DNA of 64,000 nucleotides from Bacteroidota bacterium (GTDB lineage Bacteria > Bacteroidota > Bacteroidia > AKYH767-A > 2013-40CM-41-45). A program made the translations under genes and the position numbers. A model generated the notes under the pieces. It made no database searches and was not told the DNA's origin. It saw only the letters and a list, made by a program, of their open reading frames with translations. The stretch lies in NCBI GenBank assembly GCA_043747595.1, contig JAYTOX010000065.1, positions 4,679 through 68,678 of the forward strand, written 5' to 3'. This document shows, piece by piece, positions 1 to 64,000 of this stretch. Positions within the stretch are counted from its first letter, which is position 1. The number at the start of each line of letters is the position of its first letter.

Positions 1-353
1 TTCGAAGAACGCTTTCCCTTCTTCAGCACATTTGAATACAAATGTTGAAGTTTGAAATATAGGGCACTTAATTGCACCTTCAGAAAGTTCAGGACGATAA
101 CCATAGGACATCATTAAACTTTCAGGCTTCATTTTAGTTTTCATAAATTTTAGAATTAATGGTTTTTATTAGTAAACTTTTAAAAGGTAATGATTATTAT
201 TTAAGTTTAAAAATAAATCCAAATCGTTGCACAAAATTTTGAAGATAAATATCAAAAAAAAGTTTCTTAATATCTATGATAACTATCACATTTCAAATAG
301 GAAAAACAGCATGCTTATATGCAAAAAATGACTAATTTTAAAAGATAAAAAAC

Positions 354-644
354 ATGTCGAAGTTCCAAGAAATAATTAACGGAGAAAAACCTGTACTGGT
401 TGATTTTCATGCTGAATGGTGTGCACCTTGCAAAATGATGCCTCCTATCTTAAATGAAGTTAAAAATAAACTTGGTGATAATGTTGTAATCTTAAAAATA
501 GATATTGACAAAAACCAACAGGTAGCTCAACATTACAGCGTTCAATCTGTCCCAACATTAATGATTTTTAAAAAAGGAAAAATTGTTTGGCGACAATCAG
601 GAGTTGCACCTGCAAATCAACTAATCGAGCAACTTAAACAATAG
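354..644 (+). CDS. trxA: thioredoxin
   Basis: 96 aa, which fits a thioredoxin fold. The active-site motif W-C-A-P-C-K is present (CxxC; canonical is WCGPC). Confidence 0.85.
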   Translation: MSKFQEIINGEKPVLVDFHAEWCAPCKMMPPILNEVKNKLGDNVVILKIDIDKNQQVAQHYSVQSVPTLMIFKKGKIVWRQSGVAPANQLIEQLKQ

Positions 645-772
645 TTGTATAGATATTACTAGAAAAAAATTGAGAACTTTGCTAACAAAATTTACTTTTT
701 TTTTAAAATTAACTTTCCCACTTTAAAGCATGACAATTATTAACTTTTTACTGCATTCAGAATGGCTCATTA

Positions 773-1702
773 ATGAGTAAAAATGTTGTTACTTTATTTT
801 TAATATCCATCTACTTTATATTCACCGGATGTAAAGAGAAAACAGGACGCTCTATAAGTAAAATACCACCTGCAAAGATTGCTATTGACACCATTCAAAT
901 AAAAGAAATTGAACACGAACAATCCTATCAAGGTCGTTTCCATTTTATTTATTCTTCCAATTCCATTTTCAAAAAAGCAAAGAAACATTTTTCGGAAGAG
1001 GAGCTCTCCACTATTCTTGCGTTGAACAGAATTGACATTAACAGAATGCATAGAGTAAAAAAGCTCATTATACCTGATTCCATTTATACTAATTTCATGG
1101 ATTATGCTCCTTTCCCAAGTGACATTGCTGAATTAGTCGAAATAAAAAAATTAATTGTAATTTCATATCCAATTCAAGCTTTCGCACTCTACGAAAGTGG
1201 TCACTTAATTGTATGGGGACCTACAAGTATGGGGAAAAAAAGCACTCCTACTCCAATAGGACTTTTTCATACTAATTGGAAAGCAAAGAAAACCATCAGT
1301 ACTGTTAACGAAGAATGGATACTTAATTGGTATTTTAATATCGTAAACCTTGATGGTATATCGATGCACGAATACGAACTCCCGGGTTATCCTGCTAGTC
1401 ATTCATGCATTCGGCTGAGAGAACAAGACGCAAAATTTATTTACGTTTGGGCTGACCAATGGATTGTAGAGAACAATGGCAGAACAATAATTGCAAATGG
1501 AACACCTGTGATCATCTATGGAAACTACGACTTTGATAATCCTCCTCCTTGGTATAAACTTGAGAATAATCCAAACGCAAATAAAATAACAGCTGACTCT
1601 TTACTCAAACTAATTACTCCATATTATCAGGTTATAATACAAGAACAATCAATTAGAGATTCCATAGCAATAACAATTCACAAAATTACTATTCCTTCCT
1701 AA
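773..1702 (+). CDS. L,D-transpeptidase (YkuD) family lipoprotein
   Basis: The C-terminal part carries 'GYPASHSCIRL', matching the YkuD catalytic H...S-H-x-C-(I/V)-R signature. The N-terminus has a hydrophobic leader ending in a Cys (FTGC). Confidence 0.55.
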   Translation: MSKNVVTLFLISIYFIFTGCKEKTGRSISKIPPAKIAIDTIQIKEIEHEQSYQGRFHFIYSSNSIFKKAKKHFSEEELSTILALNRIDINRMHRVKKLIIPDSIYTNFMDYAPFPSDIAELVEIKKLIVISYPIQAFALYESGHLIVWGPTSMGKKSTPTPIGLFHTNWKAKKTISTVNEEWILNWYFNIVNLDGISMHEYELPGYPASHSCIRLREQDAKFIYVWADQWIVENNGRTIIANGTPVIIYGNYDFDNPPPWYKLENNPNANKITADSLLKLITPYYQVIIQEQSIRDSIAITIHKITIPS

Positions 1703-1774
1703 ACAATTTTCAATCGAGAAGTATTGAAAAATTAGAATGCTCAGAGCTTACAAATTAAAAGATATTAAACACCT

Positions 1775-2863
1775 ATGAATAAACTACCACTCCTAATTTG
1801 TTTTTTTCTGAGTGTAATATCATTTCAACAATCGAATGGTCAGAACAAGGACACTTCTGCTTTTAAAGTATTTCTAATTGGAGATGCCGGCGAAAATGAT
1901 ACAACCGGAGAAACGCTTACTCAATTGCGCTTACAACTAGAAAAAAGCCCCAATAGTGTGGTTGTTTTTCTTGGTGACAATTGCTATTTAAAACCATTTT
2001 TCCTTTTACCGGTTGAGATTGGTGGATTTAACGGCAATAAAAAGTCGGTTAAGCGAATGATGTCGCAACTAAATATTCTTCAAAACTACAAAGGAAGTGC
2101 ATACTTTATTCCGGGAAACCACGACTGGTGGAATAAGACAAATATTAAAGGCGGGAAAAAAAAATTGTTGTGCGAACAAAAATATATAGAAAACACGCTG
2201 TCCAATTTCCGCAACTTATCTAATCGCAACTCGGATTATTTTTTTCCTAAAAATGGAATGATCGGTCCGGTTTCAAAACAATTTGTCAATGATCAATTAC
2301 GCATAATTTTTATTGACACCTATCGATTGATCATAGAAGAAGGGAAGATAAAAAAGAAAGATTCTCTGATCACAGCAAAATTTTATACCGACCTAAGAAA
2401 TCAATTACTCGAAGCAGCGAAGTCAAATCAAAAGCTGATTGTCGTTGCTCATCATCCTCTTGTTTCTAAAGGAAAACATTCTATGGAACCTTCATTTATT
2501 GAAAAACTATTCTTTCGATTTGGAACTAGCAATTTAAATTTTGCCGCCTATCAAAAAGCAGTCACTAAAATCGATAGTCTGTTAAAGGAAAGTAAAAAAC
2601 CATCCATGTATTATGCAAGTGGTCATGAACATTCATTAGAATATTTTTTTCAAGATAATATTCGTTACATTATTAGTGGGGCCGGGAGCAAAACAGACAA
2701 TATTACAATTGGCGATAGTCAAAATAAAAACGAATGCGTAATTTGGAATCAAGAAGGTTTTTTTGAGATTGAATTTCATCGACAAAAAGATAAAGTGTTT
2801 TTATTTCACAAGAATAAGTTAGAAAAAGAAATGAAAGTAGAATGTGTGAGCGGTTGTGAGTAA
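1775..2863 (+). CDS. secreted calcineurin-like metallophosphoesterase
   Basis: Signal peptide present. Metallophosphatase motifs GDAGE, GDN, GNHDW and GHEH occur in canonical order. Confidence 0.7.
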   Translation: MNKLPLLICFFLSVISFQQSNGQNKDTSAFKVFLIGDAGENDTTGETLTQLRLQLEKSPNSVVVFLGDNCYLKPFFLLPVEIGGFNGNKKSVKRMMSQLNILQNYKGSAYFIPGNHDWWNKTNIKGGKKKLLCEQKYIENTLSNFRNLSNRNSDYFFPKNGMIGPVSKQFVNDQLRIIFIDTYRLIIEEGKIKKKDSLITAKFYTDLRNQLLEAAKSNQKLIVVAHHPLVSKGKHSMEPSFIEKLFFRFGTSNLNFAAYQKAVTKIDSLLKESKKPSMYYASGHEHSLEYFFQDNIRYIISGAGSKTDNITIGDSQNKNECVIWNQEGFFEIEFHRQKDKVFLFHKNKLEKEMKVECVSGCE

Positions 2864-3215
2864 TTAAACACATCCGATTATTTCACGTCCAACAATTCAC
2901 AAAATCAACTACTAATCTCTTAGTAATTGATTTATTAAACAGCACAACATTTCAAATTCCGAATACTCCAAATGCCCAATAAATCCAAATCAAATCTTTA
3001 TGAATAGAAAGCTGCTTTTAACATATTACCAAATCGTTAAATTTTGCACAAAATTGGTATATTTTGGATTTTTGAACTCATATTTCCCACATTAATTAGG
3101 GTTAATAGAGTAGATTTAATTAGTTTTGTAACATCACATCCGCTTTATTTTTATACAGAGCCGTTGCCTCTGGAAGCAAAAAATGACACTCTAATTCAAT
3201 TAAGTTTTAGGTTAA

Positions 3216-6200
3216 ATGTTTCGACTCAGTAAACACTTCTTCATTTTATTATTCCTGTTTTTTTGCTTGAAGCAATCGAATGCTCAATCATTAATCATGA
3301 ATGAAGTTTCAAATGGGACAACGGGTAATCAAGAATACGTTGAATTTGTTGTAGTAAGTAATACTGTTACTTACAGTTGTACTAGTAATATTCCTCCATG
3401 CATTGATATTCGAGGATGGATCTTTGACGATAATAGTGGCTACCATGGAACTTCAGGTATTGCGGTTGGTGCAGTTCGTTTTTCACAAAACCCTATTTGG
3501 GCTTGCGTACCTCTTGGAACAATTATTTTAATTTATAATGATGGAGATAGAAATCCGGCCATTCCACCTGACGATATAACAATGAGCGATAACAACTGTC
3601 GCATCATAGCTCCTTTGAATAGCACCCTCTTTGAAACTAACTTAACTACGCCTGGTGCTGTTGCTTGCTCCTATCCGGCAACAGGTTGGACTTCGGGAGG
3701 CAATTGGATAAATACAGTTTTAGCTAATACAGGAGATTGTGCACGAATAGTAAATCTCGCCGGATGCGAAGTATTCTCCGTCTGCTACGGAACAGACAAT
3801 CAGAATACACAAATTTATTTCTTTGGATCAGGATCGCAGAGAGTTTATTATTTCAATGATGTAGATCCAACCAATCAAGCTAACTGGACTAGCGGAAGTG
3901 CAAGTACAAATCCTGGCGACCAAACTCCGGGCGCTCCTAACAATGCAGCTAATGCAAATTACATAGGACAATTCAATAATTTTTGTCAGCCTATTACTCC
4001 ATTAATTGTTACCGCAAGTAGTACTAATGCCGGTTGTACTTGCAATGGAAGTGCTACTGCAACTGCTACCGGCTCCATTGCCGGTTATACTTTTGAATGG
4101 TACGATTCGAATTTTAACCCCATTGGACAAAGCGGAGCAAATGCCACCGGCCTTTGTGGAGGAAATTATTATGTAATCGGAACCTCTCACATTGGTTGTT
4201 CAGATACAGCAATGGTTACATTGACATCAACAAGTACTACGACACTTGCTGTGAACTCACAAATTATTTGTTCGGGAGCTACCACAAATCTTACAGCTAC
4301 ACCATCTGTATCCGGCGGAACATTTTTATGGGCTCCAGGTGGAGAAACAACACAAACAATTTCTGTTACCCCTACTTTATCTTCAACTTATACCTGCACT
4401 TATTTTACAGCCGGCTGTTCAACTGCCGCTACAGGAAGTGTAACTGTAAATCAAACTCCATTAGTCACTGTCAACTCTTCAACTATTTGCTCTGGATCTT
4501 CTGCTACGCTCACCGCTACACCATCCATCTCAGGTGGAAATTATTTGTGGTCGCCCGGAGGACAAACTACTGATTTCATTTCTGTAAATCCGAATAGCAC
4601 TTCAAGTTATTCAGTAACCTATTCGATTAATGGGTGTACAGCAACAGGATCAAATTCTGTTATCGTAAATCTTACACCAACCATTGTTGTAAATTCTCAA
4701 ACGGTCTGTTCCGGTCAACTAGCTACGCTGACTGCAAATGGTGGTACAACTTATTTATGGAACGACGGATCAACTTCCAGCTCAATCGCTGTTGCTCCAT
4801 TATTTACAACGGTGTATTCTGTCACCGGTTCTACAAATGGATGTTCTAGTTCAGCAACAACAACTGTAACTGTAAATAACTCACCAACAATTGTAGTTAA
4901 TTCTCCATCGATATGTAATGGCCAACAAGCAACTTTACTTGCTCAAGGTGGAACAACTTACCTCTGGTCAAATGGGGCAACAACAAATTCAATAAATGTA
5001 TCTCCTATAGTAAACACAACTTATAGTGTAACAGGTACAGATTTGGGCTGTTCTGCTACAGCAACATCAATAGTTACTATTGCGGCAAATTTAATTGTTA
5101 ACGCAGGAATTGATGATACCATTTGCACCGGTAATTCAACACAACTTAGTGCTAACTCAAACGCATCTGCAACACTTTTTTCTTGGTCACCAATTATTGG
5201 TCTGAACAATTCAACTGCATCAAATCCCATAGCAACCCCTATTTCAACAATTACTTATACTGTTGTCATGACTGATGCAAATGGTTGCACAGGAAGCGAC
5301 CAGATCACTGTTTACATTGAACCTATAGTGTCCGTTGCTGTTACTCCAACAGATCTAACTTGCAATGGAAATTCAAGTGGCAAAGTTTCAGTTACTTCTT
5401 CGGGTGGTTATCCTCCATATAATTTTGCTTGGTCGAATGGTTGTGCTGCGAATACATGCACCAATCTTATTTCCGGATTTTATTCTGTAGTAGTGACGGA
5501 TAAATTTGGTTGCACTTCAAGCGCAAGTACTTTTGTAAATGAACCGAGCCCAATTCTAGTCACAACCATAAACAATTCGCCGACTACATGTTTTGCAAGT
5601 TGCAACGGAACAGCAACTCTTTCTGCATCCGGAGGAACTGGCGTATTCACTTACATTTGGAATACTGTCCCACTTCAACTTTCAAATTTAGCAAGCGGAC
5701 TTTGTGCAGGAAATTATTTATGCAAGGTTTCAGATTCGAATGGCTGTTTAAATTCTACGTCCGTACAAATCAATCAACCACCTCCTGTAAGCCTAAGTTC
5801 AATTGTGAGCACGACAGCTTGTAATTCTGGAACTAATTTATCTACTCAAGCTTCCGGTGGAAATGGCCCATACAATTATTCATGGTCACCATCAATCGGT
5901 TTAAACTCTTCAATTATTTCAAATCCAATTTCTCAACCAATATCAGCAACCGACTATTCTGTTATTGCAACCGATATAAACGGTTGTACATCGTCACCAC
6001 AAATGATTACTGTTCGACCAACACTTCCACTTTCATTGTATGCGAATGGCCCAACATCTATTTGTGATGGAGCAACTGCAACATTGTCGTCTATAGCTTC
6101 GAATGGAAACGGACCGTACTCATATTCATGGACTCCGACCACCGGATTAAACAATTCATTTATTTCAAGTCCACTTGTCTCACCCTTAGCTAGCACTACT

Positions 6201-7055
6201 TATACCGTTACGGTTACTGATGCCTGTGCAAATTCACAGAGCGCTTCAGTCGATATCGCCATTTTGTCATTGCCTATAGCAAACTTTTCAGCCGATATAA
6301 ATTCAGGATGTGCTCCTGTTTGTGTGAAGTTCACCAATCAATCGAGTGCGAATGCGCTTAGCTATGTTTGGAATTTTGGAGATAATGGAGCGGCTTCTAC
6401 GAACATCAATCCAAACTACTGTTTTGAAAATTCAGGGACTTTCTCCATTTCATTAACTGCAATTTCTTCAGGTGGTTGTTCAAATACAAATACTATTTCT
6501 AATCTCATTAATGTATTCGCAAATCCTGAAGCTGATTTTAGTTTTACTCCGGATCAGCCAACTACATTGGAATCGGGAGTAACTTTTTTAAATCATTGTT
6601 CGCCTGACGTAATCAGATGGTTTTGGGATTTTGGTGATGGAAAAAATTCTTCTAAAGCTGATCCATTGAATTTATACAATCCGACTCCATACTCTACCTA
6701 TTTAGTTTCATTGATCGTTGAGAATATTAATGGCTGTAAAGACACGTTAAATAAAACGATTGAAATAATTCCTGAATACACATTTTTTATCCCAAATTCT
6801 TTTACGCCTAACGGTGATGGAATCAATGACACATTTGGAGCATACGGACTTGAGATCTCGACTTACAATTTAACTATTTTCGACCGTTGGGGAAAACTTA
6901 TTTTCGAATCTAATAATCTAGCTATTCCTTGGGATGGAAAAGTTGACAATGGAAAAACAATTGCACAGAATGATGTATACAATTGGATAATTCAAGTTAG
7001 AGACATTTTCAATCAAACACACAATTATATTGGCCGGGTTACATTAGTTAAATAA
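3216..7055 (+). CDS. large cell-surface adhesin: lamin-tail domain, ~5 Ig-like repeats, SprB repeats, PKD domains, T9SS type-B (CHU_C/gliding-motility-associated) C-terminal sorting domain
   Basis: Signal peptide. The N-terminus has 'NEVSNGTT..EYVEFVVV' (lamin-tail-like). Repeated 'C.G...GG.(P)Y.F.W' units are SprB-like. 'WNFGDNG' and 'WDFGDGK' are PKD-like. The C-terminus 'FIPNSFTPNGDGINDTF...WDG' matches the TIGR04131-type CTD. Confidence 0.8.
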   Translation: MFRLSKHFFILLFLFFCLKQSNAQSLIMNEVSNGTTGNQEYVEFVVVSNTVTYSCTSNIPPCIDIRGWIFDDNSGYHGTSGIAVGAVRFSQNPIWACVPLGTIILIYNDGDRNPAIPPDDITMSDNNCRIIAPLNSTLFETNLTTPGAVACSYPATGWTSGGNWINTVLANTGDCARIVNLAGCEVFSVCYGTDNQNTQIYFFGSGSQRVYYFNDVDPTNQANWTSGSASTNPGDQTPGAPNNAANANYIGQFNNFCQPITPLIVTASSTNAGCTCNGSATATATGSIAGYTFEWYDSNFNPIGQSGANATGLCGGNYYVIGTSHIGCSDTAMVTLTSTSTTTLAVNSQIICSGATTNLTATPSVSGGTFLWAPGGETTQTISVTPTLSSTYTCTYFTAGCSTAATGSVTVNQTPLVTVNSSTICSGSSATLTATPSISGGNYLWSPGGQTTDFISVNPNSTSSYSVTYSINGCTATGSNSVIVNLTPTIVVNSQTVCSGQLATLTANGGTTYLWNDGSTSSSIAVAPLFTTVYSVTGSTNGCSSSATTTVTVNNSPTIVVNSPSICNGQQATLLAQGGTTYLWSNGATTNSINVSPIVNTTYSVTGTDLGCSATATSIVTIAANLIVNAGIDDTICTGNSTQLSANSNASATLFSWSPIIGLNNSTASNPIATPISTITYTVVMTDANGCTGSDQITVYIEPIVSVAVTPTDLTCNGNSSGKVSVTSSGGYPPYNFAWSNGCAANTCTNLISGFYSVVVTDKFGCTSSASTFVNEPSPILVTTINNSPTTCFASCNGTATLSASGGTGVFTYIWNTVPLQLSNLASGLCAGNYLCKVSDSNGCLNSTSVQINQPPPVSLSSIVSTTACNSGTNLSTQASGGNGPYNYSWSPSIGLNSSIISNPISQPISATDYSVIATDINGCTSSPQMITVRPTLPLSLYANGPTSICDGATATLSSIASNGNGPYSYSWTPTTGLNNSFISSPLVSPLASTTYTVTVTDACANSQSASVDIAILSLPIANFSADINSGCAPVCVKFTNQSSANALSYVWNFGDNGAASTNINPNYCFENSGTFSISLTAISSGGCSNTNTISNLINVFANPEADFSFTPDQPTTLESGVTFLNHCSPDVIRWFWDFGDGKNSSKADPLNLYNPTPYSTYLVSLIVENINGCKDTLNKTIEIIPEYTFFIPNSFTPNGDGINDTFGAYGLEISTYNLTIFDRWGKLIFESNNLAIPWDGKVDNGKTIAQNDVYNWIIQVRDIFNQTHNYIGRVTLVK
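4249..5322 (+). repeat. five tandem ~70-75-aa Ig-like repeats (VNS..ICSG..ATLTA...YLW..G) inside the adhesin gene
   Basis: The repeats are visible in the translation. They also produce long spurious ORFs in alternative frames. Confidence 0.7.
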
Positions 7056-7166
7056 TTATTGACAACCTAGAATTAGAATCTTTTATTAAAGACGTTCAAT
7101 AAATATTTCATTTTTTAGTAATGATATTAATATTTTAATAAATTTACTCAATAAACTACCAGACAA

Positions 7167-9944
7167 ATGAAAAGAATAGCACTCATTTTCCTTTATAGCA
7201 TTATTGCTTCAATAGGCTATGCGCAATCTCCAATTAAAATTCATGTTAGTGACCACCAATCAGGAGCTACTTTACCCGGTGTATCGATAGTAGTGAAAGG
7301 CACTACGAACGGGGTTTCATCTGATGCCGATGGTAATGCTGTCATAAAAGCGAATGGAACAGACAGCTTACTAATTCAAATGATTGGTTATATCTCAAAA
7401 ACTGTTGGAATAAATAATCAGACAGAAATAAAGATCGGGCTTTTAACTTCTCCACTCGAATTAGGCGACATTGTTGTTGTTGGTACAAGAACAGCCGGTA
7501 GAATAAAAACAGAAACTCCTGCACCTGTTGACGTCATTTCTGTTTCAGCTGTATCTATTCCAACGGGCCGAACCGATATCACCTCACTTCTGAATTATTC
7601 TGCTCCGTCACTCAACTCTAATAAACAAAGTGGATCAGATGGTGCTGATCATATAGACTTAGCAACACTCAGAGGGTTAGGTCCGGATCAAACATTGGTA
7701 TTAATTAATGGAAAACGAAGACACCAAACAGCTTTTGTAAGTGTGTTTGGTACAAGAGGAAGAGGAAATTCAGGAACGGATTTGAATGCAATTCCGATTT
7801 CTGCCATCGACAGAGTAGAAATTCTTCGTGATGGAGCATCTGCTCAATACGGATCAGATGCTATTGCCGGAGTTATGAATATTATTCTTAAAAAAAATGT
7901 TAAAGAATTTAGTGGCGATCTCAGCTTTGGGGGCTATTCAGATAGTAAATACAATCCTGCATTCAAACCTGAGTTTCAACAGTACCAGCACGAAAATAAA
8001 TTAGATGGACTTACTAGAACTTTAAATCTGAATTATGGAATTCCTCTAGGTAAAAAAGACGGATTCGTCAATTTCTCTTTGAGTGCTTTGAACCAAGAAA
8101 AAACATTTAGACAAATTTCAGATACGTCCAACCTTTTTACAAATGCCGACGCTTTGCCTATTAATATTTACCGGCGTGCAAATGGTGACGGTTCAGTAAA
8201 AGCAATAGGGGCGTTCTATAATCTTGAAACACCAATTGGTAGTGGATCAACCCGCCTTTATTCCTTTGGTGGATATAATTACAGCAAGAGTGATGCATTT
8301 GCATTCAGCAGAAATTTCTCTGCTCGTCCCGAACGTTTCCCTACAGATGTAAATGGAAATCTACTTTTTGTTGACGGAATAATGCATAGAACTCCTGATG
8401 GCGAAGTCTACTTCGACCCACATATTCAAACCAATATAACCGACTTTTCAATTGCTGTTGGGGCTAATGGTGAGGCAGGAAAAGGATGGCTGTGGGATTT
8501 ATCAAATAACATTGGTAAAAATGATTTCCATTTTTATGGTGATAAAACATTTAATGCTTCATTGGGAACAAGCCAAACACATTTTGACGATGGTGGATTT
8601 TCATTTTTACAAAACACTACAAATTTGAATTTCTCCAAACCATTTAAAAATATTGCTCAAGGACTTAATCTTGCCGCAGGAGCAGAATCAAGAATAGAAC
8701 GTTACAATTTATATTCAGGAGAGGAAGCATCGTATAAAAACTACGATACGTCCGGTATAAAAGCATCGGGAGCACAGGGTTTTCCGGGATATCAACCGGC
8801 TGATGCTGTAACAGCAAATCGATCAACTATAGGTGCTTATTTAGATGCAGAACTTGACATAACAAAAAAATGGTTGTTGACTGGTGCAATACGTGCTGAA
8901 AATTATAGCGATTTTGGTTTTACAAGTAACTACAAAATGAGCTCGAGGTATAAGATTACAAATAAATTAAACTTAAGAGGGTCTATTAGTACAGGATTCA
9001 GAGCACCTTCACTTCAACAAATTAATTTTAGCTCCACATTTACAAATGTTCAAGGCGGCCTAGTGGCAGAAGTAAAAATAGCTCCAAATTATAATCCAAT
9101 TACCAAAGCTGCCGGTATTCCTGAACTAAAACAAGAACAATCTGTGAATGCCGGCTTAGGTTTTTCATATACACCAATAAAAAATTTCAATATAACTATT
9201 GATGGCTACATGGTACAAATAAAAGACAGAGTTGTACTTTCAGGCCAATTTGACGCAAGCGATAATACACTTGATCCGGAATTTTTGGCTGCATTAAATA
9301 ATTACCATGCATCCTATGCACAGTTTTTTGTAAACGCAGTAAATACTACTAACAGAGGAATTGATATAGTATTTGATTATAAAAAAATAACAGAAAAACA
9401 TTCTTTCAGAGCTTCTCTTTCGGGCAATTTACAAAAGATGACGATCGATGACATCAATGTGCCCACAAAACTAAACGATACAGAACAACATAGAAAAACT
9501 TTCCTTAGCGACCGAGAGCAGGCTTTTATTTTAGCCTCTGCGCCTTCATCAAAATTTAGTTTGAATTTAGAATATGGAATAAATAAAATTACATTCGGAT
9601 TACGTTTAACATATTTTGGAAGCGTAACTATTTTAGGGTACGGTGAAGACGCATTAGGTATTAATCCTAAAGTTCCGACAGATGCTGATCCCAATGTGTA
9701 TGTAGCCGACAAGTATGTTTACGGAGGAAAAACTGTAACTGACTTATATGTTACTTACAAACTTTGTAAAGCGGCTAAATTGATATTAGGTACAGACAAT
9801 TTATTTGGAGTACATCCTGATTTAGGTGCTGTTGCAACCGCCAAATACTGGGCATATAATAACGAGCCTGCCGGACCATGGGATGCAGTTCAGATGGGAT
9901 CTAACGGCATGAGAATGTATGCTCGATTGGCTCTAAATTTTTAA
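7167..9944 (+). CDS. TonB-dependent outer-membrane receptor
   Basis: Signal peptide, a CarbopepD_reg-like N-terminal domain (IKIHVSD..GVSIVVKG..DADGNAVI), and a plug region (DIVVVGTR). It ends in an aromatic residue (LNF) after 925 aa. Confidence 0.85.
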   Translation: MKRIALIFLYSIIASIGYAQSPIKIHVSDHQSGATLPGVSIVVKGTTNGVSSDADGNAVIKANGTDSLLIQMIGYISKTVGINNQTEIKIGLLTSPLELGDIVVVGTRTAGRIKTETPAPVDVISVSAVSIPTGRTDITSLLNYSAPSLNSNKQSGSDGADHIDLATLRGLGPDQTLVLINGKRRHQTAFVSVFGTRGRGNSGTDLNAIPISAIDRVEILRDGASAQYGSDAIAGVMNIILKKNVKEFSGDLSFGGYSDSKYNPAFKPEFQQYQHENKLDGLTRTLNLNYGIPLGKKDGFVNFSLSALNQEKTFRQISDTSNLFTNADALPINIYRRANGDGSVKAIGAFYNLETPIGSGSTRLYSFGGYNYSKSDAFAFSRNFSARPERFPTDVNGNLLFVDGIMHRTPDGEVYFDPHIQTNITDFSIAVGANGEAGKGWLWDLSNNIGKNDFHFYGDKTFNASLGTSQTHFDDGGFSFLQNTTNLNFSKPFKNIAQGLNLAAGAESRIERYNLYSGEEASYKNYDTSGIKASGAQGFPGYQPADAVTANRSTIGAYLDAELDITKKWLLTGAIRAENYSDFGFTSNYKMSSRYKITNKLNLRGSISTGFRAPSLQQINFSSTFTNVQGGLVAEVKIAPNYNPITKAAGIPELKQEQSVNAGLGFSYTPIKNFNITIDGYMVQIKDRVVLSGQFDASDNTLDPEFLAALNNYHASYAQFFVNAVNTTNRGIDIVFDYKKITEKHSFRASLSGNLQKMTIDDINVPTKLNDTEQHRKTFLSDREQAFILASAPSSKFSLNLEYGINKITFGLRLTYFGSVTILGYGEDALGINPKVPTDADPNVYVADKYVYGGKTVTDLYVTYKLCKAAKLILGTDNLFGVHPDLGAVATAKYWAYNNEPAGPWDAVQMGSNGMRMYARLALNF

Positions 9945-9990
9945 CGAAAATGTTTTGAAATAATAAACTTCAATCTCTTTTTATAAATCT

Positions 9991-10023
9991 AAAACTCCAT
10001 CAATCTAATTGATGGAGTTTTTA
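9991..10023. terminator. hairpin between convergent genes (candidate bidirectional intrinsic terminator)
   Basis: Perfect inverted repeat aaaactccatcaa / ttgatggagtttt, followed by T residues. Confidence 0.5.
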
Positions 10024-10094
10024 GTTATATCCGTTCTCAAAATTTTGCGACAATTTATTTTTACAGCAATAAAAAAATGAATTGAGTTACAAAT

Positions 10095-11534
10095 CTAATT
10101 TTTATCAAGAAAAAAATTATCAAGATGCTTTACCGGAATACTAATTTCTAATTCGCATCCTACTCCCGGAATGCTTGAAAGTTTAAAATCGCCGGCAAAT
10201 AGTTCTACGCGACGTTTCATATTTGCAATTCCAATTCCCGCCCGAGTATTCTCTGGATCACAGCCTAAACCGTTATCCTTAATATTTAATAACAAGCTAC
10301 CGTCCTTTTTGAATATTGATAAATTTATAGTTGTGGCATTTGAATGTTTCTGTATATTTCTTAATTGCTCTTGAATTATTCTGTATAAATTCAATTGTGT
10401 TTCCCTTGATAAAGAATAATTGTTAACAGAAGTATCGTACTTTTCATTAATGACATACTTTTCATCGCCATTAAAAGTATTAATTAAAACATGAATGGAA
10501 TCTTGAAGAGTACCTTGATCAATAAAAATTGGCGCTAAACGATGCGAAAGATTTCTAATTTCTTCAGAGGCTAGCTTAATATATTCTTTACTTTGCTCAT
10601 ACCATTTTAAACCATCAGGATCTAGTAATTTCTTTATCATACCCAAGCTCATTTGACTAGTAGCAAGTATCTGACAAACGTTATCGTGCAACTCTCCTCC
10701 TATTTCGTATCGCTCATCTTCTTGCGTCTTAATAATTGCCTCAGTAAGTTTCAACTCGAAATATTTTTTCTCAGTCACATCATTTACAATAATAAGTCTG
10801 TATTTCGTATCATTAATTTTGACTGGAGTTCCAAATATCTCCACATCTATTAGCTCGCCAGATTTTTTACGATGAATGGCCCCGGAAGAAAATCTAACCG
10901 GCTCATTATTGGTTTTCGTATTTTCCAATAAATCTAGCACCATCCCAACTTGGTTTTCAGGTCTGATTTGTAAAATAGTCATTTCTAAAAACTCTTGTTC
11001 AGTGTAGCCATAAAGTAATAAAGCAGCGTCATTCACTTGAATGAATTTTAAAGTCTTCAAATCAAAGACCAACATAGGCTGTGGACTTAAATGAAAAAGG
11101 TTACTATATCTTTTCTCAGACTCACTCAAAAGCGATATTGTTTTTTTTCGTTCAATGGAATAAATAATACTTTTAAATAAAATCGCAGAATTCAATTCAT
11201 CCTTTAATAAATAATCAGAAATCCCTTGTGATATTGATAATTTACTAAAATCAACATCTTGATAGCCTGTCAAAACTACAACAGGGCACTCATTAGCAAT
11301 TGCAAGTACCGAAGTAATAAGCTTTTGACCACTTAAATCCGGCAAAGTAAGATCTAAAAGAATCACATCGAATCGCGAACCTTTTTCTATTTCACCTTCG
11401 GCACTTTTGAAATTATCGAAATGTGTTATTTTCATATTAGACATTCTCTCACAAAGAAATTCTTCTACGATGAAAAGATCGCCAGGATTATCTTCAATAA
11501 TTAATATTTCATATTTTCCATTATCTTTTATCAT
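10095..11534 (-). CDS. receiver-PAS-histidine kinase (HisKA_3 + HATPase_c)
   Basis: N-terminal CheY-like receiver (ILIIEDNPGD...DVILLDLTLPDLSG). H-box 'ERYEIGGELHDNVCQ' is HisKA_3-type. C-terminal G-box 'NGLG...GIGIANM'. The start overlaps the upstream gene's stop (ATGA). Confidence 0.8.
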   Translation of the reverse strand: MIKDNGKYEILIIEDNPGDLFIVEEFLCERMSNMKITHFDNFKSAEGEIEKGSRFDVILLDLTLPDLSGQKLITSVLAIANECPVVVLTGYQDVDFSKLSISQGISDYLLKDELNSAILFKSIIYSIERKKTISLLSESEKRYSNLFHLSPQPMLVFDLKTLKFIQVNDAALLLYGYTEQEFLEMTILQIRPENQVGMVLDLLENTKTNNEPVRFSSGAIHRKKSGELIDVEIFGTPVKINDTKYRLIIVNDVTEKKYFELKLTEAIIKTQEDERYEIGGELHDNVCQILATSQMSLGMIKKLLDPDGLKWYEQSKEYIKLASEEIRNLSHRLAPIFIDQGTLQDSIHVLINTFNGDEKYVINEKYDTSVNNYSLSRETQLNLYRIIQEQLRNIQKHSNATTINLSIFKKDGSLLLNIKDNGLGCDPENTRAGIGIANMKRRVELFAGDFKLSSIPGVGCELEISIPVKHLDNFFLDKN

Positions 11535-11974
11535 TCTTTCCCATTTTTACTTGTTGGCAAAGTAACAATTGATATCCAAAAGTTTTCGATGCTCTTAACT
11601 ACATTTAGAAATTTATCAACCTCAACAGGCTTGGTAATAAAACAATTTGCTTGATTCATATATGACTGAACAATATCATTTTCAGAAGATGAAGTTGTAA
11701 GCATTATTACCGGTATATGTTTCAAATGCTGATTTGCTTTTACAAACTGCAATACTTCTTGGCCATTTTTTCGTGGTAAATTTACATCCAACAAAATCAA
11801 ATCAGGCAATTCGACATTTTCAAATCCTCCTTTCTTCATCAAGAAATCAATTGCCTCTTCTCCATTTCTAGCAACACTTACTTTATTTACGATCTTTCCT
11901 TCTTCCAATGCTTCTGTTGTCAGGAAAATATCGCCTTCGTTATCTTCAACTAATAAAATGTGCACATCATTCAT
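11531..11974 (-). CDS. single-domain response regulator (CheY-like receiver)
   Basis: 147 aa; 'ILLVEDNEGD ... DLILLDVNLPRKNG ... ITKP'. Confidence 0.85.
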   Translation of the reverse strand: MNDVHILLVEDNEGDIFLTTEALEEGKIVNKVSVARNGEEAIDFLMKKGGFENVELPDLILLDVNLPRKNGQEVLQFVKANQHLKHIPVIMLTTSSSENDIVQSYMNQANCFITKPVEVDKFLNVVKSIENFWISIVTLPTSKNGKE

Positions 11975-11979
11975 ATTTG

Positions 11980-14900
11980 TTAGTTTTTTGGTATAGTAAA
12001 ATAAAATGTACTTCCGAATCCTTCTTCCGACTCAACCCAAATTGAGCCTCCTAACTGTTCAATAATTTTTTTTGCAACTGCCAATCCTACACCAGTTCCA
12101 GAATATTCTCCCTTGCCATGAAGGCGCTGAAAAATAACAAATATTTTATCGAAATATACTTTATTAATACCTATACCATTGTCTTTAACCGAAAACCTCC
12201 ACACATTTGGTAAATCAATAATTGAAATGCTAATCTGAGGAAGAACATTGGTCCTGCTATACTTCAAAGCATTCCCAATTAAATTTTGGAATACCTGATG
12301 GATTGCTGATCGTCGAGTTTTTAACTCAGGTAAATCATCGGCTTCAATTTGACCATTCAATTCATCAATTTGTTCTCTAAAAAGAAATTTTACATCTTCA
12401 ATTATTTGATTAAAGTTTACAATTTCCAACTCATCTACTCCCCTGCCTACTTTTGAATACTCCAACAAGTCTAAAATAATTTGTCTCATCCGTGATGCGC
12501 CATCAACCGCAAAGTGAATATATTTCTTTCCTCTAGCATCCAACAATTCATTATATCTATTTTCAAGCTGAGTAAGGAAACTACTCACCATCCTTAAAGG
12601 CTCTTGTAAATCGTGCGAAGCTATATATGCAAATTGCTCTAATTCTTGATTTGATATTGCCAATTCTTGAGAATGCTTTTGCAATTGTTCATTCAATTGC
12701 TCCAATCTTATTTCAGAATTCTTTCGTTCAGTAACATCGCGCTCAATTGCTATCCAATGAGTATACCACCCTTTTTCATTTGCAACCGGAGTAACAGACA
12801 ATTCAATCCAAAATTCCTCACCACTCTTTTTATAATTCACCAAAGTAATTTCACATCTCTCCCAACGTTTTAAAGCTTTACTCAACTTCGAGAGAGCAAT
12901 CTTGTCCGACTTTGGACCTTGTAATAGCTTAGGTGTTTTACCTACTACTTCTTCAGAAGTATATCCTGTCATTTTAGTGAACGCTTCATTCACATAAATT
13001 ATCCTGTGTCCATTTTCATCAAATGGATCTGCTTCTGTAATGACTACAGAATCTGAAGCATTTACTACAACCGATTCCATCAACTTTAATTGTTCTTCTA
13101 TTTTCAAATTTTCAGTTACATCGTTCAAAAGTGCTAATGTATATGTCCTATCACTGTCCTCTATTAAATGCGAACTAATCTCAAGAAACATTATTTCTCC
13201 ATTCTTTTTTTTATGTCGCCATACACTTTTATTTGTCGAAATATAAATCTCCTTTGACTTTGTTATTGCTTCTATCATCGGCACATCTTCTATAGGACGC
13301 AATTCCCTTAATGATAGCGAGAGAAAATCTTTTCTAGTATACCCATATTTTGACAAGGCCTCTTCATTGGCATCTAATATTTGCAAACTTGTAAAATCCC
13401 AAATAAACATTGGACTAGGATTATTCTCGAAGAGCTTTTTATATTTGTTCTCTGATTCAACTAATGCTTTCTCTTTAAATTTATCAGCTGTTACATCTCT
13501 TCCCACGCAATATACAAGGTGGTCTTCATCATCCCATCTTGCCGACCAAACAACAGGCACCACTCTGCCTTCTTTATTTATTACATTGTTTTCAAAATTT
13601 GTTATCTCTAAACTTTTAATGATCTCCTCTGCTACTTGAATCGTCTTTTGATGATCATCTTGAATAATAAAATTTAAAATATTAATCCCCTCCAACTTAT
13701 CTGAACCAAGACCAAGCATTTCTTCCATAGAAGCACTCAACTTAACAAAATTCATATCCCCATCAATTGTACAAATAAAATCAATAGACGAATTCATGAT
13801 ATTTACTAAGTCTGTTTTTGCCTTCTGTAATTCTAATAAATTTAATATATCCTCTGTTACATCTTTCGAAAAACATGCAACACCAAATAAAGAATTATCC
13901 GAATTATAAATAGGATTGAATGATATCCTTGCGTAATTAATTCTCTTCGCTACAGGACTATAAATTTGTTCATCAATCAAAAATGATTCACCATTCAGTG
14001 CTCTACTGTAATAATTCCTCCATTTTGAAACTAGTTCAGGCCAAAAATCATCAATTAAAACAGAATCACCTGCTTTAGGTTCACGATTTATATATTGTCT
14101 AATAGAATCTTTATAAGCCTTGTTTGCCGTAATAACATTCATAGACGAATCAATAGACCAAATTAAATCGCTTGTTCCATTAATGAGTGATTCATAATTT
14201 GCTTTTGCTAACTGAATTTCTTCTGCCTGTTGAGACTCTCTTGTAACATCTAAAATGGTGGAAATAAGTAATCCTTGCCCTTCCAATGCCATTGACTTCA
14301 CATCTACAAATCGCTGTCCATCATTTTTCGTAGCAACTTCTAGTTTATCCCATTTTACAATTCCTTCAACAGGATAATCAAGCATAGAATCAATCCTACT
14401 TAATATTTCGTTCGAACCGTGTTCGCTTTTAAGATTTCTATTTCCCGGAATATCCTCAATAGCAATTTCAGCAACATCTAAACCAAATATTTTACGAAAT
14501 TGTCTATTTACAAAAGTAACTTCTTTGTTTTTAATATTATTCACAACAATTCCTATAGGCAAATTATAGAGAACAGACTCAATAAAACTATTTCTTTTTT
14601 TCAATTCATCAGACAACTCATTTTTCTTATTCTCCAAATTAACAGCATCTGTAATGTCTTTAAAATTATTTACTACACCTCCAACAGCAGGATCATCACA
14701 AAAATTTGTAAATGTACTTTCAATCCACTCTAATTTACCTTCAATATTTTTTACTCGATATTTAATACCATATATTGGCTTAGAAGGAGAAGCCAAAGAT
14801 TCACTAAATTTAGTCTTTACATAATTCAAATCTTCAGCATAAATCATTTTAAAAATAGTATAGTTAGGCTCTGGATGCAAAGCTTTTCCAAACGCCAAAT

Positions 14901-16386
14901 CCACTCCTTGTGAAACAAAAATTGGCACTGCTTTCTTATTGAGAATAATTATTGACTCTCCACCATTTTCTACAATAGCTTTAAACCTTCGTTCATTAGC
15001 AAGTAAAATTTCCTTAGCGATGTGAATTTCAGTGACGTCCATTCCAGTCAAAACAACCCCAATTATTTTATTCTCTTTGTTTTTTGCCGGACTAAATTTA
15101 ATCTGAAAATAATTAAATTTTCCATTTTTTTGATCTACTTTAAATTCTGTTTGACGTCCATTTCCTTTTAAACTCGCTAAACAATTTTCCAACAAAATCG
15201 ACTTTCTGTTTGGCATGGAATAATCCAAAATCGAATCTCCGATTTTAATATTTAGTCCCAACAAATTCGCATATAGCTTTTCTACTTTTGTATTGTATGA
15301 AATAATTTTTAATTCCTCGTCTATAAGAATAAACGATTCCTCAGTATTACTCATAAGTAAATTTCTATTTAACTCCGAATTTCTTTGCTCCGAAATATCA
15401 CTTAATGTATTGCATACATTTACTTCTCCATTTTTATCGGAAAAAAACTTCGAGGTAAATTCAAGAGGAAATCGGGTTCCGTCTTTTTTAATTCCAATCA
15501 ATTCGCCCTTCACAAACCCACTTTCTTCTCTTTCCTTCAACTTCAATCTCAGATCATCATTGATTAAAATAATATCATTTCTCTTTTTCTTAACAAATTC
15601 CGATTTTGAATATCCGAAAAGTTCACAAGCTGCTTTGTTTATTTCCAATAAAGTACCATCCGGCTTACTCACTATAAATGGTAAAATCGTATGCTCTAAT
15701 ATATCAAAATAATTTTCCGGTAATGTTCCCGGCTTTCTTTTCTTCGAAGTTTTTTTAACCCTTGATTTTGCATAAGCACGAACTAAACATTCATTGATAT
15801 GTACGCCAATTTTATTTATAGGTACAATAATTTCTTGTTTGACTTTTTTATTCAATTTTAATCCATCATTTTTCTTAAAAACAGTATCTTGAATAATTAG
15901 TTTGCTCCCATTTTTAAAAAATGGCGCAACATTCATTTCATCCAAATCATTGGTACCTTTCAAAATTACTCCAATAAAATTTTTACTCCTACTCTGACAA
16001 GATTTTAAAAACTCCAATTGTCCACTCGTTTTGACTAGTTTCTTTTTCCCATTTGTTGAATTCGATACTGACAATTTCAATGAACTGTTATCTGTAAGAA
16101 TCGAAATTGAACCTGATAAATATTTTTTCCTCGATCGACTCCCCTCTACTTCTATACCGGTTATTTTTTCAACTGTTTCTACTAACTCTCTTCTGCTTTT
16201 ATCATTCAGCTGAGTATTAATAAGCAGACATACGTTTTCCAAATCAGGCAACTGTTTTAAAAATTGTTTAATAGCCAAAGTTGAAACTCCTCTTGCTTCA
16301 ACTGCTATTATGGCGAGCGACTTATTATTTTTCTTTGCTACTTTCACCTTTTCACGACTTTTTTTTTCAAAACTATTGCTTTTCAT
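11980..16386 (-). CDS. multi-PAS sensor histidine kinase with a degenerate CheB-methylesterase-like N-terminal domain
   Basis: 1468 aa. The C-terminus has HisKA 'ASHDLQEPLRMV' and HATPase_c 'NLIGNALKYS..DNGIGI..GTGVGLAVAKKII'. Several PAS/PAC-like segments are present. The N-terminal ~200 aa resemble CheB (IAVEARGVST / FIGVILKGTNDLD...IIQD) but lack the GASTGG serine. Confidence 0.75.
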   Translation of the reverse strand: MKSNSFEKKSREKVKVAKKNNKSLAIIAVEARGVSTLAIKQFLKQLPDLENVCLLINTQLNDKSRRELVETVEKITGIEVEGSRSRKKYLSGSISILTDNSSLKLSVSNSTNGKKKLVKTSGQLEFLKSCQSRSKNFIGVILKGTNDLDEMNVAPFFKNGSKLIIQDTVFKKNDGLKLNKKVKQEIIVPINKIGVHINECLVRAYAKSRVKKTSKKRKPGTLPENYFDILEHTILPFIVSKPDGTLLEINKAACELFGYSKSEFVKKKRNDIILINDDLRLKLKEREESGFVKGELIGIKKDGTRFPLEFTSKFFSDKNGEVNVCNTLSDISEQRNSELNRNLLMSNTEESFILIDEELKIISYNTKVEKLYANLLGLNIKIGDSILDYSMPNRKSILLENCLASLKGNGRQTEFKVDQKNGKFNYFQIKFSPAKNKENKIIGVVLTGMDVTEIHIAKEILLANERRFKAIVENGGESIIILNKKAVPIFVSQGVDLAFGKALHPEPNYTIFKMIYAEDLNYVKTKFSESLASPSKPIYGIKYRVKNIEGKLEWIESTFTNFCDDPAVGGVVNNFKDITDAVNLENKKNELSDELKKRNSFIESVLYNLPIGIVVNNIKNKEVTFVNRQFRKIFGLDVAEIAIEDIPGNRNLKSEHGSNEILSRIDSMLDYPVEGIVKWDKLEVATKNDGQRFVDVKSMALEGQGLLISTILDVTRESQQAEEIQLAKANYESLINGTSDLIWSIDSSMNVITANKAYKDSIRQYINREPKAGDSVLIDDFWPELVSKWRNYYSRALNGESFLIDEQIYSPVAKRINYARISFNPIYNSDNSLFGVACFSKDVTEDILNLLELQKAKTDLVNIMNSSIDFICTIDGDMNFVKLSASMEEMLGLGSDKLEGINILNFIIQDDHQKTIQVAEEIIKSLEITNFENNVINKEGRVVPVVWSARWDDEDHLVYCVGRDVTADKFKEKALVESENKYKKLFENNPSPMFIWDFTSLQILDANEEALSKYGYTRKDFLSLSLRELRPIEDVPMIEAITKSKEIYISTNKSVWRHKKKNGEIMFLEISSHLIEDSDRTYTLALLNDVTENLKIEEQLKLMESVVVNASDSVVITEADPFDENGHRIIYVNEAFTKMTGYTSEEVVGKTPKLLQGPKSDKIALSKLSKALKRWERCEITLVNYKKSGEEFWIELSVTPVANEKGWYTHWIAIERDVTERKNSEIRLEQLNEQLQKHSQELAISNQELEQFAYIASHDLQEPLRMVSSFLTQLENRYNELLDARGKKYIHFAVDGASRMRQIILDLLEYSKVGRGVDELEIVNFNQIIEDVKFLFREQIDELNGQIEADDLPELKTRRSAIHQVFQNLIGNALKYSRTNVLPQISISIIDLPNVWRFSVKDNGIGINKVYFDKIFVIFQRLHGKGEYSGTGVGLAVAKKIIEQLGGSIWVESEEGFGSTFYFTIPKN

Positions 16387-16844
16387 TTCTCTTAAAAATT
16401 ATAAATAAATCAAGTAAGTAAACTTTGCTAACACCATTATTTACCTGTTCAGTTTTACTTATTTGTATTATTTGTAATTCAACAAACTCAACTTACAAGT
16501 GAGAACACAGTAATGAAAACAACACGAAGGTTATTTCTTTAAACGTACAAAAAAAAGTGATTGAATTCTACAGTAAAACAGGAAGAAGAATAAGGAAATT
16601 GAGAATAGAAACTCTAATGTCAGATTTGTTAAAAAATGGACATGGCCGGAAATGTGCGCATAAAATTTTGAATTAAAGTTTTGATTTTAAACTAATTAAA
16701 TATAAATAAAGTCTAATATAAAATTTAGCTATTGTTTTTGCCATTACAACGCCGTGAAGTTGATACACAAAAACACCTCAAAACGAATAATGCCATCAAT
16801 GCAAATCGCCGTTTTTTTCTTTAAAATCTAATGGTTATTTTTCA

Positions 16845-17741
16845 TTACATAATCCCAAATCCTGGCGTATCAATTGAATATTGCCCGTATGTATGCTTAT
16901 AACTTAACACGGGTATCAATGAATGATTCACAATTTGCTGAGAAAATGCTCCCATAAATACTCCGGTAATTTTAGATTCATGGCCAGTGTTAATCACAAT
17001 CAAATCACATTTATTTTTAGTTGCATATTTGATTGCTGTCTCTGCTAAATTAGTTCCATAAGCCAAATTAGATTCGTATTGTAATTCATCTGATTCGATC
17101 AATCTTTCAACAGAAGCCATTTTAATTTTGAATTTAGCTATGTCACTTTTATCGCGCGAACCAGGCAAGCCTAACAAATGGATTTTTGAATCGTATAATT
17201 TTGCAATAATCATTGCTATGTTCACCTTTTCTCTGCTATGAATTGAATTATCTAGCGGAATCAAAATATTTTTAAACCCTGTTTTATTCGATTTCCTTTG
17301 AGTGGTTAAAACCGGAATGTCTGATAGTGTTATAACGCGTTGCGAGTTGCTTCCAATAAAATATTCTTTAAAACCTGAAGCTCCATGTGTTCCCATTACA
17401 ATTAAATCGACTTTCTTCTTATTCGCAAAATTATTAATCTCTGTGTGGATATGCCCTGATACAACAAATGTGGTACATTTTATTCCAAACTTTTTTACAA
17501 TTTGGTCTTTCATTGTTTCCATTTTCTTATTAATCCTGTTTTCAAGATCATTCAGTGATGGAGGAATTGTTTCGGTCGCGGCAAATACTGAATAGTTATA
17601 ACCGGTCGACTCTACAACATTCAACAATAAAATATCCGCTTTCAATCCAATTGCAAGTGAAGTTGCTTCGGCGAGAGCTATATCTGAGGTCTCCGTAAAA
17701 TCAATAGGAACAAGTATTTTCCTAATATTTATTTTTTTCAT
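16845..17741 (-). CDS. tandem-domain universal stress protein (UspA family)
   Basis: Two ~145-aa halves. The ATP-binding motif G-x2-G-x9-G-S is present in 'MGTHGASGFKEYFIGSNSQRV'. The second half is degenerate ('VINTGHESKITGVFMGAFSQ'). Confidence 0.8.
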   Translation of the reverse strand: MKKINIRKILVPIDFTETSDIALAEATSLAIGLKADILLLNVVESTGYNYSVFAATETIPPSLNDLENRINKKMETMKDQIVKKFGIKCTTFVVSGHIHTEINNFANKKKVDLIVMGTHGASGFKEYFIGSNSQRVITLSDIPVLTTQRKSNKTGFKNILIPLDNSIHSREKVNIAMIIAKLYDSKIHLLGLPGSRDKSDIAKFKIKMASVERLIESDELQYESNLAYGTNLAETAIKYATKNKCDLIVINTGHESKITGVFMGAFSQQIVNHSLIPVLSYKHTYGQYSIDTPGFGIM

Positions 17742-18048
17742 AATAATTAATTTAAAATTAAAACTTTCACCTAAATTTTACCTATGAACAACATATTGAC
17801 AATCGAATAATTTAATCGGATTCTTAAAATTATCACTTTTTATTTCTCGCATTAAATTGTTCTTACAATTTACAATTTATTAATACACAACACAAGAAAT
17901 AGAACATTTATTTCGACAAGTGAGGCAATTTTTGCGTACATGAATTATTTTTAATACATGTAAATATAAAATTGTATAACAAATCTTTAGCCGAAATTTG
18001 TATCCAATCTTAATTCACAACTCATTTTTGCATTGATCAGAACTAGTT

Positions 18049-18597
18049 CTACTCCTTTTTAGGCATGATCAATTTATTCAATGCTCGAATCACATCTGCC
18101 ATTACATAAATAACAACCAGCAACAAAACGATTATCAAAATAGCACCCCATGGAACCGCACTAAAGATCTTCAAAATACTATTTCCAGGCTTTTCTACAT
18201 TGACATTATTGTCTGTTGTTGGCGCTTTTACTATTACAGAAACAGCAGTCACTTCAGGCTGTATCGCACTACCTTTTTCTTTTATATAGGCAAGCAAACT
18301 TTCTATTTCTTTCCCTGACAATTTATGATCGGGCATAATCATTCCATTGTTTTGCTTAAAGAGATTTACAGCTGACGAATCTCCTTTCTTAATCATGGAT
18401 TGAGACGAGGTAATAAACGACTTCAGCCAACTCGTGGAATGTCGGCTCTCTACTCCTTTTAAATCGGGGCCGACTAGCTTCCCTTGTCCAATCGAGTGAC
18501 AAGCAATACAGGATTGATTAAATAATTTCTCCCCCTCCGATTGACTGTAAACTTGAAGAGAAAATAAAATGATGGTAACTATCAAAAGTTGTTTCAT
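18049..18597 (-). CDS. monoheme c-type cytochrome with C-terminal membrane anchor
   Basis: Signal peptide, 'CIACH' heme-binding site, and a distal Met region (MIMPDH). The C-terminus is a hydrophobic helix (ILIIVLLLVVIYVM). Confidence 0.7.
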   Translation of the reverse strand: MKQLLIVTIILFSLQVYSQSEGEKLFNQSCIACHSIGQGKLVGPDLKGVESRHSTSWLKSFITSSQSMIKKGDSSAVNLFKQNNGMIMPDHKLSGKEIESLLAYIKEKGSAIQPEVTAVSVIVKAPTTDNNVNVEKPGNSILKIFSAVPWGAILIIVLLLVVIYVMADVIRALNKLIMPKKE

Positions 18598-18601
18598 AAT
18601 T

Positions 18602-18874
18602 TTAATTGGCAGATTTTAGAAATTCAACAATTTTACTTTGTTCATCATCTGTAATATTCGCTCTCACTTTCATGTGTTCTCCAATTAATGACCACTGATC
18701 ATCGTTATAATCTGTTGGCGATGGTGCATTATGACAACGAACACAATTTTCACCCCAAAGTGTTGCCCCACTCTTATCAGCTATCAAAGTTGAAGTTGTT
18801 GAACATCCTATATTCATAAGGATTACTGAAATTGTGGCTGCCACAACCAGTAAAATATTTTTTTTGTTTTTCAT
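18602..18874 (-). CDS. small c-type cytochrome (lipoprotein-like)
   Basis: 90 aa. The leader ends in Cys (NIGC). A single 'CVRCH' motif is present. Confidence 0.55.
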   Translation of the reverse strand: MKNKKNILLVVAATISVILMNIGCSTTSTLIADKSGATLWGENCVRCHNAPSPTDYNDDQWSLIGEHMKVRANITDDEQSKIVEFLKSAN

Positions 18875-18894
18875 AATTTTCGTTTTTTGAAGAG

Positions 18895-20121
18895 TTAAAA
18901 TCCTGTAGCAAATCGAACAAGGAATATATCGCTTGTGGAACCATCAGGCGACTTTTGATTTTCATAAGCAAAACGTAAACCTGACTTCCAACTTAACCAA
19001 TAACAAGCACCAATATCGAAACGAGTCGTTGTTCCTCCTCCCCATGCTGCTTCTTTTGGCAATGTACCTGAATTGTATCGACCAAGTATCTCAATATTTT
19101 TGAAAAAATTATTTTCGACAAACGCAGGATGAATTCCAAGCTGTATATAATACACACTACTCTGATTCTTGAATGTATATTCACCTGTACCTGTGCTATC
19201 CCCGGGATCTACATAATTGGCATCGTCTACATTCACAGAATTATATTGGCCCTTTAAATTAATGATGCTCTTCAATTCGCTCATTGACTTTACATAGGAG
19301 AAATCTATCGCATAAGCTGTCGCAGCTGTTTTTTCATAGATAGAATTTGCCGAACCAACCTTTCCACTATTTCCGGAGAAGCCAATCTCTAACGATGAGT
19401 TTGAAAACGGTAGGAACCCTATTCTTCCACCTATCGCTTTATTATTATTGTTATCATAAAAGTTTTCATACTCTAAAGTCCCTTCCGGGTTTGACCCTGG
19501 TTCGTCTCCATTTAATTTCGGACCGTTAGAAACATATATTGCATAATTCATTTTTGCTGTTCCTAATTGAAACCCTCCGCGAAGATCAACACCCATCTCT
19601 GCGCCATTGGGCCCTATGGAATGCATCCCATCTTCATGGTGAATCATTAGAGGTGCATTGGGGAATCGCTCTATAAAAGTTGGATGCAACCGTTCTAAGT
19701 AAGTACCAAATGGAGTGAGCATTCTTCCCGCACCAAGTGTCATATATTTATTTATCCTATATGAAAATTTAGCATACTCTAAATCTACTCCGGTTTCACC
19801 ACCGTCTATCGCTACTTCTACCTCGCCTTCAAAAAACAATCGGTCAGACAACTTCCACAAAAAAATTGGGCTAAATCCAACACTATTAAAATTACCTTTC
19901 ACAGGTGCTTTATCGTCATAAGAAAAATCGAAATTTGCACTTCCTGTTATTAGGCTTTTAGTATTGCCTTGAAGCGACAAAAGCTTCACTTCGTTTCTTT
20001 GAGTTTGTGTTGATGAAGTGTCTTGGGCTTTGGCACTATTATACCCTCCAAAAAGAAATACGAGTACCAACGGCAAAATACAACGTCTCAATTTCACCAT
20101 TTTCAATTTCAAGATTTTCAT
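18895..20121 (-). CDS. outer-membrane beta-barrel protein (porin-like)
   Basis: Signal peptide, alternating amphipathic strands, Gly/aromatic-rich, with an aromatic C-terminus (FATGF). Confidence 0.55.
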   Translation of the reverse strand: MKILKLKMVKLRRCILPLVLVFLFGGYNSAKAQDTSSTQTQRNEVKLLSLQGNTKSLITGSANFDFSYDDKAPVKGNFNSVGFSPIFLWKLSDRLFFEGEVEVAIDGGETGVDLEYAKFSYRINKYMTLGAGRMLTPFGTYLERLHPTFIERFPNAPLMIHHEDGMHSIGPNGAEMGVDLRGGFQLGTAKMNYAIYVSNGPKLNGDEPGSNPEGTLEYENFYDNNNNKAIGGRIGFLPFSNSSLEIGFSGNSGKVGSANSIYEKTAATAYAIDFSYVKSMSELKSIINLKGQYNSVNVDDANYVDPGDSTGTGEYTFKNQSSVYYIQLGIHPAFVENNFFKNIEILGRYNSGTLPKEAAWGGGTTTRFDIGACYWLSWKSGLRFAYENQKSPDGSTSDIFLVRFATGF

Positions 20122-20125
20122 AGTA

Positions 20126-20560
20126 TTATTTTTTAGGTTTATTTATAGTTCCAAAAGTTCTTATGTAATCAACCAATTGCCACCTTTGACTTTCAGACAA
20201 CGTTTGTTGGTATGATGCCATAGGGGGCCTTCCATTCGTTAATTTCCAAAATATAGCTCCATCACTTTGCGATTGCACTTTAGATATTGTCAAATTCGCC
20301 GGACGAGGAGTTAATGCCAATCCTGCCATTCCATCGCCTTTCCCTTTATCACCATGACAAACTACACATAGATGGACATATGTTTTTTTGCCTTCTGCTG
20401 TAGCATTTGCATCATTTTTAAATGGGTTAATTAAACTACTAGAGGATGCCGGCGCAAGCCAATCTCCTGCAAACATTTTAAACGAAGTATTAATAAGAAT
20501 GAAAAATGAAATAGAAAGAATTTTAAAAAAATAACATATTTTTAGTTTTGAATTTTTCAT
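20126..20560 (-). CDS. class I c-type cytochrome
   Basis: Signal peptide, 'CVVCHGDKGKGDG', and a distal Met in 'GRPPMAS'. Confidence 0.75.
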   Translation of the reverse strand: MKNSKLKICYFFKILSISFFILINTSFKMFAGDWLAPASSSSLINPFKNDANATAEGKKTYVHLCVVCHGDKGKGDGMAGLALTPRPANLTISKVQSQSDGAIFWKLTNGRPPMASYQQTLSESQRWQLVDYIRTFGTINKPKK

Positions 20561-21413
20561 GCAATTTAATTTTGAAATTCTAATTTCTGTAATTAGTAGA
20601 TTATAAACAATGAATTAATAACTAAATGTAAAGCGGAAGGAAAATGATGACTATGACTTGACTCAAAAACGAACAGTAAAAGAGATGACATTCGTCACCT
20701 TTCTTGTTTAAGCAAGGAAAATGAGAACCTATACCTAGCTCTCAATTAAACTAGTAAATGTTTGTATTTTTAAAAAATGATAATTTTATTGCAACCGATA
20801 GAATGAAAAAATGAAGGTTGACAAAGAACTTAAAGATAAGCGATACATTCATTAACCATCTTTTAAGGCGTAACTAAATTTTGAACTACTAAAATTTCGA
20901 ATAAATGAGAATGTCACTTTTTCTGCAGATGAATGGTTATAGTTTTTTTAAAATTACAGCTGAGAATTTGTTTTATGTAAATGATCTACATTGTTTCTAA
21001 ACCTTCATTTTCGCTTGTTTTAAACCAGTAATATTAAAAATGAAAATAATCCGGCTTAAATTTTAGCTGTATTCACGACCAACAAAAACACTAAAAGATT
21101 TTTTCACTGTTCAAATTCAGAATAAAAATCGCTTTTCATTCATGATTTTGTTAGAAAACTTATTTATCAATACGAAGAAAATGCCTTTGTGGGAATAAAT
21201 CAGTTAGTAATTAAAACACCGTCTCTACAACATGGAATTTACATTTTCTCTTTGCTATCAAATTCGTCATTTATACAAACGAAAATAATGAATTCAGGTT
21301 ATTAAAGTAAATTGATGGGATATTGTTCTCTCCGTAATAGTATTAAATAATTTTTAAAAAGTCGGAAGATGTTGTACTAAAAAAATTAATCTATTCATAT
21401 TTTTAAATCTCGA

Positions 21414-21893
21414 TTACCTATTATTAATTTCGGTTTTTCTTCCTTTCAAATGCTTTTCACATATTTGAATCCAATCTTCCGGTGTTATTTTACCAGCCAA
21501 TTCTCCAATTAATCGAAATGGGATCTTATCTAGCTTTTTAAAACGCACACAACTTTTTCCCATATCCAACTTCCCTACTTCAGCCTTTTCGTATTCGCCC
21601 ACAAACCACTCGAGTAATTTTGGACTTCCATAAATTCCCATGTGATACATGGCAATGAAGTTTTTTTGCGAAGCAATACATAAAAATGGTAATGCCAGCT
21701 TCGGATTTACATGGTAGCCTCTCGGATAAAGTGAATGAGGGACGACATACGCTATCATGCCAAACTCAATCACCTCTTTGAATCCTTTTGGAAGATTAGT
21801 TTTTATCGTTTTTCGAAGCAACTTTATTGCATCTCGCCGCTCTTCCGCCAGAGATTCTATATATTCAATAACAGTAATAGCCTCGCTTTTCAT
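21414..21893 (-). CDS. DUF1801 (YdhG-like) domain protein
   Basis: 159 aa. The pattern 'IEYIESL..ERRDAIKLLRKTIK' is typical of DUF1801 proteins. Confidence 0.45.
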   Translation of the reverse strand: MKSEAITVIEYIESLAEERRDAIKLLRKTIKTNLPKGFKEVIEFGMIAYVVPHSLYPRGYHVNPKLALPFLCIASQKNFIAMYHMGIYGSPKLLEWFVGEYEKAEVGKLDMGKSCVRFKKLDKIPFRLIGELAGKITPEDWIQICEKHLKGRKTEINNR

Positions 21894-21998
21894 TGTTGTT
21901 GTTTATCAAAATATATTTTGTAAAAATAACATTTTAAAATTTATACATAAAAAAAGAGCAAGGATCTCTCATTGCTCTTCCAATTTAATTTTGCTCTA

Positions 21999-22724
21999 CT
22001 ATTTTACCAAATCTTTAATCTTAAAAAATATTTTTTTCGTAAATGTCATTTTTCCGTTCGTCATCCAAGTAATCATTGAATGAGGCACTATCGATTTCCA
22101 AGTATAAAATTCCTTGAAAAACATACCATCACGATTATCTTCTTTCGTTTTTTGGAATAAAGAGAAATTTCTTAATGGAGTAGACACATACTTATAATTC
22201 GTTTTGTTGCTCTTTATAAATTTCTCTACCAAGCGTGTGCTTCTCATCCATGTATCGTGAAGCAAAACATAACCATTCAACTCTAACAAAAGATCTGCAT
22301 AGTAAAAGTCCACCAAAATTCCATCAAATTTATGATCGCCATCAACAAAAATAAAATCGAACTTTCTATTTTCTTTATGCAATGCTGGTAGAACATTATG
22401 AGAAAAGTCGGGACGGAAATCTAATTTATCGATGAGATTTAATTTCTCGATATTCTTCAACCCCATTTCTCCATAATTCTTTTGAAAAGGATCGCATGCA
22501 ATATGCTTTGCTTGAGTGGCAGACATAATATGCGATGCAGAACGAGCAAAAGCAAACCCTATTTCCAATGTATTCTTTAAATTATTTTTGATAATAAAAT
22601 CATAAATGAATTTAGCTTCCTCTTTTTTAACTGCGGAATAGGTGTCCCATTCCGGAATCTCAATAATTTTATTTATTTCTTCCGGTATCATTTTAGTTTT
22701 AACAGATTTTGGTTCCCAACCCAT
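21999..22724 (-). CDS. class I SAM-dependent methyltransferase (CmcI/TylF-like)
   Basis: Motifs 'LEIGFAF' (motif I-like) and 'FDFIFVDGDH' (post-I acidic). Confidence 0.5.
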   Translation of the reverse strand: MGWEPKSVKTKMIPEEINKIIEIPEWDTYSAVKKEEAKFIYDFIIKNNLKNTLEIGFAFARSASHIMSATQAKHIACDPFQKNYGEMGLKNIEKLNLIDKLDFRPDFSHNVLPALHKENRKFDFIFVDGDHKFDGILVDFYYADLLLELNGYVLLHDTWMRSTRLVEKFIKSNKTNYKYVSTPLRNFSLFQKTKEDNRDGMFFKEFYTWKSIVPHSMITWMTNGKMTFTKKIFFKIKDLVK

Positions 22725-22863
22725 TTCACTCCGTAAATTAAAGATTTGTTGATTGCAATCGGGGGCACAAAGCTAAAAAAAAGACCTAAATTAACAAGGC
22801 AGAACTATAGCCGAATTTCCAAGAACAGCTTTCCCCTTCCATGTTCATTTTCAACGATTAAAC

Positions 22864-23889
22864 TCAAGCAATCGTCATCGACTTCATGTGACTCTTTACT
22901 CTCTCTTCAATAATACTGAGCGGTGATGCTATTGCATTTACATATTGGTAATTGCCTTCCCGTTTATTTTCAATTGAAAGCTGGATTGGACAGGCTTCAC
23001 TTTGTACGCCATTTACTTTAAACTTGCCAGAAAGATGGTCATAGAATACATAGGGCGCACCTGAAGATCCAAATCGAAAATATCCTTTTATAAGATACCT
23101 AATCCCTTCGATTCTATAATTGCCTCCAAATGGATCGTTGAACATATTGAAGTGGTCAACATAGCCTTCAATTTGCGCTTTGCTTATCATTCGCCCAATT
23201 TCATTAGTCGTTGAGCTTTGCAAACAGTAGAAATCCTTTTTATCGTCAGTGAAAACAGAATAATCGGGTTCCAAGAATGGCAAGCTCGCAATAACTTCAA
23301 GAGGTGTATTCACAATTTTATACAGAGCTATATCATCGGCATAAAAAGCTTCTACTAATTCCACATCCAATAAAAATGTATGTTTGTTAATTATCTCTTC
23401 ATAAAACGAATTGCTTGCATTGAAATAATTTGTCAAATTTTCATTCATATAGAAACTCGGAAAACTAAACTGAATTAGTAATTTAGATTTCACAACTTCC
23501 TTTTCCATGAGTGTAATCCACCTTAAATCATAATTAATCTGTTTAAGAATTTCTCTCATAATGGATACATCGTTCGGATTATTGAAACGCTCATATCTTT
23601 TGTTTGAAAGCGTATCTAACGGAAAACAATTATCAAACATCTGAATCTGCGCAGGATTTAAATGAGGGTAAATCTCGCTCATATAAATTGTGTTATCGAT
23701 CGATTTAAACAAAGGAGTCATGGTACGGAGATTATGCGCTACTGAAAGAACGAATCCATTACCTATGTGAAAAGCACAAATGTTATTTTCGAATTTCCTC
23801 CTCTGCGGATCTTTTGAATCTTGAACACTCATGATTCTGAAAAGTGGAGAAAACTGCTCACTGATCAATTCAAATTGTTTACTCTGCAT
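22864..23889 (-). CDS. cytoplasmic chymotrypsin-fold (S1-like) serine peptidase with a long H-to-D insertion
   Basis: Catalytic triad motifs in order: 'FVLSVAHNL' (TAAHC-like), 'DDIALYKI' (DIALL-like) and 'GSSGAP' (GDSGGP-like). No signal peptide. Confidence 0.5.
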   Translation of the reverse strand: MQSKQFELISEQFSPLFRIMSVQDSKDPQRRKFENNICAFHIGNGFVLSVAHNLRTMTPLFKSIDNTIYMSEIYPHLNPAQIQMFDNCFPLDTLSNKRYERFNNPNDVSIMREILKQINYDLRWITLMEKEVVKSKLLIQFSFPSFYMNENLTNYFNASNSFYEEIINKHTFLLDVELVEAFYADDIALYKIVNTPLEVIASLPFLEPDYSVFTDDKKDFYCLQSSTTNEIGRMISKAQIEGYVDHFNMFNDPFGGNYRIEGIRYLIKGYFRFGSSGAPYVFYDHLSGKFKVNGVQSEACPIQLSIENKREGNYQYVNAIASPLSIIEERVKSHMKSMTIA

Positions 23890-23937
23890 AATGTTCCTTG
23901 TATTAATTCTAATCGTTAAATTATAAATCGAGACTCA

Positions 23938-24384
23938 CTACGGTTTAGTTATTCGCAGCCAATCACTTTTGGTCATTTCAAATTTTATTTCTCTTTGCCC
24001 ATGCAGCCCTACTTCGACCCAGCCTTGCATTCGATAAAACAATTCCGCTCGCGTACCTGGATCTGTTCCTAACCAAACAGCTTTGTCGGTAGCTTTAAAA
24101 TACCAATCTAACATTAACTGATGGAGTTTTTTTCCAATTCCTGTGCTTTCATATTCAGGTAAAATAAATAACGCCCAAACATTATTATCGACTAAGTCTA
24201 TAATACAGAAACCTACAATCAGATTGGCAATTTCACAAACCCAACCTTTGCCTCTTTCCTTTAAATAAATTTCGCAATCTTTCACTGTTACCTTACTAGG
24301 ATCAGTTAAGCGATTTTCTTTTACTGCAAATCGCACTTTGAAAATCTGCTCGATGTCTGTGAGTAGCGCTTCGCGAAATATCAT
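23938..24384 (-). CDS. GNAT family N-acetyltransferase
   Basis: 148 aa. Acetyl-CoA motif region 'ILPEYESTGIGKKL' (Q/R-x-x-G-x-G/A). Confidence 0.7.
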   Translation of the reverse strand: MIFREALLTDIEQIFKVRFAVKENRLTDPSKVTVKDCEIYLKERGKGWVCEIANLIVGFCIIDLVDNNVWALFILPEYESTGIGKKLHQLMLDWYFKATDKAVWLGTDPGTRAELFYRMQGWVEVGLHGQREIKFEMTKSDWLRITKP

Positions 24385-24420
24385 ACTCGTTCAGTTTGTC
24401 AAATAATTTTTACTTCAATA

Positions 24421-26025
24421 TTACAGCACTTCAGTTTTAGCATTTTTAAATTCAGAAGTCGTATGAAAGTGAATTGCAGGGAAACTTGTTTTAATCATTT
24501 TTAGCATCCACTCGCTCTCTGACAAATAAACAGGATTCTCTTCTTTGTCATAGGCAATTTGACTATTTCGGTTACTAATAAACTGATCGAGTTGCGTGTC
24601 GGTATCGCCGGTTATCCAGTATGCTTTTGTAAAGCTCAGTGGACGAAAATCACATTTTGCACCGTACTCATGTTCTAATCGAAACTTTATTACATCAAAT
24701 TGAAGTTCACCAACTGTTCCAACTAATTTTCTGTTACCGGGCTGCTGAGTAAATAACTGTGCAACTCCTTCTTCCGTTAATTGCTGAATACCTTTCTCTA
24801 ATTGTTTCGCTTTAAAAGGATCGCGGTTTTCTACTTCTTTAAATATTTCAGGCGAAAAACTAGGGATACCTTTGTAGTGGAGCATTTCTCCTTCAGTTAG
24901 AGTATCACCAATTTTAAAAATTCCATTGTCGTACAATCCAATTACATCGCCTGGAAATGCTTCTTCGATCAACGTTTTTTCATTGGCCATGAAGGATGTC
25001 GGATTCGTAAATCGAACTTTTTTATCGATGCGTGTATGGAAATAAAATTTATTCCGTTCAAATCTTCCCGAGCAAATTCTAAGAAAAGCAATTCGATCGC
25101 GATGATTCGGATCTAGATTGGCATGGATCTTAAATACGAATCCGCTAAATTTATTTTCTGTGGCAATTACTTCTCGCTCCTCCGCTTCTCGTGATGCCGG
25201 CTCCGGTGCTATTTCTAAAAATGTTTTTAATAATTCTAAAACTCCAAAATTATTTACAGCACTTCCGAAGAATACAGGTGCAATTAAACCATCACGATAA
25301 AGTTCTTTACTGAACGGTTCAAACACGCCTTCAACTAAATCAATATCTTCTCGCAATTTATTGGCAAATTTATCTCCAATAAGTTTATCGAGAGAAGTGT
25401 CGGTTAACTCAACAATCGTTGCTTTGTTTTCAGAGATTCCGGTTTTATTCGCTTCAAACAAATTTAGCTCTTCGTGATACATATTGTAAACACCTTGAAA
25501 CGACTCACCCTGACTAATGGGCCACGTCAATGGGCGAACATGTATTTTTAATTTATCTTGCAATTCATCGAGTAAGTCGAAAGGATCTTTTCCTTCTCTG
25601 TCCATTTTATTGATGAAAATAATTACCGGCGTACTTCTCATTCTACAAACAGCCATTAATTTTTCTGTTTGCTCTTCTACTCCTTTTATACAATCGACTA
25701 CAAGTATAACGGAGTCAACTGCAGTTAAGGTCCTATATGTATCTTCCGCAAAATCTTTGTGACCGGGAGTGTCTAGAATGTTTACTCGTTTTCCGGCATA
25801 ATCAAAACCCATCACTGAAGTGGCCACAGAAATTCCTCTCTGTTTTTCAATCTCCATAAAATCGGAAGTCGCCGACTTTCTAATTTTATTACTCTTTACC
25901 GCTCCTGCAGTATTGATAGCACCACCAAATAGCAGAAACTTCTCGGTTAACGTTGTTTTCCCGGCATCGGGGTGAGAAATAATGGCAAATGTTCTTCTCT
26001 TTGCTATTTCTTTGTCTAATTCCAT
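24421..26025 (-). CDS. prfC: peptide chain release factor 3
   Basis: GTPase G1 '[12 protein letters not shown]', followed by 'DTPGH' and 'NKMD'. 534 aa with RF3 domain order. Confidence 0.9.
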
Positions 26026-26410
26026 ATAAGCAGCATCAATTAATGGCCGCGAAGGTACAAAACAGACTTAGGTAAATGAGATGTAAAGGCAATGTATATT
26101 GAAATTCTCGACAAAAATTCTCGATTTGAAGCACTTTTTTGTACTTGTATTATGGCCTTCACTTATATTGACGAGAATAAACAAAAAATACAATCTCATT
26201 TATCAAACATTCGGCAGAAACAGTCCGCTATTATTAAATCTTCTAGTGTGAAAACTGCTACATATCATGATAAAAAGGACAATTTAAAAAGGAATGAGAC
26301 TTGTTAGTTACTCGAAACTCGGCTTTATTTTAGGAAAAATACCACTTAATGGCCTTAGTATACCAATAAACACCTGCACTTTCGTACCTTTGCAGCTAAA
26401 TAAAATTAGA

Positions 26411-27241
26411 ATGGAAATTGGTCAGTACAATGAATTAGAAGTAAAATCGAAAGCAATAATTGGTGTGTACTTAACGGATGGCGAAAACGATGTTCTCCTA
26501 CCTAAAAAATACATCGATGAAATGCCGGAGGTAGGTGACCACATGGACGTTTTCATTTATCTCGACAATGACAATCGACCTATTGCAACAACTCTTAAAC
26601 CAAATGCAGTAGTTGGCGATTTCGCTTTTATGGTTGTTAAAGAAGTAAATGAGCATGGTGCTTTTTTAGATTGGGGAATTGCGAAGGATTTATTTGTTCC
26701 GTTTTCAGAGCAACGAATGGATATGAGAGTTGGCGGAAATTATCTCGTTTATGTTTTTATCGACGACCATTCTCAGCGAATAGCTGCAACTACAAAATGG
26801 CATAAACACATTTCAAAAGAACATACTCTTCAGGAAGATGATGAAGTGCAATTACTAATTGCAGAAAAAACGGAATTGGGAATGCGTGCAATTATTAACA
26901 ATACAAACGAAGGACTAATATTTGCAAATGAAATTTTCGGCGAACTTAAATTTGGCGATAAACGAAGAGGATACATTAAAGCCATTCGCGACGACGGAAA
27001 AATAGATTTACGCTTACAGCCAAAAGGGTACGAACAGGTAGAAGATAGTAAATTTCTTATTCTTCATTATTTGAAAACAAATAATGGAAAAATTTCATTA
27101 GGCGATAAAAGTCCGGCAGAAGCAATTTATGCTGAATTAAAAATGAGTAAGAAAAATTTCAAGAAAACAATTGGAGGGCTTTACAGAGACCGATTAATTC
27201 TCTTAGGCGACTATGAAATATCTTTGATCGAATCGGAATAA
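26411..27241 (+). CDS. S1-like RNA-binding protein (CvfB/YitL family)
   Basis: Tandem S1-like segments and a C-terminal winged-helix-like region. The ORF-track start at 26294 was trimmed to the Met at 26411, because the upstream 39 codons look non-coding. Confidence 0.5.
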   Translation: MEIGQYNELEVKSKAIIGVYLTDGENDVLLPKKYIDEMPEVGDHMDVFIYLDNDNRPIATTLKPNAVVGDFAFMVVKEVNEHGAFLDWGIAKDLFVPFSEQRMDMRVGGNYLVYVFIDDHSQRIAATTKWHKHISKEHTLQEDDEVQLLIAEKTELGMRAIINNTNEGLIFANEIFGELKFGDKRRGYIKAIRDDGKIDLRLQPKGYEQVEDSKFLILHYLKTNNGKISLGDKSPAEAIYAELKMSKKNFKKTIGGLYRDRLILLGDYEISLIESE

Positions 27242-27302
27242 AAAAATCGATTTATTTTTTTTAAAAAAACGCAAAGCACGCCTTCGAGTCTTATCAAAAA
27301 AA

Positions 27303-27989
27303 TCAAGTAATATTTCCGTCTGTCTTAAATTTAAATCCAAGCCTTTTTCCTGTTGCAATTCTCGATTGCAACGAAGCGTCAATTACATCTCCTACTCGAA
27401 TTTGATCTTGCTGTTCGAATGGCGGAGTAAATGAGTCAAACTGCATACTGAAAATAACAGTAGCTTCAATTATTTCGTAAAGCACATTTTCATTGACCAC
27501 CAATGACGAAAAATCGTTGTAAAGATTTCCAATCTGCTTCATTCCTTCCACAAAAAAATGATTTTCTTTATTAATAAATATTCGTCCAATTAAATACCCG
27601 AGATCGTTTACTCGATTGTATTTGAAACTATCAGCAAGAAAATTATAAATAAATATTTTTCCGCAATATGCTCGGTCTTTATCTTCTTGAACATAGGGCG
27701 ACTTCCAAACTGAATGTGTTGAATCGAACGTAAAAATATTTGAATGTATCACAAACAATAAAGTTTCATCGCCTATTGTAAACTCAGCTTCGAATTCACC
27801 GTTGTCTCTATATGAAACTATCATATCGCCTGAAAGCCCCTTAACTTTAATGGCGAGTTCGGAACTTAGTTGACTAAGAAGCCCACGCAAAGAATTAAAA
27901 ACATCTTTTGTTTTTTCATAGACCTGTTGTTTCAGAATTACCTTCTGACGTAACAATTCTATAATAGCTTCTTTGCTTTGATCTGACAT
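27303..27989 (-). CDS. hypothetical protein
   Basis: 228-aa ORF with coding-like composition and no recognizable motif. Confidence 0.4.
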   Translation of the reverse strand: MSDQSKEAIIELLRQKVILKQQVYEKTKDVFNSLRGLLSQLSSELAIKVKGLSGDMIVSYRDNGEFEAEFTIGDETLLFVIHSNIFTFDSTHSVWKSPYVQEDKDRAYCGKIFIYNFLADSFKYNRVNDLGYLIGRIFINKENHFFVEGMKQIGNLYNDFSSLVVNENVLYEIIEATVIFSMQFDSFTPPFEQQDQIRVGDVIDASLQSRIATGKRLGFKFKTDGNIT

Positions 27990-27995
27990 GACAAT

Positions 27996-29465
27996 TTAAT
28001 AGGCTCGGGCAAAAACGACTCTCCCGCTCGATGGGTTTCCGGTGTAAATACATTTTCCAACTTCCTTTGTCTGATCCAAAGGAATACATCTGATTGTTGC
28101 TTTTGTTTCTTCTTTGATTTTATTTTCTGTTTCTGCTGTTCCATCCCAATGAGCAAGTATAAATCCGCCTTCATCGAGTCTTGACTTAAACTCATCAAAC
28201 GTATCTACTTTGTAAGTATGATTATCACGGAAATCAGATGCTCTACGATAAATATTATCCTGAATCTGTTCGAGCAAATGCTCAATCTTAATTGCAAGAT
28301 CGGTGAGTTGCATAACCGATTTTTCTTTCGTATCGCGTCGAGCTACTTCTACGGTACCATTTTCCAAATCACGAGGACCAATAGCGATGCGAATTGGAAC
28401 ACCTTTTAATTCATACTCAGCAAATTTCCATCCCGGCTTGTGTGTATCTCGACTATCAAATTTTACAGAAATATTTTTTGCTTTCAGTTCTGTAATCAAT
28501 TTGTTCACTACTTCCGAAATTTTCTGCAGCTGTTCTTCTCCTTTATAAATTGGAACTATAACAACTTGAATCGGTGCCAATTTAGGAGGTAAAACTAATC
28601 CATCATCATCGCTATGAGCCATCACTAAAGCGCCCATTAAACGAGTTGAAACTCCCCATGAAGTTGCCCAAACAAATTCTTGTTTCCCTTCCTTACTCAT
28701 AAACTTTACATCGAAAGCCTTGGCGAAATTTTGTCCGAGGAAATGTGATGTACCGGCTTGCAACGCTTTTCCATCTTGCATCATTGCCTCGATGCAATAG
28801 GTATCTAGCGCTCCGGCAAAACGTTCATTCGCTGTTTTGAGACCTTTGATAACAGGTATTGCCAAGGTTTTTTCAGCGAACTCAGCATATACATCCAACA
28901 TTTTTCTAGTCTCTTCTACCGCTTCCTCAGAAGTTGCATGAGCCGTATGTCCTTCTTGCCAAAGAAATTCAGTAGTGCGTAAAAAAAGACGTGTTCTCAT
29001 TTCCCAACGAACCACATTAGCCCATTGATTAACTAAAATTGGAAGGTCGCGGTACGATTCTATCCATCCTCGATAAGTATTCCAGATAATTGTTTCAGAT
29101 GTAGGACGAACAATTAATTCTTCTTCCAATTTAGCATCAGGGTCAACCATGACTCCTCCCTTACCGTCATTTTTTAATCGGTAATGAGTTACAACGGCAC
29201 ATTCTTTGGCGAAGCCTTCAACATGCGAAGCTTCTTTAGCAAAAAACGACTTCGGAATAAAGAGTGGGAAGTACGCATTCGAATGACCCGTTTCTTTGAA
29301 TTTCAGATCGAGAATTGCTTGCATTTTTTCCCAGATAGCATAGCCATAAGGTTTTATAACCATACATCCGCGAACAGCAGAATTTTCGGCTAAATCGGCT
29401 TTAACAACAAGGTCTTGATACCATTGAGAATAATTCTCGGCTCGTGAAGGAAGTTCTTTACTCAT
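27996..29465 (-). CDS. proS: proline--tRNA ligase (archaeal/eukaryotic-type ProRS)
   Basis: The N-terminus '[18 protein letters not shown]' and the class II motifs are present. It lacks the bacterial INS domain. Start chosen at the second Met (MSKELP). Confidence 0.85.
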
Positions 29466-29575
29466 AATATGTTTGGTACGGTGTTTGTAAATCGTCAGTA
29501 ACAAAAGTAATAATTATAATAGGACGTTAAAATTACTACAGAAATATTACTCAAAAGATTGAAAGGGAACATCCA

Positions 29576-31444
29576 ATGAAAAACATAACAACTGTCCTCG
29601 GATTAGCATTTATTTTCTCGTTATCTGCATGTACATCAACCTATCATGCAGGATCTTCGCCATCAGACGATGTTTACTATTCAAGTAAAGACAACTCCCA
29701 AAAACAACAAACTTATCCTACTACCCCTGCCGCTCCGGCTCAAGACTATAGCACAGGAAATAATAGTAACAATCAAAACAATTCTTCAAACCAAAATACT
29801 GATCAATCTCAATACAGTTCCAACCAAAATCAAGGAACTACAGATCAATATCAAAATACAAATTCTGACAATAATCAGTCGACCGGAAACTCGTCATCTT
29901 CAAAATATTCTGATGGTTCCGGAAATACTTATGTAACCAATAATTACTACGACGACTATTACGATTATCAATACTCATCAAGAATCCGCCGTTTTTATTC
30001 TCCGGCAATCGGATACAGCTATTACGATCCATTTTATACTAACAGTTACTGGTACGATTACTCACCTGCATCGTATGGTGTAAGCATTTACTTAGGTTAC
30101 AACTGGTGGGCACCTTCTTTCTATTATTATCAGCCATTCTGTTATGGAAGTTACGGAAGTTATGGTTACGGCTACTACCCGCATTCTTATTGGGGTTATT
30201 CTTCAGGATGGTATGGTGGTGGTTATTATGGAGGAGGATACTATGGTGGAGGTTATTACGGTAGTGGATACTATGGAGGTGGATATTATAATGGCTACAA
30301 TCATGGATACAATGATGGTTACTATGCCGGAAATACGAACCCATACTATTATAACTCCTACGATAATAACAGTACTTACTACGGTCCACGCGGATCTGTA
30401 GGCGATAACACTCCACGTGGAGGTAGTGGCCGAACATCTACAGGAACCTTAGGACAAAAATACGAGCAAGCAGTTGCCGATGGTCGTACACCAAAATCTA
30501 GTCCGCCTGCTTCTTTGGGTGGAGGAAGAAACTTAACATCTCCAAATCTCAATTCTCCAAATCCACCACGAACTATTACTAATGATCGTCCACAGGATGG
30601 AAAAAATAATGGTACACAACCGAATGTAAATGGAATTCAGAACACAACTCCTTCTAGAGGCAATGTTCCAGATCAAATTAATAATACGAACCCAAATAGT
30701 GTTGGAGGTAAAAACCTGAATGATCGTGGCTTAATTCAAAACCCGACAAATAATCAGATGCAACAGCAGAATTCCGGAACGGGAACAAAATCACCTGGTA
30801 CCAATGATGGAAGAAATCAAAACACGTCTCCTCAAATGAATACTCAGCCTGGTAAAAACAATAATGACACGAGACCTCTCCAACAACCGGAAATAAATCA
30901 GACCCCTAGAAATAATAATTCTCGGCCTGACATTACACCGGCACCAAGAGATAATAATTCTGAGCCAAGAAATAATAATACGCGTCCAGATTTTACTCCA
31001 ACTCCGAAAAATAATAATTCGAATGTTGAGCCAAGAAACTATAATGATAATTCTCGTCCTGAAATAAATTCTAACCCTAGAAATAATGGAACTCCTGTAA
31101 TTACTCAGCCGAATAACAACTCTGAGCAACGGAATAATAATTATGACAATAATAATTCAAGGCAAGAACCACGAATTGAAAATAACAGACCACGTCAAGA
31201 ACAACAAAGACAAGAAAATTTTGAGCAGCCACGTCAGGAACAAATAATGCCGCGCCAAGAAAATCGCACACCAATTTTCCAACCGAGGAATGAGCCAAAA
31301 CAATTTAAACAAGAAAGTACACCTCAACGTTCAGAGCCAACTTACTCTGCACCACCAAGAAGTTCCGCACCATCATACTCAAGTCCGTCGCCATCGAGAG
31401 GTGGGTCGAACAACAATAATGGCGGAGGCGGTAGAAGAAAATAG
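29576..31444 (+). CDS. low-complexity lipoprotein: Q/N/S-rich, G/Y-rich (GGYYG x5) and PRNNN-repeat regions
   Basis: Lipobox LSAC. The remaining ~600 aa are compositionally biased with no globular domain. A terminator follows. Confidence 0.7.
   Translation: MKNITTVLGLAFIFSLSACTSTYHAGSSPSDDVYYSSKDNSQKQQTYPTTPAAPAQDYSTGNNSNNQNNSSNQNTDQSQYSSNQNQGTTDQYQNTNSDNNQSTGNSSSSKYSDGSGNTYVTNNYYDDYYDYQYSSRIRRFYSPAIGYSYYDPFYTNSYWYDYSPASYGVSIYLGYNWWAPSFYYYQPFCYGSYGSYGYGYYPHSYWGYSSGWYGGGYYGGGYYGGGYYGSGYYGGGYYNGYNHGYNDGYYAGNTNPYYYNSYDNNSTYYGPRGSVGDNTPRGGSGRTSTGTLGQKYEQAVADGRTPKSSPPASLGGGRNLTSPNLNSPNPPRTITNDRPQDGKNNGTQPNVNGIQNTTPSRGNVPDQINNTNPNSVGGKNLNDRGLIQNPTNNQMQQQNSGTGTKSPGTNDGRNQNTSPQMNTQPGKNNNDTRPLQQPEINQTPRNNNSRPDITPAPRDNNSEPRNNNTRPDFTPTPKNNNSNVEPRNYNDNSRPEINSNPRNNGTPVITQPNNNSEQRNNNYDNNNSRQEPRIENNRPRQEQQRQENFEQPRQEQIMPRQENRTPIFQPRNEPKQFKQESTPQRSEPTYSAPPRSSAPSYSSPSPSRGGSNNNNGGGGRRK
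30208..30294 (+). repeat. 15-nt tandem repeat encoding (GGYYG)n
   Basis: ggtggtggttattat / ggaggaggatactat / ggtggaggttattac ... Confidence 0.8.
30904..31095 (+). repeat. imperfect ~36-nt tandem repeats encoding PRNNNSRPDITPA-like units
   Basis: Five or six repeat units are visible in the translation. Confidence 0.7.
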
Positions 31445-31461
31445 GTTAATTGTTAGTGCTA

Positions 31462-31507
31462 AAGCCCGTACGTTTCAGAGAGAACAGCATTCGTACGGGC
31501 TTTTTTC
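31462..31507 (+). terminator. intrinsic terminator
   Basis: aagcccgtacg ... cgtacgggctt, then tttttt. Confidence 0.7.
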
Positions 31508-31520
31508 AATTTAAAAAAAC

Positions 31521-32990
31521 ATGAAAAAAATATCTCATTCACTTATTGCACTTTTCTGTTTACTCTTCATTTCTGAAGCGAGTAAAGCACAAACCGATGC
31601 TGATGCGTTTCGTTATTCCGGAACTAATATAACAGGGAGCGCACGTTTCACAGCTATGTCGGGTGCGTTTGGATCGTTAGGTGCCGAATTCTCCGGCTTA
31701 TCCGTTAACCCGGCCGGTATCGGACTTTATCGCCGATCGGAAATTACTTTTACTCCTTCTGTTTATGCAGGAGCCACTTCATCGACGTTTCAAGGCAATA
31801 CAAGCGACGAGTCAAAGTTCAATTTCAATTTCGGTAATGCCGGATTGGTTTTTACAAATATCATAAGCAAAGACGATACACAGAAAGGATGGAAAAGTTG
31901 GAATTTTGCATTTGGTTATAATCGCCTCGACAATTACCACAATAGAAGCAGTTATGAAGGAAAGAATGCGAATAATTCACTGCTAGATTATTTTGCTCAA
32001 ACAGCCGGCAATACTAACTACTCAGACTTAGATAATTTTTATGAGTACCAAGCTTACGCAGCATTCTTAATAAACCCTGATAATCCTGTTACCCAATATA
32101 TTCCAGCTATTACTGAATATGGTGAAACGCAACGCAGGAATGTTGAAAGACGTGGCGCAAAAGGAGAAACATTATTTTCATTCGGTGGAAATTATAGCAA
32201 TAAATTATATTTAGGTGCAACACTTGGGTTTGAATCAATTCGTTATTCGGAAGAAGCCGCTTACGAAGAAATTACAGCAACGCATGTTTACGATACACTT
32301 CAGAGTTATAAATTCAACCAAAATTTAACAACAGATGGAAATGGAATTAATTTAAAGTTCGGTTTTATCTATAAAGTCAACGATCTATTTCGTTTTGGTT
32401 TTGCAGTTCATACTCCAAGTTGGTACACGATGCATGATGAATACAAAACGATTGTCAGCAGTAAATTCACTACCGGTCAAAAATATTCTTCAGAATCGAA
32501 AGACGGCAGTTTTGATTATGACATGACTACACCATTCAAAGCAGTAGGAAGCTTAGGTTTTGTATTTGGAAAAAATGGAGTACTAGGTGTCGATTACGAA
32601 TTGACAGATTATGGTACAGCACGATTTAGTTCATCCAACTCTTCATTTTTCGAAACAAATAAATTGATTGAAAATAAGTATACTGCGATGCATACATTGA
32701 AAGTTGGAACTGAATGGAGACTTGACAATATAAGTTTACGAGGCGGCGTAGCTTACTCCAGCTCTCCTCTTCAAAGTAAATACTCTTCTGCTAATTCTGA
32801 CTATAGTAAAATCGGATATTCAGCAGGATTAGGAATTCGCGACGAAGACTTTTTTATTGACTTTGGGTATTTGTTTAATCAAAGCAATCAATATTATCAG
32901 CCTTACGCATTAGCAACATCCGACGTTCCCGGTGTAAAGCAAAATGTATCAACGCATAATTTCACGATTACCTTCGGAATAAAATTTTAA
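31521..32990 (+). CDS. outer-membrane beta-barrel protein, FadL/PorV-like family
   Basis: Signal peptide. An N-terminal 'NPAG' hatch-like motif (GLSVNPAGIGLY). Beta-strand periodicity. C-terminus 'FTITFGIKF'. Confidence 0.5.
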   Translation: MKKISHSLIALFCLLFISEASKAQTDADAFRYSGTNITGSARFTAMSGAFGSLGAEFSGLSVNPAGIGLYRRSEITFTPSVYAGATSSTFQGNTSDESKFNFNFGNAGLVFTNIISKDDTQKGWKSWNFAFGYNRLDNYHNRSSYEGKNANNSLLDYFAQTAGNTNYSDLDNFYEYQAYAAFLINPDNPVTQYIPAITEYGETQRRNVERRGAKGETLFSFGGNYSNKLYLGATLGFESIRYSEEAAYEEITATHVYDTLQSYKFNQNLTTDGNGINLKFGFIYKVNDLFRFGFAVHTPSWYTMHDEYKTIVSSKFTTGQKYSSESKDGSFDYDMTTPFKAVGSLGFVFGKNGVLGVDYELTDYGTARFSSSNSSFFETNKLIENKYTAMHTLKVGTEWRLDNISLRGGVAYSSSPLQSKYSSANSDYSKIGYSAGLGIRDEDFFIDFGYLFNQSNQYYQPYALATSDVPGVKQNVSTHNFTITFGIKF

Positions 32991-33033
32991 ACGATTCTTT
33001 GGTTCAACAAAAAAGAGTAAGGTCAAATCGGCC

Positions 33034-34557
33034 TTACTCTTTTTCTTTTAATAGCTTTAACCGATCTAATCCGGCTTGCGCTTTTTGATCGATGCTATTC
33101 TGGTATTCATGAGAATTCATAGATAGGCATTTTTTGAAATAATATTCTGCTTTTCCAAGTTCACTTCTATTTTCATAAATATCTCCAAGTATTAATGAGC
33201 TGTTAGCTGCATAATAAAAGGTAGCAGAAGCTCCGTTTTTAATTGTCTGTTCGAAGAGAGAAACAGCCTTTTCTGTTTGACCTACCTTTTCATAAATTCT
33301 TGCTAGTCTATAAGTGACTTCCAATTGATCACGATAAAACGGGAAATGATCGATTGACTTTCCTATGAGTTCTGCTTGCGCTTTCTCAAAATATCCTCCG
33401 TCGAATAACAATCGCGCACGTAATAAAATCTTATTAATCACCGTTCCACTTGAAGCCTCTTTCATGGCTTCCTTATCTTCATCGATAAACGATGTTCCGC
33501 TATTACGACAATTTAATAGTGATTTTTGATAATTCGTCGTATCACCCGTCAGACAACTTAACCAAGAAATTTTCTGATAGCACGATTTTATATAATTCTT
33601 GCCTTTGAATGTTTTGAGAAAAAAATCAAAATCAGCTTCAGCATGGAAATCGAGTTTGCGCAATTTACACAATCCCAACTTGTAATAGAGAAAATAAAAA
33701 GGGAACTTATTTGTAAAATCGAGTGAGTTTGAAAGATACTTGATCGCTTCATCGTTTCTATCAAGCTTAATAAAAATAGAAGCCGCGCAATAGTTCATTA
33801 ATGGGCTCGACGAATAATAATTCTGAAGCATTTCCAAACAAGAAATTAATGCTGTGTCTTTATAATTAAAAATCGTATAAATATTTGACAAGTAGAAAAC
33901 GATTTCCTCTTGATAACATTCAAAATTTGTTTTGTTTATTTCAGCAAACAAAGTTACTAGTTCTTGTGTACCAGTTGCCATAGAACCTTCCATGCCTGCA
34001 ATCTCTACCAACCAATGATATTCACGAGGCACCGAACCTATAATCACATGGAGTAGCCCTAAAAGTTTATTGTTGAGAGGGAATTCAGGAAATGCTATTT
34101 TGTTTTTTTCAATGAGTCGATATGCTTTCCTTATTTCATTGGCCGCTGAAATATATTCTCTAAATTTTACTTTTACAATTGCTTCCTGAATCATTACTTC
34201 TGCTTTGGCATACGAATGCCATGGCGACGAAAAATTTTCTTGTCTTTCGTCCAATTTTTTTAGAGTGTAATTCGAGTTTTTTTTAAATGCATCAAAATAA
34301 ACTTGCTCTTCAGAAATAAATGCTTTCATAAAAAAAATATTATTCGCATAAAGAACGGCGAGGTCATTCCCGGGCTTCTCTAAATTCTCACGCTTCAAAA
34401 GTTGCTCAGCATGATCTAAATCAAGGCTGAGTGTACTAATGTAAACTGACTTTAAAGAAGGGTCTAACTCATAATAGGCGCATGCCCAAGAGCTGATAAA
34501 CGTCAAAATAATTATGAGTGATAAACGCAACATTCGAAAAAAAATAAGTTGACACAA
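33034..34557 (-). CDS. TPR-repeat protein (secreted/periplasmic)
   Basis: N-terminal hydrophobic leader, with multiple TPR-like helical hairpins toward the C-terminus. Confidence 0.45.
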   Translation of the reverse strand: MCQLIFFRMLRLSLIIILTFISSWACAYYELDPSLKSVYISTLSLDLDHAEQLLKRENLEKPGNDLAVLYANNIFFMKAFISEEQVYFDAFKKNSNYTLKKLDERQENFSSPWHSYAKAEVMIQEAIVKVKFREYISAANEIRKAYRLIEKNKIAFPEFPLNNKLLGLLHVIIGSVPREYHWLVEIAGMEGSMATGTQELVTLFAEINKTNFECYQEEIVFYLSNIYTIFNYKDTALISCLEMLQNYYSSSPLMNYCAASIFIKLDRNDEAIKYLSNSLDFTNKFPFYFLYYKLGLCKLRKLDFHAEADFDFFLKTFKGKNYIKSCYQKISWLSCLTGDTTNYQKSLLNCRNSGTSFIDEDKEAMKEASSGTVINKILLRARLLFDGGYFEKAQAELIGKSIDHFPFYRDQLEVTYRLARIYEKVGQTEKAVSLFEQTIKNGASATFYYAANSSLILGDIYENRSELGKAEYYFKKCLSMNSHEYQNSIDQKAQAGLDRLKLLKEKE

Positions 34558-34632
34558 AGTAAAAAATATAAATCATAAAAAATGGGATCACAACAAATGT
34601 GATCCCATTAATATATTCGTTGAACGTCTTAA

Positions 34633-35523
34633 TTATTCTGCATCTGCCGCGGCTACTTCCTCGTCTGCGATCTTTGGATCGACAAGGATTCTTCCGCAAT
34701 GCTCACAAACGATTACTTTTTTGTGCTGACGAATGTCTAGCTGACGTTGAGGTGGAATTTTATTAAAACAACCACCACATGCATCACGTTGAATTGCAAC
34801 AACTCCGAAACCATTACGAGAATTATTGCGAACACGTGTATATGCTGTCAATAGCCTTTCGTCGATAATTGTTCTTGCCTTTACTGCAATTTTCACCAAA
34901 TGATCTTCTTCTTTTTGAGTTTCTTCTACAATCGTTGCAAGTTCTGCTTGCTTCAATTTAAGAACAGATTCGCGATCGTTTAGAATATTCTGAGTTTCTT
35001 CTAAAATTGTATTCTTGTTGGTAACTTCAAAAGCAAATTCTTTCGATCGTTTTTCAGATAATTGAATTTCTAAATTTTGAAACTCAATTTCCTTATTCAA
35101 AGAATCAAATTCGCGATTGTTTTTCACTTTGTCTTGCTGGCCTTCGTATTTTTTAATCTGCTCTTTGGCATCTTTGGCAGCCTGCTTTTTTTTGTTTACC
35201 GAATCTTCTAACGCTGCAATTTCGGTATTGATATTTGTGATGCGCGTATTCAATCCTACGATCTCATCTTCTAGATCAGCAACCTCCATTGGAAGCTCAC
35301 CACGAATAGTACGGATCTTATCGATATTAGAATCGATTTCCTGGAGTACATACAATGCTTTTAATCGTTCCTCAACAGAAAATTCTGTATGATCCATTGC
35401 CATAATTTCTTCCAACTTTTTCTCCAGTCGGTTTACATCTATGATCTTTTCAACCTTACGAGGTTTGAATGCAACTTGCTCTTTAGTTTTAATTTTCGCT
35501 TTGGCAATTTTTGATAAGCTCAC
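34633..35523 (-). CDS. coiled-coil protein with C-terminal C4 zinc ribbon (COG1579-type)
   Basis: Long heptad-rich region, then 'CGGC...CEHCGR'. It lies next to Nif3, as in many bacteria. Confidence 0.7.
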   Translation of the reverse strand: MSLSKIAKAKIKTKEQVAFKPRKVEKIIDVNRLEKKLEEIMAMDHTEFSVEERLKALYVLQEIDSNIDKIRTIRGELPMEVADLEDEIVGLNTRITNINTEIAALEDSVNKKKQAAKDAKEQIKKYEGQQDKVKNNREFDSLNKEIEFQNLEIQLSEKRSKEFAFEVTNKNTILEETQNILNDRESVLKLKQAELATIVEETQKEEDHLVKIAVKARTIIDERLLTAYTRVRNNSRNGFGVVAIQRDACGGCFNKIPPQRQLDIRQHKKVIVCEHCGRILVDPKIADEEVAAADAE

Positions 35524-35599
35524 GTTGTTTTGTTTTGAGTTATTGTTTTCCGAAAATAATTCGGGTCAATCAATCTTCATTTAATAAAATGTACACCAA

Positions 35600-36697
35600 T
35601 CATAAATAATTTACCGGATTAGTATTCACCTCAGTTAAACGGACGGCAAATTTAGAAAATTTTTTCAGAATTAACGACTTAAACAAGTCCATTGTGTACT
35701 GTTCGCTTTCAAAATGTCCGATATCTGCAATAACTAACTTGTCTTCAGCATCAAAAAACTGATGATATTTGAAATCTGCTGTTATAAATACTTGAGCACC
35801 AGCCTTTTTTGCTTCATTAAGCAAAAAACTTCCAGACCCACCACAGATTGCTACTTTTCTAACTTTTTGACCAACAAAGCGAGTAAATCGCATAGACTCT
35901 ACCTTCATTCCCTTTTTGACATGGTCTAAAAAGGCTTTTTCCTCCATTTCATTGGTCAACTCGGCCAACATTCCACTTCCAATATTTTGATGATAATTTT
36001 CTAGCGGAATAAGATCATATGCCACTTCTTCATACGGATGGCTTTTGAAAAGTGCTGCTAAAATTTTGTTCTGCAAATGAGACTCAACAATTACCTCCAC
36101 TTTAGTTTCTTCGGCAAAAGAAGTAATTCCTTCCTCACCAGTAAATGGCTTTGTTCCTTGGCCCGGCCTAAAGGTTCCGGTTCCATCGGTGTTAAAGCTG
36201 CACTCATCGTACTTGCCGATGCTACCTGCACCAGCTTCAAATAATGCTTGCCTTACCTTCGATGCGTGATCGAACGGACAAAACACAATGAGCTTTTTAA
36301 GCAACTGTTTTTTGGGAGCTAAGATTTTTGCATTCACTAGTCCTAATTTATCGGCTATCATTTTGTTTACACCATCGGCTATATTATCCATATTGGTATG
36401 TGCAGCATAAATAGCGATGTCGTTTTTGATAGCAGACATGATAGTTCGCTCAACATAATTACTTCCTGTAAATTTTTTCAATCCAGAAAAAACAATTGGA
36501 TGATGTGCAATAATCAAATTAAATCCGTTTTGGATTGCTTCCTTAACAACATCTTCAGTACTATCCAAACAAATAATAACACCGGTAATCTCTTTCTCAC
36601 AATCCCCAACTATAAGTCCGGAGTTGTCATAACTTTCTTGTAACGTGAGCGGCGCAATTGCTTCTAAATATTGAACTACTTCTTTGATCTTTGTCAT
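35600..36697 (-). CDS. Nif3-like dinuclear metal center protein (GTP cyclohydrolase 1 type 2 homolog)
   Basis: 365 aa. Conserved His clusters (IIAHHP, AHTNMD) and a typical two-half architecture. Confidence 0.75.
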   Translation of the reverse strand: MTKIKEVVQYLEAIAPLTLQESYDNSGLIVGDCEKEITGVIICLDSTEDVVKEAIQNGFNLIIAHHPIVFSGLKKFTGSNYVERTIMSAIKNDIAIYAAHTNMDNIADGVNKMIADKLGLVNAKILAPKKQLLKKLIVFCPFDHASKVRQALFEAGAGSIGKYDECSFNTDGTGTFRPGQGTKPFTGEEGITSFAEETKVEVIVESHLQNKILAALFKSHPYEEVAYDLIPLENYHQNIGSGMLAELTNEMEEKAFLDHVKKGMKVESMRFTRFVGQKVRKVAICGGSGSFLLNEAKKAGAQVFITADFKYHQFFDAEDKLVIADIGHFESEQYTMDLFKSLILKKFSKFAVRLTEVNTNPVNYL

Positions 36698-36928
36698 ACA
36701 TGAATTTCAATCTTCAATACTACAAAAAAGTAACGACGTTGAATAGCGTATTTCAAAACAATTTCTTTTTTCAGACTCACGCCTGTTCGTTGTTTATTCA
36801 TTTATAACTTCATAACGAAACTACCTTCTTCGACTTAAACCCAACAAGAAACTAAAAGAGCATACATAATTCAGCACTAGGAACAGATTTTACCGCTGTG
36901 GTTAACCGTTTTTTTGTAATTTGCCACG

Positions 36929-38008
36929 GTGCAAAATTGGCGAAAACTTTTACTACCCTTTTCCCCGCTCTACAACATTGTTGTTAGAGTAAGGAATGTC
37001 TTATTCGATAAAGAAATTATTAAATCGAATGAATATGACGTTCCAATTATTTCTGTCGGGAACCTAACCACAGGAGGAACCGGAAAAACTCCTCACATTG
37101 AATATCTCATAAGGTTATTAAAACACAACTACAAAGTTGCAACAATTAGTCGAGGCTATGGCCGAAAAACAAAAGGTTATCTTTTAGCTAAAAAAGAATT
37201 TACTACGAATGAGATTGGCGATGAGCCGATGCAGTATCTCAGCAAATTTGACAACATCATTGTGACTGTTGCTGAAAAAAGAACTGAAGCAATTGATCAA
37301 TTGATGCAGGCGCTCCATCGCCCACAAGTAATCCTTTTGGATGACGCCTTCCAACACCGTTATGTGAGAGCCGGATTAAATATTTTACTTTTAGAATACG
37401 ATACTATTTTTAAAAAAGATTACGTTTTGCCGGGAGGAAATTTACGCGAACCGTTATCGTCGAAAAAAAGAGGGGATGTTATTATCATTTCTAAATCGCC
37501 GGCAATTTTAGTTCCGATAGAAAAAAAACGGATACTAGAAGAAATAAAACCGGAAACGAATCAAACAGTATTTTTCTCGTTTCTAAAATATGGTGAATTC
37601 AATAAAGTATTTGGTCCACCGTCTCCAATGCAGATGGGTGCTAGTTACTACATGGAAAAGCGTTTTACGATTTTACTTGTAACAGGAATTGCAAATCCGT
37701 CAGGGATGATTGAATATTTAAGACGATTAACCGACAAGCTAGAAATATTGACTTTCCCCGACCATCATGAATTTGATGCGAAAGACATTGAGAAAATATC
37801 GGCGACATTTAATAATATCGCCAACCAAAGTAAGATTATTGTGACTACCGAAAAAGATGCGATGCGATTGAGAAATCCCAATCTGGATCCTGCTATACAA
37901 AAACTTCCCTTTTTCTTTCTTCCTATTCAAGTACACATTCATCAAGAAGAAGAAAAGTTTAACCAACTGATTCAAGAATATGTTAGAAAAAATCAAAGAA
38001 ACAACTGA
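36929..38008 (+). CDS. lpxK: tetraacyldisaccharide 4'-kinase
   Basis: P-loop 'VGNLTTGGTGKTP'. Confidence 0.85.
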   Translation: MQNWRKLLLPFSPLYNIVVRVRNVLFDKEIIKSNEYDVPIISVGNLTTGGTGKTPHIEYLIRLLKHNYKVATISRGYGRKTKGYLLAKKEFTTNEIGDEPMQYLSKFDNIIVTVAEKRTEAIDQLMQALHRPQVILLDDAFQHRYVRAGLNILLLEYDTIFKKDYVLPGGNLREPLSSKKRGDVIIISKSPAILVPIEKKRILEEIKPETNQTVFFSFLKYGEFNKVFGPPSPMQMGASYYMEKRFTILLVTGIANPSGMIEYLRRLTDKLEILTFPDHHEFDAKDIEKISATFNNIANQSKIIVTTEKDAMRLRNPNLDPAIQKLPFFFLPIQVHIHQEEEKFNQLIQEYVRKNQRNN

Positions 38009-38792
38009 TTTCGTTTTATTAAAAACAAAATTTTCTCCTGAGTTTGGAATTGTTTTAGGCAGCGGGCTTGGTGGACTTGTAAATGAAATACAAGTTGAAC
38101 ACTCAATTGATTATACTGAAATCCCCAACTTTCCTATTGCCACGGTGAAAGGTCATGGCGGGAAACTAATTTTCGGAAAACTCGGAGGCAAAAATGTTGT
38201 TGCTCTTCAAGGTCGATTTCATTTCTATGAAGGATACACGATGCAAGAAACTACTTTCCCTATAAGAGTGATGATTGCACTTGGAATAAAGAAATTAATT
38301 TTGAGTAATGCCAGCGGAGGTATGAACCCTAATTACCAAATTGGAGACATTGTTATTATCAATGATCATATTAATCTTCTTCCATCTAATCCGCTTATTG
38401 GGAAAAACTATGACGAACTAGGTCCAAGGTTTCCCGACATGAGTGAGCCGTATGACCCGACTATGATTGCCACTGCAAAATCTATTGCCGATGAACTTGG
38501 TTATCGTTCGCACGTTGGTGTATATACTGCGGTGAGTGGACCTTGCTTTGAAACACCGGCAGAGTATCGTTACCTGCGAGCAATTGGAGCCGACATTGTT
38601 GGTATGTCGACAATTCCTGAGGTGATTGTAGGACGACATGCGAATATACCATGCTTTGCAATTTCTATTGTTACCGATCTTGGAGGATTTGCTGTTGCAC
38701 AAAAAGTGACTCACGAAGAAGTGTTGCACGTAGCAGTTTCAGCAGAGAAAAAAATGACTGCAATAATAAAAGTACTAATAGCTAAAAGTTAG
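37980..38792 (+). CDS. purine nucleoside phosphorylase (PNP family 1, PunA-type)
   Basis: 270 aa, with 'GSGLG', 'HGGKL' and 'SNASGG' segments. Confidence 0.75.
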   Translation: MLEKIKETTDFVLLKTKFSPEFGIVLGSGLGGLVNEIQVEHSIDYTEIPNFPIATVKGHGGKLIFGKLGGKNVVALQGRFHFYEGYTMQETTFPIRVMIALGIKKLILSNASGGMNPNYQIGDIVIINDHINLLPSNPLIGKNYDELGPRFPDMSEPYDPTMIATAKSIADELGYRSHVGVYTAVSGPCFETPAEYRYLRAIGADIVGMSTIPEVIVGRHANIPCFAISIVTDLGGFAVAQKVTHEEVLHVAVSAEKKMTAIIKVLIAKS

Positions 38793-38798
38793 AATAAA

Positions 38799-40193
38799 AT
38801 GAAATCACTTTACACATTTGCACTAATAATGACTATGAGCATAGCTGCTCAATCGCAATTCAGCCATCAAAATATTTCGTTGCTTGGTCAGTTCAATGAT
38901 TCAACCGTTGTTGCCGAACCTGTTTATGGAATTCGCTATCAATCATGCTGGGGTTGGGTGAATCCTGTTGATCAAAAAGAATACGCAATTATTGGATCGA
39001 CAGCCGGCACATATATTATTGATGTTTCAATACCAACATCACCAACTCAAATCAATTATATCCCACACCGTCAATCAGACTGCATTTGGCATGAATACAA
39101 AACCTTTGGCAACTACTTATACATTATCAGCGATGATGCAGGAAATAATAGTTTACAAATTGTTGATATGAGTACCTTGCCTACTACTGCAACAGTAATC
39201 TACGACAGCAACTCAATATTTACACATGCCCATGCGCTTTATGTAGATGGAAATAAATTGTACATTTCTTCGGTGAATGCCAGCGGAAATTACTCGAGTA
39301 TGAATGTTTATTCATTGAATGACCCAACAGTTCCTACTTTGTTGCGCAGGCTCGACAGTGATTTCCCATCAATTAATTCAGTACATGACATGTATGTGGT
39401 GAATGATACGGTCTATGCAAGTTGTGGCAATTCCGGCTTGTACATTTTTCACTTTGACAGTGTAGCAAATCATTTTGTGCTTCTTGGCTCGTTAACTAAT
39501 TTTCCTACGACACGATATAATCACAGTAGTTTTTTATCGCCCGATCACGGATATTTATATATGTGCGATGAAGTTCCGTCAGGAATGCCATTCAGTGTTG
39601 TTGACGTTCATGACATTTCAAATCCCACTGTTATTGGCACTTACAATACAAATATTGGAGCCACACCTCACAACCCATACGTGAAAGACAATTTACTTTA
39701 TGTAGCCGCTTATCAAGATGGCCTATATGTCTATGACATTTCGGATCCTGTTACACCACTATTGTCAGGATACTTTGACACTCACCCACAGAATCCTGTA
39801 GGAACGTATCCTTCTCCTGCCTATGCCGGTTGTTGGGCAGCATATACCGATTTACCAAGCGGAATTATTCTCGCAAGCGATATGCAATTAGGTTTATTTA
39901 TTCTTGATGTTTCTATAATTACATCAGCAATAACTACCATAGCAAACAACGACAATAAATTTATAATTTACCCGAATCCCTCCAATGACAAATTTTCTGT
40001 TCGAATAAAAAATGACAATGAAAATGGAATACTGACTTTATATGACCTGAAGGGAAGAATAATCATAAAGCAAAAATTTTGCAATCAAGCAGAACTGACT
40101 GTTGAAACAGGCATGTTAGAGAACGGAATTTACATACTTAACATTCAAACTGAAAAATTAAATTTAACTAATCGAATAAACATACTTCATTAA
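38799..40193 (+). CDS. LVIVD-repeat beta-propeller protein with T9SS type-A C-terminal sorting domain
   Basis: Repeated 'LY(V/I)..(D)..GL.I.D(V/I)S.P' units. C-terminal 'YPNPSNDKF...GIYILNIQT' is Por_Secre_tail-like. Confidence 0.7.
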   Translation: MKSLYTFALIMTMSIAAQSQFSHQNISLLGQFNDSTVVAEPVYGIRYQSCWGWVNPVDQKEYAIIGSTAGTYIIDVSIPTSPTQINYIPHRQSDCIWHEYKTFGNYLYIISDDAGNNSLQIVDMSTLPTTATVIYDSNSIFTHAHALYVDGNKLYISSVNASGNYSSMNVYSLNDPTVPTLLRRLDSDFPSINSVHDMYVVNDTVYASCGNSGLYIFHFDSVANHFVLLGSLTNFPTTRYNHSSFLSPDHGYLYMCDEVPSGMPFSVVDVHDISNPTVIGTYNTNIGATPHNPYVKDNLLYVAAYQDGLYVYDISDPVTPLLSGYFDTHPQNPVGTYPSPAYAGCWAAYTDLPSGIILASDMQLGLFILDVSIITSAITTIANNDNKFIIYPNPSNDKFSVRIKNDNENGILTLYDLKGRIIIKQKFCNQAELTVETGMLENGIYILNIQTEKLNLTNRINILH

Positions 40194-40195
40194 AA

Positions 40196-41299
40196 ATGAA
40201 AATAAAAAACCTCCTCAGTCTATTTGTTCTTTGTGCAATTATCTCCTCTTGTTCCAATCAGAATAAAAGCGGTTCAATTAAAGGAAAATTAAAAAACTTC
40301 AACAGCACTTTTGTTTATCTAGAAAAAATTGGCGAAAGCGGCGATGAAGTAATTGACTCGGTAAAAGTTAATGGAAAAGGTGAATTTGAACTTGCAAATC
40401 CGGCGAAGGAAATAGATTACTTTATATTAAAAGTTGACAGTTCCAATTCAGTTTTTCTTGTGTTACATCCCGGAGAAAAAGTAGAACTGACAGGCGATTC
40501 ACATAGTTTGGAAAATTCATATACTGTAAGTGGATCCAAAGATTCTGAATTGCTTCAGAAGCTTAGGTCGTACGATAGACTACTCGGCGACTCTTTAAAT
40601 ACCGTTTATGCATCGGTAAGAAATTCAGATCGCATACTTTCAGATTCAATTGGAATGGAGTTGCAAGGTTATTACACCCGAACGATGGAAGAGTTCAGCA
40701 AAAATTTGATCAAAGAAAATTTAACGAGCATCGTTTCACTTTCGGCTACGAAATTTTTAAATCAACAAGCCGAACTAGGATTGATGCAAGAGTTAGAAAA
40801 AAATCTCACCGAAATATTACCCAATAACAGGTATGTAAAAGATTTCAAATCGTTGATAGCAGGGTTATCGAAATTACCGGCAGGAAGTTTGGCGCCAGAA
40901 ATTTCACTGAACTCTCCCGAAGGAAAAACGATTAAACTTTCTTCATTAAAAGGGAAAATTGTACTTATTGATTTTTGGGCTAGTTGGTGCGCTCCATGTC
41001 GTAGAGAAAACCCAATGATTGTAGAAGCATACAATCAATTAAAGGGAAAAGATTTTGAAATATACGGAGTATCGTTAGACAATAATGTTGCAGCTTGGAA
41101 AAATGCAATTAATCAAGACAAGATAAGTTGGATACAGGTAAGCGATTTAAAGCGATGGGACAGCGAAGTTGCAAAAGCTTACCAGATTGAAGCGATTCCA
41201 ACAAACGTTCTGATAGACCGTGAAGGAAGAGTAATTGCCAAAGGAATAAGAGGCGAAGATCTCATTTCTAAAATATCGGCCGCAATAAAACAAAATTGA
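40196..41299 (+). CDS. TlpA/ResA-family thiol-disulfide oxidoreductase lipoprotein
   Basis: Lipobox ISSC. The C-terminal thioredoxin fold carries 'WASWCAPC'. Confidence 0.8.
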   Translation: MKIKNLLSLFVLCAIISSCSNQNKSGSIKGKLKNFNSTFVYLEKIGESGDEVIDSVKVNGKGEFELANPAKEIDYFILKVDSSNSVFLVLHPGEKVELTGDSHSLENSYTVSGSKDSELLQKLRSYDRLLGDSLNTVYASVRNSDRILSDSIGMELQGYYTRTMEEFSKNLIKENLTSIVSLSATKFLNQQAELGLMQELEKNLTEILPNNRYVKDFKSLIAGLSKLPAGSLAPEISLNSPEGKTIKLSSLKGKIVLIDFWASWCAPCRRENPMIVEAYNQLKGKDFEIYGVSLDNNVAAWKNAINQDKISWIQVSDLKRWDSEVAKAYQIEAIPTNVLIDREGRVIAKGIRGEDLISKISAAIKQN

Positions 41300-41316
41300 T
41301 TATTCGAAACTTGTAT

Positions 41317-44300
41317 ATGAATAAGACACTGTTACTAATTGCTTTTGTTTTTATTTCTATAAAGTCAACAGCAAAAAATTACTTTCAACAAAAGGTAGAT
41401 TATAAAATTCACGTTACACTTGATGATATACATCACACACTTTCGGCTAATGAAACTTTCGTTTACACGAACAACTCATCAGAATCATTAAATGAAATTT
41501 ACATTCATCTTTATCCGAATGCTTACAAGAATACAAGCACCTTTCTAGCAAAAGAATATTTCAACACTGGATCAGATAAGATGTTACTTGCATCCGAAAA
41601 CGATTTGGGCTACATCGATTCACTTTCATTTTCAGTCGATGGAAAATTGGCCAATTGGAATTTACTGCAAGACACAATAGATATCGGAAAAATTAAACTA
41701 GCTACTCCACTATTGCCTGGACAAAAAATTACTGTCAGTACGCCATTCAAAATAAAAATCCCTTCAGATCAACTCTCACGACTTGGCCATAATGGGCAGG
41801 CTTATTTTATAACACAATGGTTTCCTAAACCGGCAGTGTTTGATAAAAATGGTTGGAATTATTTTAGCTATTTAGATAAGGGAGAATACTACAGCGAGTT
41901 TGGTAGTTTCGACGTGACGATCAATTTACCGGCGAACTATGTTGTTGGTGCCACAGGTGAATTAGTTGATGGCGAAGAAGAATTGATATGGTTAAATGAA
42001 AAGGCAAAAGAAACTGCCTCAATCATTACATTCCCTACAACGATGGAATTTCCTGCATCAGTTAAAGAACGAAAAACATTACATTATCATCAGGACAATG
42101 TTCACGACTTTGCATGGTTTGCCGATAAAAGATGGCATGTATTAAAAGGAGAAGTAGAATTACCAATGAGTAAAAGAAAAGTAACTACATGGTCGATGTT
42201 TACCAATGCAGAAGCAGCTATGTGGAAAATGAGTCCGGAATATATTTCACGTACATTGAAATACATGTCACAGTGGGTTGGTGAATATCCTTATTCAACT
42301 TGCACAGCTGTTGATGTAACAGAAGCTTCAGGTGATGGGATGGAATATCCGACGATTACAGCAATTGGAAGTTATGGCGATCCATTTGAGTTAGACGTTA
42401 CTATTGTGCATGAAGTAGCGCATAATTGGTTTTATGGAATCTTGGGAAGCAATGAACGCTATCACCCATGGATGGACGAAGGGTTTACAAATTTTTGTGA
42501 AACAAGATATGTTTATACGTACTATAAAAATGATTCTATTAAGCAATTAGAGAACATATCAACTTTTAAGAAATTGAAAAACATTCTTTCATTGTCGGCG
42601 TTGAATCATAAAGATTTGCAGTACTTAGGTTATTTAGCAGGTGCTCGGAAACACAGTGATGTATCGCAAGATCAAGCAGCACAAAATTTATCGAGAGCCA
42701 ATTACAGAGGCGATGTTTACTATAAAACAAGCGTATCTGTCGACTATTTAAAAGCTTATTTAGGCGATTCTTTATTCGATCGTTGTATGAATAATTATTT
42801 TGATCAATGGAAATTTAAACATCCTGATCCGGATGATTTAAAAAATGCATTTGTAAGTGCTTCAGGAAAAAATTTAGATTGGTTTTTCGATAACTTAATG
42901 CGCTCTAGTAAAAAAATTGATTATTCATTTAAAAAATTAACTCAACGGAATGATACAATCACACTATCTATTAAAAATAAAGAACAAATAAATTCACCAC
43001 TTTGGGTTAGTACATATTTTCAGGGTAAAAAGCTAAACAACAAATTGATCGAAGGATTTTCCGGCTTGAAAAAAATTGAAACGGGATATACAACAGGCTA
43101 TAGCTATAAGATCGATGGCGAAAATGAAATTCCTGAGTTAGAAAGGAGAAACAATACAATCCGTTCAAGTGGAATATTTAAAAAGACAGAAAAGTTAAAG
43201 TTGAAATTTTTATCAGGCATTGAAAATCCCGATAGAACAACAATCTATTTCATTCCTGTTGTTGGATATAATTTATATAATTCAGTGATGCCGGGAATTG
43301 TAGTCCACAATATTAATTTCTTTGAGAAAAAATTTGAGTACGCAATAATGCCTTTGTATGGAAGTAGAACAAAAGATATTTCAGGCGGTTTAAATTTGCA
43401 ATATCATGTTTACCTTAACAATAATACATTCAGAAAAATAACATTCGAAGAAACAATTGGACATTATGGGTATGCAGAAGATTTTTACTCTCCGCTCGAC
43501 AATTCATACAACTACCATCACATTCAAGAATTCACAAAATTCGATACTCGAGTAATCATTCAACTAAAGCGACCTCATCCACAAAAAGACATTAGAAAAG
43601 AAATTGAAGTAAGAGATGTTTTTGTGAGACGCGACATTCCATTCAATTCATTTTATGCACCGCAGGAAATAGATTACAATTATTTGAAATTAGAATATCG
43701 CAGAGTGAATAACAATCCTCTGGACGCTAGTAGCCAGAAATTTTTTGCTTTAATGAATAAAGATTTTATACAACTGAATGCAGAGTTAAAACAATTCTTT
43801 TGCTATGGCGAGCTGAACAAAGGTGCAAGCATTCGATTTTTTGCAGGCTTCACAAAAATTAACAATGAGATACAACGTGATGTTGATTATCGTTATAACT
43901 TAAGCGGAACAACAGGCGCAACAGATTATTTATATGACGATATATTTATAGGACGCACAGAAACCGATGGCATCTGGTCACAACAGTTTAGTAGAACAGG
44001 CGCTGGATTTACAGCACCTACTTTTTTTTACAGGAAGGCAGAGAAATGGATTACAGGACTAAACGCTTCCACTACACTTCCCGGACTTATTCCTTTCAAA
44101 TTATATGCAAATGTTGGAACTTTCGACAATACCGAATTGAGTTTTATCGGATTCAAAGGAATATCATGGGAACTTGGAGTAGAATTTCCGGTAATAAAGA
44201 ACGTTCTTACAATTTACTTCCCATTTGCTTACAGTAAAGACATCCAATACGCCATTGACTCTCAAAATTTGAATTTTGGAAATACTATTCGATTTGAATT

Positions 44301-44352
44301 ACATTTGCAGAATCTAAATCCATTAACTTACATCCGTAATATTTATAAATAG
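41317..44352 (+). CDS. M1-family zinc metallopeptidase (aminopeptidase N-like) with long C-terminal extension
   Basis: 'HEVAHNWFYG' plus 'WMDEGF' (HExxH-x18-E). The ORF-track start was a TTG at 41296; the start was moved to the ATG that opens the signal peptide (MNKTLLL). Confidence 0.75.
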   Translation: MNKTLLLIAFVFISIKSTAKNYFQQKVDYKIHVTLDDIHHTLSANETFVYTNNSSESLNEIYIHLYPNAYKNTSTFLAKEYFNTGSDKMLLASENDLGYIDSLSFSVDGKLANWNLLQDTIDIGKIKLATPLLPGQKITVSTPFKIKIPSDQLSRLGHNGQAYFITQWFPKPAVFDKNGWNYFSYLDKGEYYSEFGSFDVTINLPANYVVGATGELVDGEEELIWLNEKAKETASIITFPTTMEFPASVKERKTLHYHQDNVHDFAWFADKRWHVLKGEVELPMSKRKVTTWSMFTNAEAAMWKMSPEYISRTLKYMSQWVGEYPYSTCTAVDVTEASGDGMEYPTITAIGSYGDPFELDVTIVHEVAHNWFYGILGSNERYHPWMDEGFTNFCETRYVYTYYKNDSIKQLENISTFKKLKNILSLSALNHKDLQYLGYLAGARKHSDVSQDQAAQNLSRANYRGDVYYKTSVSVDYLKAYLGDSLFDRCMNNYFDQWKFKHPDPDDLKNAFVSASGKNLDWFFDNLMRSSKKIDYSFKKLTQRNDTITLSIKNKEQINSPLWVSTYFQGKKLNNKLIEGFSGLKKIETGYTTGYSYKIDGENEIPELERRNNTIRSSGIFKKTEKLKLKFLSGIENPDRTTIYFIPVVGYNLYNSVMPGIVVHNINFFEKKFEYAIMPLYGSRTKDISGGLNLQYHVYLNNNTFRKITFEETIGHYGYAEDFYSPLDNSYNYHHIQEFTKFDTRVIIQLKRPHPQKDIRKEIEVRDVFVRRDIPFNSFYAPQEIDYNYLKLEYRRVNNNPLDASSQKFFALMNKDFIQLNAELKQFFCYGELNKGASIRFFAGFTKINNEIQRDVDYRYNLSGTTGATDYLYDDIFIGRTETDGIWSQQFSRTGAGFTAPTFFYRKAEKWITGLNASTTLPGLIPFKLYANVGTFDNTELSFIGFKGISWELGVEFPVIKNVLTIYFPFAYSKDIQYAIDSQNLNFGNTIRFELHLQNLNPLTYIRNIYK

Positions 44353-45104
44353 TGATTCCCGGAAAAAAAATTTATTTCGCTTCAGACTTTCACCTTGGTG
44401 TTCCTACCTATGAAAAAAGTTTGGTGCGTGAAAAAAAGATTGTCAAGTGGCTAGATTCAATAAAAGTTGATGCCGAAGAATTGTATTTAATGGGCGATGT
44501 ATTTGATTTTTGGTTTGAATATAAAACCGTTGCTCCCAGAGGATACGTTCGACTGTTAGGAAAGCTTGCAGAGTTATCGGATGCCGGGATAAAACTGTTT
44601 TATTTTACCGGAAATCATGACATGTGGACGTTCGATTATTTACAAAAAGAACTTAATGCTACTATTTACCGGGAACCTATAGAACAGAATTACAATGGGA
44701 AAAACTTTTACATTGGTCATGGCGACGGACTAGGGCCGGGTGATCATGGTTATAAATTCATAAAAAAAATATTTGCCAGTTCTATTTGTCAATGGCTATT
44801 TGCACGCCTTCATCCTAATTTTGGAATTGGCTTAGCAAATTATTTTTCTAAAAAAAGCAGAGTTGCGACTGGCACTACCGATGAAAAATATTTAGGCGAA
44901 GAAAAAGAATGGCTTGTTATTTACTCGAAAGAACTTCTCGCTAAAAAACATTTCGATTATTTAATATTTGGTCATCGACATTTGCCATTAGACATTACAA
45001 TTAATGAAAATAGCCGATATGTAAATTTGGGCGATTGGATACAATATTTTACCTACGGAGTATTTGACGGAAAAGATTTTCAGCTTCTTAAATACGAAGA
45101 CTAA
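44352..45104 (+). CDS. lpxH: UDP-2,3-diacylglucosamine diphosphatase-like metallophosphoesterase
   Basis: 'DFHLG', 'GDVFDFW' and 'GNHDMW'. It has a GTG start that overlaps the upstream stop. Confidence 0.55.
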   Translation: MIPGKKIYFASDFHLGVPTYEKSLVREKKIVKWLDSIKVDAEELYLMGDVFDFWFEYKTVAPRGYVRLLGKLAELSDAGIKLFYFTGNHDMWTFDYLQKELNATIYREPIEQNYNGKNFYIGHGDGLGPGDHGYKFIKKIFASSICQWLFARLHPNFGIGLANYFSKKSRVATGTTDEKYLGEEKEWLVIYSKELLAKKHFDYLIFGHRHLPLDITINENSRYVNLGDWIQYFTYGVFDGKDFQLLKYED

Positions 45105-45148
45105 GTACTAACTCATAATTTGCAGTAGTCGAACAATCTTTTAGTTTA

Positions 45149-45817
45149 CTAAAGCAATTGTTCAAAGAAGGCGCCAATTTTCCTGACTTTATCAACCAAA
45201 TGAATTTCTAAAATCCAATCACGTTGATTACCGTTTTTATCGGGTAAAGAAAGGAGGTCGTTATTTTCCGGATGAATGTATAGTTCAATTATGTTTTTCC
45301 CGATACGCTCATGAGGAAACTGACCAACAATATGTCCTGCTATTTCACCACCAAACTCCCATCCTAATTGTTGAGCTCTTTTAAAACAATGCAAGTACAA
45401 CTGACTACAAGAAAGATTTTTTTGCTGATGAGTCCAATCTCTCACTTCAAACCATAATCGTTCAACATCTTCTTTCAGTTTTATTTTTACCGGATTATTT
45501 CCTAAAACGTATGTTCGTCCAAAATCAGCTTCCCATTCATCAAAAACAGGACCGAAATCAAAAAACAAAATATCATCTTCTTGAATTATTCGATTAGGCG
45601 GATTCTCATCGTACGGATGCAATGTGTTTTCTCCAGCTCGTACAATTCTTTTATGCCAAAATTTTTCAATTCCGAAGTCATCGTAAGCCAATTCGTAGAT
45701 TTCTTCGTTGAGTTGTTTTTCTGTTTTCCCGGCAACGATTAACGATTTGTCTTCAATGGCATGAAATAATTCTTCAGCTTTCTTTTCAGCTTCAATAAGT
45801 GCTTGTTTACTGTTCAT
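45149..45817 (-). CDS. M24-family (pita-bread fold) peptidase-like protein, short form
   Basis: 'DFGPVFDEWEADFGRTY' and 'AGHIVG' ... 'EIH' resemble M24 metal-ligand motifs. Confidence 0.45.
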   Translation of the reverse strand: MNSKQALIEAEKKAEELFHAIEDKSLIVAGKTEKQLNEEIYELAYDDFGIEKFWHKRIVRAGENTLHPYDENPPNRIIQEDDILFFDFGPVFDEWEADFGRTYVLGNNPVKIKLKEDVERLWFEVRDWTHQQKNLSCSQLYLHCFKRAQQLGWEFGGEIAGHIVGQFPHERIGKNIIELYIHPENNDLLSLPDKNGNQRDWILEIHLVDKVRKIGAFFEQLL

Positions 45818-45850
45818 TATTTTAAATGATTAATAAGAAAAAATAAAATT

Positions 45851-46303
45851 CTACTTCTCTTCAGCTGTGGTTTTGATTTTAATTAGAATTGGATTCCACC
45901 CTTCACCTCCATTGTAAGCTTCTGCATATCTCCTTTGGCCGTCGCCAACCAAATTATAATCGCCTTGAGTTACGACTAAAGTTACCTCACCGCTTTTTTC
46001 AGCCAAGTCATACGTTACAGTTAAATAATTTTCTGGAAGATCGAGAAGAGAAGAGTGAGGATCGAATACCGTATAGGAAAGATGTTTCATTGGGATGATA
46101 GAAACGATATTCCCTTTAACAGCAGTAAACGGTTTCCCTTCATAAATCATTTCCCAAGTGAGCGCATCACCATCCTGCCAGTTCGATAATGCCTCGCAAC
46201 CAAACATGTATTTTTTTGTTTCCTCCGGATCTGTTAAAGTTTTCCAAACCTTAGCGAGATCAGAATTAATAACGATGGTATTTGTAATAAATAATTTGTT
46301 CAT
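45851..46303 (-). CDS. SRPBCC (AHSA1-like) family protein
   Basis: 150 aa, with an 'INSDLAKVWKTLTDPE' opening typical of the family. Confidence 0.55.
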   Translation of the reverse strand: MNKLFITNTIVINSDLAKVWKTLTDPEETKKYMFGCEALSNWQDGDALTWEMIYEGKPFTAVKGNIVSIIPMKHLSYTVFDPHSSLLDLPENYLTVTYDLAEKSGEVTLVVTQGDYNLVGDGQRRYAEAYNGGEGWNPILIKIKTTAEEK

Positions 46304-46374
46304 ATAAAATTAAATAAAAACGGATTAATTACTTACACTAATTAAAATTCCTGAAAATCCGAAATTTTCAAGTC

Positions 46375-47229
46375 TCATATATTATATTCCTTCCTCCAAT
46401 AATATTCAGCCAAATTACCTATAGGATGTTGAATTATTTTATCCACTTGAGCATTCTTTTCATTTCCAACTTTGCGAACAATCTCTTGAAAATAGAAAGC
46501 AATACTTCCGACAAAGTGAATTTTTATTTTTTTAAAATTATCATAGCCACAAACCGACAAATCAAAAAACTCTTCGATCCCTTTTGTTACTTGTTGAATT
46601 ATCCACGGATCATTTTTATTCTCTGTAAAGAACTTCGCAAAAGAAGCTAACCAAACATTTGCATTCGGGTTATTGTAAACATGAGCAATCATAATCTCTT
46701 TACTCATTACAGACTCTTCTTCAAACTTCGCCTTTAAATTTTTCGGTAATATATTATACAGATAATGAGCTATAAGTTTTTTACCAAAATATGATCCACT
46801 ACCTTCATCGCCCATAATAAAACCAAGTCCGTAATTATTTTTGTGGATATTTTTTCCATCAAAATAACACGAATTACTTCCTGTACCTAAGATGCAAGAA
46901 ATACCGGCTTCATCACCGCAAGTTGCAAGAACAGCTGCCTTCACATCATGATCAACTACAATTTGAGCATCAATAAAAAATTTACCCAACGCTTTGCTTA
47001 CAATTTGGATTCTATCATTGCTAGAACAACCGGCACCAAAGAAGAAAATTTTTTCTATATTTTCTGCAATTTCCGATAGCGCTTTGCTTTTTTGAAGAAC
47101 ATTGAATATAAAACTTTCATCGTGGAAGTACGGATTAAATCCAACTGTACTAACTTTTTCTCCAATGCCTGTACTTTCAACAATGACCCAATCAGCTTTT
47201 GTAGATCCACTGTCGGCTACCAATATCAT
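46375..47229 (-). CDS. BadF/BadG/BcrA/BcrD-type ATPase (N-acetylglucosamine kinase-like)
   Basis: N-terminal 'LVADSGSTKADW'; 284 aa. Confidence 0.7.
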   Translation of the reverse strand: MILVADSGSTKADWVIVESTGIGEKVSTVGFNPYFHDESFIFNVLQKSKALSEIAENIEKIFFFGAGCSSNDRIQIVSKALGKFFIDAQIVVDHDVKAAVLATCGDEAGISCILGTGSNSCYFDGKNIHKNNYGLGFIMGDEGSGSYFGKKLIAHYLYNILPKNLKAKFEEESVMSKEIMIAHVYNNPNANVWLASFAKFFTENKNDPWIIQQVTKGIEEFFDLSVCGYDNFKKIKIHFVGSIAFYFQEIVRKVGNEKNAQVDKIIQHPIGNLAEYYWRKEYNI

Positions 47230-47270
47230 AGATTAATTTTTAAAATTAGAATTAACTTTATAGAGAATAC

Positions 47271-48908
47271 CTAAAGAATAAAATCGGTACTTAAGAAAGA
47301 CGATTTTCGTTCGTCCAATATTTCAGTAAGGATACTTTTGTTTAAGTCATTGTCTTTAGTCGCTACCAATGTACGAATACTAAAAACACGAAGCGCATCA
47401 CTCACGCTCAATGTTCCTTCGGCAGAATCTTTTCTTCCATTGAATGGAAATACATCAGGGCCACGTTGACATTGACTATTGATATTTACCCTACAAACTT
47501 GATTAACCAATGGATCAATCAGCTGAGCTATTTCATCTGCATTAGACCCGAAAATACTTACTTGTTGTCCATAGTTCGAATTAACAATGTAATCGATTGG
47601 TTCATTTACATCGGTAAATTCAATGACAGGAATTACCGGCCCGAATTGCTCTTCGTTGTAAATGCGCATCGATGGAAGTATGCCTGTTAAAACAGCCGGA
47701 TACATGAAACTTTCATTTACCTCGCCTCCATTTTTATTGATTACCGTTGCTCCTTTTGCAACAGCATCATCAATCAGATCTTTCAAATAGTTGGTTTTTC
47801 CTTTTTCCGGCAAAGGAGTTAACATTACATTTTCTTCCCAAGGCATGCCTGCTTTTAGAAGTTCCAACTTTTGACAATATTTTTCAAGAAAAGATTTAGC
47901 AATCGATTTGTGAACAAAAATCATTTTCAATGCTGTGCATCGCTGACCATTGAACGATAAAGATCCGGTGATGCATTCACTCACTGTCATTTCAAGCTCG
48001 GCATCAGGTAGAATGATAGCAGGATTTTTAGCTTCAAGTCCTAGCGCACCTCTCAAACGATTAGGAAATGGATGTTGCTTCTTCAATATGTTTGCAACAC
48101 GACTAGTACCAATAAATGCCAGGCAATCAATTTTTCCCGAAGCCATTAGAGTTCCACTTGTTTCTGCTCCTTCACCATAAATAATATTGATAACACCTTT
48201 GGGAAAAGAGTCGCGAAAAATTTCCAGCAACGGCCTATGTAATAAAACACCATATTTAGCAGGTTTAAAAATTACTGAGTTACCCATGATAAGCGCGGGT
48301 ATCAAATTACAGTAGGTTTCATTTAGCGGATAATTGTATGGGCCCATACACAGAACAACACCAAGCGGACCTCGACGAATTTGCGCATAAACACCTTGCA
48401 CTTTTTGAATGCGTGAACTATCACGATCTAACGTTTTCAGAGCATCTATCGTGTCTTGAATATAATCAATGGTACGATCAAATTCTTTTTGAGAGTCAGA
48501 AAAACTTTTACCAATTTCCCACATAATCATTTTCACAACATCATCACGCTTCTCTTTCATTCGCTTTGTGAAATTCACCATGTGTTCTATTCGCTTTCTG
48601 ATACTCATGGTAGCCCACTCACCTCTTCCATTATTATAAGAAGTTACAGCAGCATCCAAAGCTTTTAGCGCTGCTTCTTTATTCAAAATTGGTTGTGAGC
48701 CTAAACGAACTTGTTTAGTAACACCATTTTCATTTACAAAAATAGGTGAGTAAACATCTTTTACAGGTCCGTTCCATTTTAATATTTCACCATTGATCAA
48801 ATATTCAGTTTGCTCGATTTCAGCTTTGATCTTCAAATTATCGGGTATATCTTTTAAGCTAGGAAAAATATTTTCTAATTTCGAATTGCTTGCGGAGTTT
48901 GTTATCAT
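47271..48908 (-). CDS. aldehyde dehydrogenase family protein (possibly GapN-like)
   Basis: Catalytic 'FNGQRCTA', 'GPYNYPL', and a 'LGLEAKNP' Glu region. Confidence 0.7.
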   Translation of the reverse strand: MITNSASNSKLENIFPSLKDIPDNLKIKAEIEQTEYLINGEILKWNGPVKDVYSPIFVNENGVTKQVRLGSQPILNKEAALKALDAAVTSYNNGRGEWATMSIRKRIEHMVNFTKRMKEKRDDVVKMIMWEIGKSFSDSQKEFDRTIDYIQDTIDALKTLDRDSSRIQKVQGVYAQIRRGPLGVVLCMGPYNYPLNETYCNLIPALIMGNSVIFKPAKYGVLLHRPLLEIFRDSFPKGVINIIYGEGAETSGTLMASGKIDCLAFIGTSRVANILKKQHPFPNRLRGALGLEAKNPAIILPDAELEMTVSECITGSLSFNGQRCTALKMIFVHKSIAKSFLEKYCQKLELLKAGMPWEENVMLTPLPEKGKTNYLKDLIDDAVAKGATVINKNGGEVNESFMYPAVLTGILPSMRIYNEEQFGPVIPVIEFTDVNEPIDYIVNSNYGQQVSIFGSNADEIAQLIDPLVNQVCRVNINSQCQRGPDVFPFNGRKDSAEGTLSVSDALRVFSIRTLVATKDNDLNKSILTEILDERKSSFLSTDFIL

Positions 48909-48952
48909 TCTAATATTTTAAGTAAAGGTACATTAATTCAATCTACTCATTT

Positions 48953-49939
48953 TTACATAGCCAAAATAGATGCTAATCTAATGAGATTATTATCCAATTC
49001 AAATTGATTTGTTGTTGCCAGTTTTAAATCAGTTAACTTTATTTTATTATCCATTAGCCCAACCATTTTTTTCGATTCGCCTGCTATAAGAGATTCCACT
49101 GCTTGTGCTCCTAATCGACTAGCAAGTACACGATCGAAACAAGAAGGACTACCTCCACGTTGAAGATGCCCTAATATGGTGACTTTTGTGTCGTAGAACT
49201 TAAATTTCTTTTTTACTTTTTCTGCAATCTTGAGTGCACCACCACTTCTATCTCCTTCAGCAATGATTACTATGCTTGAGGCTTTTTTATTTTTCGCTCC
49301 CGTTTTTAATATTTTAATCAAATCTTCAAAGTTCGTTTGACGCTCCGGTAATAAAATTGCTTCCGATCCACCTGCAATCCCTGACCAAAGCGCAATGCAG
49401 CCGGAGTCTCTGCCCATTACTTCTATAAAAAATAATCGGTTGTGCGATGCTGCTGTATCTCTTATCTTGTCAATAGCTTCAATCGTAGTATTAGTAGCTG
49501 TGTCGAAGCCGATGGTATAGTCTGTTCCGTATAAATCGTTGTCAATCGTACCCGGAACACCAATAACTGGAACATCATAGCGATTAGAAAATTCTTCCGC
49601 TCCTTTAAAAGTTCCATCACCGCCAATGACCACTAAGCCATCAATTTTATTTGCCTTGAAATTTCGATAGGCCTTAGCCATACCTTTCTCCGTTTTAAAT
49701 TCAAGACATCGTGCTGTTTTTAAAATTGTACCACCTCTGTGAATAATATTGCTCACCGATCGAGAATTCATGGGTTTGATTGCATTTAGGATCAAGCCTT
49801 CATATCCTCTTGTAACACCCATAATCTGCTTATTGTAATAGATTGCAGTTCTTACAACTGCTCTAATTGCTGCATTCATGCCGGGAGCATCTCCTCCTGA
49901 GGTAAGTAATCCAATGCGTTTTATTTTGGGTTTAGTCAT
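48953..49939 (-). CDS. pfkA: ATP-dependent 6-phosphofructokinase
   Basis: 'IGLLTSGGDAPGMNAAIRAVV' and 'GGDGT'. Confidence 0.9.
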   Translation of the reverse strand: MTKPKIKRIGLLTSGGDAPGMNAAIRAVVRTAIYYNKQIMGVTRGYEGLILNAIKPMNSRSVSNIIHRGGTILKTARCLEFKTEKGMAKAYRNFKANKIDGLVVIGGDGTFKGAEEFSNRYDVPVIGVPGTIDNDLYGTDYTIGFDTATNTTIEAIDKIRDTAASHNRLFFIEVMGRDSGCIALWSGIAGGSEAILLPERQTNFEDLIKILKTGAKNKKASSIVIIAEGDRSGGALKIAEKVKKKFKFYDTKVTILGHLQRGGSPSCFDRVLASRLGAQAVESLIAGESKKMVGLMDNKIKLTDLKLATTNQFELDNNLIRLASILAM

Positions 49940-50136
49940 TTAATACAAGAATTGATAGTGTAAATTTTACACTAAGGTAAATATATGATCCAATTTTCCA
50001 AACTTTAAATGAAATAATTAACAATTTTCTCTCTTTTAAGAGAAAAAAACAAAAACTCATTAGTCATTAAAAAAATAAAAATATATTTTCAAAAAAAGTA
50101 AATAATAGAAATCGATTCTTTTAATTTGCACAACCG

Positions 50137-50832
50137 ATGACTAAAAGCAATCTTCCGAAACTTCACTCCGACTTCTCAGTCGATTGTGTAATTTTTGGAT
50201 TTGACGAAGGCGAATTAAAAATCTTGCTCATTGAAAGAAATAAATCTCCTTTTAGTGGATGGAAAGCGATACCCGGGAATTTGGTATTAGACAATGAAGA
50301 CCTTGACGATGCGGCTCAGAGAATCTTATATGAATTAACCGGACTTGATAATATTTATATGGATCAGTTTCACACTTTTGGAAAAACTGATCGTCACCCG
50401 CAAGGTCGCATAATTACAGTTGCCTACTACTCTATTATTAAACGAACTGATGAGGGTCTTCATCCAATAACTTCATTTGCTAAAAAAGCATTGTGGTGGC
50501 CGGCTAATACAATTCCTAAACTTGCTTTCGACCACAACGAAATTGCAACAAAAGCACTCGAATTAATCAGACACAAAATTAATTTTGAACCCTTGGCTTT
50601 TGAATTACTTCCGTCACGATTTACCTTAACAGAATTGCAACATGTGTATGAATCCATTGGTCAGAAGAGTATTGACAAAAGGAATTTTAGAAAAAAAATG
50701 CTGGCGTATGGTTTTCTTCAAGAGTTTGCAAAAAAACAAACCGGCGTTTCTCACCGTGCAGCAAAACTTTACAAGTTTAATAAAAAGAAATATGTGCAGC
50801 TGAAGAAAAGAGGTTTCAACTTTGAAATTTAA
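50137..50832 (+). CDS. NUDIX-domain protein with C-terminal winged-helix-like domain (NrtR-like)
   Basis: The N-terminal Nudix fold has a degenerate Nudix box. The ~100-aa C-terminal domain is basic. Confidence 0.5.
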   Translation: MTKSNLPKLHSDFSVDCVIFGFDEGELKILLIERNKSPFSGWKAIPGNLVLDNEDLDDAAQRILYELTGLDNIYMDQFHTFGKTDRHPQGRIITVAYYSIIKRTDEGLHPITSFAKKALWWPANTIPKLAFDHNEIATKALELIRHKINFEPLAFELLPSRFTLTELQHVYESIGQKSIDKRNFRKKMLAYGFLQEFAKKQTGVSHRAAKLYKFNKKKYVQLKKRGFNFEI

Positions 50833-50976
50833 AATGAATCGTCTTTATAGTTGAGCGACTTTCTAAACTCCACAATTTACTTTACTATTTCTCCAGCTAA
50901 TAAAAACTAAAATCAATTACAAAAAAAAATGGAAACACTTAGAGTGATTCCATTGAAATATATTTCTTAAAACGAA

Positions 50977-51756
50977 TTAGCGTACGATACTAATTTTTCC
51001 AGTCACCTTTTCTGTTTCTGTAGTAAGTGTGTAGTAGTAAATTCCACCTTTCAGACTTTCACCTTTTGAATCATCGCCTAACCAATAGTAGTTATGCTTG
51101 CCTGACGATTGCAACTCATTAAATAAAGTATTAACCAATCGACCCGTTACATCATAAATCGAAAGGCTTGCATTCTGATTGCTCTCCAGATTATATTCAA
51201 ATATTGTATGAGTCGAAAGTGGATTCGGGTAGTTTTTAATTGAAGCAGTACTGTTCGATAAACCTTGAATTCCTACCGAAGAAATTCCGGCTGTTACTCC
51301 GAAAAACTGACTTCCATCTGAATTAAAAATTTCCGGCGTGCCAGAACTTAGGTTCATGTAGATTTCGCTATTGTTTACATCTTTTCCGAAATTTGCTCCA
51401 GTAGCGTCTCTAAAAACCATTCCAATTCTATAAATCTGAGAACCGCTTACAGGGCCGTTAGCAGCTTGACTATAATAAACAATTGGATCAAAAGTTATTG
51501 TCCAAACATTATTGAGAAGATCAGTCATTTGACCAATGCCATCATCAGCTCCCCAATTACCAACATTATAATTCCAAGCTGAATTGTCTAATGGTCCAAC
51601 AATATCACTGGCACCGGAATGAAAATAAACTTTCTGTGCTCCTTGCAACGTTGAAGCTCCTTGTGTAGCATCATAGGTTATCGTTAGATTATATTGAGCA
51701 TAACCCACTATGGTCAATAAATTTAAAAACGTGGTGAGTAGTAGACTTTTTTTCAT
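50977..51756 (-). CDS. small secreted protein with T9SS type-A C-terminal sorting domain
   Basis: Signal peptide. The C-terminal ~80 aa read 'YPNPLS...SIYDVTGRLV...GKISIVR'. Confidence 0.65.
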   Translation of the reverse strand: MKKSLLLTTFLNLLTIVGYAQYNLTITYDATQGASTLQGAQKVYFHSGASDIVGPLDNSAWNYNVGNWGADDGIGQMTDLLNNVWTITFDPIVYYSQAANGPVSGSQIYRIGMVFRDATGANFGKDVNNSEIYMNLSSGTPEIFNSDGSQFFGVTAGISSVGIQGLSNSTASIKNYPNPLSTHTIFEYNLESNQNASLSIYDVTGRLVNTLFNELQSSGKHNYYWLGDDSKGESLKGGIYYYTLTTETEKVTGKISIVR

Positions 51757-52174
51757 TTTAACTGATTGAGGTTTGACTTGAAAACTAATGAAGTAAAAGT
51801 AGCTAAATCTTCTTGTTTCTCAAACAATTAATTTCTCGAACTCTAACATAAAAAAGCGATTATTTTGCACGAGGAAGGCTTAACTTTTCCTTCAACCCTC
51901 TTTCCCTTAAACAGAATACTTGCAAAGAACTTAATTTGCAAATATTTCAATTGATAACTAGATCTTAATTCAACATTGACAATACTGAAATTACTTGAAT
52001 CGTCATCAACAACCACTAAAACAAAACCACCTTCCGCCTTTTGAAAAATGATGATAAAATGGTTAACAACATAAATTCACTAGTACTATAGTCGATTAGT
52101 AATTAAAAGTATATTGCTAATCTATAATGCATCAAGAAACTAAAAAATAAACGTTCACTTATCACTTAAAAAAT

Positions 52175-53806
52175 ATGGAAAAAAGTTCACAAGCTATCAG
52201 TAAAGGTGCCTTACCAACACTGGTAACCGTCTTCTTCTTCTGGGGATTTGTAGCCGCCTCGAATGGTATATTTATTCCTTTTTGCAAAACACATTTCAAC
52301 CTAAATCAGTTTCAGTCGCAGCTAATCGACACTTCATTTTATGGCGCCTACTTTTTCGGCTCTTTAATTCTGTATCTGCTTTCTTCCTTCTCCGGCGTTG
52401 ATATACTAAATCGTATCGGCTATAAAAACGGAATTATTCTCGGCTTAACAATGTCTGTAGTAGGTGCTGTCTCTTTAGCATTTGTTGCTTCCGTTACAGG
52501 CGCTACTTTCGGAATGGTATTAGCATGCTTCTTTATTATCGCGCTCGGATTTTCACTTCAGCAAACCGCCGCCCAACCTTTTGCGATTGCACTTGGCAGT
52601 CCGGCAACTGGCGCTCACCGTCTCAATTTGGCAGGAGGAATTAATTCATTGGGAACTCTGCTTGGTCCAATTGCTGTGAGTGTTGTTCTCTTCGGCGATC
52701 TCAACAATGCCGGTGTCGCAACTATTCAATCAATAAAAACTTTATACCTCATACTTGGCGGACTTTTCTTTCTTGTTGCTTTTTTCTTTTTCACGAGCAA
52801 AAAACTTCCTACAATAAAAATGGAAGAACATGTAGAAAACAGCAGTAAAGCAATGCGAACATTATTCTTAATTTCCATTCCAACAATCATCTTATTATTT
52901 TTTAATACAATGTTTGGCGACGAGCAAAGAGTTTATTTAGTACTCGGCTCGCTTGTTATTATTCTTGGCTTATTATTTTATGCGCTCTTCGCTGCACAAA
53001 AAAATAAAGAAGGATGGGGCGCAATGCAATATCCGCAATTGGTTATGGGAATGATCGCAATCTTTATTTACGTAGGCATGGAAGTTACCGTGCAAAGTAA
53101 TATGGGAGCATTGCTAAAACAAGCCGAGTTCGGCGGACTCGATGAAAAATTTATTTCGCAATTTATTTCATTGTATTGGGGAAGTTTAATGATTGGCCGA
53201 TGGACGGGAGCTATTGCAGTTTTTGATCTGAAAAAATCGACGAAACAACTCTTGACGGTTATCGTTCCTATTATTGCCTTTGCTGTAATTTTGTTAGTAA
53301 ATCATCTTCGCGGAAATGATGTTAGCGAAATGTATATTTATATTATCGCTGTGCTGTTTTTCGTTGCAGCATTTTTCTTTGCCAATGAACGTCCGGCAAA
53401 AATGCTTTTCACTGTAGCATTAATGGGATCGCTAGCCATGCTTATAGGCCTTATGACAACTGGACGTGTTAGTACATTTGCATTTATTAGTGGCGGATTA
53501 GCATGCTCAGTAATGTGGCCATGCATTTTTGCACTTGCAGTAACCGGATTAGGAAAATACACCAGTCAAGGTTCTGCGTTTTTAATCATGATGATTCTTG
53601 GTGGCGCTATTATTCCTCCGACTCAAGGTGTAATTTGCGACTTTGATAAAATTAGTACAGGAGGAATTGGCGGATTAACATTCACACATTTCTCTTATAT
53701 CGTTCCATTTATTTGTTTCAGTTATTTGGTTTGGCATGCAACGAAAACGAAAAATATTTTGAAAACTCAAGGGCTCGATTACGATCAACAAATGGCCGGA
53801 CATTAA
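52175..53806 (+). CDS. MFS transporter (FucP/glucose-galactose-like)
   Basis: About 12 hydrophobic helices, with G/A-rich MFS motifs. Confidence 0.7.
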   Translation: MEKSSQAISKGALPTLVTVFFFWGFVAASNGIFIPFCKTHFNLNQFQSQLIDTSFYGAYFFGSLILYLLSSFSGVDILNRIGYKNGIILGLTMSVVGAVSLAFVASVTGATFGMVLACFFIIALGFSLQQTAAQPFAIALGSPATGAHRLNLAGGINSLGTLLGPIAVSVVLFGDLNNAGVATIQSIKTLYLILGGLFFLVAFFFFTSKKLPTIKMEEHVENSSKAMRTLFLISIPTIILLFFNTMFGDEQRVYLVLGSLVIILGLLFYALFAAQKNKEGWGAMQYPQLVMGMIAIFIYVGMEVTVQSNMGALLKQAEFGGLDEKFISQFISLYWGSLMIGRWTGAIAVFDLKKSTKQLLTVIVPIIAFAVILLVNHLRGNDVSEMYIYIIAVLFFVAAFFFANERPAKMLFTVALMGSLAMLIGLMTTGRVSTFAFISGGLACSVMWPCIFALAVTGLGKYTSQGSAFLIMMILGGAIIPPTQGVICDFDKISTGGIGGLTFTHFSYIVPFICFSYLVWHATKTKNILKTQGLDYDQQMAGH

Positions 53807-53820
53807 TTGAATTAAAGATG

Positions 53821-53867
53821 AAGGAAACAGGACAGAAGAAATTCTTAGTCCTGTTTCCTTTGTTTAT
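53821..53867 (+). terminator. intrinsic terminator
   Basis: aaggaaacaggac ... gtcctgtttcctt, then a T-rich run. Confidence 0.65.
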
Positions 53868-54007
53868 CAAATACTTAGATAAAGACATATCCCCCTTTTC
53901 AGCCCAATTCTACTTCAAATTAATGCCTCATTTCTTTGATTTCCAAAATCTTTTATCGTTTCTTTGCCGCGGATAAACACTCCAAAAATTTCAGACAAAA
54001 CTATATT

Positions 54008-55438
54008 ATGAAAAAACTAATTACTGCACTAAGCATTGCCTGCTGCATATTCATCACGCAGTCGAATGCTCAAAATGTTGATCACCCTTGGTTATTCGGA
54101 ATCGGATTTCATGGTGTTGATTATACTTCAGTTGATCCAATGTTCAAAGGATTATACGACATCGATCATTTTCAAACTATTCCGGCATTCTCAAAATTTG
54201 ATGCAGCTAAAAATATCAATCGCTCGTTTGCGGTTGGACTTTCTTTCGCTGCTTCTAAAACAAGCCACAGCGGATTAAAAAGTACTGATAAAAAATTCTT
54301 CGGCGACTTCGATCTTTTAGGAAAATATCTTTTTGCGAATGATTATATTTTGAAATCTGATTGTTGGTTTGATCCTTACATCGCGGCTGGTCCGGGATTA
54401 AGTATGTATGGTAGCGATAAATCAATTGCGCTAAACGTAGGTGTCGGAATAAATTTGTGGTTTAGCGAAAATGTTGGCTTCAATGTTCAAACATTGTTAA
54501 ACACTGCAACTTCTGAGGCTGTTGGCGATTACTTCCACCACTCAATTGGTGTGGTTATTCGTCTTGGCGGAAAAGACACTGACAAAGATGGCGTACTTGA
54601 TCGCGTTGACAAATGTCCTACAGTATTCGGTTTAGCTGAACTTGATGGTTGTCCTGATAAAGATGGCGATGGTATTGCTGACAATGTTGATGCTTGTCCT
54701 GATGTTAAAGGATTGAAATCGTTAAACGGTTGTCCTGACACTGACGGTGATGGTATAGCAGATAAAGACGATAATTGTCCGAATGATAAAGGAACAAAAG
54801 AATTACATGGATGTCCTGATAAAGATGGTGACGGTATCGCTGACAAAGACGATAAATGTCCGGATGTAAAAGGTCTAGCTAAATTTGATGGTTGTCCTGA
54901 TACAGATGGCGACGGAATTGCTGATAAAGATGATGCTTGTCCTGATCAAAAAGGTACTATTGAAACAAAAGGTTGCCCGGATAAAGATGGCGATGGCGTT
55001 GCAGACAAAGACGATAAATGTCCTGATGTAAAAGGATTGAAATCGAATAGTGGTTGTCCTGCTATCGATGAATCGAAGAAGAAAGAAGTGTTACAGAAGA
55101 TCTCTTTCGCTGCTAAATCAATTCAATTTGAAACAGGAAAAGATGTAATTAAGTCGGTATCGTTTGTAAAACTTGATACAGTGGTGAACATCATGAAACA
55201 ATATGAAGCAACTACATGGTCAATCGAAGGTCATACGGATAATGTTGGAAATGCTGCTTCAAACTTAGAGCTTTCTAAGCGCAGAGCTGCTGCGGTGAAA
55301 ACATATTTCATCAACAAAGGAATCAATGCTTCTCGTCTTTCTTCAGAAGGATATGGAGATACAAAACCTGCTGCTGACAATAAAACAGCTGCCGGACGTA
55401 CTATCAACAGAAGAGTAGAAATTAAGTTGAACGAATAG
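54008..55438 (+). CDS. OmpA-family protein with six thrombospondin type-3 repeats
   Basis: Signal peptide (start moved to MKKLITAL). 27-aa 'D.DGDGIAD..D.CP...G....GCP' units repeat six times. C-terminal OmpA box '[23 protein letters not shown]'. Confidence 0.85.
54576..55060 (+). repeat. six tandem 81-nt repeats encoding TSP3 calcium-binding units
   Basis: Near-identical DNA repeats are visible. Confidence 0.8.
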
Positions 55439-55460
55439 TTCATCTTTCAGAATAAATAGA

Positions 55461-55496
55461 AATGGCCGGATAAATATATCCGGCCATTTTTTTTTG
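55461..55496. terminator. bidirectional intrinsic terminator between convergent genes
   Basis: aatggccggata / tatccggccatt, flanked by A-runs and T-runs. Confidence 0.7.
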
Positions 55497-55499
55497 CAT

Positions 55500-55985
55500 T
55501 TAAAAAGGCAAATCGAAATCGTCGTCTTCCGGATAGTATTCTGAATATGTAAAATGAGTAATCATATTACTATTTGGAATGTGGAGAAGATGTTCCATAA
55601 ATAACTTTTCAGTAATGAATTTGTAGATTTCGTATTCAGAAAGAGCGCTGATACAATCAACAATAATATTGTGTTTTTCGAGAAGCGCTGTGAGCTTCTT
55701 TAATTCCGACTTCAACATTTTAGGATTCATCGTTTCGGCAGGTGCAAAATCGGGGCGACCGATTAAGTCGAAGCAAAGGATGGTATTGTTCTCAGCATAC
55801 GCTTTTTCAAAACGTTGAACCGATTTCAACCAAGCTCTTTCTATGTCTACCGGAAGGTCGCACATGCTATCGTTAAAAGTCATTCCGAATTCTGCATTCA
55901 GTTGCATCTTCAAAATCTCATTGCCTATTTTTATTTCTTCGTGTGTTAACTTAGATGTTCTTTTCATAATAATATTTTTTTTCAA
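55500..55985 (-). CDS. hypothetical protein
   Basis: 161-aa ORF with no recognizable motif. Confidence 0.4.
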   Translation of the reverse strand: MKKNIIMKRTSKLTHEEIKIGNEILKMQLNAEFGMTFNDSMCDLPVDIERAWLKSVQRFEKAYAENNTILCFDLIGRPDFAPAETMNPKMLKSELKKLTALLEKHNIIVDCISALSEYEIYKFITEKLFMEHLLHIPNSNMITHFTYSEYYPEDDDFDLPF

Positions 55986-56177
55986 AAATAGAGTGACAAT
56001 TGCTTTTCTGTATCGCCGAAAAGCTGTTTGCCGAATTGATTAACCATCATTTATGCTAGAAAAAACAGTACAACCAATGAATATTATCATTTTGACCCCA
56101 TTGGTTTTCTTAGTATCTTGAACTGGTCAATAACTTTCGAAGTTTAAAACATCACACAATTATTTTAATTTCTATTT

Positions 56178-57671
56178 ATGAACATACTCATCACCTCAGC
56201 CGGAAATTTTAACGCAAGCGCGTTGATAAAAGAACTTGAAATAATCAATGATGTACATATTTTTGTTTCCGATGAATTTGAACTGATAGCTTCCAAATTT
56301 TTATCGCCTAGTTTTATTAAACTTCCAGATGCAAACGAAGAAAACTACAAGGCAGAACTGAAGGCTGCGTGTATAAAAAATAAAATCGATTTAGTTATTC
56401 CTTCCTCCGAAATTGATACCATAACATTAGCAGAATTAAAAAGCGAAGTAAATTTTAAAATTGCCATATCTGAATTATCGTTAGCACAAACACTTCAAAC
56501 ACGCAAGCCTGCAGAAGTATTTTTGGCAAACAACGGATTTACGACAAACACCGACGACGACATAGTAGAGATTATGGAATCGGGTGTATTAGATATCGAT
56601 CATTATATAGCAGAATTTGCAATCGACTTTTCTGGAAATGCTAGTACAGTAGTGACTAGAAAAATTATTTCGATCGAAGAAGCTACGATTGCTGTGAGTG
56701 AGAAATACGACAATGAAATAATAAGAGAAACAATTAATAATTTGATTTCGCTTTTTGTAAAAAATAATGGTTGCGGATTTTTCAGTGTTCATTTACTGGA
56801 AATGCATGGAAAATTACTAGTGAATAGAGTACAGCAGCATTTAACATCAACAGCGCATTTAGGAAATAGCATCGGCGACAATCTCTGCAAGTGGATGATT
56901 ACAGGAAAGAGTAATAGCGCAAGTACATTGTTACCGAATGGTACACGATCGTTTGTGTATTTGAAAGATCGCATTGTGCCTGCGAAAGTCCCTTCGTTGA
57001 AAGCAATAGTTTTTGATCTTGATGAAACATTGTTTCCTCAAAAGCCATGGATCTTGAAGAAGCTGGCGATGTTACATGAGACATTAAATTTTGAAAAAGT
57101 AACCGTCGATAAATTTGTTGATACCGGATTACGATTGTTAGAAGAAGGGCATCGCAGTGATTTGTTAGATCGATTAGCAGAATTATTTAAGTTGCCATCA
57201 GATAAAATGATATCGACTTATCGAAATTTAATTCCCGATACAACAGAGTATCCCGATGTAAAACCGGTGTTGAATGAGTTGAGGTCGCAAGGATATTTGA
57301 TCGGGCTGCTGACAGACAATCCCCCAAATTCTCAGAAGCAGAAATTGGAGTCGACAGGTTTGGGCGATTATTTCGATGCTGTGCATTTTACAAAAGAGAG
57401 TGGTTTTGAAAAGCCCGATCCACAGGGATTTCTACAGATAAGAAAGAAGCTGAATGTAGAGGCGAATGAGTGTTGTATGGTGGGCGATCATTTGTATAAA
57501 GACATAATAGGCGGTCATGCATCCGGTTTTGCCGCATTGTGTTGGTTGCAGCGGAGCGGCGGCATTTTTAATTTCGACGTAACACAGTTTAGGAGGCTTC
57601 ATCCGGAGATTCATTTTCATCGTTTTGCCGATATGGTGCATTTAAAAGGATTTTTAGATCGGGAGCGATAA
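56178..57671 (+). CDS. ATP-grasp domain / HAD-family hydrolase fusion protein
   Basis: The N-terminal half carries ATP-grasp-like K (TRKPAEV), E (IAEFAIDF) and E-x-N-x-R (LLEMHGKLLVNRV) motifs. The C-terminal half has HAD motif I 'VFDLDETLF' and motif IV 'GDHLYKDI'. Confidence 0.5.
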   Translation: MNILITSAGNFNASALIKELEIINDVHIFVSDEFELIASKFLSPSFIKLPDANEENYKAELKAACIKNKIDLVIPSSEIDTITLAELKSEVNFKIAISELSLAQTLQTRKPAEVFLANNGFTTNTDDDIVEIMESGVLDIDHYIAEFAIDFSGNASTVVTRKIISIEEATIAVSEKYDNEIIRETINNLISLFVKNNGCGFFSVHLLEMHGKLLVNRVQQHLTSTAHLGNSIGDNLCKWMITGKSNSASTLLPNGTRSFVYLKDRIVPAKVPSLKAIVFDLDETLFPQKPWILKKLAMLHETLNFEKVTVDKFVDTGLRLLEEGHRSDLLDRLAELFKLPSDKMISTYRNLIPDTTEYPDVKPVLNELRSQGYLIGLLTDNPPNSQKQKLESTGLGDYFDAVHFTKESGFEKPDPQGFLQIRKKLNVEANECCMVGDHLYKDIIGGHASGFAALCWLQRSGGIFNFDVTQFRRLHPEIHFHRFADMVHLKGFLDRER

Positions 57672-57846
57672 GGCAGGGAGTAAGCGAGCAGAATAGAGAG
57701 GAGAAAAGATGAATCAGCACAATTGTTCCGGCCGTTCATTCTAATATCCTAACAATGAAGCACAAACAATTCCAAATAAAAACAGCGTAAAATTTGGGGT
57801 TTTGAATGATTTATCTATTTTTGCAGTCCTCGTAAAAAAGGAAAAC

Positions 57847-57923
57847 GGTTCGGTAGTTCAGTTGGTTAGAATACATGCCTGTCACGCATGGGGTCGCGGG
57901 TTCGAGTCCCGTCCGGACCGCCA
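57847..57923 (+). tRNA. tRNA-Asp (anticodon GTC)
   Basis: 77-nt cloverleaf with a 7-bp acceptor stem, anticodon loop CTGTCAC, T-loop GGTTCGAGTCC and a 3' CCA. It closely resembles bacterial tRNA-Asp. Confidence 0.9.
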
Positions 57924-58489
57924 ACACAAAGATTAAAGCCTTGTAGCAGATGATGTTACGAGGCTTTGTTGTTTTTGGGGGACAGTTTTTTTATTTTTTA
58001 CTGAATAACGAAGGGCAGTTAAACACTCCATAACTTGCCAGTGGAACACCAAGTAGTAGATTTATCGCAATTTCTAATTACTAATTCCGTCAAGCTCCCT
58101 AATTATGCGTTGGTATTCGTGAAGTGAGGTAATACTAATTCCGTCAGAAATAAAGATCACCAATACCAATTTTATTAAGCTCGATTAAATTCAGCTTATC
58201 ATCAGCCATAATTAATTTCTTAATAAGTACAATTTCATTTAGTTTATAACGAATACGGCTAACAGCAATTCGCTTTGCATGTGCGGATATCTGTTTAAAT
58301 TCATCATTGAAACAACCTATGAATTCAATGAAGCCCCATGTATCAAGCATTCTTTTCCGGTCTAAGAGCTTATGAATTGTAATTATATTTTAATTCTTAT
58401 TCAGTTGAATTCTGTCACATACATTTTTAATCTCTGACCAGCTTCAAAAAGAGAATTATTTCATAGATTAGTGGCTTAAACCTTTTAGT

Positions 58490-59080
58490 ATGCTAGTTAA
58501 ATCAAAGAATGTAGAAGGCGAATTAACAATTTTAGTACAGCAATCAATCGGCGAATATATCTACACTTTTGAGGGGATGCTCCAATCTATAAGGAAAACA
58601 GTTCTTGTTATTCTGAAAAAATATGGATTGAAAGATGAAGCTGTTGGATTAATTATAATACATGATTCATCAGCAAAATCTTTACTTGATTATTTCAAAG
58701 CTTTACTGATACATCTAAAAAAAGATCAACTTTCAGATAAGAATACAAAAAACTATATTAGTAAAATATGGAAAGAAATTCAGGAAGCAATGGAATTCCG
58801 AAATGATATTGCACATGCATATTGGTTTACCGGATATGAATATGATCAAGATGGTGCTACTGGCATTGGTATATTTGCTGACAAACACAAAGTAATGAAA
58901 GACGGTTTGAAAAATAGATTTGAATCTTTCGAACAAAAGCATCTAAAGGACATGAAAAAGAAAAGTGAATTAAATCTAAATTTAAAACATAACATTTTAA
59001 ATATCTCAAATAATATATGGATTAACAAACCATTACTTTTCAATTCAGATATTGTAAATAAGAATACTGGTTTTAGGTAA
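58490..59080 (+). CDS. HEPN-like protein, paralog A (conserved R-N-x3-H-x-Y-W)
   Basis: 196 aa. 'EFRNDIAHAYW' contains Rx4H. It shares ~30% identity and an 'HDSS.K.L.DYF' motif with the 60385 ORF. Confidence 0.4.
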   Translation: MLVKSKNVEGELTILVQQSIGEYIYTFEGMLQSIRKTVLVILKKYGLKDEAVGLIIIHDSSAKSLLDYFKALLIHLKKDQLSDKNTKNYISKIWKEIQEAMEFRNDIAHAYWFTGYEYDQDGATGIGIFADKHKVMKDGLKNRFESFEQKHLKDMKKKSELNLNLKHNILNISNNIWINKPLLFNSDIVNKNTGFR

Positions 59081-59112
59081 CCAGCAAATAATAGAACATT
59101 TAAACTTTTAAT

Positions 59113-60081
59113 ATGTCAATTTCATCAATACCAGTTTCAGAAGTTCAGGAAATTCTTGCAGAGCTCGGAAATCTTGAATTACACACTTACCCTAAAGATA
59201 ATGCTCAAAAGTTAATCAATAGATTAATTAGACTAGGTGTAGTGCTCGTGGATTTAAAACCCGGCAAAACCATGATGCGGCTTCGACCAAATAATAATGG
59301 TCAAAGACATAATACAGATGATCAACTTTGGTATCGACCACAAAAATATAATACCACATACCAGCGTGCAAGCACCATCGATGCCACCATGTTTTATGCA
59401 TGTCTTCAAGCCAATACACCTGAAGGCCTGGAGAATAGAACTGAGATTGTGAAAGCTCAACTTGCATGCGCAGTTGAAACTTTTAAATGGTTTAGAGAGA
59501 AACGTTCTTGCTGTTATCAAAAAATTACATATAGCCGTTGGTTAGTTAAAAAACTTATTACTGTAGTAGGCATTGTACATCATCCCAAATTTATTGAAGG
59601 TACACCATATGCAACTGAATTAAATAACGCGCATAAAGATTTTATGTCGAAATATCCAGACATCGAAATTCAGACTAATCTTATTTCACAGTTCTTTAGC
59701 GACCAATTCGGGCGTGATGATGCTGATAGTGATCATGACTATTTGTATTTATTGTCTGCTTTGTACAGTGAAACTATTGTTAAATCAGGATTTCAAGGTG
59801 TGTTGTATCCAAGCGTAAGAGTCGAAGGTAAGACACTAAATATAGCAATCACACCTGATACTGTTCACACTTCATTGGAATTAATAGCAGCAGGCGAAGG
59901 TTCAATTTATAAATATCTTGGCGAAGGTTTTATTGATAATGATTCACAAGCAGAAAATATCGCTAATAAAAAAAATATACCTTATTACGACATAACAGAT
60001 GATCGGTATCATATGGGTCAGGACAAAATGTTGAAGCATTTTGGTCTAAGTTCAATTTCAGAATTATGTGATTGTAAATAA
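59113..60081 (+). CDS. RES-domain protein (putative NAD+-targeting toxin family)
   Basis: 'MRLRPNNNGQRHN' (GxRxN), a downstream Tyr and Glu, and 'GVLYPSVRVEGKTLNIAI' (vPS...N.v.f) occur in RES order. Confidence 0.5.
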   Translation: MSISSIPVSEVQEILAELGNLELHTYPKDNAQKLINRLIRLGVVLVDLKPGKTMMRLRPNNNGQRHNTDDQLWYRPQKYNTTYQRASTIDATMFYACLQANTPEGLENRTEIVKAQLACAVETFKWFREKRSCCYQKITYSRWLVKKLITVVGIVHHPKFIEGTPYATELNNAHKDFMSKYPDIEIQTNLISQFFSDQFGRDDADSDHDYLYLLSALYSETIVKSGFQGVLYPSVRVEGKTLNIAITPDTVHTSLELIAAGEGSIYKYLGEGFIDNDSQAENIANKKNIPYYDITDDRYHMGQDKMLKHFGLSSISELCDCK

Positions 60082-60097
60082 ATTTAAAGAAAGACCA

Positions 60098-60370
60098 ATG
60101 GCAATATGCAGATGTGCAGAGCATGCACCATTAAACCAAAATAAACACACTTATACCCATTTGATTGAACCAATTGGTTATCCAAAAACAGCAGCGATTT
60201 GTGGACATATAATAGATGACAAATCAGACATTCGTTGTGAAGAAATTGGAATGGTATATCTTACCTCATTTGAATTACATAACTTTCAACAAGGTCACAG
60301 AGTTTTTACTCTTGCAACATCAACTATTCGTGTGAAGGTTAAGGATAAAGCACCAATGAAATATATTTGA
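60098..60370 (+). CDS. small Cys-rich protein (possible zinc-binding)
   Basis: About 91 aa, with 'CRC', 'ICGH' and 'RCEE'. It is tightly coupled between the RES and HEPN-like genes. Confidence 0.35.
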   Translation: MAICRCAEHAPLNQNKHTYTHLIEPIGYPKTAAICGHIIDDKSDIRCEEIGMVYLTSFELHNFQQGHRVFTLATSTIRVKVKDKAPMKYI

Positions 60371-60384
60371 TAATAATATTATCT

Positions 60385-60945
60385 ATGGCATCTAATATCA
60401 AAAAAGAAAGAACAATTCTTCCAGTTCCTGAATCAACTTATGATGATAAAGTACTTTCAGAATACTTAGGGCAATTTGTAATTGAGTTTGAAAGGTTAAT
60501 GGATAATCTTCGTACAACAATTTCAACTGTTCTATATAAGGAAGGATTAAAAGAAACTTTCTATAGTGAAATTTTAATGCATGATTCAACAACAAAAAAT
60601 CTTACAGATTACTATTGTGCCACGTTAAAGTTTTATTTGGCCCCATGTATACCTGAATGGCTACCATCAGAAACAGAAAAAAACAAGATAGACAAAAAGG
60701 AAAAGTTAGAAACTGAAAGGGTAATTCACACTTTCATTGAAAAGGTTTATTCCAAATTAGGCGAAATAGGTAAAGTGCGAAACACCTTCCTTCATTCACC
60801 TTGGCAAAGTATGCATTTTAAAAGCGCGGTTAATTTTGTTGCGGAAAGGTTTTCAGTTAATGGAAAAGGCGCTAAGAATAAATATCATAATGAAACAGTA
60901 AGCCCCGAAACCTTCATCAACTTATTAACAACATTAAAATACTAA
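60385..60945 (+). CDS. HEPN-like protein, paralog B
   Basis: 'KVRNTFLHSPW' (Rx4H) at the position aligned with paralog A, plus the 'HDSTTKNLTDYY' motif. The ORF-track TTG start at 60367 was replaced by the ATG at 60385. Confidence 0.4.
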   Translation: MASNIKKERTILPVPESTYDDKVLSEYLGQFVIEFERLMDNLRTTISTVLYKEGLKETFYSEILMHDSTTKNLTDYYCATLKFYLAPCIPEWLPSETEKNKIDKKEKLETERVIHTFIEKVYSKLGEIGKVRNTFLHSPWQSMHFKSAVNFVAERFSVNGKGAKNKYHNETVSPETFINLLTTLKY

Positions 60946-61528
60946 ATCAAGAAATAGAGAATACAGCTGATGTTTTATTTAAGTACAGTTCTGAAGAAAT
61001 ACGGAAAGGTGTATATCCTTTTTCAACTTTACATATTATTGCCGGAATAAATGATCTGAACTTTGATATTGTTGAAATATAATAACAGTTAAAACCGAAA
61101 AGATCAACAGGACCTTTCATATAACCTTTGAACGGTTGTTGATGCGAATACCTTTCCGTTAAGGAGAATGTTACATGGAAAATAGGACACAATTTCAATT
61201 GCGTAACCTGTCAAGCACCATTCCATCTGCACTACCATTTGTAAAGAAGCCCATTACTGATTCCCGAACGGAATGATCACAGTTTGAATCGACAAAGGGT
61301 GGTCAATTTCATCGGTGCTTGCAAACTTATCCAGAACTTATTAAATTATTTGGAACGCCGGTATCAAAGATTCCGGTTCCATATCAACCATTTAGATTTA
61401 CGAAGGTTCACTACTTGTTTGCTGCTGTCATACTTGGACTTGCAGCATATGGTACAATCAGTTTAATAAAAAATAAAACCACTTTAATGCCAATTAAAAT
61501 TAAGGGCAAAGAAGAAAAATGATTTCAG

Positions 61529-62458
61529 TTAAGAAATCAAAGTTAGAAATTCAGTCTCATAGATGAGTTGAATATTAAAACCTGCTGCTCGTAATTCTTC
61601 AACCTTCCTCATCTTTGCTTGTCCGGCAGAATTACCGACAATTACAATGTCTGTTTTCTTGCTAATCCCTGTATTGATATCACCACCAAGATTTTGAACT
61701 TTAGCAGCTGCATCATGTCGTTCTATTGACTTTAAATCGCCGGTAAAAACAATTCTCTTCGAATAAAAAATATGTTCCTTATTCTCTGCCATTAAATTAG
61801 GCTTGAGTAATGCACTATCTATTACTTTCTTTTCAAAAACTGAGAAATCTTTTCCGCTATTATTTCCGGAATCGTTTTTAGATATTCGATGAGTCAAGTC
61901 ATCGTTACTAAAACGAAATGATTTCTTATCATAAACAGGAATTGCTCTAATGCCAATTTCAGAACAGATAATTGCATCTGCTAAACAATTATGATGTAGA
62001 AAATCCATCTTGAAATATTCAGCCAAATCAACAAGACGAAATCTTTCGAGATCACGGTATACTTCCTGAGCTAGTTTCTGTGTGCAGAGATATTTCATTT
62101 TAGGATGACCAATGGAATAAGCATTTAGAGTCTGTTTAAGGACATCAATATCAAAGTCGGCATTATGCGCCAATACAATCTGTCCGTCGATCTCAGGAGC
62201 TATTTGATCCCATACATCATCAAATTCTAATGCATCTTCTACGACTTTTGCACTTATGCCGTGAAAACTGACATTAATTTTAGCGAATCTCATTTCTTTG
62301 GGCCGAATGAGGATCTCACGCTTCAATATAATTTCTCCACCGACAACTTTCACAATGCCTAATGAACAAGGACTATTACGTTGTTCATTTGCAGTTTCAA
62401 AATCGATTGCTGTAAAATTTAGTTCATCAAGGTTTTTAAGTATTTGATTTTGTTCCAT
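61529..62458 (-). CDS. DnaQ-like 3'-5' exonuclease fused to a C-terminal BRCT domain
   Basis: Exo I 'AIDFETAN', Exo II 'LAHNADFD' and an Exo III region. The C-terminal ~80 aa, 'IVFTGDL...AAAKVQNLGG...', are BRCT-like. Confidence 0.7.
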   Translation of the reverse strand: MEQNQILKNLDELNFTAIDFETANEQRNSPCSLGIVKVVGGEIILKREILIRPKEMRFAKINVSFHGISAKVVEDALEFDDVWDQIAPEIDGQIVLAHNADFDIDVLKQTLNAYSIGHPKMKYLCTQKLAQEVYRDLERFRLVDLAEYFKMDFLHHNCLADAIICSEIGIRAIPVYDKKSFRFSNDDLTHRISKNDSGNNSGKDFSVFEKKVIDSALLKPNLMAENKEHIFYSKRIVFTGDLKSIERHDAAAKVQNLGGDINTGISKKTDIVIVGNSAGQAKMRKVEELRAAGFNIQLIYETEFLTLIS

Positions 62459-62496
62459 TGGGAAAGTATTATTTATTTGTTAAGTCAATTCAACTT

Positions 62497-64000
62497 CTAA
62501 TCAACTTCCGGAATTTCAACACTATTTATTATCGGAACTATTTTACTCAAATAGGTTTTAGTTCCTTCGAGATCATAGTACGTGCTTATTAAAAGTTCAA
62601 CTTTAAACTTGACTGGCAAGTATGCGCCCCACTTCGAAAAACCGAGGAGAAACGGTTTTTCTTCATGTTGTTTCTCAACAAATACATCGATATTTTTCAA
62701 AGGCTCAGCAAGCTTTTTCCAAAATTTCAAAAAATCAATTTCCGAAATTTTTAAATCAAATTTGCTTTGGTATTCATTAAACTCATACTTGATTTCGTAA
62801 TATTCAAACAACATTCCTAGAGTTCTGTTCACCTTTGTTCCAGTGAAAGTAAAGAATTCAACTTTATGATCCGACACTAATAAAGGGCGCTCTTTTTCAA
62901 TATTACCAATCTTAAATTTCGAAAACTCTTTTCGCATTGCAGCAATCTCATCGTCACACGCTTCATTCAAAACATCATACTTAACATCACTAAATAGAAC
63001 CTCCAACATCTTTTCGCGAATCCTTTGGTGAATCATTGAACCACCACCATAAAAGAGCGGTTTCTTTCCGTCTTTCGCCGGAATAACTTCAATCTTTTTT
63101 GCCTTAAAATCAACATCTATAATCTTCCAAATTTTTGCTGATAGTAATATATTTTGATCTGGTGCAATCTGAGGTGTCAAAGGAATTTCACCAATTTTAT
63201 TTCCGCCGCTAGCTACTTTAAAATTCTCTTCTGTTCGAAACATACTATAGAATTCTCGACTGTTAACTGTCCGCTCTCCATCCATTCCAATAATTACTTC
63301 ATTCTGGATTTTTTCAAGAAAATTAATTTCAATCAAGTGGTCAACAATTTGGCGAATCTCAGAAATTTCGATTTCATTGAATGCAAAATTGGTTTTTAAT
63401 TCTTTCACTAATTTATCAATTGCAATTCCCGAATGCCCTTTTGCTATTGATAATGCTTGATGAAGCAAAATATCATATGGACGATCATTTGCAAATGGCG
63501 GTTCAATAAAACCTTCTTTATACAACAACCAACATGCGAGCGATTGCAATAAACTCCATTTGCCTGTTGCATACAAAAACAAATTACTACTCTCCCCCTC
63601 TTTTCGGCCACTTCGGCCTAACCTTTGAATTAAAGATGCTATACTATGAGTAGCATCAATTTGTACAACTTCCTCGACCGAACCTATATCAATTCCGAGT
63701 TCGAGTGTTGAAGTACATGAAATACAAAAATTTTGCCTCATGTTATTTTTTGCAAAATATTCTACATATTCACGAACTTCCTTGTCTACAGAGGAGTGAT
63801 GGGAAAAATAGTTAGAGTGCCCTTTTTTTCTAGCAGAAATTTTCTTCAACTTAACTGCTACTTCTTCTGCTCTCCCCCTACTATTTGGGAAAATCAAAAC
63901 TTTATTATCCTTTGTTTCATTATAAAGATCTTCCAAAAGATCAGGAGGCAATTCTATTCCATCTTCTTTAAAATATCGAAATACTGCATTTATTTCTTTG
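62497..64000 (-). CDS. superfamily-2 helicase, C-terminal part (ORF runs off the window edge)
   Basis: Motif VI 'QRLGRSGR' and the helicase-C region. The reading frame stays open upstream to position 64000 (KEINAVFRYFKEDGIELPPD...). The ORF-track 'M' at 63951 is a TTG. Confidence 0.65.
   Translation of the reverse strand, partial: KEINAVFRYFKEDGIELPPDLLEDLYNETKDNKVLIFPNSRGRAEEVAVKLKKISARKKGHSNYFSHHSSVDKEVREYVEYFAKNNMRQNFCISCTSTLELGIDIGSVEEVVQIDATHSIASLIQRLGRSGRKEGESSNLFLYATGKWSLLQSLACWLLYKEGFIEPPFANDRPYDILLHQALSIAKGHSGIAIDKLVKELKTNFAFNEIEISEIRQIVDHLIEINFLEKIQNEVIIGMDGERTVNSREFYSMFRTEENFKVASGGNKIGEIPLTPQIAPDQNILLSAKIWKIIDVDFKAKKIEVIPAKDGKKPLFYGGGSMIHQRIREKMLEVLFSDVKYDVLNEACDDEIAAMRKEFSKFKIGNIEKERPLLVSDHKVEFFTFTGTKVNRTLGMLFEYYEIKYEFNEYQSKFDLKISEIDFLKFWKKLAEPLKNIDVFVEKQHEEKPFLLGFSKWGAYLPVKFKVELLISTYYDLEGTKTYLSKIVPIINSVEIPEVD

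Follow-up and report, generated by a model that had tools for sequence, protein, structure and literature searches.

What is an outer-membrane porin doing in the middle of a cytochrome operon? Within the window, the whole stretch of 64,000 nucleotides that was analysed, four minus-strand open reading frames encode, in the order 5' to 3', a cytochrome c (cA), a porin-like barrel, a second cytochrome (cB) and a third (cC), each of them confirmed where the first-pass annotation had placed it (Table 1). The intergenic gaps of 4 bp between cA and the barrel, 20 bp between the barrel and cB and 4 bp between cB and cC bear out the tight spacing reported there, and the four genes are one operon. Each cytochrome carries a single CXXCH motif, in agreement with the earlier description of three monohaem c-type cytochromes. 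A gene for a universal stress protein (Usp) lies on the 3' side of the operon; other Usp genes occur close to the module at 6 non-redundant loci, and we regard the window copy as context and as a putative member at most.

Table 1. Positions of the operon genes and flanking features within the window.
Feature	Coordinates	Strand	Properties
cA, secreted class-I monohaem cytochrome c, operon gene 1	20126..20560	-	144 aa, CVVCH
Porin-like outer-membrane barrel, 16 strands	18895..20121	-	408 aa; AlphaFold2 model, Foldseek
cB, minimal monohaem cytochrome c lipoprotein	18602..18874	-	90 aa, CVRCH; haem domain ~55 residues
cC, monohaem cytochrome c, C-terminal TM anchor	18049..18597	-	182 aa, CIACH; PF00034
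AT-rich non-coding spacer, 853 bp, 5' of cA	20561..21413		no ORF >38 aa, no Rfam match
Tandem-domain universal stress protein, 307 bp 3' of operon	16845..17741	-	PF00582 at 1.9e-39

The long non-coding region that had been described as following the cluster is indeed present, but is located upstream (5') of the operon rather than after it. It has a G+C content of 26.5%, is unconserved in the closest relative (barrel 88% identical) and shows DNA similarity only to an identical contig (L005). The operon promoter presumably lies within it; sigma-70-like sites in the spacer do not exceed the shuffle expectation (13 vs 17.4), and upstream of the operons FNR/CRP boxes show no enrichment (4/64 loci vs 1.8±1.3 in shuffles). 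We regard this region as an ordinary AT-rich spacer in which no element could be recognised.

The first and last genes of the operon encode readily recognised members of the class-I cytochromes, a class marked by CXXCH plus a distal Met; both proteins exceed the Pfam cytochrome c cutoffs, with scores of 46.9 bits (PF13442) and 43.6 bits (PF00034). cA matches both PF13442 (3.4e-12) and PF00034 (1.4e-10), and cC matches PF00034 (8e-11). The C-terminus of cC forms a hydrophobic helix (AVPWGAILIIVLLLVVIYVMADV), with a cleavable signal peptide at the other end of the protein, and cC is presumed to be the link to the inner-membrane respiratory chain. In contrast, the domain match of cB is sub-threshold (20.8 bits), whereas its positions C44, C47, H48 and H67-M68 are invariant in the family, as are W40, E42, N43 and R46. 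In addition, the AlphaFold2 model of cB (pLDDT 87) adopts the three-helix class-I fold, with the SorB cytochrome c as the closest fold. Judged by its alignment, cB is a real family despite the sub-threshold Pfam score. Cys24 of cB sits within a lipobox-like NIGC motif, and this column is Cys throughout the aligned cB sequences displayed.

The window barrel has no match in Pfam (E up to 1) or in NCBIfam, and a profile of the barrel family run against solved structures retrieved no solved porin by sequence. Structure prediction agrees with the initial description as a porin-like beta-barrel: the AlphaFold2 model (pLDDT 81.6, pTM 0.79) comprises 16 strands, and the top solved-structure matches found by Foldseek are OmpC/OmpF-type porins rather than OprP (E ~1e-11, TM 0.57-0.69). 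Weak matches to PF07396 (Porin_O_P) are observed for 6/30 barrel homologues at E up to 0.01 (best, 1.1e-6), suggesting that the two are related at most as a distant superfamily. The window barrel fails the gathering score of PF07396 and was rejected as a member, as it was for the PcoB/CopB family, being matched by no Pfam or NCBIfam family.

Conservation of the L3 constriction loop resembles that of a working channel, with positions 146 and 162 being His, or else Glu/Asp, in nearly all members; the window barrel bears a lineage-specific HHEDGMH insert within this loop (residues 161-167). The inferred periplasmic turns form the most conserved class of barrel segments, and the most conserved segment of all is turn T4 (PFSNSSL), which reaches a mean top-residue frequency of 0.84, compared with 0.49 for the extracellular loops minus L3. 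No His, Met or Cys position is invariant in the family, which accordingly has no obvious fixed metal site. Met-rich extracellular loops are present in only ~6/82 barrels, and we take them as a hint rather than as a trait of the family.

Comparison of 82 non-redundant loci from Bacteroidota, Calditrichota, Ignavibacteria-like, KSB1 and Rhodothermus genomes, representing at least five phyla, revealed the barrel in 82, cB in 80 and a cA-type cytochrome in 75, the latter directly 5' of the barrel in 75/82 and cB after the barrel in 80/82. A barrel with a cB-signature domain after it is also encoded on plasmids of Alteromonas macleodii, Glaciecola and Legionella anisa, those of Alteromonas and Glaciecola being copper plasmids. 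Overall, the family has about 390 loci when each species is represented by one genome, and comprises 2148 representative homologues/clusters. In 17 of the 147 top representatives, barrel and cA-type cytochrome form one polypeptide, with the CxxCH domain on the N-terminal side, and a 758-aa protein of the Legionella plasmid unites three cytochrome c domains with the barrel (99.9% probability in hhalign, E 2.9e-32); for two fused genes that were looked up, the cB gene comes next in both. The cytochrome of these fusions is full size (about 100 aa) and is joined via a linker or coiled coil of 60-150 aa, such that the haem may sit below the pore rather than inside it.

The linkage of cA, barrel and cB is not chance. 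The porin-plus-cytochrome module of the first-pass annotation is therefore a genuine conserved unit, with synteny maintained across phyla and plasmids, and the opposite outcome that it had envisaged, a generic porin beside unlinked cbb3 donors, does not hold for a unit conserved in this way. Mere coincidence, with a generic diffusion porin next to ordinary cbb3 or caa3 donors, is barely credible: the generic PF13442 'Cytochrome_CBB3' matches of cA and cC and the uninformative neighbours of the window copy would be expected, but not a gene order kept across phyla and on plasmids, covalent cytochrome-barrel fusions or a distinct cB family that is seen nowhere but beside the barrel at all loci examined. 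Neither the annotated window ORFs nor the annotated neighbours of the 82 loci include a cbb3 oxidase gene (ccoN/O/P), and a duty as cbb3 donors was rejected for the cytochromes on the lack of such linkage among annotated genes.

The genes that surround the module point to copper and silver. Among barrel loci 12 kb or longer, 31/58 have Cu/Ag markers within 15 kb, compared with 1/39 control loci centred on RF3 (odds ratio 44, p 3e-8, where p-values are nominal because the loci share phylogeny and are not independent). When only motif-based markers are counted, the values are 26/58 and 1/39. The neighbours include CopA-type ATPases with HMA/HMBD, CusCBA and, at 8 loci, multicopper oxidases with a T9SS tail, as well as DUF3347 proteins, HMBD-repeat proteins, Met/His-rich proteins and CopC/CopD. 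No iron gene family is found among the 40 most recurrent neighbour clusters, and no catalytic subunit of a nitrogen or sulfur oxidoreductase recurs in the neighbourhoods of the 82 loci. Where the first-pass annotation had proposed checking for neighbours from iron, sulfur or nitrogen metabolism, the recurrent ones are instead Cu/Ag resistance genes and a quinol module related to Alternative Complex III (ACIII). The window copy has no copper genes and no ACIII-like module within its 64 kb, and both are likewise lacking from 14/58 long loci.

The same neighbourhoods bear on whether the solute could be something other than a metal. A substrate porin with a periplasmic cytochrome chain might serve nitrite, sulfite, thiosulfate or another anion, the enzyme being encoded elsewhere, and the barrel family is weakly similar to Porin_O_P, an anion-porin family, while the fold of cB is nearest to the SorB cytochrome of sulfite dehydrogenase, cC has a weak, sub-threshold similarity to SoxX in NCBIfam, and Crp/Fnr-type regulators adjoin some ACIII-type loci. 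We consider this quite improbable, since no nitrogen- or sulfur-oxidoreductase catalytic subunit recurs nearby, FNR-like boxes are unenriched (see above) and the fusions bind the cytochrome to the pore, not to an enzyme. More specifically, oxidation of sulfite or thiosulfate was rejected, there being only the weak SorB/SoxX similarities and no recurrent catalytic partner, and the lack of such a partner in the neighbourhoods also led us to reject nitrite or N2O respiration.

Because the set is conserved across phyla, is sometimes fused and is usually found beside copper-resistance genes or a quinol-oxidising complex, the four genes look less like an ordinary porin locus than like a candidate gate for electron transfer with a metal ion. 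From sequence and genomic context, we tentatively propose, with a confidence somewhat short of an even chance, a split monohaem porin-cytochrome redox module whose substrate would be a small metal ion, copper being the likeliest. The operon would provide a short chain of haems leading from the inner membrane to the outer-membrane pore, with cC held in the inner membrane through its C-terminal helix and cA acting as the periplasmic carrier, which in other lineages is covalently joined to the N-terminus of the barrel. The tiny lipoprotein cytochrome cB would reside at the periplasmic face of the 16-strand porin, and we infer that the cytochromes dock on the barrel. A small redox-active solute could then be oxidised or reduced by the module while it passes the pore, and the genomic context across phyla suggests a soft metal cation as this solute, with copper (Cu+/Cu2+) the most probable candidate and silver a possible one.

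The conserved periplasmic turns, which suggest protein docking, and the linker or coiled coil that places the fused cytochrome below the barrel would also suit a relay or anchoring station without pore chemistry, where the barrel is an outer-membrane scaffold for cA and cB, and these exchange electrons with another outer-membrane or surface enzyme, such as a T9SS-exported multicopper oxidase or a lipoprotein enzyme. Indeed, multicopper oxidases of this type adjoin the module at the 8 loci mentioned above. Multicopper oxidases have no need of an external electron partner, however, no third catalytic partner is conserved over the 82 loci, and the L3 constriction loop is conserved as in a working channel. 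We consider such a station rather unlikely.

The core of cA, barrel and cB is constant, and its inner-membrane connection is interchangeable, being a mini-ACIII, the anchored cC or a quinone-reactive trihaem subunit. The mini-ACIII is an NrfD/ACIII-like module present in 35 loci, comprising an FeS subunit, an ActC-like NrfD, a one-TM protein and a monohaem cytochrome c, with the gene order NrfC-NrfD-p181-c137. The best match of the NrfD is ACIII subunit C (6btm_C, 7.7e-43), and the accompanying 4Fe-4S subunit carries a TAT signal. This combination of ActC-type NrfD, FeS and monohaem subunits is observed in the related loci only and is absent from the window. cC is found in only 8-9 loci, with NrfD in 0/9 cC loci, and the two are mutually exclusive. 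In Legionella, the partner instead matches the trihaem subunits of quinone-dependent fructose, glucose and alcohol dehydrogenases (1e-45 to 1e-48). The ACIII-type partner suggests that electrons flow from quinol to the metal, whereas the Legionella trihaem partner, together with the analogy to Cyc2, suggests possible flow from the metal to quinone or an oxidase. We note that electron transfer from Cu+ to menaquinone via the ACIII-like complex would be uphill, and that reduction of Cu2+ would be unconventional as a resistance step.

An alternative reading is that of an Fe(II) oxidase. In such a split monohaem analogue of Cyc2, Fe2+ would enter the pore and be oxidised by cB or cA; cC and a terminal oxidase would then receive the electrons, or else quinone would, via the ACIII-like or trihaem partners. 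The architecture class is that of Cyc2, namely a 16-strand Porin_O_P-like barrel, a monohaem cytochrome c and N-terminal fusions (PMC8406198). As inferred from standard potentials, Fe(II) at neutral pH is low enough to reduce quinones, which fits all three partners, and the family of the Legionella partner delivers electrons to ubiquinone. The second-ranked NCBIfam match of cA, a partial one, is Leptospirillum cytochrome 579, although this lies far under the cutoff (39 vs 280 bits). Set against this are the missing Cyc2 signature motifs, the lack of iron gene families among the recurrent neighbours, the Cu/Ag specificity of the neighbours that are enriched (HMBD and Met-rich proteins, CusCBA, CopA, CopCD) and the named carriers, whose genera we take to be heterotrophs. 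We consider iron oxidation an unlikely alternative to the copper-directed module.

If that module does act on copper, the proposal can be taken further, to a point that we regard as doubtful: the cA-barrel-cB trio may be a widespread, previously unrecognised haem-based Cu (or Ag) oxidoreductase that serves as a gate in the outer membrane, a counterpart of PcoAB/CueO with no dependence on O2 and with a link to quinones via a minimal ACIII. The module was not described in the literature that we searched. To our knowledge, the periplasmic copper redox chemistry known so far is that of O2-dependent multicopper oxidases, and a copper substrate would help to explain O2-free Cu/Ag handling in anaerobic or microaerobic Bacteroidota, Calditrichota and marine Gammaproteobacteria. 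The presence of split and fused forms within one family would, were such a gate real, show a possible origin of fused cytochrome-porins like Cyc2. Annotators would gain a name for several protein families labelled 'hypothetical', 'porin' or 'cytochrome c', and the idea is open to direct testing because the family is present in cultured strains, carriers being Lutibacter flavus DSM 27993, Sediminibacterium magnilacihabitans DSM 22423, Pontibacter spp. and plasmid strains of Alteromonas macleodii.

The outer-membrane redox systems known to us are of two kinds, the multihaem wires (Mtr/Pio) and the fused monohaem iron oxidase Cyc2, and this family would represent a third design, in which a porin is combined with monohaem cytochromes that are detachable and with partners in the inner membrane that can be swapped. 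Cyc2, the Fe(II) oxidase of Acidithiobacillus, Zetaproteobacteria and Gallionellaceae, is a fused cytochrome-porin with a signature of PXFAR[QK][TY] 5 residues before CXXCH and PXL 4 residues after it, and its porin has been modelled on the Porin_O_P fold class (Keffer et al. 2021, PMC8406198). The architecture of the window module is similar in that a monohaem cytochrome c with a single CXXCH is paired with a 16-strand barrel of the OprO/OprP class (though the top structure matches are OmpC/OmpF), the cytochrome is N-terminal to the barrel, by gene order here and within the fused relatives, and downstream periplasmic or membrane cytochromes connect to the respiratory chain. It is distinct in that cytochrome and barrel are encoded by separate genes in the window rather than forming one polypeptide with an N-terminal cytochrome, and in that a second, obligatory lipoprotein cytochrome (cB) follows downstream. 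Moreover, the fused relatives bear a full-size cytochrome on a long linker or coiled coil where Cyc2 has a short plug, and the neighbourhoods of the family point to copper, not iron. Both Cyc2 motifs are absent from cA, cB and cC, and the motif regex has no match in the 147 barrel representatives, the 17 fused ones included. The split Cyc2-like system suggested in the first-pass annotation thus survives as an architecture, since, given the natural cA-type/barrel fusions, the module is in the literal sense a split form of a fused cytochrome-porin and 6/30 homologues match Porin_O_P weakly, but not as a Cyc2 relative by motif or by short-plug fusion.

The module resembles MtrAB, PioAB, MtoAB and other porin-cytochrome (PCC) conduits in pairing the gene for an outer-membrane barrel with those for periplasmic c-type cytochromes, and in its connection to an inner-membrane module that reacts with quinone. 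In those systems, barrels of 20-26 strands sheathe a membrane-spanning multihaem wire (~10 haems), whereas a barrel of 16 strands and 408 aa with a porin-type L3 is found here together with three monohaem cytochromes and no decahaem protein, and membership of the MtrAB/PioAB/MtoAB group was rejected. With monohaem cytochromes and a 16-strand L3 porin, electrons cannot be wired across the membrane, and the solute must therefore reach the haem. The 16 strands and inward-folding L3 loop are shared with OprO/OprP (PF07396) and OmpC/OmpF, unlike which the barrel has its highest conservation in the periplasmic turns and is always encoded with cytochromes.

At the inner membrane, the module of the 35 related loci shares with Alternative Complex III (ActABCDEF) the ActC-like NrfD, the TAT-exported 4Fe-4S protein, the one-TM subunit and the monohaem cytochrome c, and differs from it in having no pentahaem ActA, no molybdopterin-like half of ActB and no ActF. 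The likeness to PcoA/PcoB (CopA/CopB) is one of organisation, with a periplasmic redox protein and a dedicated outer-membrane barrel situated within copper-resistance islands, where CopC/CopD, CusCBA and Met-rich proteins are neighbours. The barrel has no similarity to PcoB/CopB, and the redox partner is a haem c rather than a multicopper oxidase, such that the module would not be intrinsically O2-dependent and could be connected to the quinone pool.

The four minus-strand ORFs that the first-pass annotation had described as three cytochromes around a barrel are present exactly as it stated. The genes for a secreted class-I monohaem cytochrome c (cA), a porin-like outer-membrane protein (the barrel), a minimal lipoprotein cytochrome c (cB) and a cytochrome c with a C-terminal transmembrane anchor (cC) are separated by only 4, 20 and 4 bp, and therefore form a single operon. 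Both cA and cC score above the Pfam thresholds for cytochrome c, with cB falling just below. The cB family (85–100 aa) is sharply conserved, with invariant W40, E42, N43, C44, R46, C47, H48, H67 and M68, and is predicted to adopt a three-helix class-I cytochrome fold (pLDDT 87), for which the nearest solved structure is the sulfite dehydrogenase cytochrome subunit SorB. The long non-coding region noted earlier exists (853 bp, 26.5% G+C) and lies upstream of the operon rather than after the cluster; it contains no ORF above 38 aa, matches nothing in Rfam, and lacks conservation even in the closest relative. Elsewhere the 64-kb window carries housekeeping, T9SS and sensor-kinase genes, with no copper genes or respiratory complexes among its annotated ORFs. 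Since the window copy is an 'orphan' cassette, with a Usp gene and a large PAS sensor kinase for neighbours, its substrate is more uncertain than that of any other copy. The kinase, receiver and hybrid genes, found in the same arrangement behind the cassette of the closest relative (L006/L008), may regulate the operon.

Features of the window and of related loci (L numbers), with positions and strands
Feature	Position	Strand	Description
cA	window 20126-20560	minus	144 aa, CVVCH
Barrel	window 18895-20121	minus	408 aa
L3 cluster of barrel	window 19621-19641		residues 161-167, HHEDGMH
cB	window 18602-18874	minus	90 aa, CVRCH, Cys24 after signal-like segment
cC	window 18049-18597	minus	182 aa, CIACH, hydrophobic C-terminal helix
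Kinase, receiver, hybrid	window 10095-16386	minus	1468-aa multi-PAS histidine kinase, stand-alone receiver (147 aa), receiver-PAS-kinase hybrid (479 aa); downstream of Usp gene
341-aa ORF	window 22864-23889	minus	no Pfam family; conserved beside cassette in L006/L007
622-aa ORF	window 29576-31444	plus	no Pfam family
tRNA gene	window 57847-57920	plus	sole Rfam match in the 64-kb window
Mini-ACIII operon with DUF5777 barrel	L012:4481-8912	minus	equivalents in L027, L031
~134-aa lipoprotein family	L012:5397-5801	minus
~134-aa lipoprotein family	L015:2815-3225
~134-aa lipoprotein family	L017:4451-4975
Genes after porin-cytochrome pair	L088:10692-14357		Alteromonas macleodii pKD02; also in L090
Three-gene plasmid set	L089:7708-11894		Legionella anisa NZ_CP082853.1

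Homologues of the barrel numbered more than 500 in a word-indexed search and 2148 representative clusters at E up to 1e-3 in a full profile search (442 at E up to 1e-30), while a scan of one genome per species yielded 391 barrel-encoding stretches. When ORFs were called and clustered in 82 non-redundant loci, the barrel was present in all 82, cB directly downstream in 80 and a cA-type cytochrome directly upstream in 75, several of the loci without an upstream cA being contigs that end at the barrel. These loci span Bacteroidota, Calditrichota, 'Chlorobiota'/Ignavibacteria-like MAGs, KSB1, Rhodothermus and Neomarinimicrobiota, and the named genera include Pontibacter, Lutibacter, Sediminibacterium and Ekhidna, with cultured strains for some. 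Plasmid tblastn added Gammaproteobacteria: Alteromonas macleodii and Glaciecola plasmids encode the barrel and, after it, a cytochrome with the cB signature in its first domain, and a Legionella anisa plasmid carries three consecutive genes with no obvious substrate genes nearby. The first encodes a 758-aa protein in which three class-I cytochrome domains precede the barrel (hhalign against the barrel family, probability 99.9%, E 2.9e-32), the second a dihaem protein with a cB-like and a cA-like domain, and the third a trihaem cytochrome with a TM anchor, whose homologues (1e-45 to 1e-48) are the quinone-reactive subunits of fructose, glucose, alcohol and aldehyde dehydrogenases. The three together would form a complete outer-membrane-to-quinone chain on a plasmid.

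Covalent fusion is also seen in 17 of the 147 best barrel representatives retrieved, where an N-terminal cA-type CxxCH domain is joined through a linker or coiled coil, and a cB gene comes after the fused gene in both cases looked up. Because cA is upstream of the barrel and N-terminal in the fusions, gene order mirrors domain order, evidence of the Rosetta-stone type which argues that cA would work on the barrel. A generic porin beside unlinked cytochromes, against which the first-pass annotation had set its proposal, is contradicted by the conserved gene order and the fusions, making coincidence highly implausible.

No match to the barrel was found in Pfam or NCBIfam. AlphaFold2 models it with 16 strands (pLDDT 81.6, pTM 0.79), and OmpC/OmpF-type porins are the top structural matches. 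Weak Porin_O_P matches were obtained for 6 of 30 family members, and the family profile found no porin by sequence among solved structures; any relationship of the family to Porin_O_P is distant at most. Loops L1–L8 are predicted to lie outside and turns T1–T7 in the periplasm, from the order of strands in the model and from the cytochrome fusions, which require a periplasmic N-terminus. As a class of segments, these turns are the best conserved, which is unusual for porins, with a mean top-residue frequency of 0.84 in T4 (PFSNSSL) compared with an average of 0.49 for the extracellular loops other than L3. This pattern fits a docking surface kept for periplasmic partners. Within the L3 constriction loop, almost every member has His, or failing that Glu/Asp, at two positions (position 146, H in 54/82 and E in 27/82 barrels; position 162, H in 48/82 and D/E in 24/82). 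The His/Met/acid cluster HHEDGMH occurs only in the window lineage (identical in L008, HHEDGTH in L009), and Met-rich extracellular loops in about 6/82 barrels. These sequence features suggest, and do not prove, cation binding; no position in the family is invariantly His, Met or Cys. Outside Bacteroidota, barrel homologues (P0256, P0259, P0271 and P0283 among others) commonly possess a 60–100-aa N-terminal coiled coil (consensus YVTREEYExLK...) that replaces or comes after the cytochrome and suggests periplasmic trimerisation.

In 35 of the 82 loci, the trio of cA, barrel and cB is directly preceded by a four-gene module resembling a reduced Alternative Complex III (mini-ACIII), encoding a 4Fe-4S protein with a TAT signal, an NrfD-type membrane protein, a one-TM protein containing an Ig-like domain, and a monohaem cytochrome. 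The NrfD protein is most similar to Alternative Complex III subunit C (6btm_C, 7.7e-43, full length), and the FeS protein is similar to PsrB/NrfC and to the C-terminal portion of ActB. Only 8–9 loci contain cC, none of them with mini-ACIII (chance of non-overlap ~0.005 by arithmetic on locus counts). A constant outer-membrane core with alternative links to the quinone pool or an oxidase is expected of a redox module with its chemistry at the outer membrane. The mini-ACIII operons of L012, L027 and L031 additionally encode another outer-membrane barrel (DUF5777), a YceI-like protein and a lipoprotein of 456 aa that combines an EB_dh (haem b/DOMON-like) domain with cytochrome c, so that the redox cluster of these lineages is larger than the trio. 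The ~134-aa lipoproteins adjoining the DUF5777 barrel and mini-ACIII share a C-x4-CH motif (CLGSGCH, CAISGCH, CYGSGCH), which may be an unusual haem c attachment site.

Recurrent neighbours of the trio include CopA-type P-ATPases with HMA and HMBD domains; CusC, CusB and CusA; a multicopper oxidase bearing a T9SS sorting tail; proteins of the DUF3347, DUF302 and P-II-like types; DUF2231 proteins that have Met/His tails; secreted HMBD-repeat proteins; His-rich and Met-rich proteins; small barrels with Met-rich loops; and NDH-2. CopC/CopD are neighbours on the Alteromonas and Glaciecola plasmids, and in Chitinophagaceae the mini-ACIII form has the same copper-type neighbours. As controls, 80 metagenome loci from Bacteroidota, each centred on RF3, a housekeeping gene, were passed through the identical marker pipeline. 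Copper markers were found in 31/58 barrel loci of at least 12 kb versus 1/39 controls (odds ratio 44, nominal p 3e-8), and markers defined by sequence motif only (HMBD, Met/His-rich) in 26/58 versus 1/39 (p 1.5e-6), p-values that overstate independence as the loci are akin to one another; NrfD was found in 26/58 versus 0/39. The copper association recurs in Bacteroidota, Calditrichota and gammaproteobacterial plasmids. Neither copper genes nor mini-ACIII are present in 14 of the 58 long loci, the window lineage included. The iron, sulfur or nitrogen neighbours envisaged earlier did not materialise, no such family recurring beside the trio, whereas copper genes do. That the barrel is a porin for a non-metal respiratory solute appears very unlikely. 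In L088 and L090, Met-rich secreted proteins directly follow the porin-cytochrome pair, succeeded by a protein of 644 aa whose N-terminal region is Met-rich and which also has a hydrophobic segment and a C-terminal portion annotated as 2Fe-2S cluster-binding/ferredoxin. Next come a gene of the cytochrome c3 family and a NiFe hydrogenase cluster.

Based on sequence, predicted structure and gene neighbourhood, we tentatively propose that the operon encodes a monohaem relay exchanging electrons with a small metal ion that passes the 16-strand pore. The relay would run from cC in the inner membrane via cA to cB, the lipoprotein at the barrel, where electrons would be exchanged with the ion in transit. 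One haem per cytochrome provides no electron wire across the membrane, and therefore the solute must reach the haem, as is likewise proposed for Cyc2. That the trio is instead a scaffold or relay to another outer-membrane enzyme we consider unlikely. For the metal-ion relay, copper is the substrate most consistent with the genomic context. ACIII-type modules normally oxidise quinol, which by analogy suggests a quinol-driven metal reductase with electrons flowing from quinol to metal; transfer from Cu+ to menaquinone would be uphill. The family of the Legionella trihaem subunit normally feeds electrons to ubiquinone and anchored cC is the carrier type that feeds terminal oxidases, so these partners suggest oxidation of Cu+ or Fe2+, with flow to quinone or oxidase.

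The first-pass annotation had raised a split Cyc2-like system, and cytochrome-barrel fusions of the kind this implies do exist. Nevertheless, membership of Cyc2 fails on the features compared: cytochrome and barrel are separate genes in the window, the Cyc2 motifs PXFAR[QK][TY] and PXL are absent, even from the fused relatives, and the fused cytochrome is full size with a long linker. A split Cyc2-like Fe(II) oxidase is a rather unlikely reading. In Mtr/Pio-type conduits the numbers of strands and haems are different. No description of the trio was found in the literature searched, including a detailed Alteromonas copper plasmid study that nowhere mentions the porin or the cytochrome, and we place the trio among the porin-cytochrome modules. 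By context, the closest system is PcoAB, which likewise combines a redox protein with an outer-membrane barrel in copper islands, but its redox protein is a multicopper oxidase and its barrel is unrelated to the one described here.

Follow-up and report, generated by a model that had tools for sequence, protein, structure and literature searches.

We analysed a 64,000-nucleotide stretch of contig JAYTOX010000065.1 of a Bacteroidota bacterium (the window) and found that four of its genes are best explained as an islet of separately mobile, stacked Abi-like conflict genes, not as one four-part system (probability of roughly 0.6). The cluster encodes two HEPN-like paralogs, H1 and H2, on either side of a RES-like protein and a small protein. 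Each family is found elsewhere without the others; stacked stand-alone effectors are therefore the most likely biology, and the layout of the four genes probably does not by itself amount to a system. An earlier note on this DNA had proposed a new split HEPN/RES/Cys/HEPN system, a reading that fails the refutation test set in that note: the loci fetched show no joint conservation of the four genes.

In the mechanism that we favor, an islet of separately mobile conflict genes, lying after a tRNA-Asp in a somewhat low-GC stretch, would encode stand-alone abortive-infection or toxin-type effectors that stay inactive until triggered. The second gene would supply a divergent enzyme with a RES domain, which has the ADP-ribosyltransferase (ART) fold, and the third what appears to be an orphan small protein, while H1 and H2 would be metal-independent RNases acting as dimers, possibly as an H1/H2 heterodimer. 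Once triggered, the effectors could arrest the cell through NAD+ loss and RNA cleavage. A RES-like enzyme that ADP-ribosylates a target, as ParT does, would be a less likely alternative. As a counterpoint to the stacked-gene reading, we found at the locus no antitoxin or other restraint that would keep a HEPN RNase or a RES NADase in check.

Gene layout downstream of tRNA-Asp

The cluster lies in a low-GC stretch bounded upstream by a tRNA-Asp (GTC) gene at positions 57847 to 57923 of the plus strand, detected by ARAGORN and scoring 66.5 bits with the Rfam tRNA model, the sole Rfam match in the island. The GC content is 0.29–0.34 over most of the cluster, compared with 0.33–0.42 in the flanks. 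A terminator-like hairpin lies 3′ of the tRNA (57934–57968). Given these coordinates, H1 starts 567 bp downstream and does not directly adjoin the tRNA as had been stated; between them lies a 68-aa ORF on the minus strand (58144–58350), present in the ORF list and also annotated on a public contig of identical sequence, for which Pfam and PADLOC returned no match. Both an integrase and a repeat of the tRNA 3′ end were searched for in the island, and neither was found. In line with the defence-island setting that had been suggested, relatives of the RES-like gene often lie among defence and mobile-element genes; the Pfam domains of the flanking helicase and exonuclease-BRCT genes give no mark of defence.

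The ORF list and the sequence both confirmed four packed plus-strand ORFs, encoding H1 (196 aa, 58490–59080), the RES-like protein (322 aa, 59113–60081), the small protein (90 aa, 60098–60370), and H2 (186 aa, 60385–60945), with intergenic gaps of 32, 16, and 14 bp. All four were likewise called as genes on the identical contig. From its ATG at 60098, the small protein is 90 aa long and not 91 aa as first reported. The H2 gene starts with an ATG at 60385; as a mechanical ORF it is 192 aa long, counted from a TTG at 60367. No plus-strand terminator-like site was found within the cluster, and promoter scans showed enrichment of neither sigma-70 motifs nor the Bacteroidota -7 motif TAnnTTTG. The four genes are probably transcribed together. 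The tight same-strand packing suits one operon, and the genes may therefore be a functional unit, which is a further counterpoint to the stacked-gene reading.

A divergent RES-domain protein and its distribution

The central protein has the RES/ART fold, in agreement with the earlier RES proposal, whose quoted strings GQRHN and GVLYPSVRVEGKTLNIAI are both present. The Pfam RES model PF08808 matched it with an E value of 1.8e-4 and 22.0 bits, the gathering score being 23.2. At E ≤ 0.01, the model recovered 15 of 16 family members, with a best E value of 3.8e-6, and a PF08808 match is precomputed for two homologs. Solved RES toxins are the closest to its ART-like fold. Sequence and profile searches of the PDB with the family profile gave no relevant entry, and PADLOC gave nothing meaningful for this protein. 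The active-site residues, mapped by spacing and secondary structure and not by superposition, are predicted to be R56/R58, R85, Y95, E122, S234-x-R236, and N243. R56, R58, R85, Y95, E122, and S234 are invariant in the family alignment and N243 is nearly so, while position 236 is Arg, Lys, or Gln. The S234-x-R236-x6-N243 spacing is that of S184/R186/N193 in NatT (PMC11535050), and the R-to-Y spacing is 10, compared with 11 in NatT and MbcT (PMC11535050, PMC6436930); an R/Y/N triad is known for RES toxins (PMC9503650). We predict that the enzyme cleaves NAD+. RES is counted among the NAD+-depleting domains (10.64898/2026.09.04.749371), and the predicted NAD+ loss leading to growth arrest would be shared with the TIR and SIR2 effectors of Thoeris and DSR, as would the location of many RES-like homologs among defence genes. 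Unlike those effectors, the RES-like family has no defined sensor or partner gene.

The RES toxins characterised so far each form one half of a RES-Xre pair; their physiological role is still debated, and as of 2024 no link to immunity had been made for RES toxin–antitoxin (TA) systems (PMC11535050). Whereas RES-Xre systems (MbcT, NatT, ParT, P. putida Res, and VPA0770) include an Xre/HTH antitoxin, the RES-like family has no conserved partner, and no Xre/HTH antitoxin match was obtained in H1, the small Cys protein, H2, or the 68-aa ORF. The RES-like protein also differs from these toxins in being longer by about 45 residues at the N-terminus and about 65 at the C-terminus, in scoring just under the Pfam threshold, and in belonging to a family almost limited to Bacteroidota islands and to viral or plasmid contigs.

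It is quite unlikely that the locus is a non-canonical TA module, in which a gene adjacent to the RES toxin would replace the Xre antitoxin: either H1, in the usual antitoxin position upstream, or the 90-aa protein, in the position of an immunity gene downstream. Characterised RES toxins do depend on an antitoxin encoded next to them, which blocks the active site (PMC6436930, PMC11535050), and the RES-like gene is abutted on both sides. Moreover, a small variable gene lies directly 3′ of the RES-like gene in four loci (L010, L011, L012, and L025), which is the immunity-gene pattern of polymorphic toxins. Against this, 27 RES-like loci show no shared partner family upstream or downstream, about half of the loci are missing a close downstream gene, and H1 lacks an HTH and itself has a complete catalytic-type motif. 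The N- and C-terminal extensions, which are conserved in the family, could provide control in cis.

The RES-like gene could instead be phage-derived cargo (a moron) whose product ADP-ribosylates one particular target, of the host or of a phage, and is not a suicidal NADase, its neighbours being incidental, but this is highly unlikely. Family members do occur on eight IMG/VR viral contigs, where the neighbours resemble terminase, endolysin, and tape-measure genes by eye. However, tblastn found no homolog in 50,697 GenBank phage records, most members lie in chromosomal islands beside restriction, Kiwa, or GmrSD-type genes, and the phosphate-coordinating S-x-R of NAD+ phosphorylases is conserved. 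In plasmids, tblastn gave a single match, which is RES-like and labeled "hypothetical protein" in RefSeq. The gene context of the relatives includes KwaB, GmrSD_N, methyltransferases, nSTAND, and integrases, together with weak Mrr, NERD, and TIR matches. This RES lineage is rare, almost confined to Bacteroidota, and found with no antitoxin gene amid restriction, Kiwa, and GmrSD-type genes and on viral contigs; it is therefore a natural test case for whether RES proteins can serve in immunity on their own and for how their activity is silenced.

The HEPN-like paralogs and the small protein

H1 and H2 are paralogs, as had been claimed: BLASTP aligned them with an E value of 1e-14 and 24% identity over 175 columns, and the peptide pairs quoted earlier align in register. 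Both carry R-N-x3-H-x2-W at the aligned position (R104-N105-x3-H109 in H1, R132-N133-x3-H137 in H2). They are old paralogs from different subfamilies (P0024/P0025 for H1 and P0020–P0023 for H2) of one unannotated family, here called the H family, which has no Pfam, NCBIfam, or PADLOC model and therefore merits entry in HEPN/Abi catalogues.

The H family comprises 179 cluster representatives at E ≤ 1e-3, and its catalytic-type motif, R-[NDHQST]-x3-H, is kept in 148 of 150 representatives. Across 56 aligned members, G21, E28, R104, N105, and H109 are all invariant, and two further motifs, G-x-F-x3-F-E and H-D-S-[ST], are conserved. In line with the motif rules for HEPN domains (PMC3710099), a polar residue follows the Arg and an acidic residue lies upstream; the latter, E28, is within the F-E motif and not in the typical E-x3-[KR] context of that study.

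Matches to HEPN models were weak but repeated. PF18735 (HEPN_RiboL-PSP) matched 4 of the 56 members weakly (best E = 6.9e-4), and PADLOC matched the family with CARF_HEPN_CSX20, Csx1, Csm6, CARF_HEPN, and Cas13a at 3e-5 to 3e-3, in a list that also includes unrelated models such as Csn2. Individually, H1 matched the HEPN region of the PADLOC Csx1/Csm6 models (E = 3.2e-4) and H2 matched CARF_HEPN_CSX20 (E = 1.8e-4), both weakly. Because of these matches and the conserved E...R-N-x3-H, the H family is likely HEPN, judging from sequence. The earlier HEPN assignment thus stood as regards motif and repeated matches; it did not extend to a confident fold or to a match above any curated threshold at the family level. 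Neither Pfam nor NCBIfam matched H1, the family searches of NCBIfam and PHROG were empty, and sequence and profile searches of the PDB with the H-family profile gave no relevant entry. The AlphaFold model of H1 is all-alpha and of low confidence. A fold search of BFVD returned weak matches only, with a TM of about 0.3. A word-indexed homolog search with H1 recovered only H1 itself, and scans of JGI metagenome and IMG/VR loci for H-family relatives found nothing. The C-terminus of H2 is about 30–40 aa shorter than in its closest relatives, and no degraded remnant of it lies downstream.

HEPN nucleases such as Csm6, HepT, and Cas13 generally work as dimers. A metal-independent RNase role is predicted for H1 and H2, which may dimerise as well. 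Stand-alone Abi-type HEPN and RiboL-PSP-HEPN proteins (PF18735; PMC3710099) share R-N-x3-H, the polar residue after the Arg, and an upstream Glu, here invariant; like them, H-family proteins are about 200 aa long, mostly single-domain, and all-alpha in the low-confidence model, and their genes often have no second family copy nearby. The family is set apart from described HEPN families by its sub-threshold scores and its two extra motifs. As in HEPN-MNT (HepT/MntA) pairs, a small protein of HEPN type is encoded in a compact group of two to four genes, beside an enzyme that could in principle modify it. Unlike this type VII TA system, the cluster has no MNT gene (a nucleotidyltransferase domain is absent from the four cluster proteins and the flanking genes); instead, a RES enzyme of the ART fold is encoded next to the HEPN-like genes, in an association that is not conserved.

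HEPN/RES-NTD1 fusions (PMC3710099), to which the earlier note had drawn a connection, likewise link HEPN and RES as toxin modules of the same kind of conflict system. There, however, either HEPN or RES forms the C-terminal effector behind a common N-terminal domain of about 100 aa, whereas the cluster has separate genes. Pfam returned no HEPN/RES-NTD1 match for any of the four cluster proteins at E ≤ 10, nor for the 16 RES-like and 56 H-family members at E ≤ 0.01. A check of the locus against PADLOC-DB 2.0, also suggested in the note, matched no defined anti-phage system, the weak domain-level HEPN matches of H1 and H2 being the only ones.

The 90-aa protein had been described as Cys-rich; with four Cys (positions 4, 6, 35, and 47), it is only mildly so. 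A word-indexed search of 5.8 billion proteins recovered no homolog except itself, Pfam gave only sub-threshold, chance-level matches, and PADLOC gave nothing meaningful.

Gene neighbourhoods

Profile HMMs of the RES-like and H families were run over all fetched loci, among which only the window and its identical copy have the four-gene arrangement. None of the 34 other RES-like loci (L052 left out) holds a homolog of the H family or of the Cys protein, and the closest RES-like homolog (76% identity) has unrelated genes on either side. The gene upstream of this homolog looked SIR2-like by eye, a guess for which Pfam and PADLOC gave no support. RNxxxH-containing neighbours of RES-like genes (L025, L010, and L040) were likewise rejected as HEPN partners: hhalign against the H profile gave motif-only alignments with a probability below 1%, Pfam was empty, and the motif count was not clearly above chance.

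In six locus groups beyond the window (L031, L032-34, L035-37, L038-39, L048-49, and L050-51), the H gene stands without another family member nearby; in one further group (L030), H genes form a tandem pair, which is preceded by a Cys-rich protein dissimilar to the 90-aa protein. H genes also occur without a RES-like gene, with acpP/glyS-like genes (by eye) or DUF2971 as neighbours. Apart from the window, a single locus type, L032/L033, has adjoining H-family and RES-like genes, within about 700 bp, and it also has a methyltransferase-like gene. It should be noted that most H-family contigs are short, so these neighbourhoods are under-sampled.

These patterns make it unlikely that the cluster is one composite abortive-infection module, made of an H1/H2 heterodimeric HEPN RNase together with the RES and small Cys proteins encoded between its subunits, in which, for example, NAD+ cleavage products or ADP-ribosylation would gate the RNase, or the H proteins would restrain RES. 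The operon-like packing with no internal terminator-like site, the H paralogs on both sides of RES, the L032/L033 locus type, the L030 tandem pair with its Cys-rich protein, and the general dimeric action of HEPN nucleases speak for such a module. However, H-family members are missing from the 34 other RES-like loci and from the surroundings of the 76% homolog, H genes occur with other neighbours, the L032 H gene is convergent and not co-oriented with its RES-like gene, and the Cys protein has no counterpart in that of L030.

Quite unlikely, too, is a functional coupling of the H pair and the antitoxin-less RES protein as RNase and NAD+ phosphorylase of one abortive-infection module. Control would then come from ADP-ribosylation or ADPR-1''P acting on the RNase, or from the H or small Cys proteins as a new kind of RES inhibitor, and the window would be a compact form of an association seen rearranged in L032/L033.

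Two observations run counter to the stacked-gene reading, which we nevertheless prefer. The divergent L032/L033 type also pairs an H-family with a RES-like gene. In addition, in two of the three H1-subfamily loci (the window and L030) the gene string includes another H paralog, which hints at obligate pairing and not at independence.

Gene layout and surroundings in the window

The gene structure was derived from a six-frame ORF list together with sequence inspection. The ORF list gave H1, the first of two outer HEPN-like proteins (58490-59080, +, 196 aa), and the central RES-like protein (59113-60081, +, 322 aa); list and sequence together gave a small Cys protein (ATG at 60098, end at 60370, +, 90 aa) and H2, the second outer protein (ATG at 60385 to 60945, +, 186 aa). 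As the earlier note described, these four plus-strand ORFs are separated by 32, 16, and 14 bp, and identical gene calls are present on an identical 3.4-kb public contig. The small protein is there as proposed, but is 90 aa long from its ATG rather than 91. It contains four Cys residues and showed no homolog beyond itself and no domain match; the sole evidence for this putative gene is its tight fit between its neighbors and the call on the identical contig.

The cluster lies near a tRNA-Asp(GTC) gene (57847-57923), but not directly after it: a terminator-like hairpin comes next, then a 68-aa ORF on the minus strand, which places the start of the cluster 567 bp downstream. In the interval that separates the tRNA-Asp terminator from the stop of this ORF, the 14-nt sequence TACTAATTCCGTCA is directly repeated without mismatch, its two copies being 54 bp apart (58079-58092 and 58133-58146). 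The GC content is 0.29-0.34 across most of the cluster, compared with 0.33-0.42 in the flanks. A defense setting had been read from a neighboring helicase-exonuclease pair. The flanks encode a HAD/ATP-grasp protein and a DEDDh exonuclease-BRCT protein, along with the C-terminal portion of a helicase; none of these is evidently a defense gene. No integrase, tRNA 3'-end repeat, or Rfam element was found that would mark the limits of an island. From H2 to the exonuclease gene, ~580 bp (60946-61528) hold just short ORFs (83 aa, -; 67 aa, +) with no matches, and an Rfam search of this interval returned none; the interval may be regulatory, or a remnant left by degradation.

We favor, with a probability of about 0.6, a stack of Abi-like effectors that are transcribed together but act autonomously. 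The RES protein would act as a NAD+ phosphorylase or NADase, and the conserved extensions at its N- and C-termini, both confidently modeled, could serve to control it; the two HEPN-like proteins would be RNases, probably dimerizing. It should be noted that TATATTTG, a -7 promoter motif of the Bacteroidota type, is found at 60362-60369, 16 bp before the start codon of H2, which could therefore be transcribed from a promoter of its own; such motifs are not enriched across the window as a whole.

A new RES lineage and a probable new HEPN lineage

The assignment of the central protein to the RES domain was borne out: 15/16 family members match Pfam RES individually and the RES-type residues are conserved, the window protein itself being just below threshold (E=1.8e-4; 22.0 bits vs 23.2). 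The family is rare, with 16 clusters among 5.8 billion proteins. The invariant columns include R56, R58, R85, Y95, E122, and S234; that of N243 is nearly so. The S234-x-R236-x6-N243 spacing is that of NatT S184/R186/N193, and R85-Y95 was equated with NatT R82/Y93 and MbcT R47/Y58 (active-site residues from PMC11535050 and PMC6436930; RES R/Y/N triad from PMC9503650). Given this mapping, made from spacing and not by superposition, we infer that the RES active site is complete and that its chemistry is most likely NAD+ phosphorolysis. A RES-like homolog with a 240-aa N-terminal extension (P0015, L004:6095-7762), in which a hydrophobic segment and then a long helical region are seen by eye, is encoded immediately after a Por_Secre_tail (T9SS-signal) protein, a possible sign that this variant is secreted or anchored in the membrane. 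The gene of an Epilithonimonas MAG (L022:7998-8941) is interrupted, one ORF covering 7998-8474 and another 8618-8941, probably because the gene is a pseudogene or the assembly introduced a frameshift.

H1 and H2 are paralogs, as had been proposed (BLASTP E=1e-14, 24% identity, confirmed by alignment), and both contain R-N-x3-H-x2-W. They are not recent duplicates, since they belong to different subfamilies (H1 with P0024/P0025, H2 with P0020-P0023). A word-indexed homolog search with H1 returned nothing; searching exhaustively with HMMER and an H1/H2 profile detected 179 cluster representatives at E<=1e-3, of which 37 reached E<=1e-10; most are 180-230 aa long. G21, E28, R104, N105, and H109 are invariant in a 56-sequence alignment, and R-[polar]-x3-H is found in 148/150 representatives. 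This pattern agrees with the HEPN rules set out in PMC3710099: Rx4-6H with a polar residue behind its R, an acidic residue farther upstream, and, probably, a motif sitting where a helix ends. Pfam HEPN_RiboL-PSP is weakly matched by 4/56 members (best 6.9e-4), and weak PADLOC matches to Csx1/Csm6, CARF_HEPN_CSX20, CARF_HEPN, and Cas13a recur; these are suggestive only, as a few members also match unrelated models (e.g., Csn2). All matches stayed below curated thresholds, and none came from NCBIfam or PHROGs. We therefore describe an unannotated, HEPN-like family with good but incomplete support.

Both families are new lineages within known superfamilies, the HEPN placement being likely. RES domains are already under discussion as immune NAD+ effectors (PMC9503650; 10.64898/2026.09.04.749371), while up to 2024 no link between RES toxin-antitoxin systems and immunity had been established (PMC11535050). 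An antitoxin-less RES lineage and an unmodeled HEPN-like family deserve cataloging and testing.

Genomic context of the relatives

RES-like loci were collected from 22 species-representative genomes, 8 IMG/VR viral contigs, several metagenome contigs, and one plasmid; all except the plasmid were searched as six-frame translations with phmmer and profile HMMs of both families. H-family or Cys homologs were found in 0/34 other scanned loci, and the nearest RES homolog (76% identity, same sequencing project) has unrelated genes on both sides. All-against-all clustering of neighbors revealed no conserved partner family on either side of RES-like genes. A non-canonical toxin-antitoxin pair, with Xre replaced by H1 or the Cys protein, the direct neighbors of the RES-like gene in the window, is quite unlikely.

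H-family genes occur alone between acpP- and glyS-like genes (L050, by eye), behind a membrane protein (L048), or ahead of a DUF2971 gene (L035-37). One metagenome contig (L030:686-2368) encodes tandem divergent paralogs (1163-1774 and 1793-2368, 18 bp apart), directly preceded by a 155-aa Cys-rich protein with several CxxC motifs and a membrane helix at its C-terminus. H1 has its closest relative in the second paralog, so H1-subfamily genes may generally be paired with a second paralog. In L032 (1151-2701) and L033, an H2-subfamily gene (+) is convergent with a methyltransferase-like gene, their stops overlapping; on the minus strand, a RES-like C-terminal part (E=5.8e-13 against the family HMM) precedes the methyltransferase-like gene and overlaps its start. 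A JAB/RadC-like fragment is seen by eye upstream. This is the sole H/RES-like adjacency found besides the window, and the two families have therefore met at least twice, in different arrangements. With that one exception, the genes were essentially never found together elsewhere in the loci scanned, the outcome that the earlier note had named as refuting, and a co-conserved four-gene system is not supported; the architecture is a singleton. A genuine composite H1/H2-RES-Cys module, which the tight spacing would fit, is unlikely.

Going by its neighbors, the RES-like family, nearly all of it in Bacteroidota, is cargo of variable or mobile regions. In one MAG of the Chitinophagaceae, the RES-like gene has a homolog of KwaB from the Kiwa system (L020:2366-3127, Pfam E=7.9e-25) as its immediate, convergent neighbor. 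Other neighbors include GmrSD_N, an N6/N4 methyltransferase, an nSTAND NTPase, and tyrosine integrases, with weak Mrr, NERD, and TIR matches. One member (L052) is on a 16-kb Bacteroides finegoldii plasmid (NZ_OY725957.1), where RefSeq names it a hypothetical protein. On IMG/VR predicted viral contigs (L040-L047), RES-like genes lie beside terminase-, endolysin-, and tape-measure-like genes (by eye); no homolog was found in the GenBank phage collection searched. That the protein is a target-specific ART derived from phage, its window neighbors being incidental, is very unlikely.

Proteins with R-N-x3-H adjoin RES-like genes at L025:3022-3786 (IRNLFVH), L010:4347-4859 (FRNHFEH), and L040:4691-5965 (-, RRNDCAH); they have no Pfam match, and in hhalign only the motif aligns with the H family. 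Genes for DUF2971 were seen repeatedly in the vicinity of both families: one (L002:9543-10553) is two genes downstream of a RES-like gene, past a weakly TIR-like gene, and another (L035:949-1743) is immediately downstream of an H-family gene.
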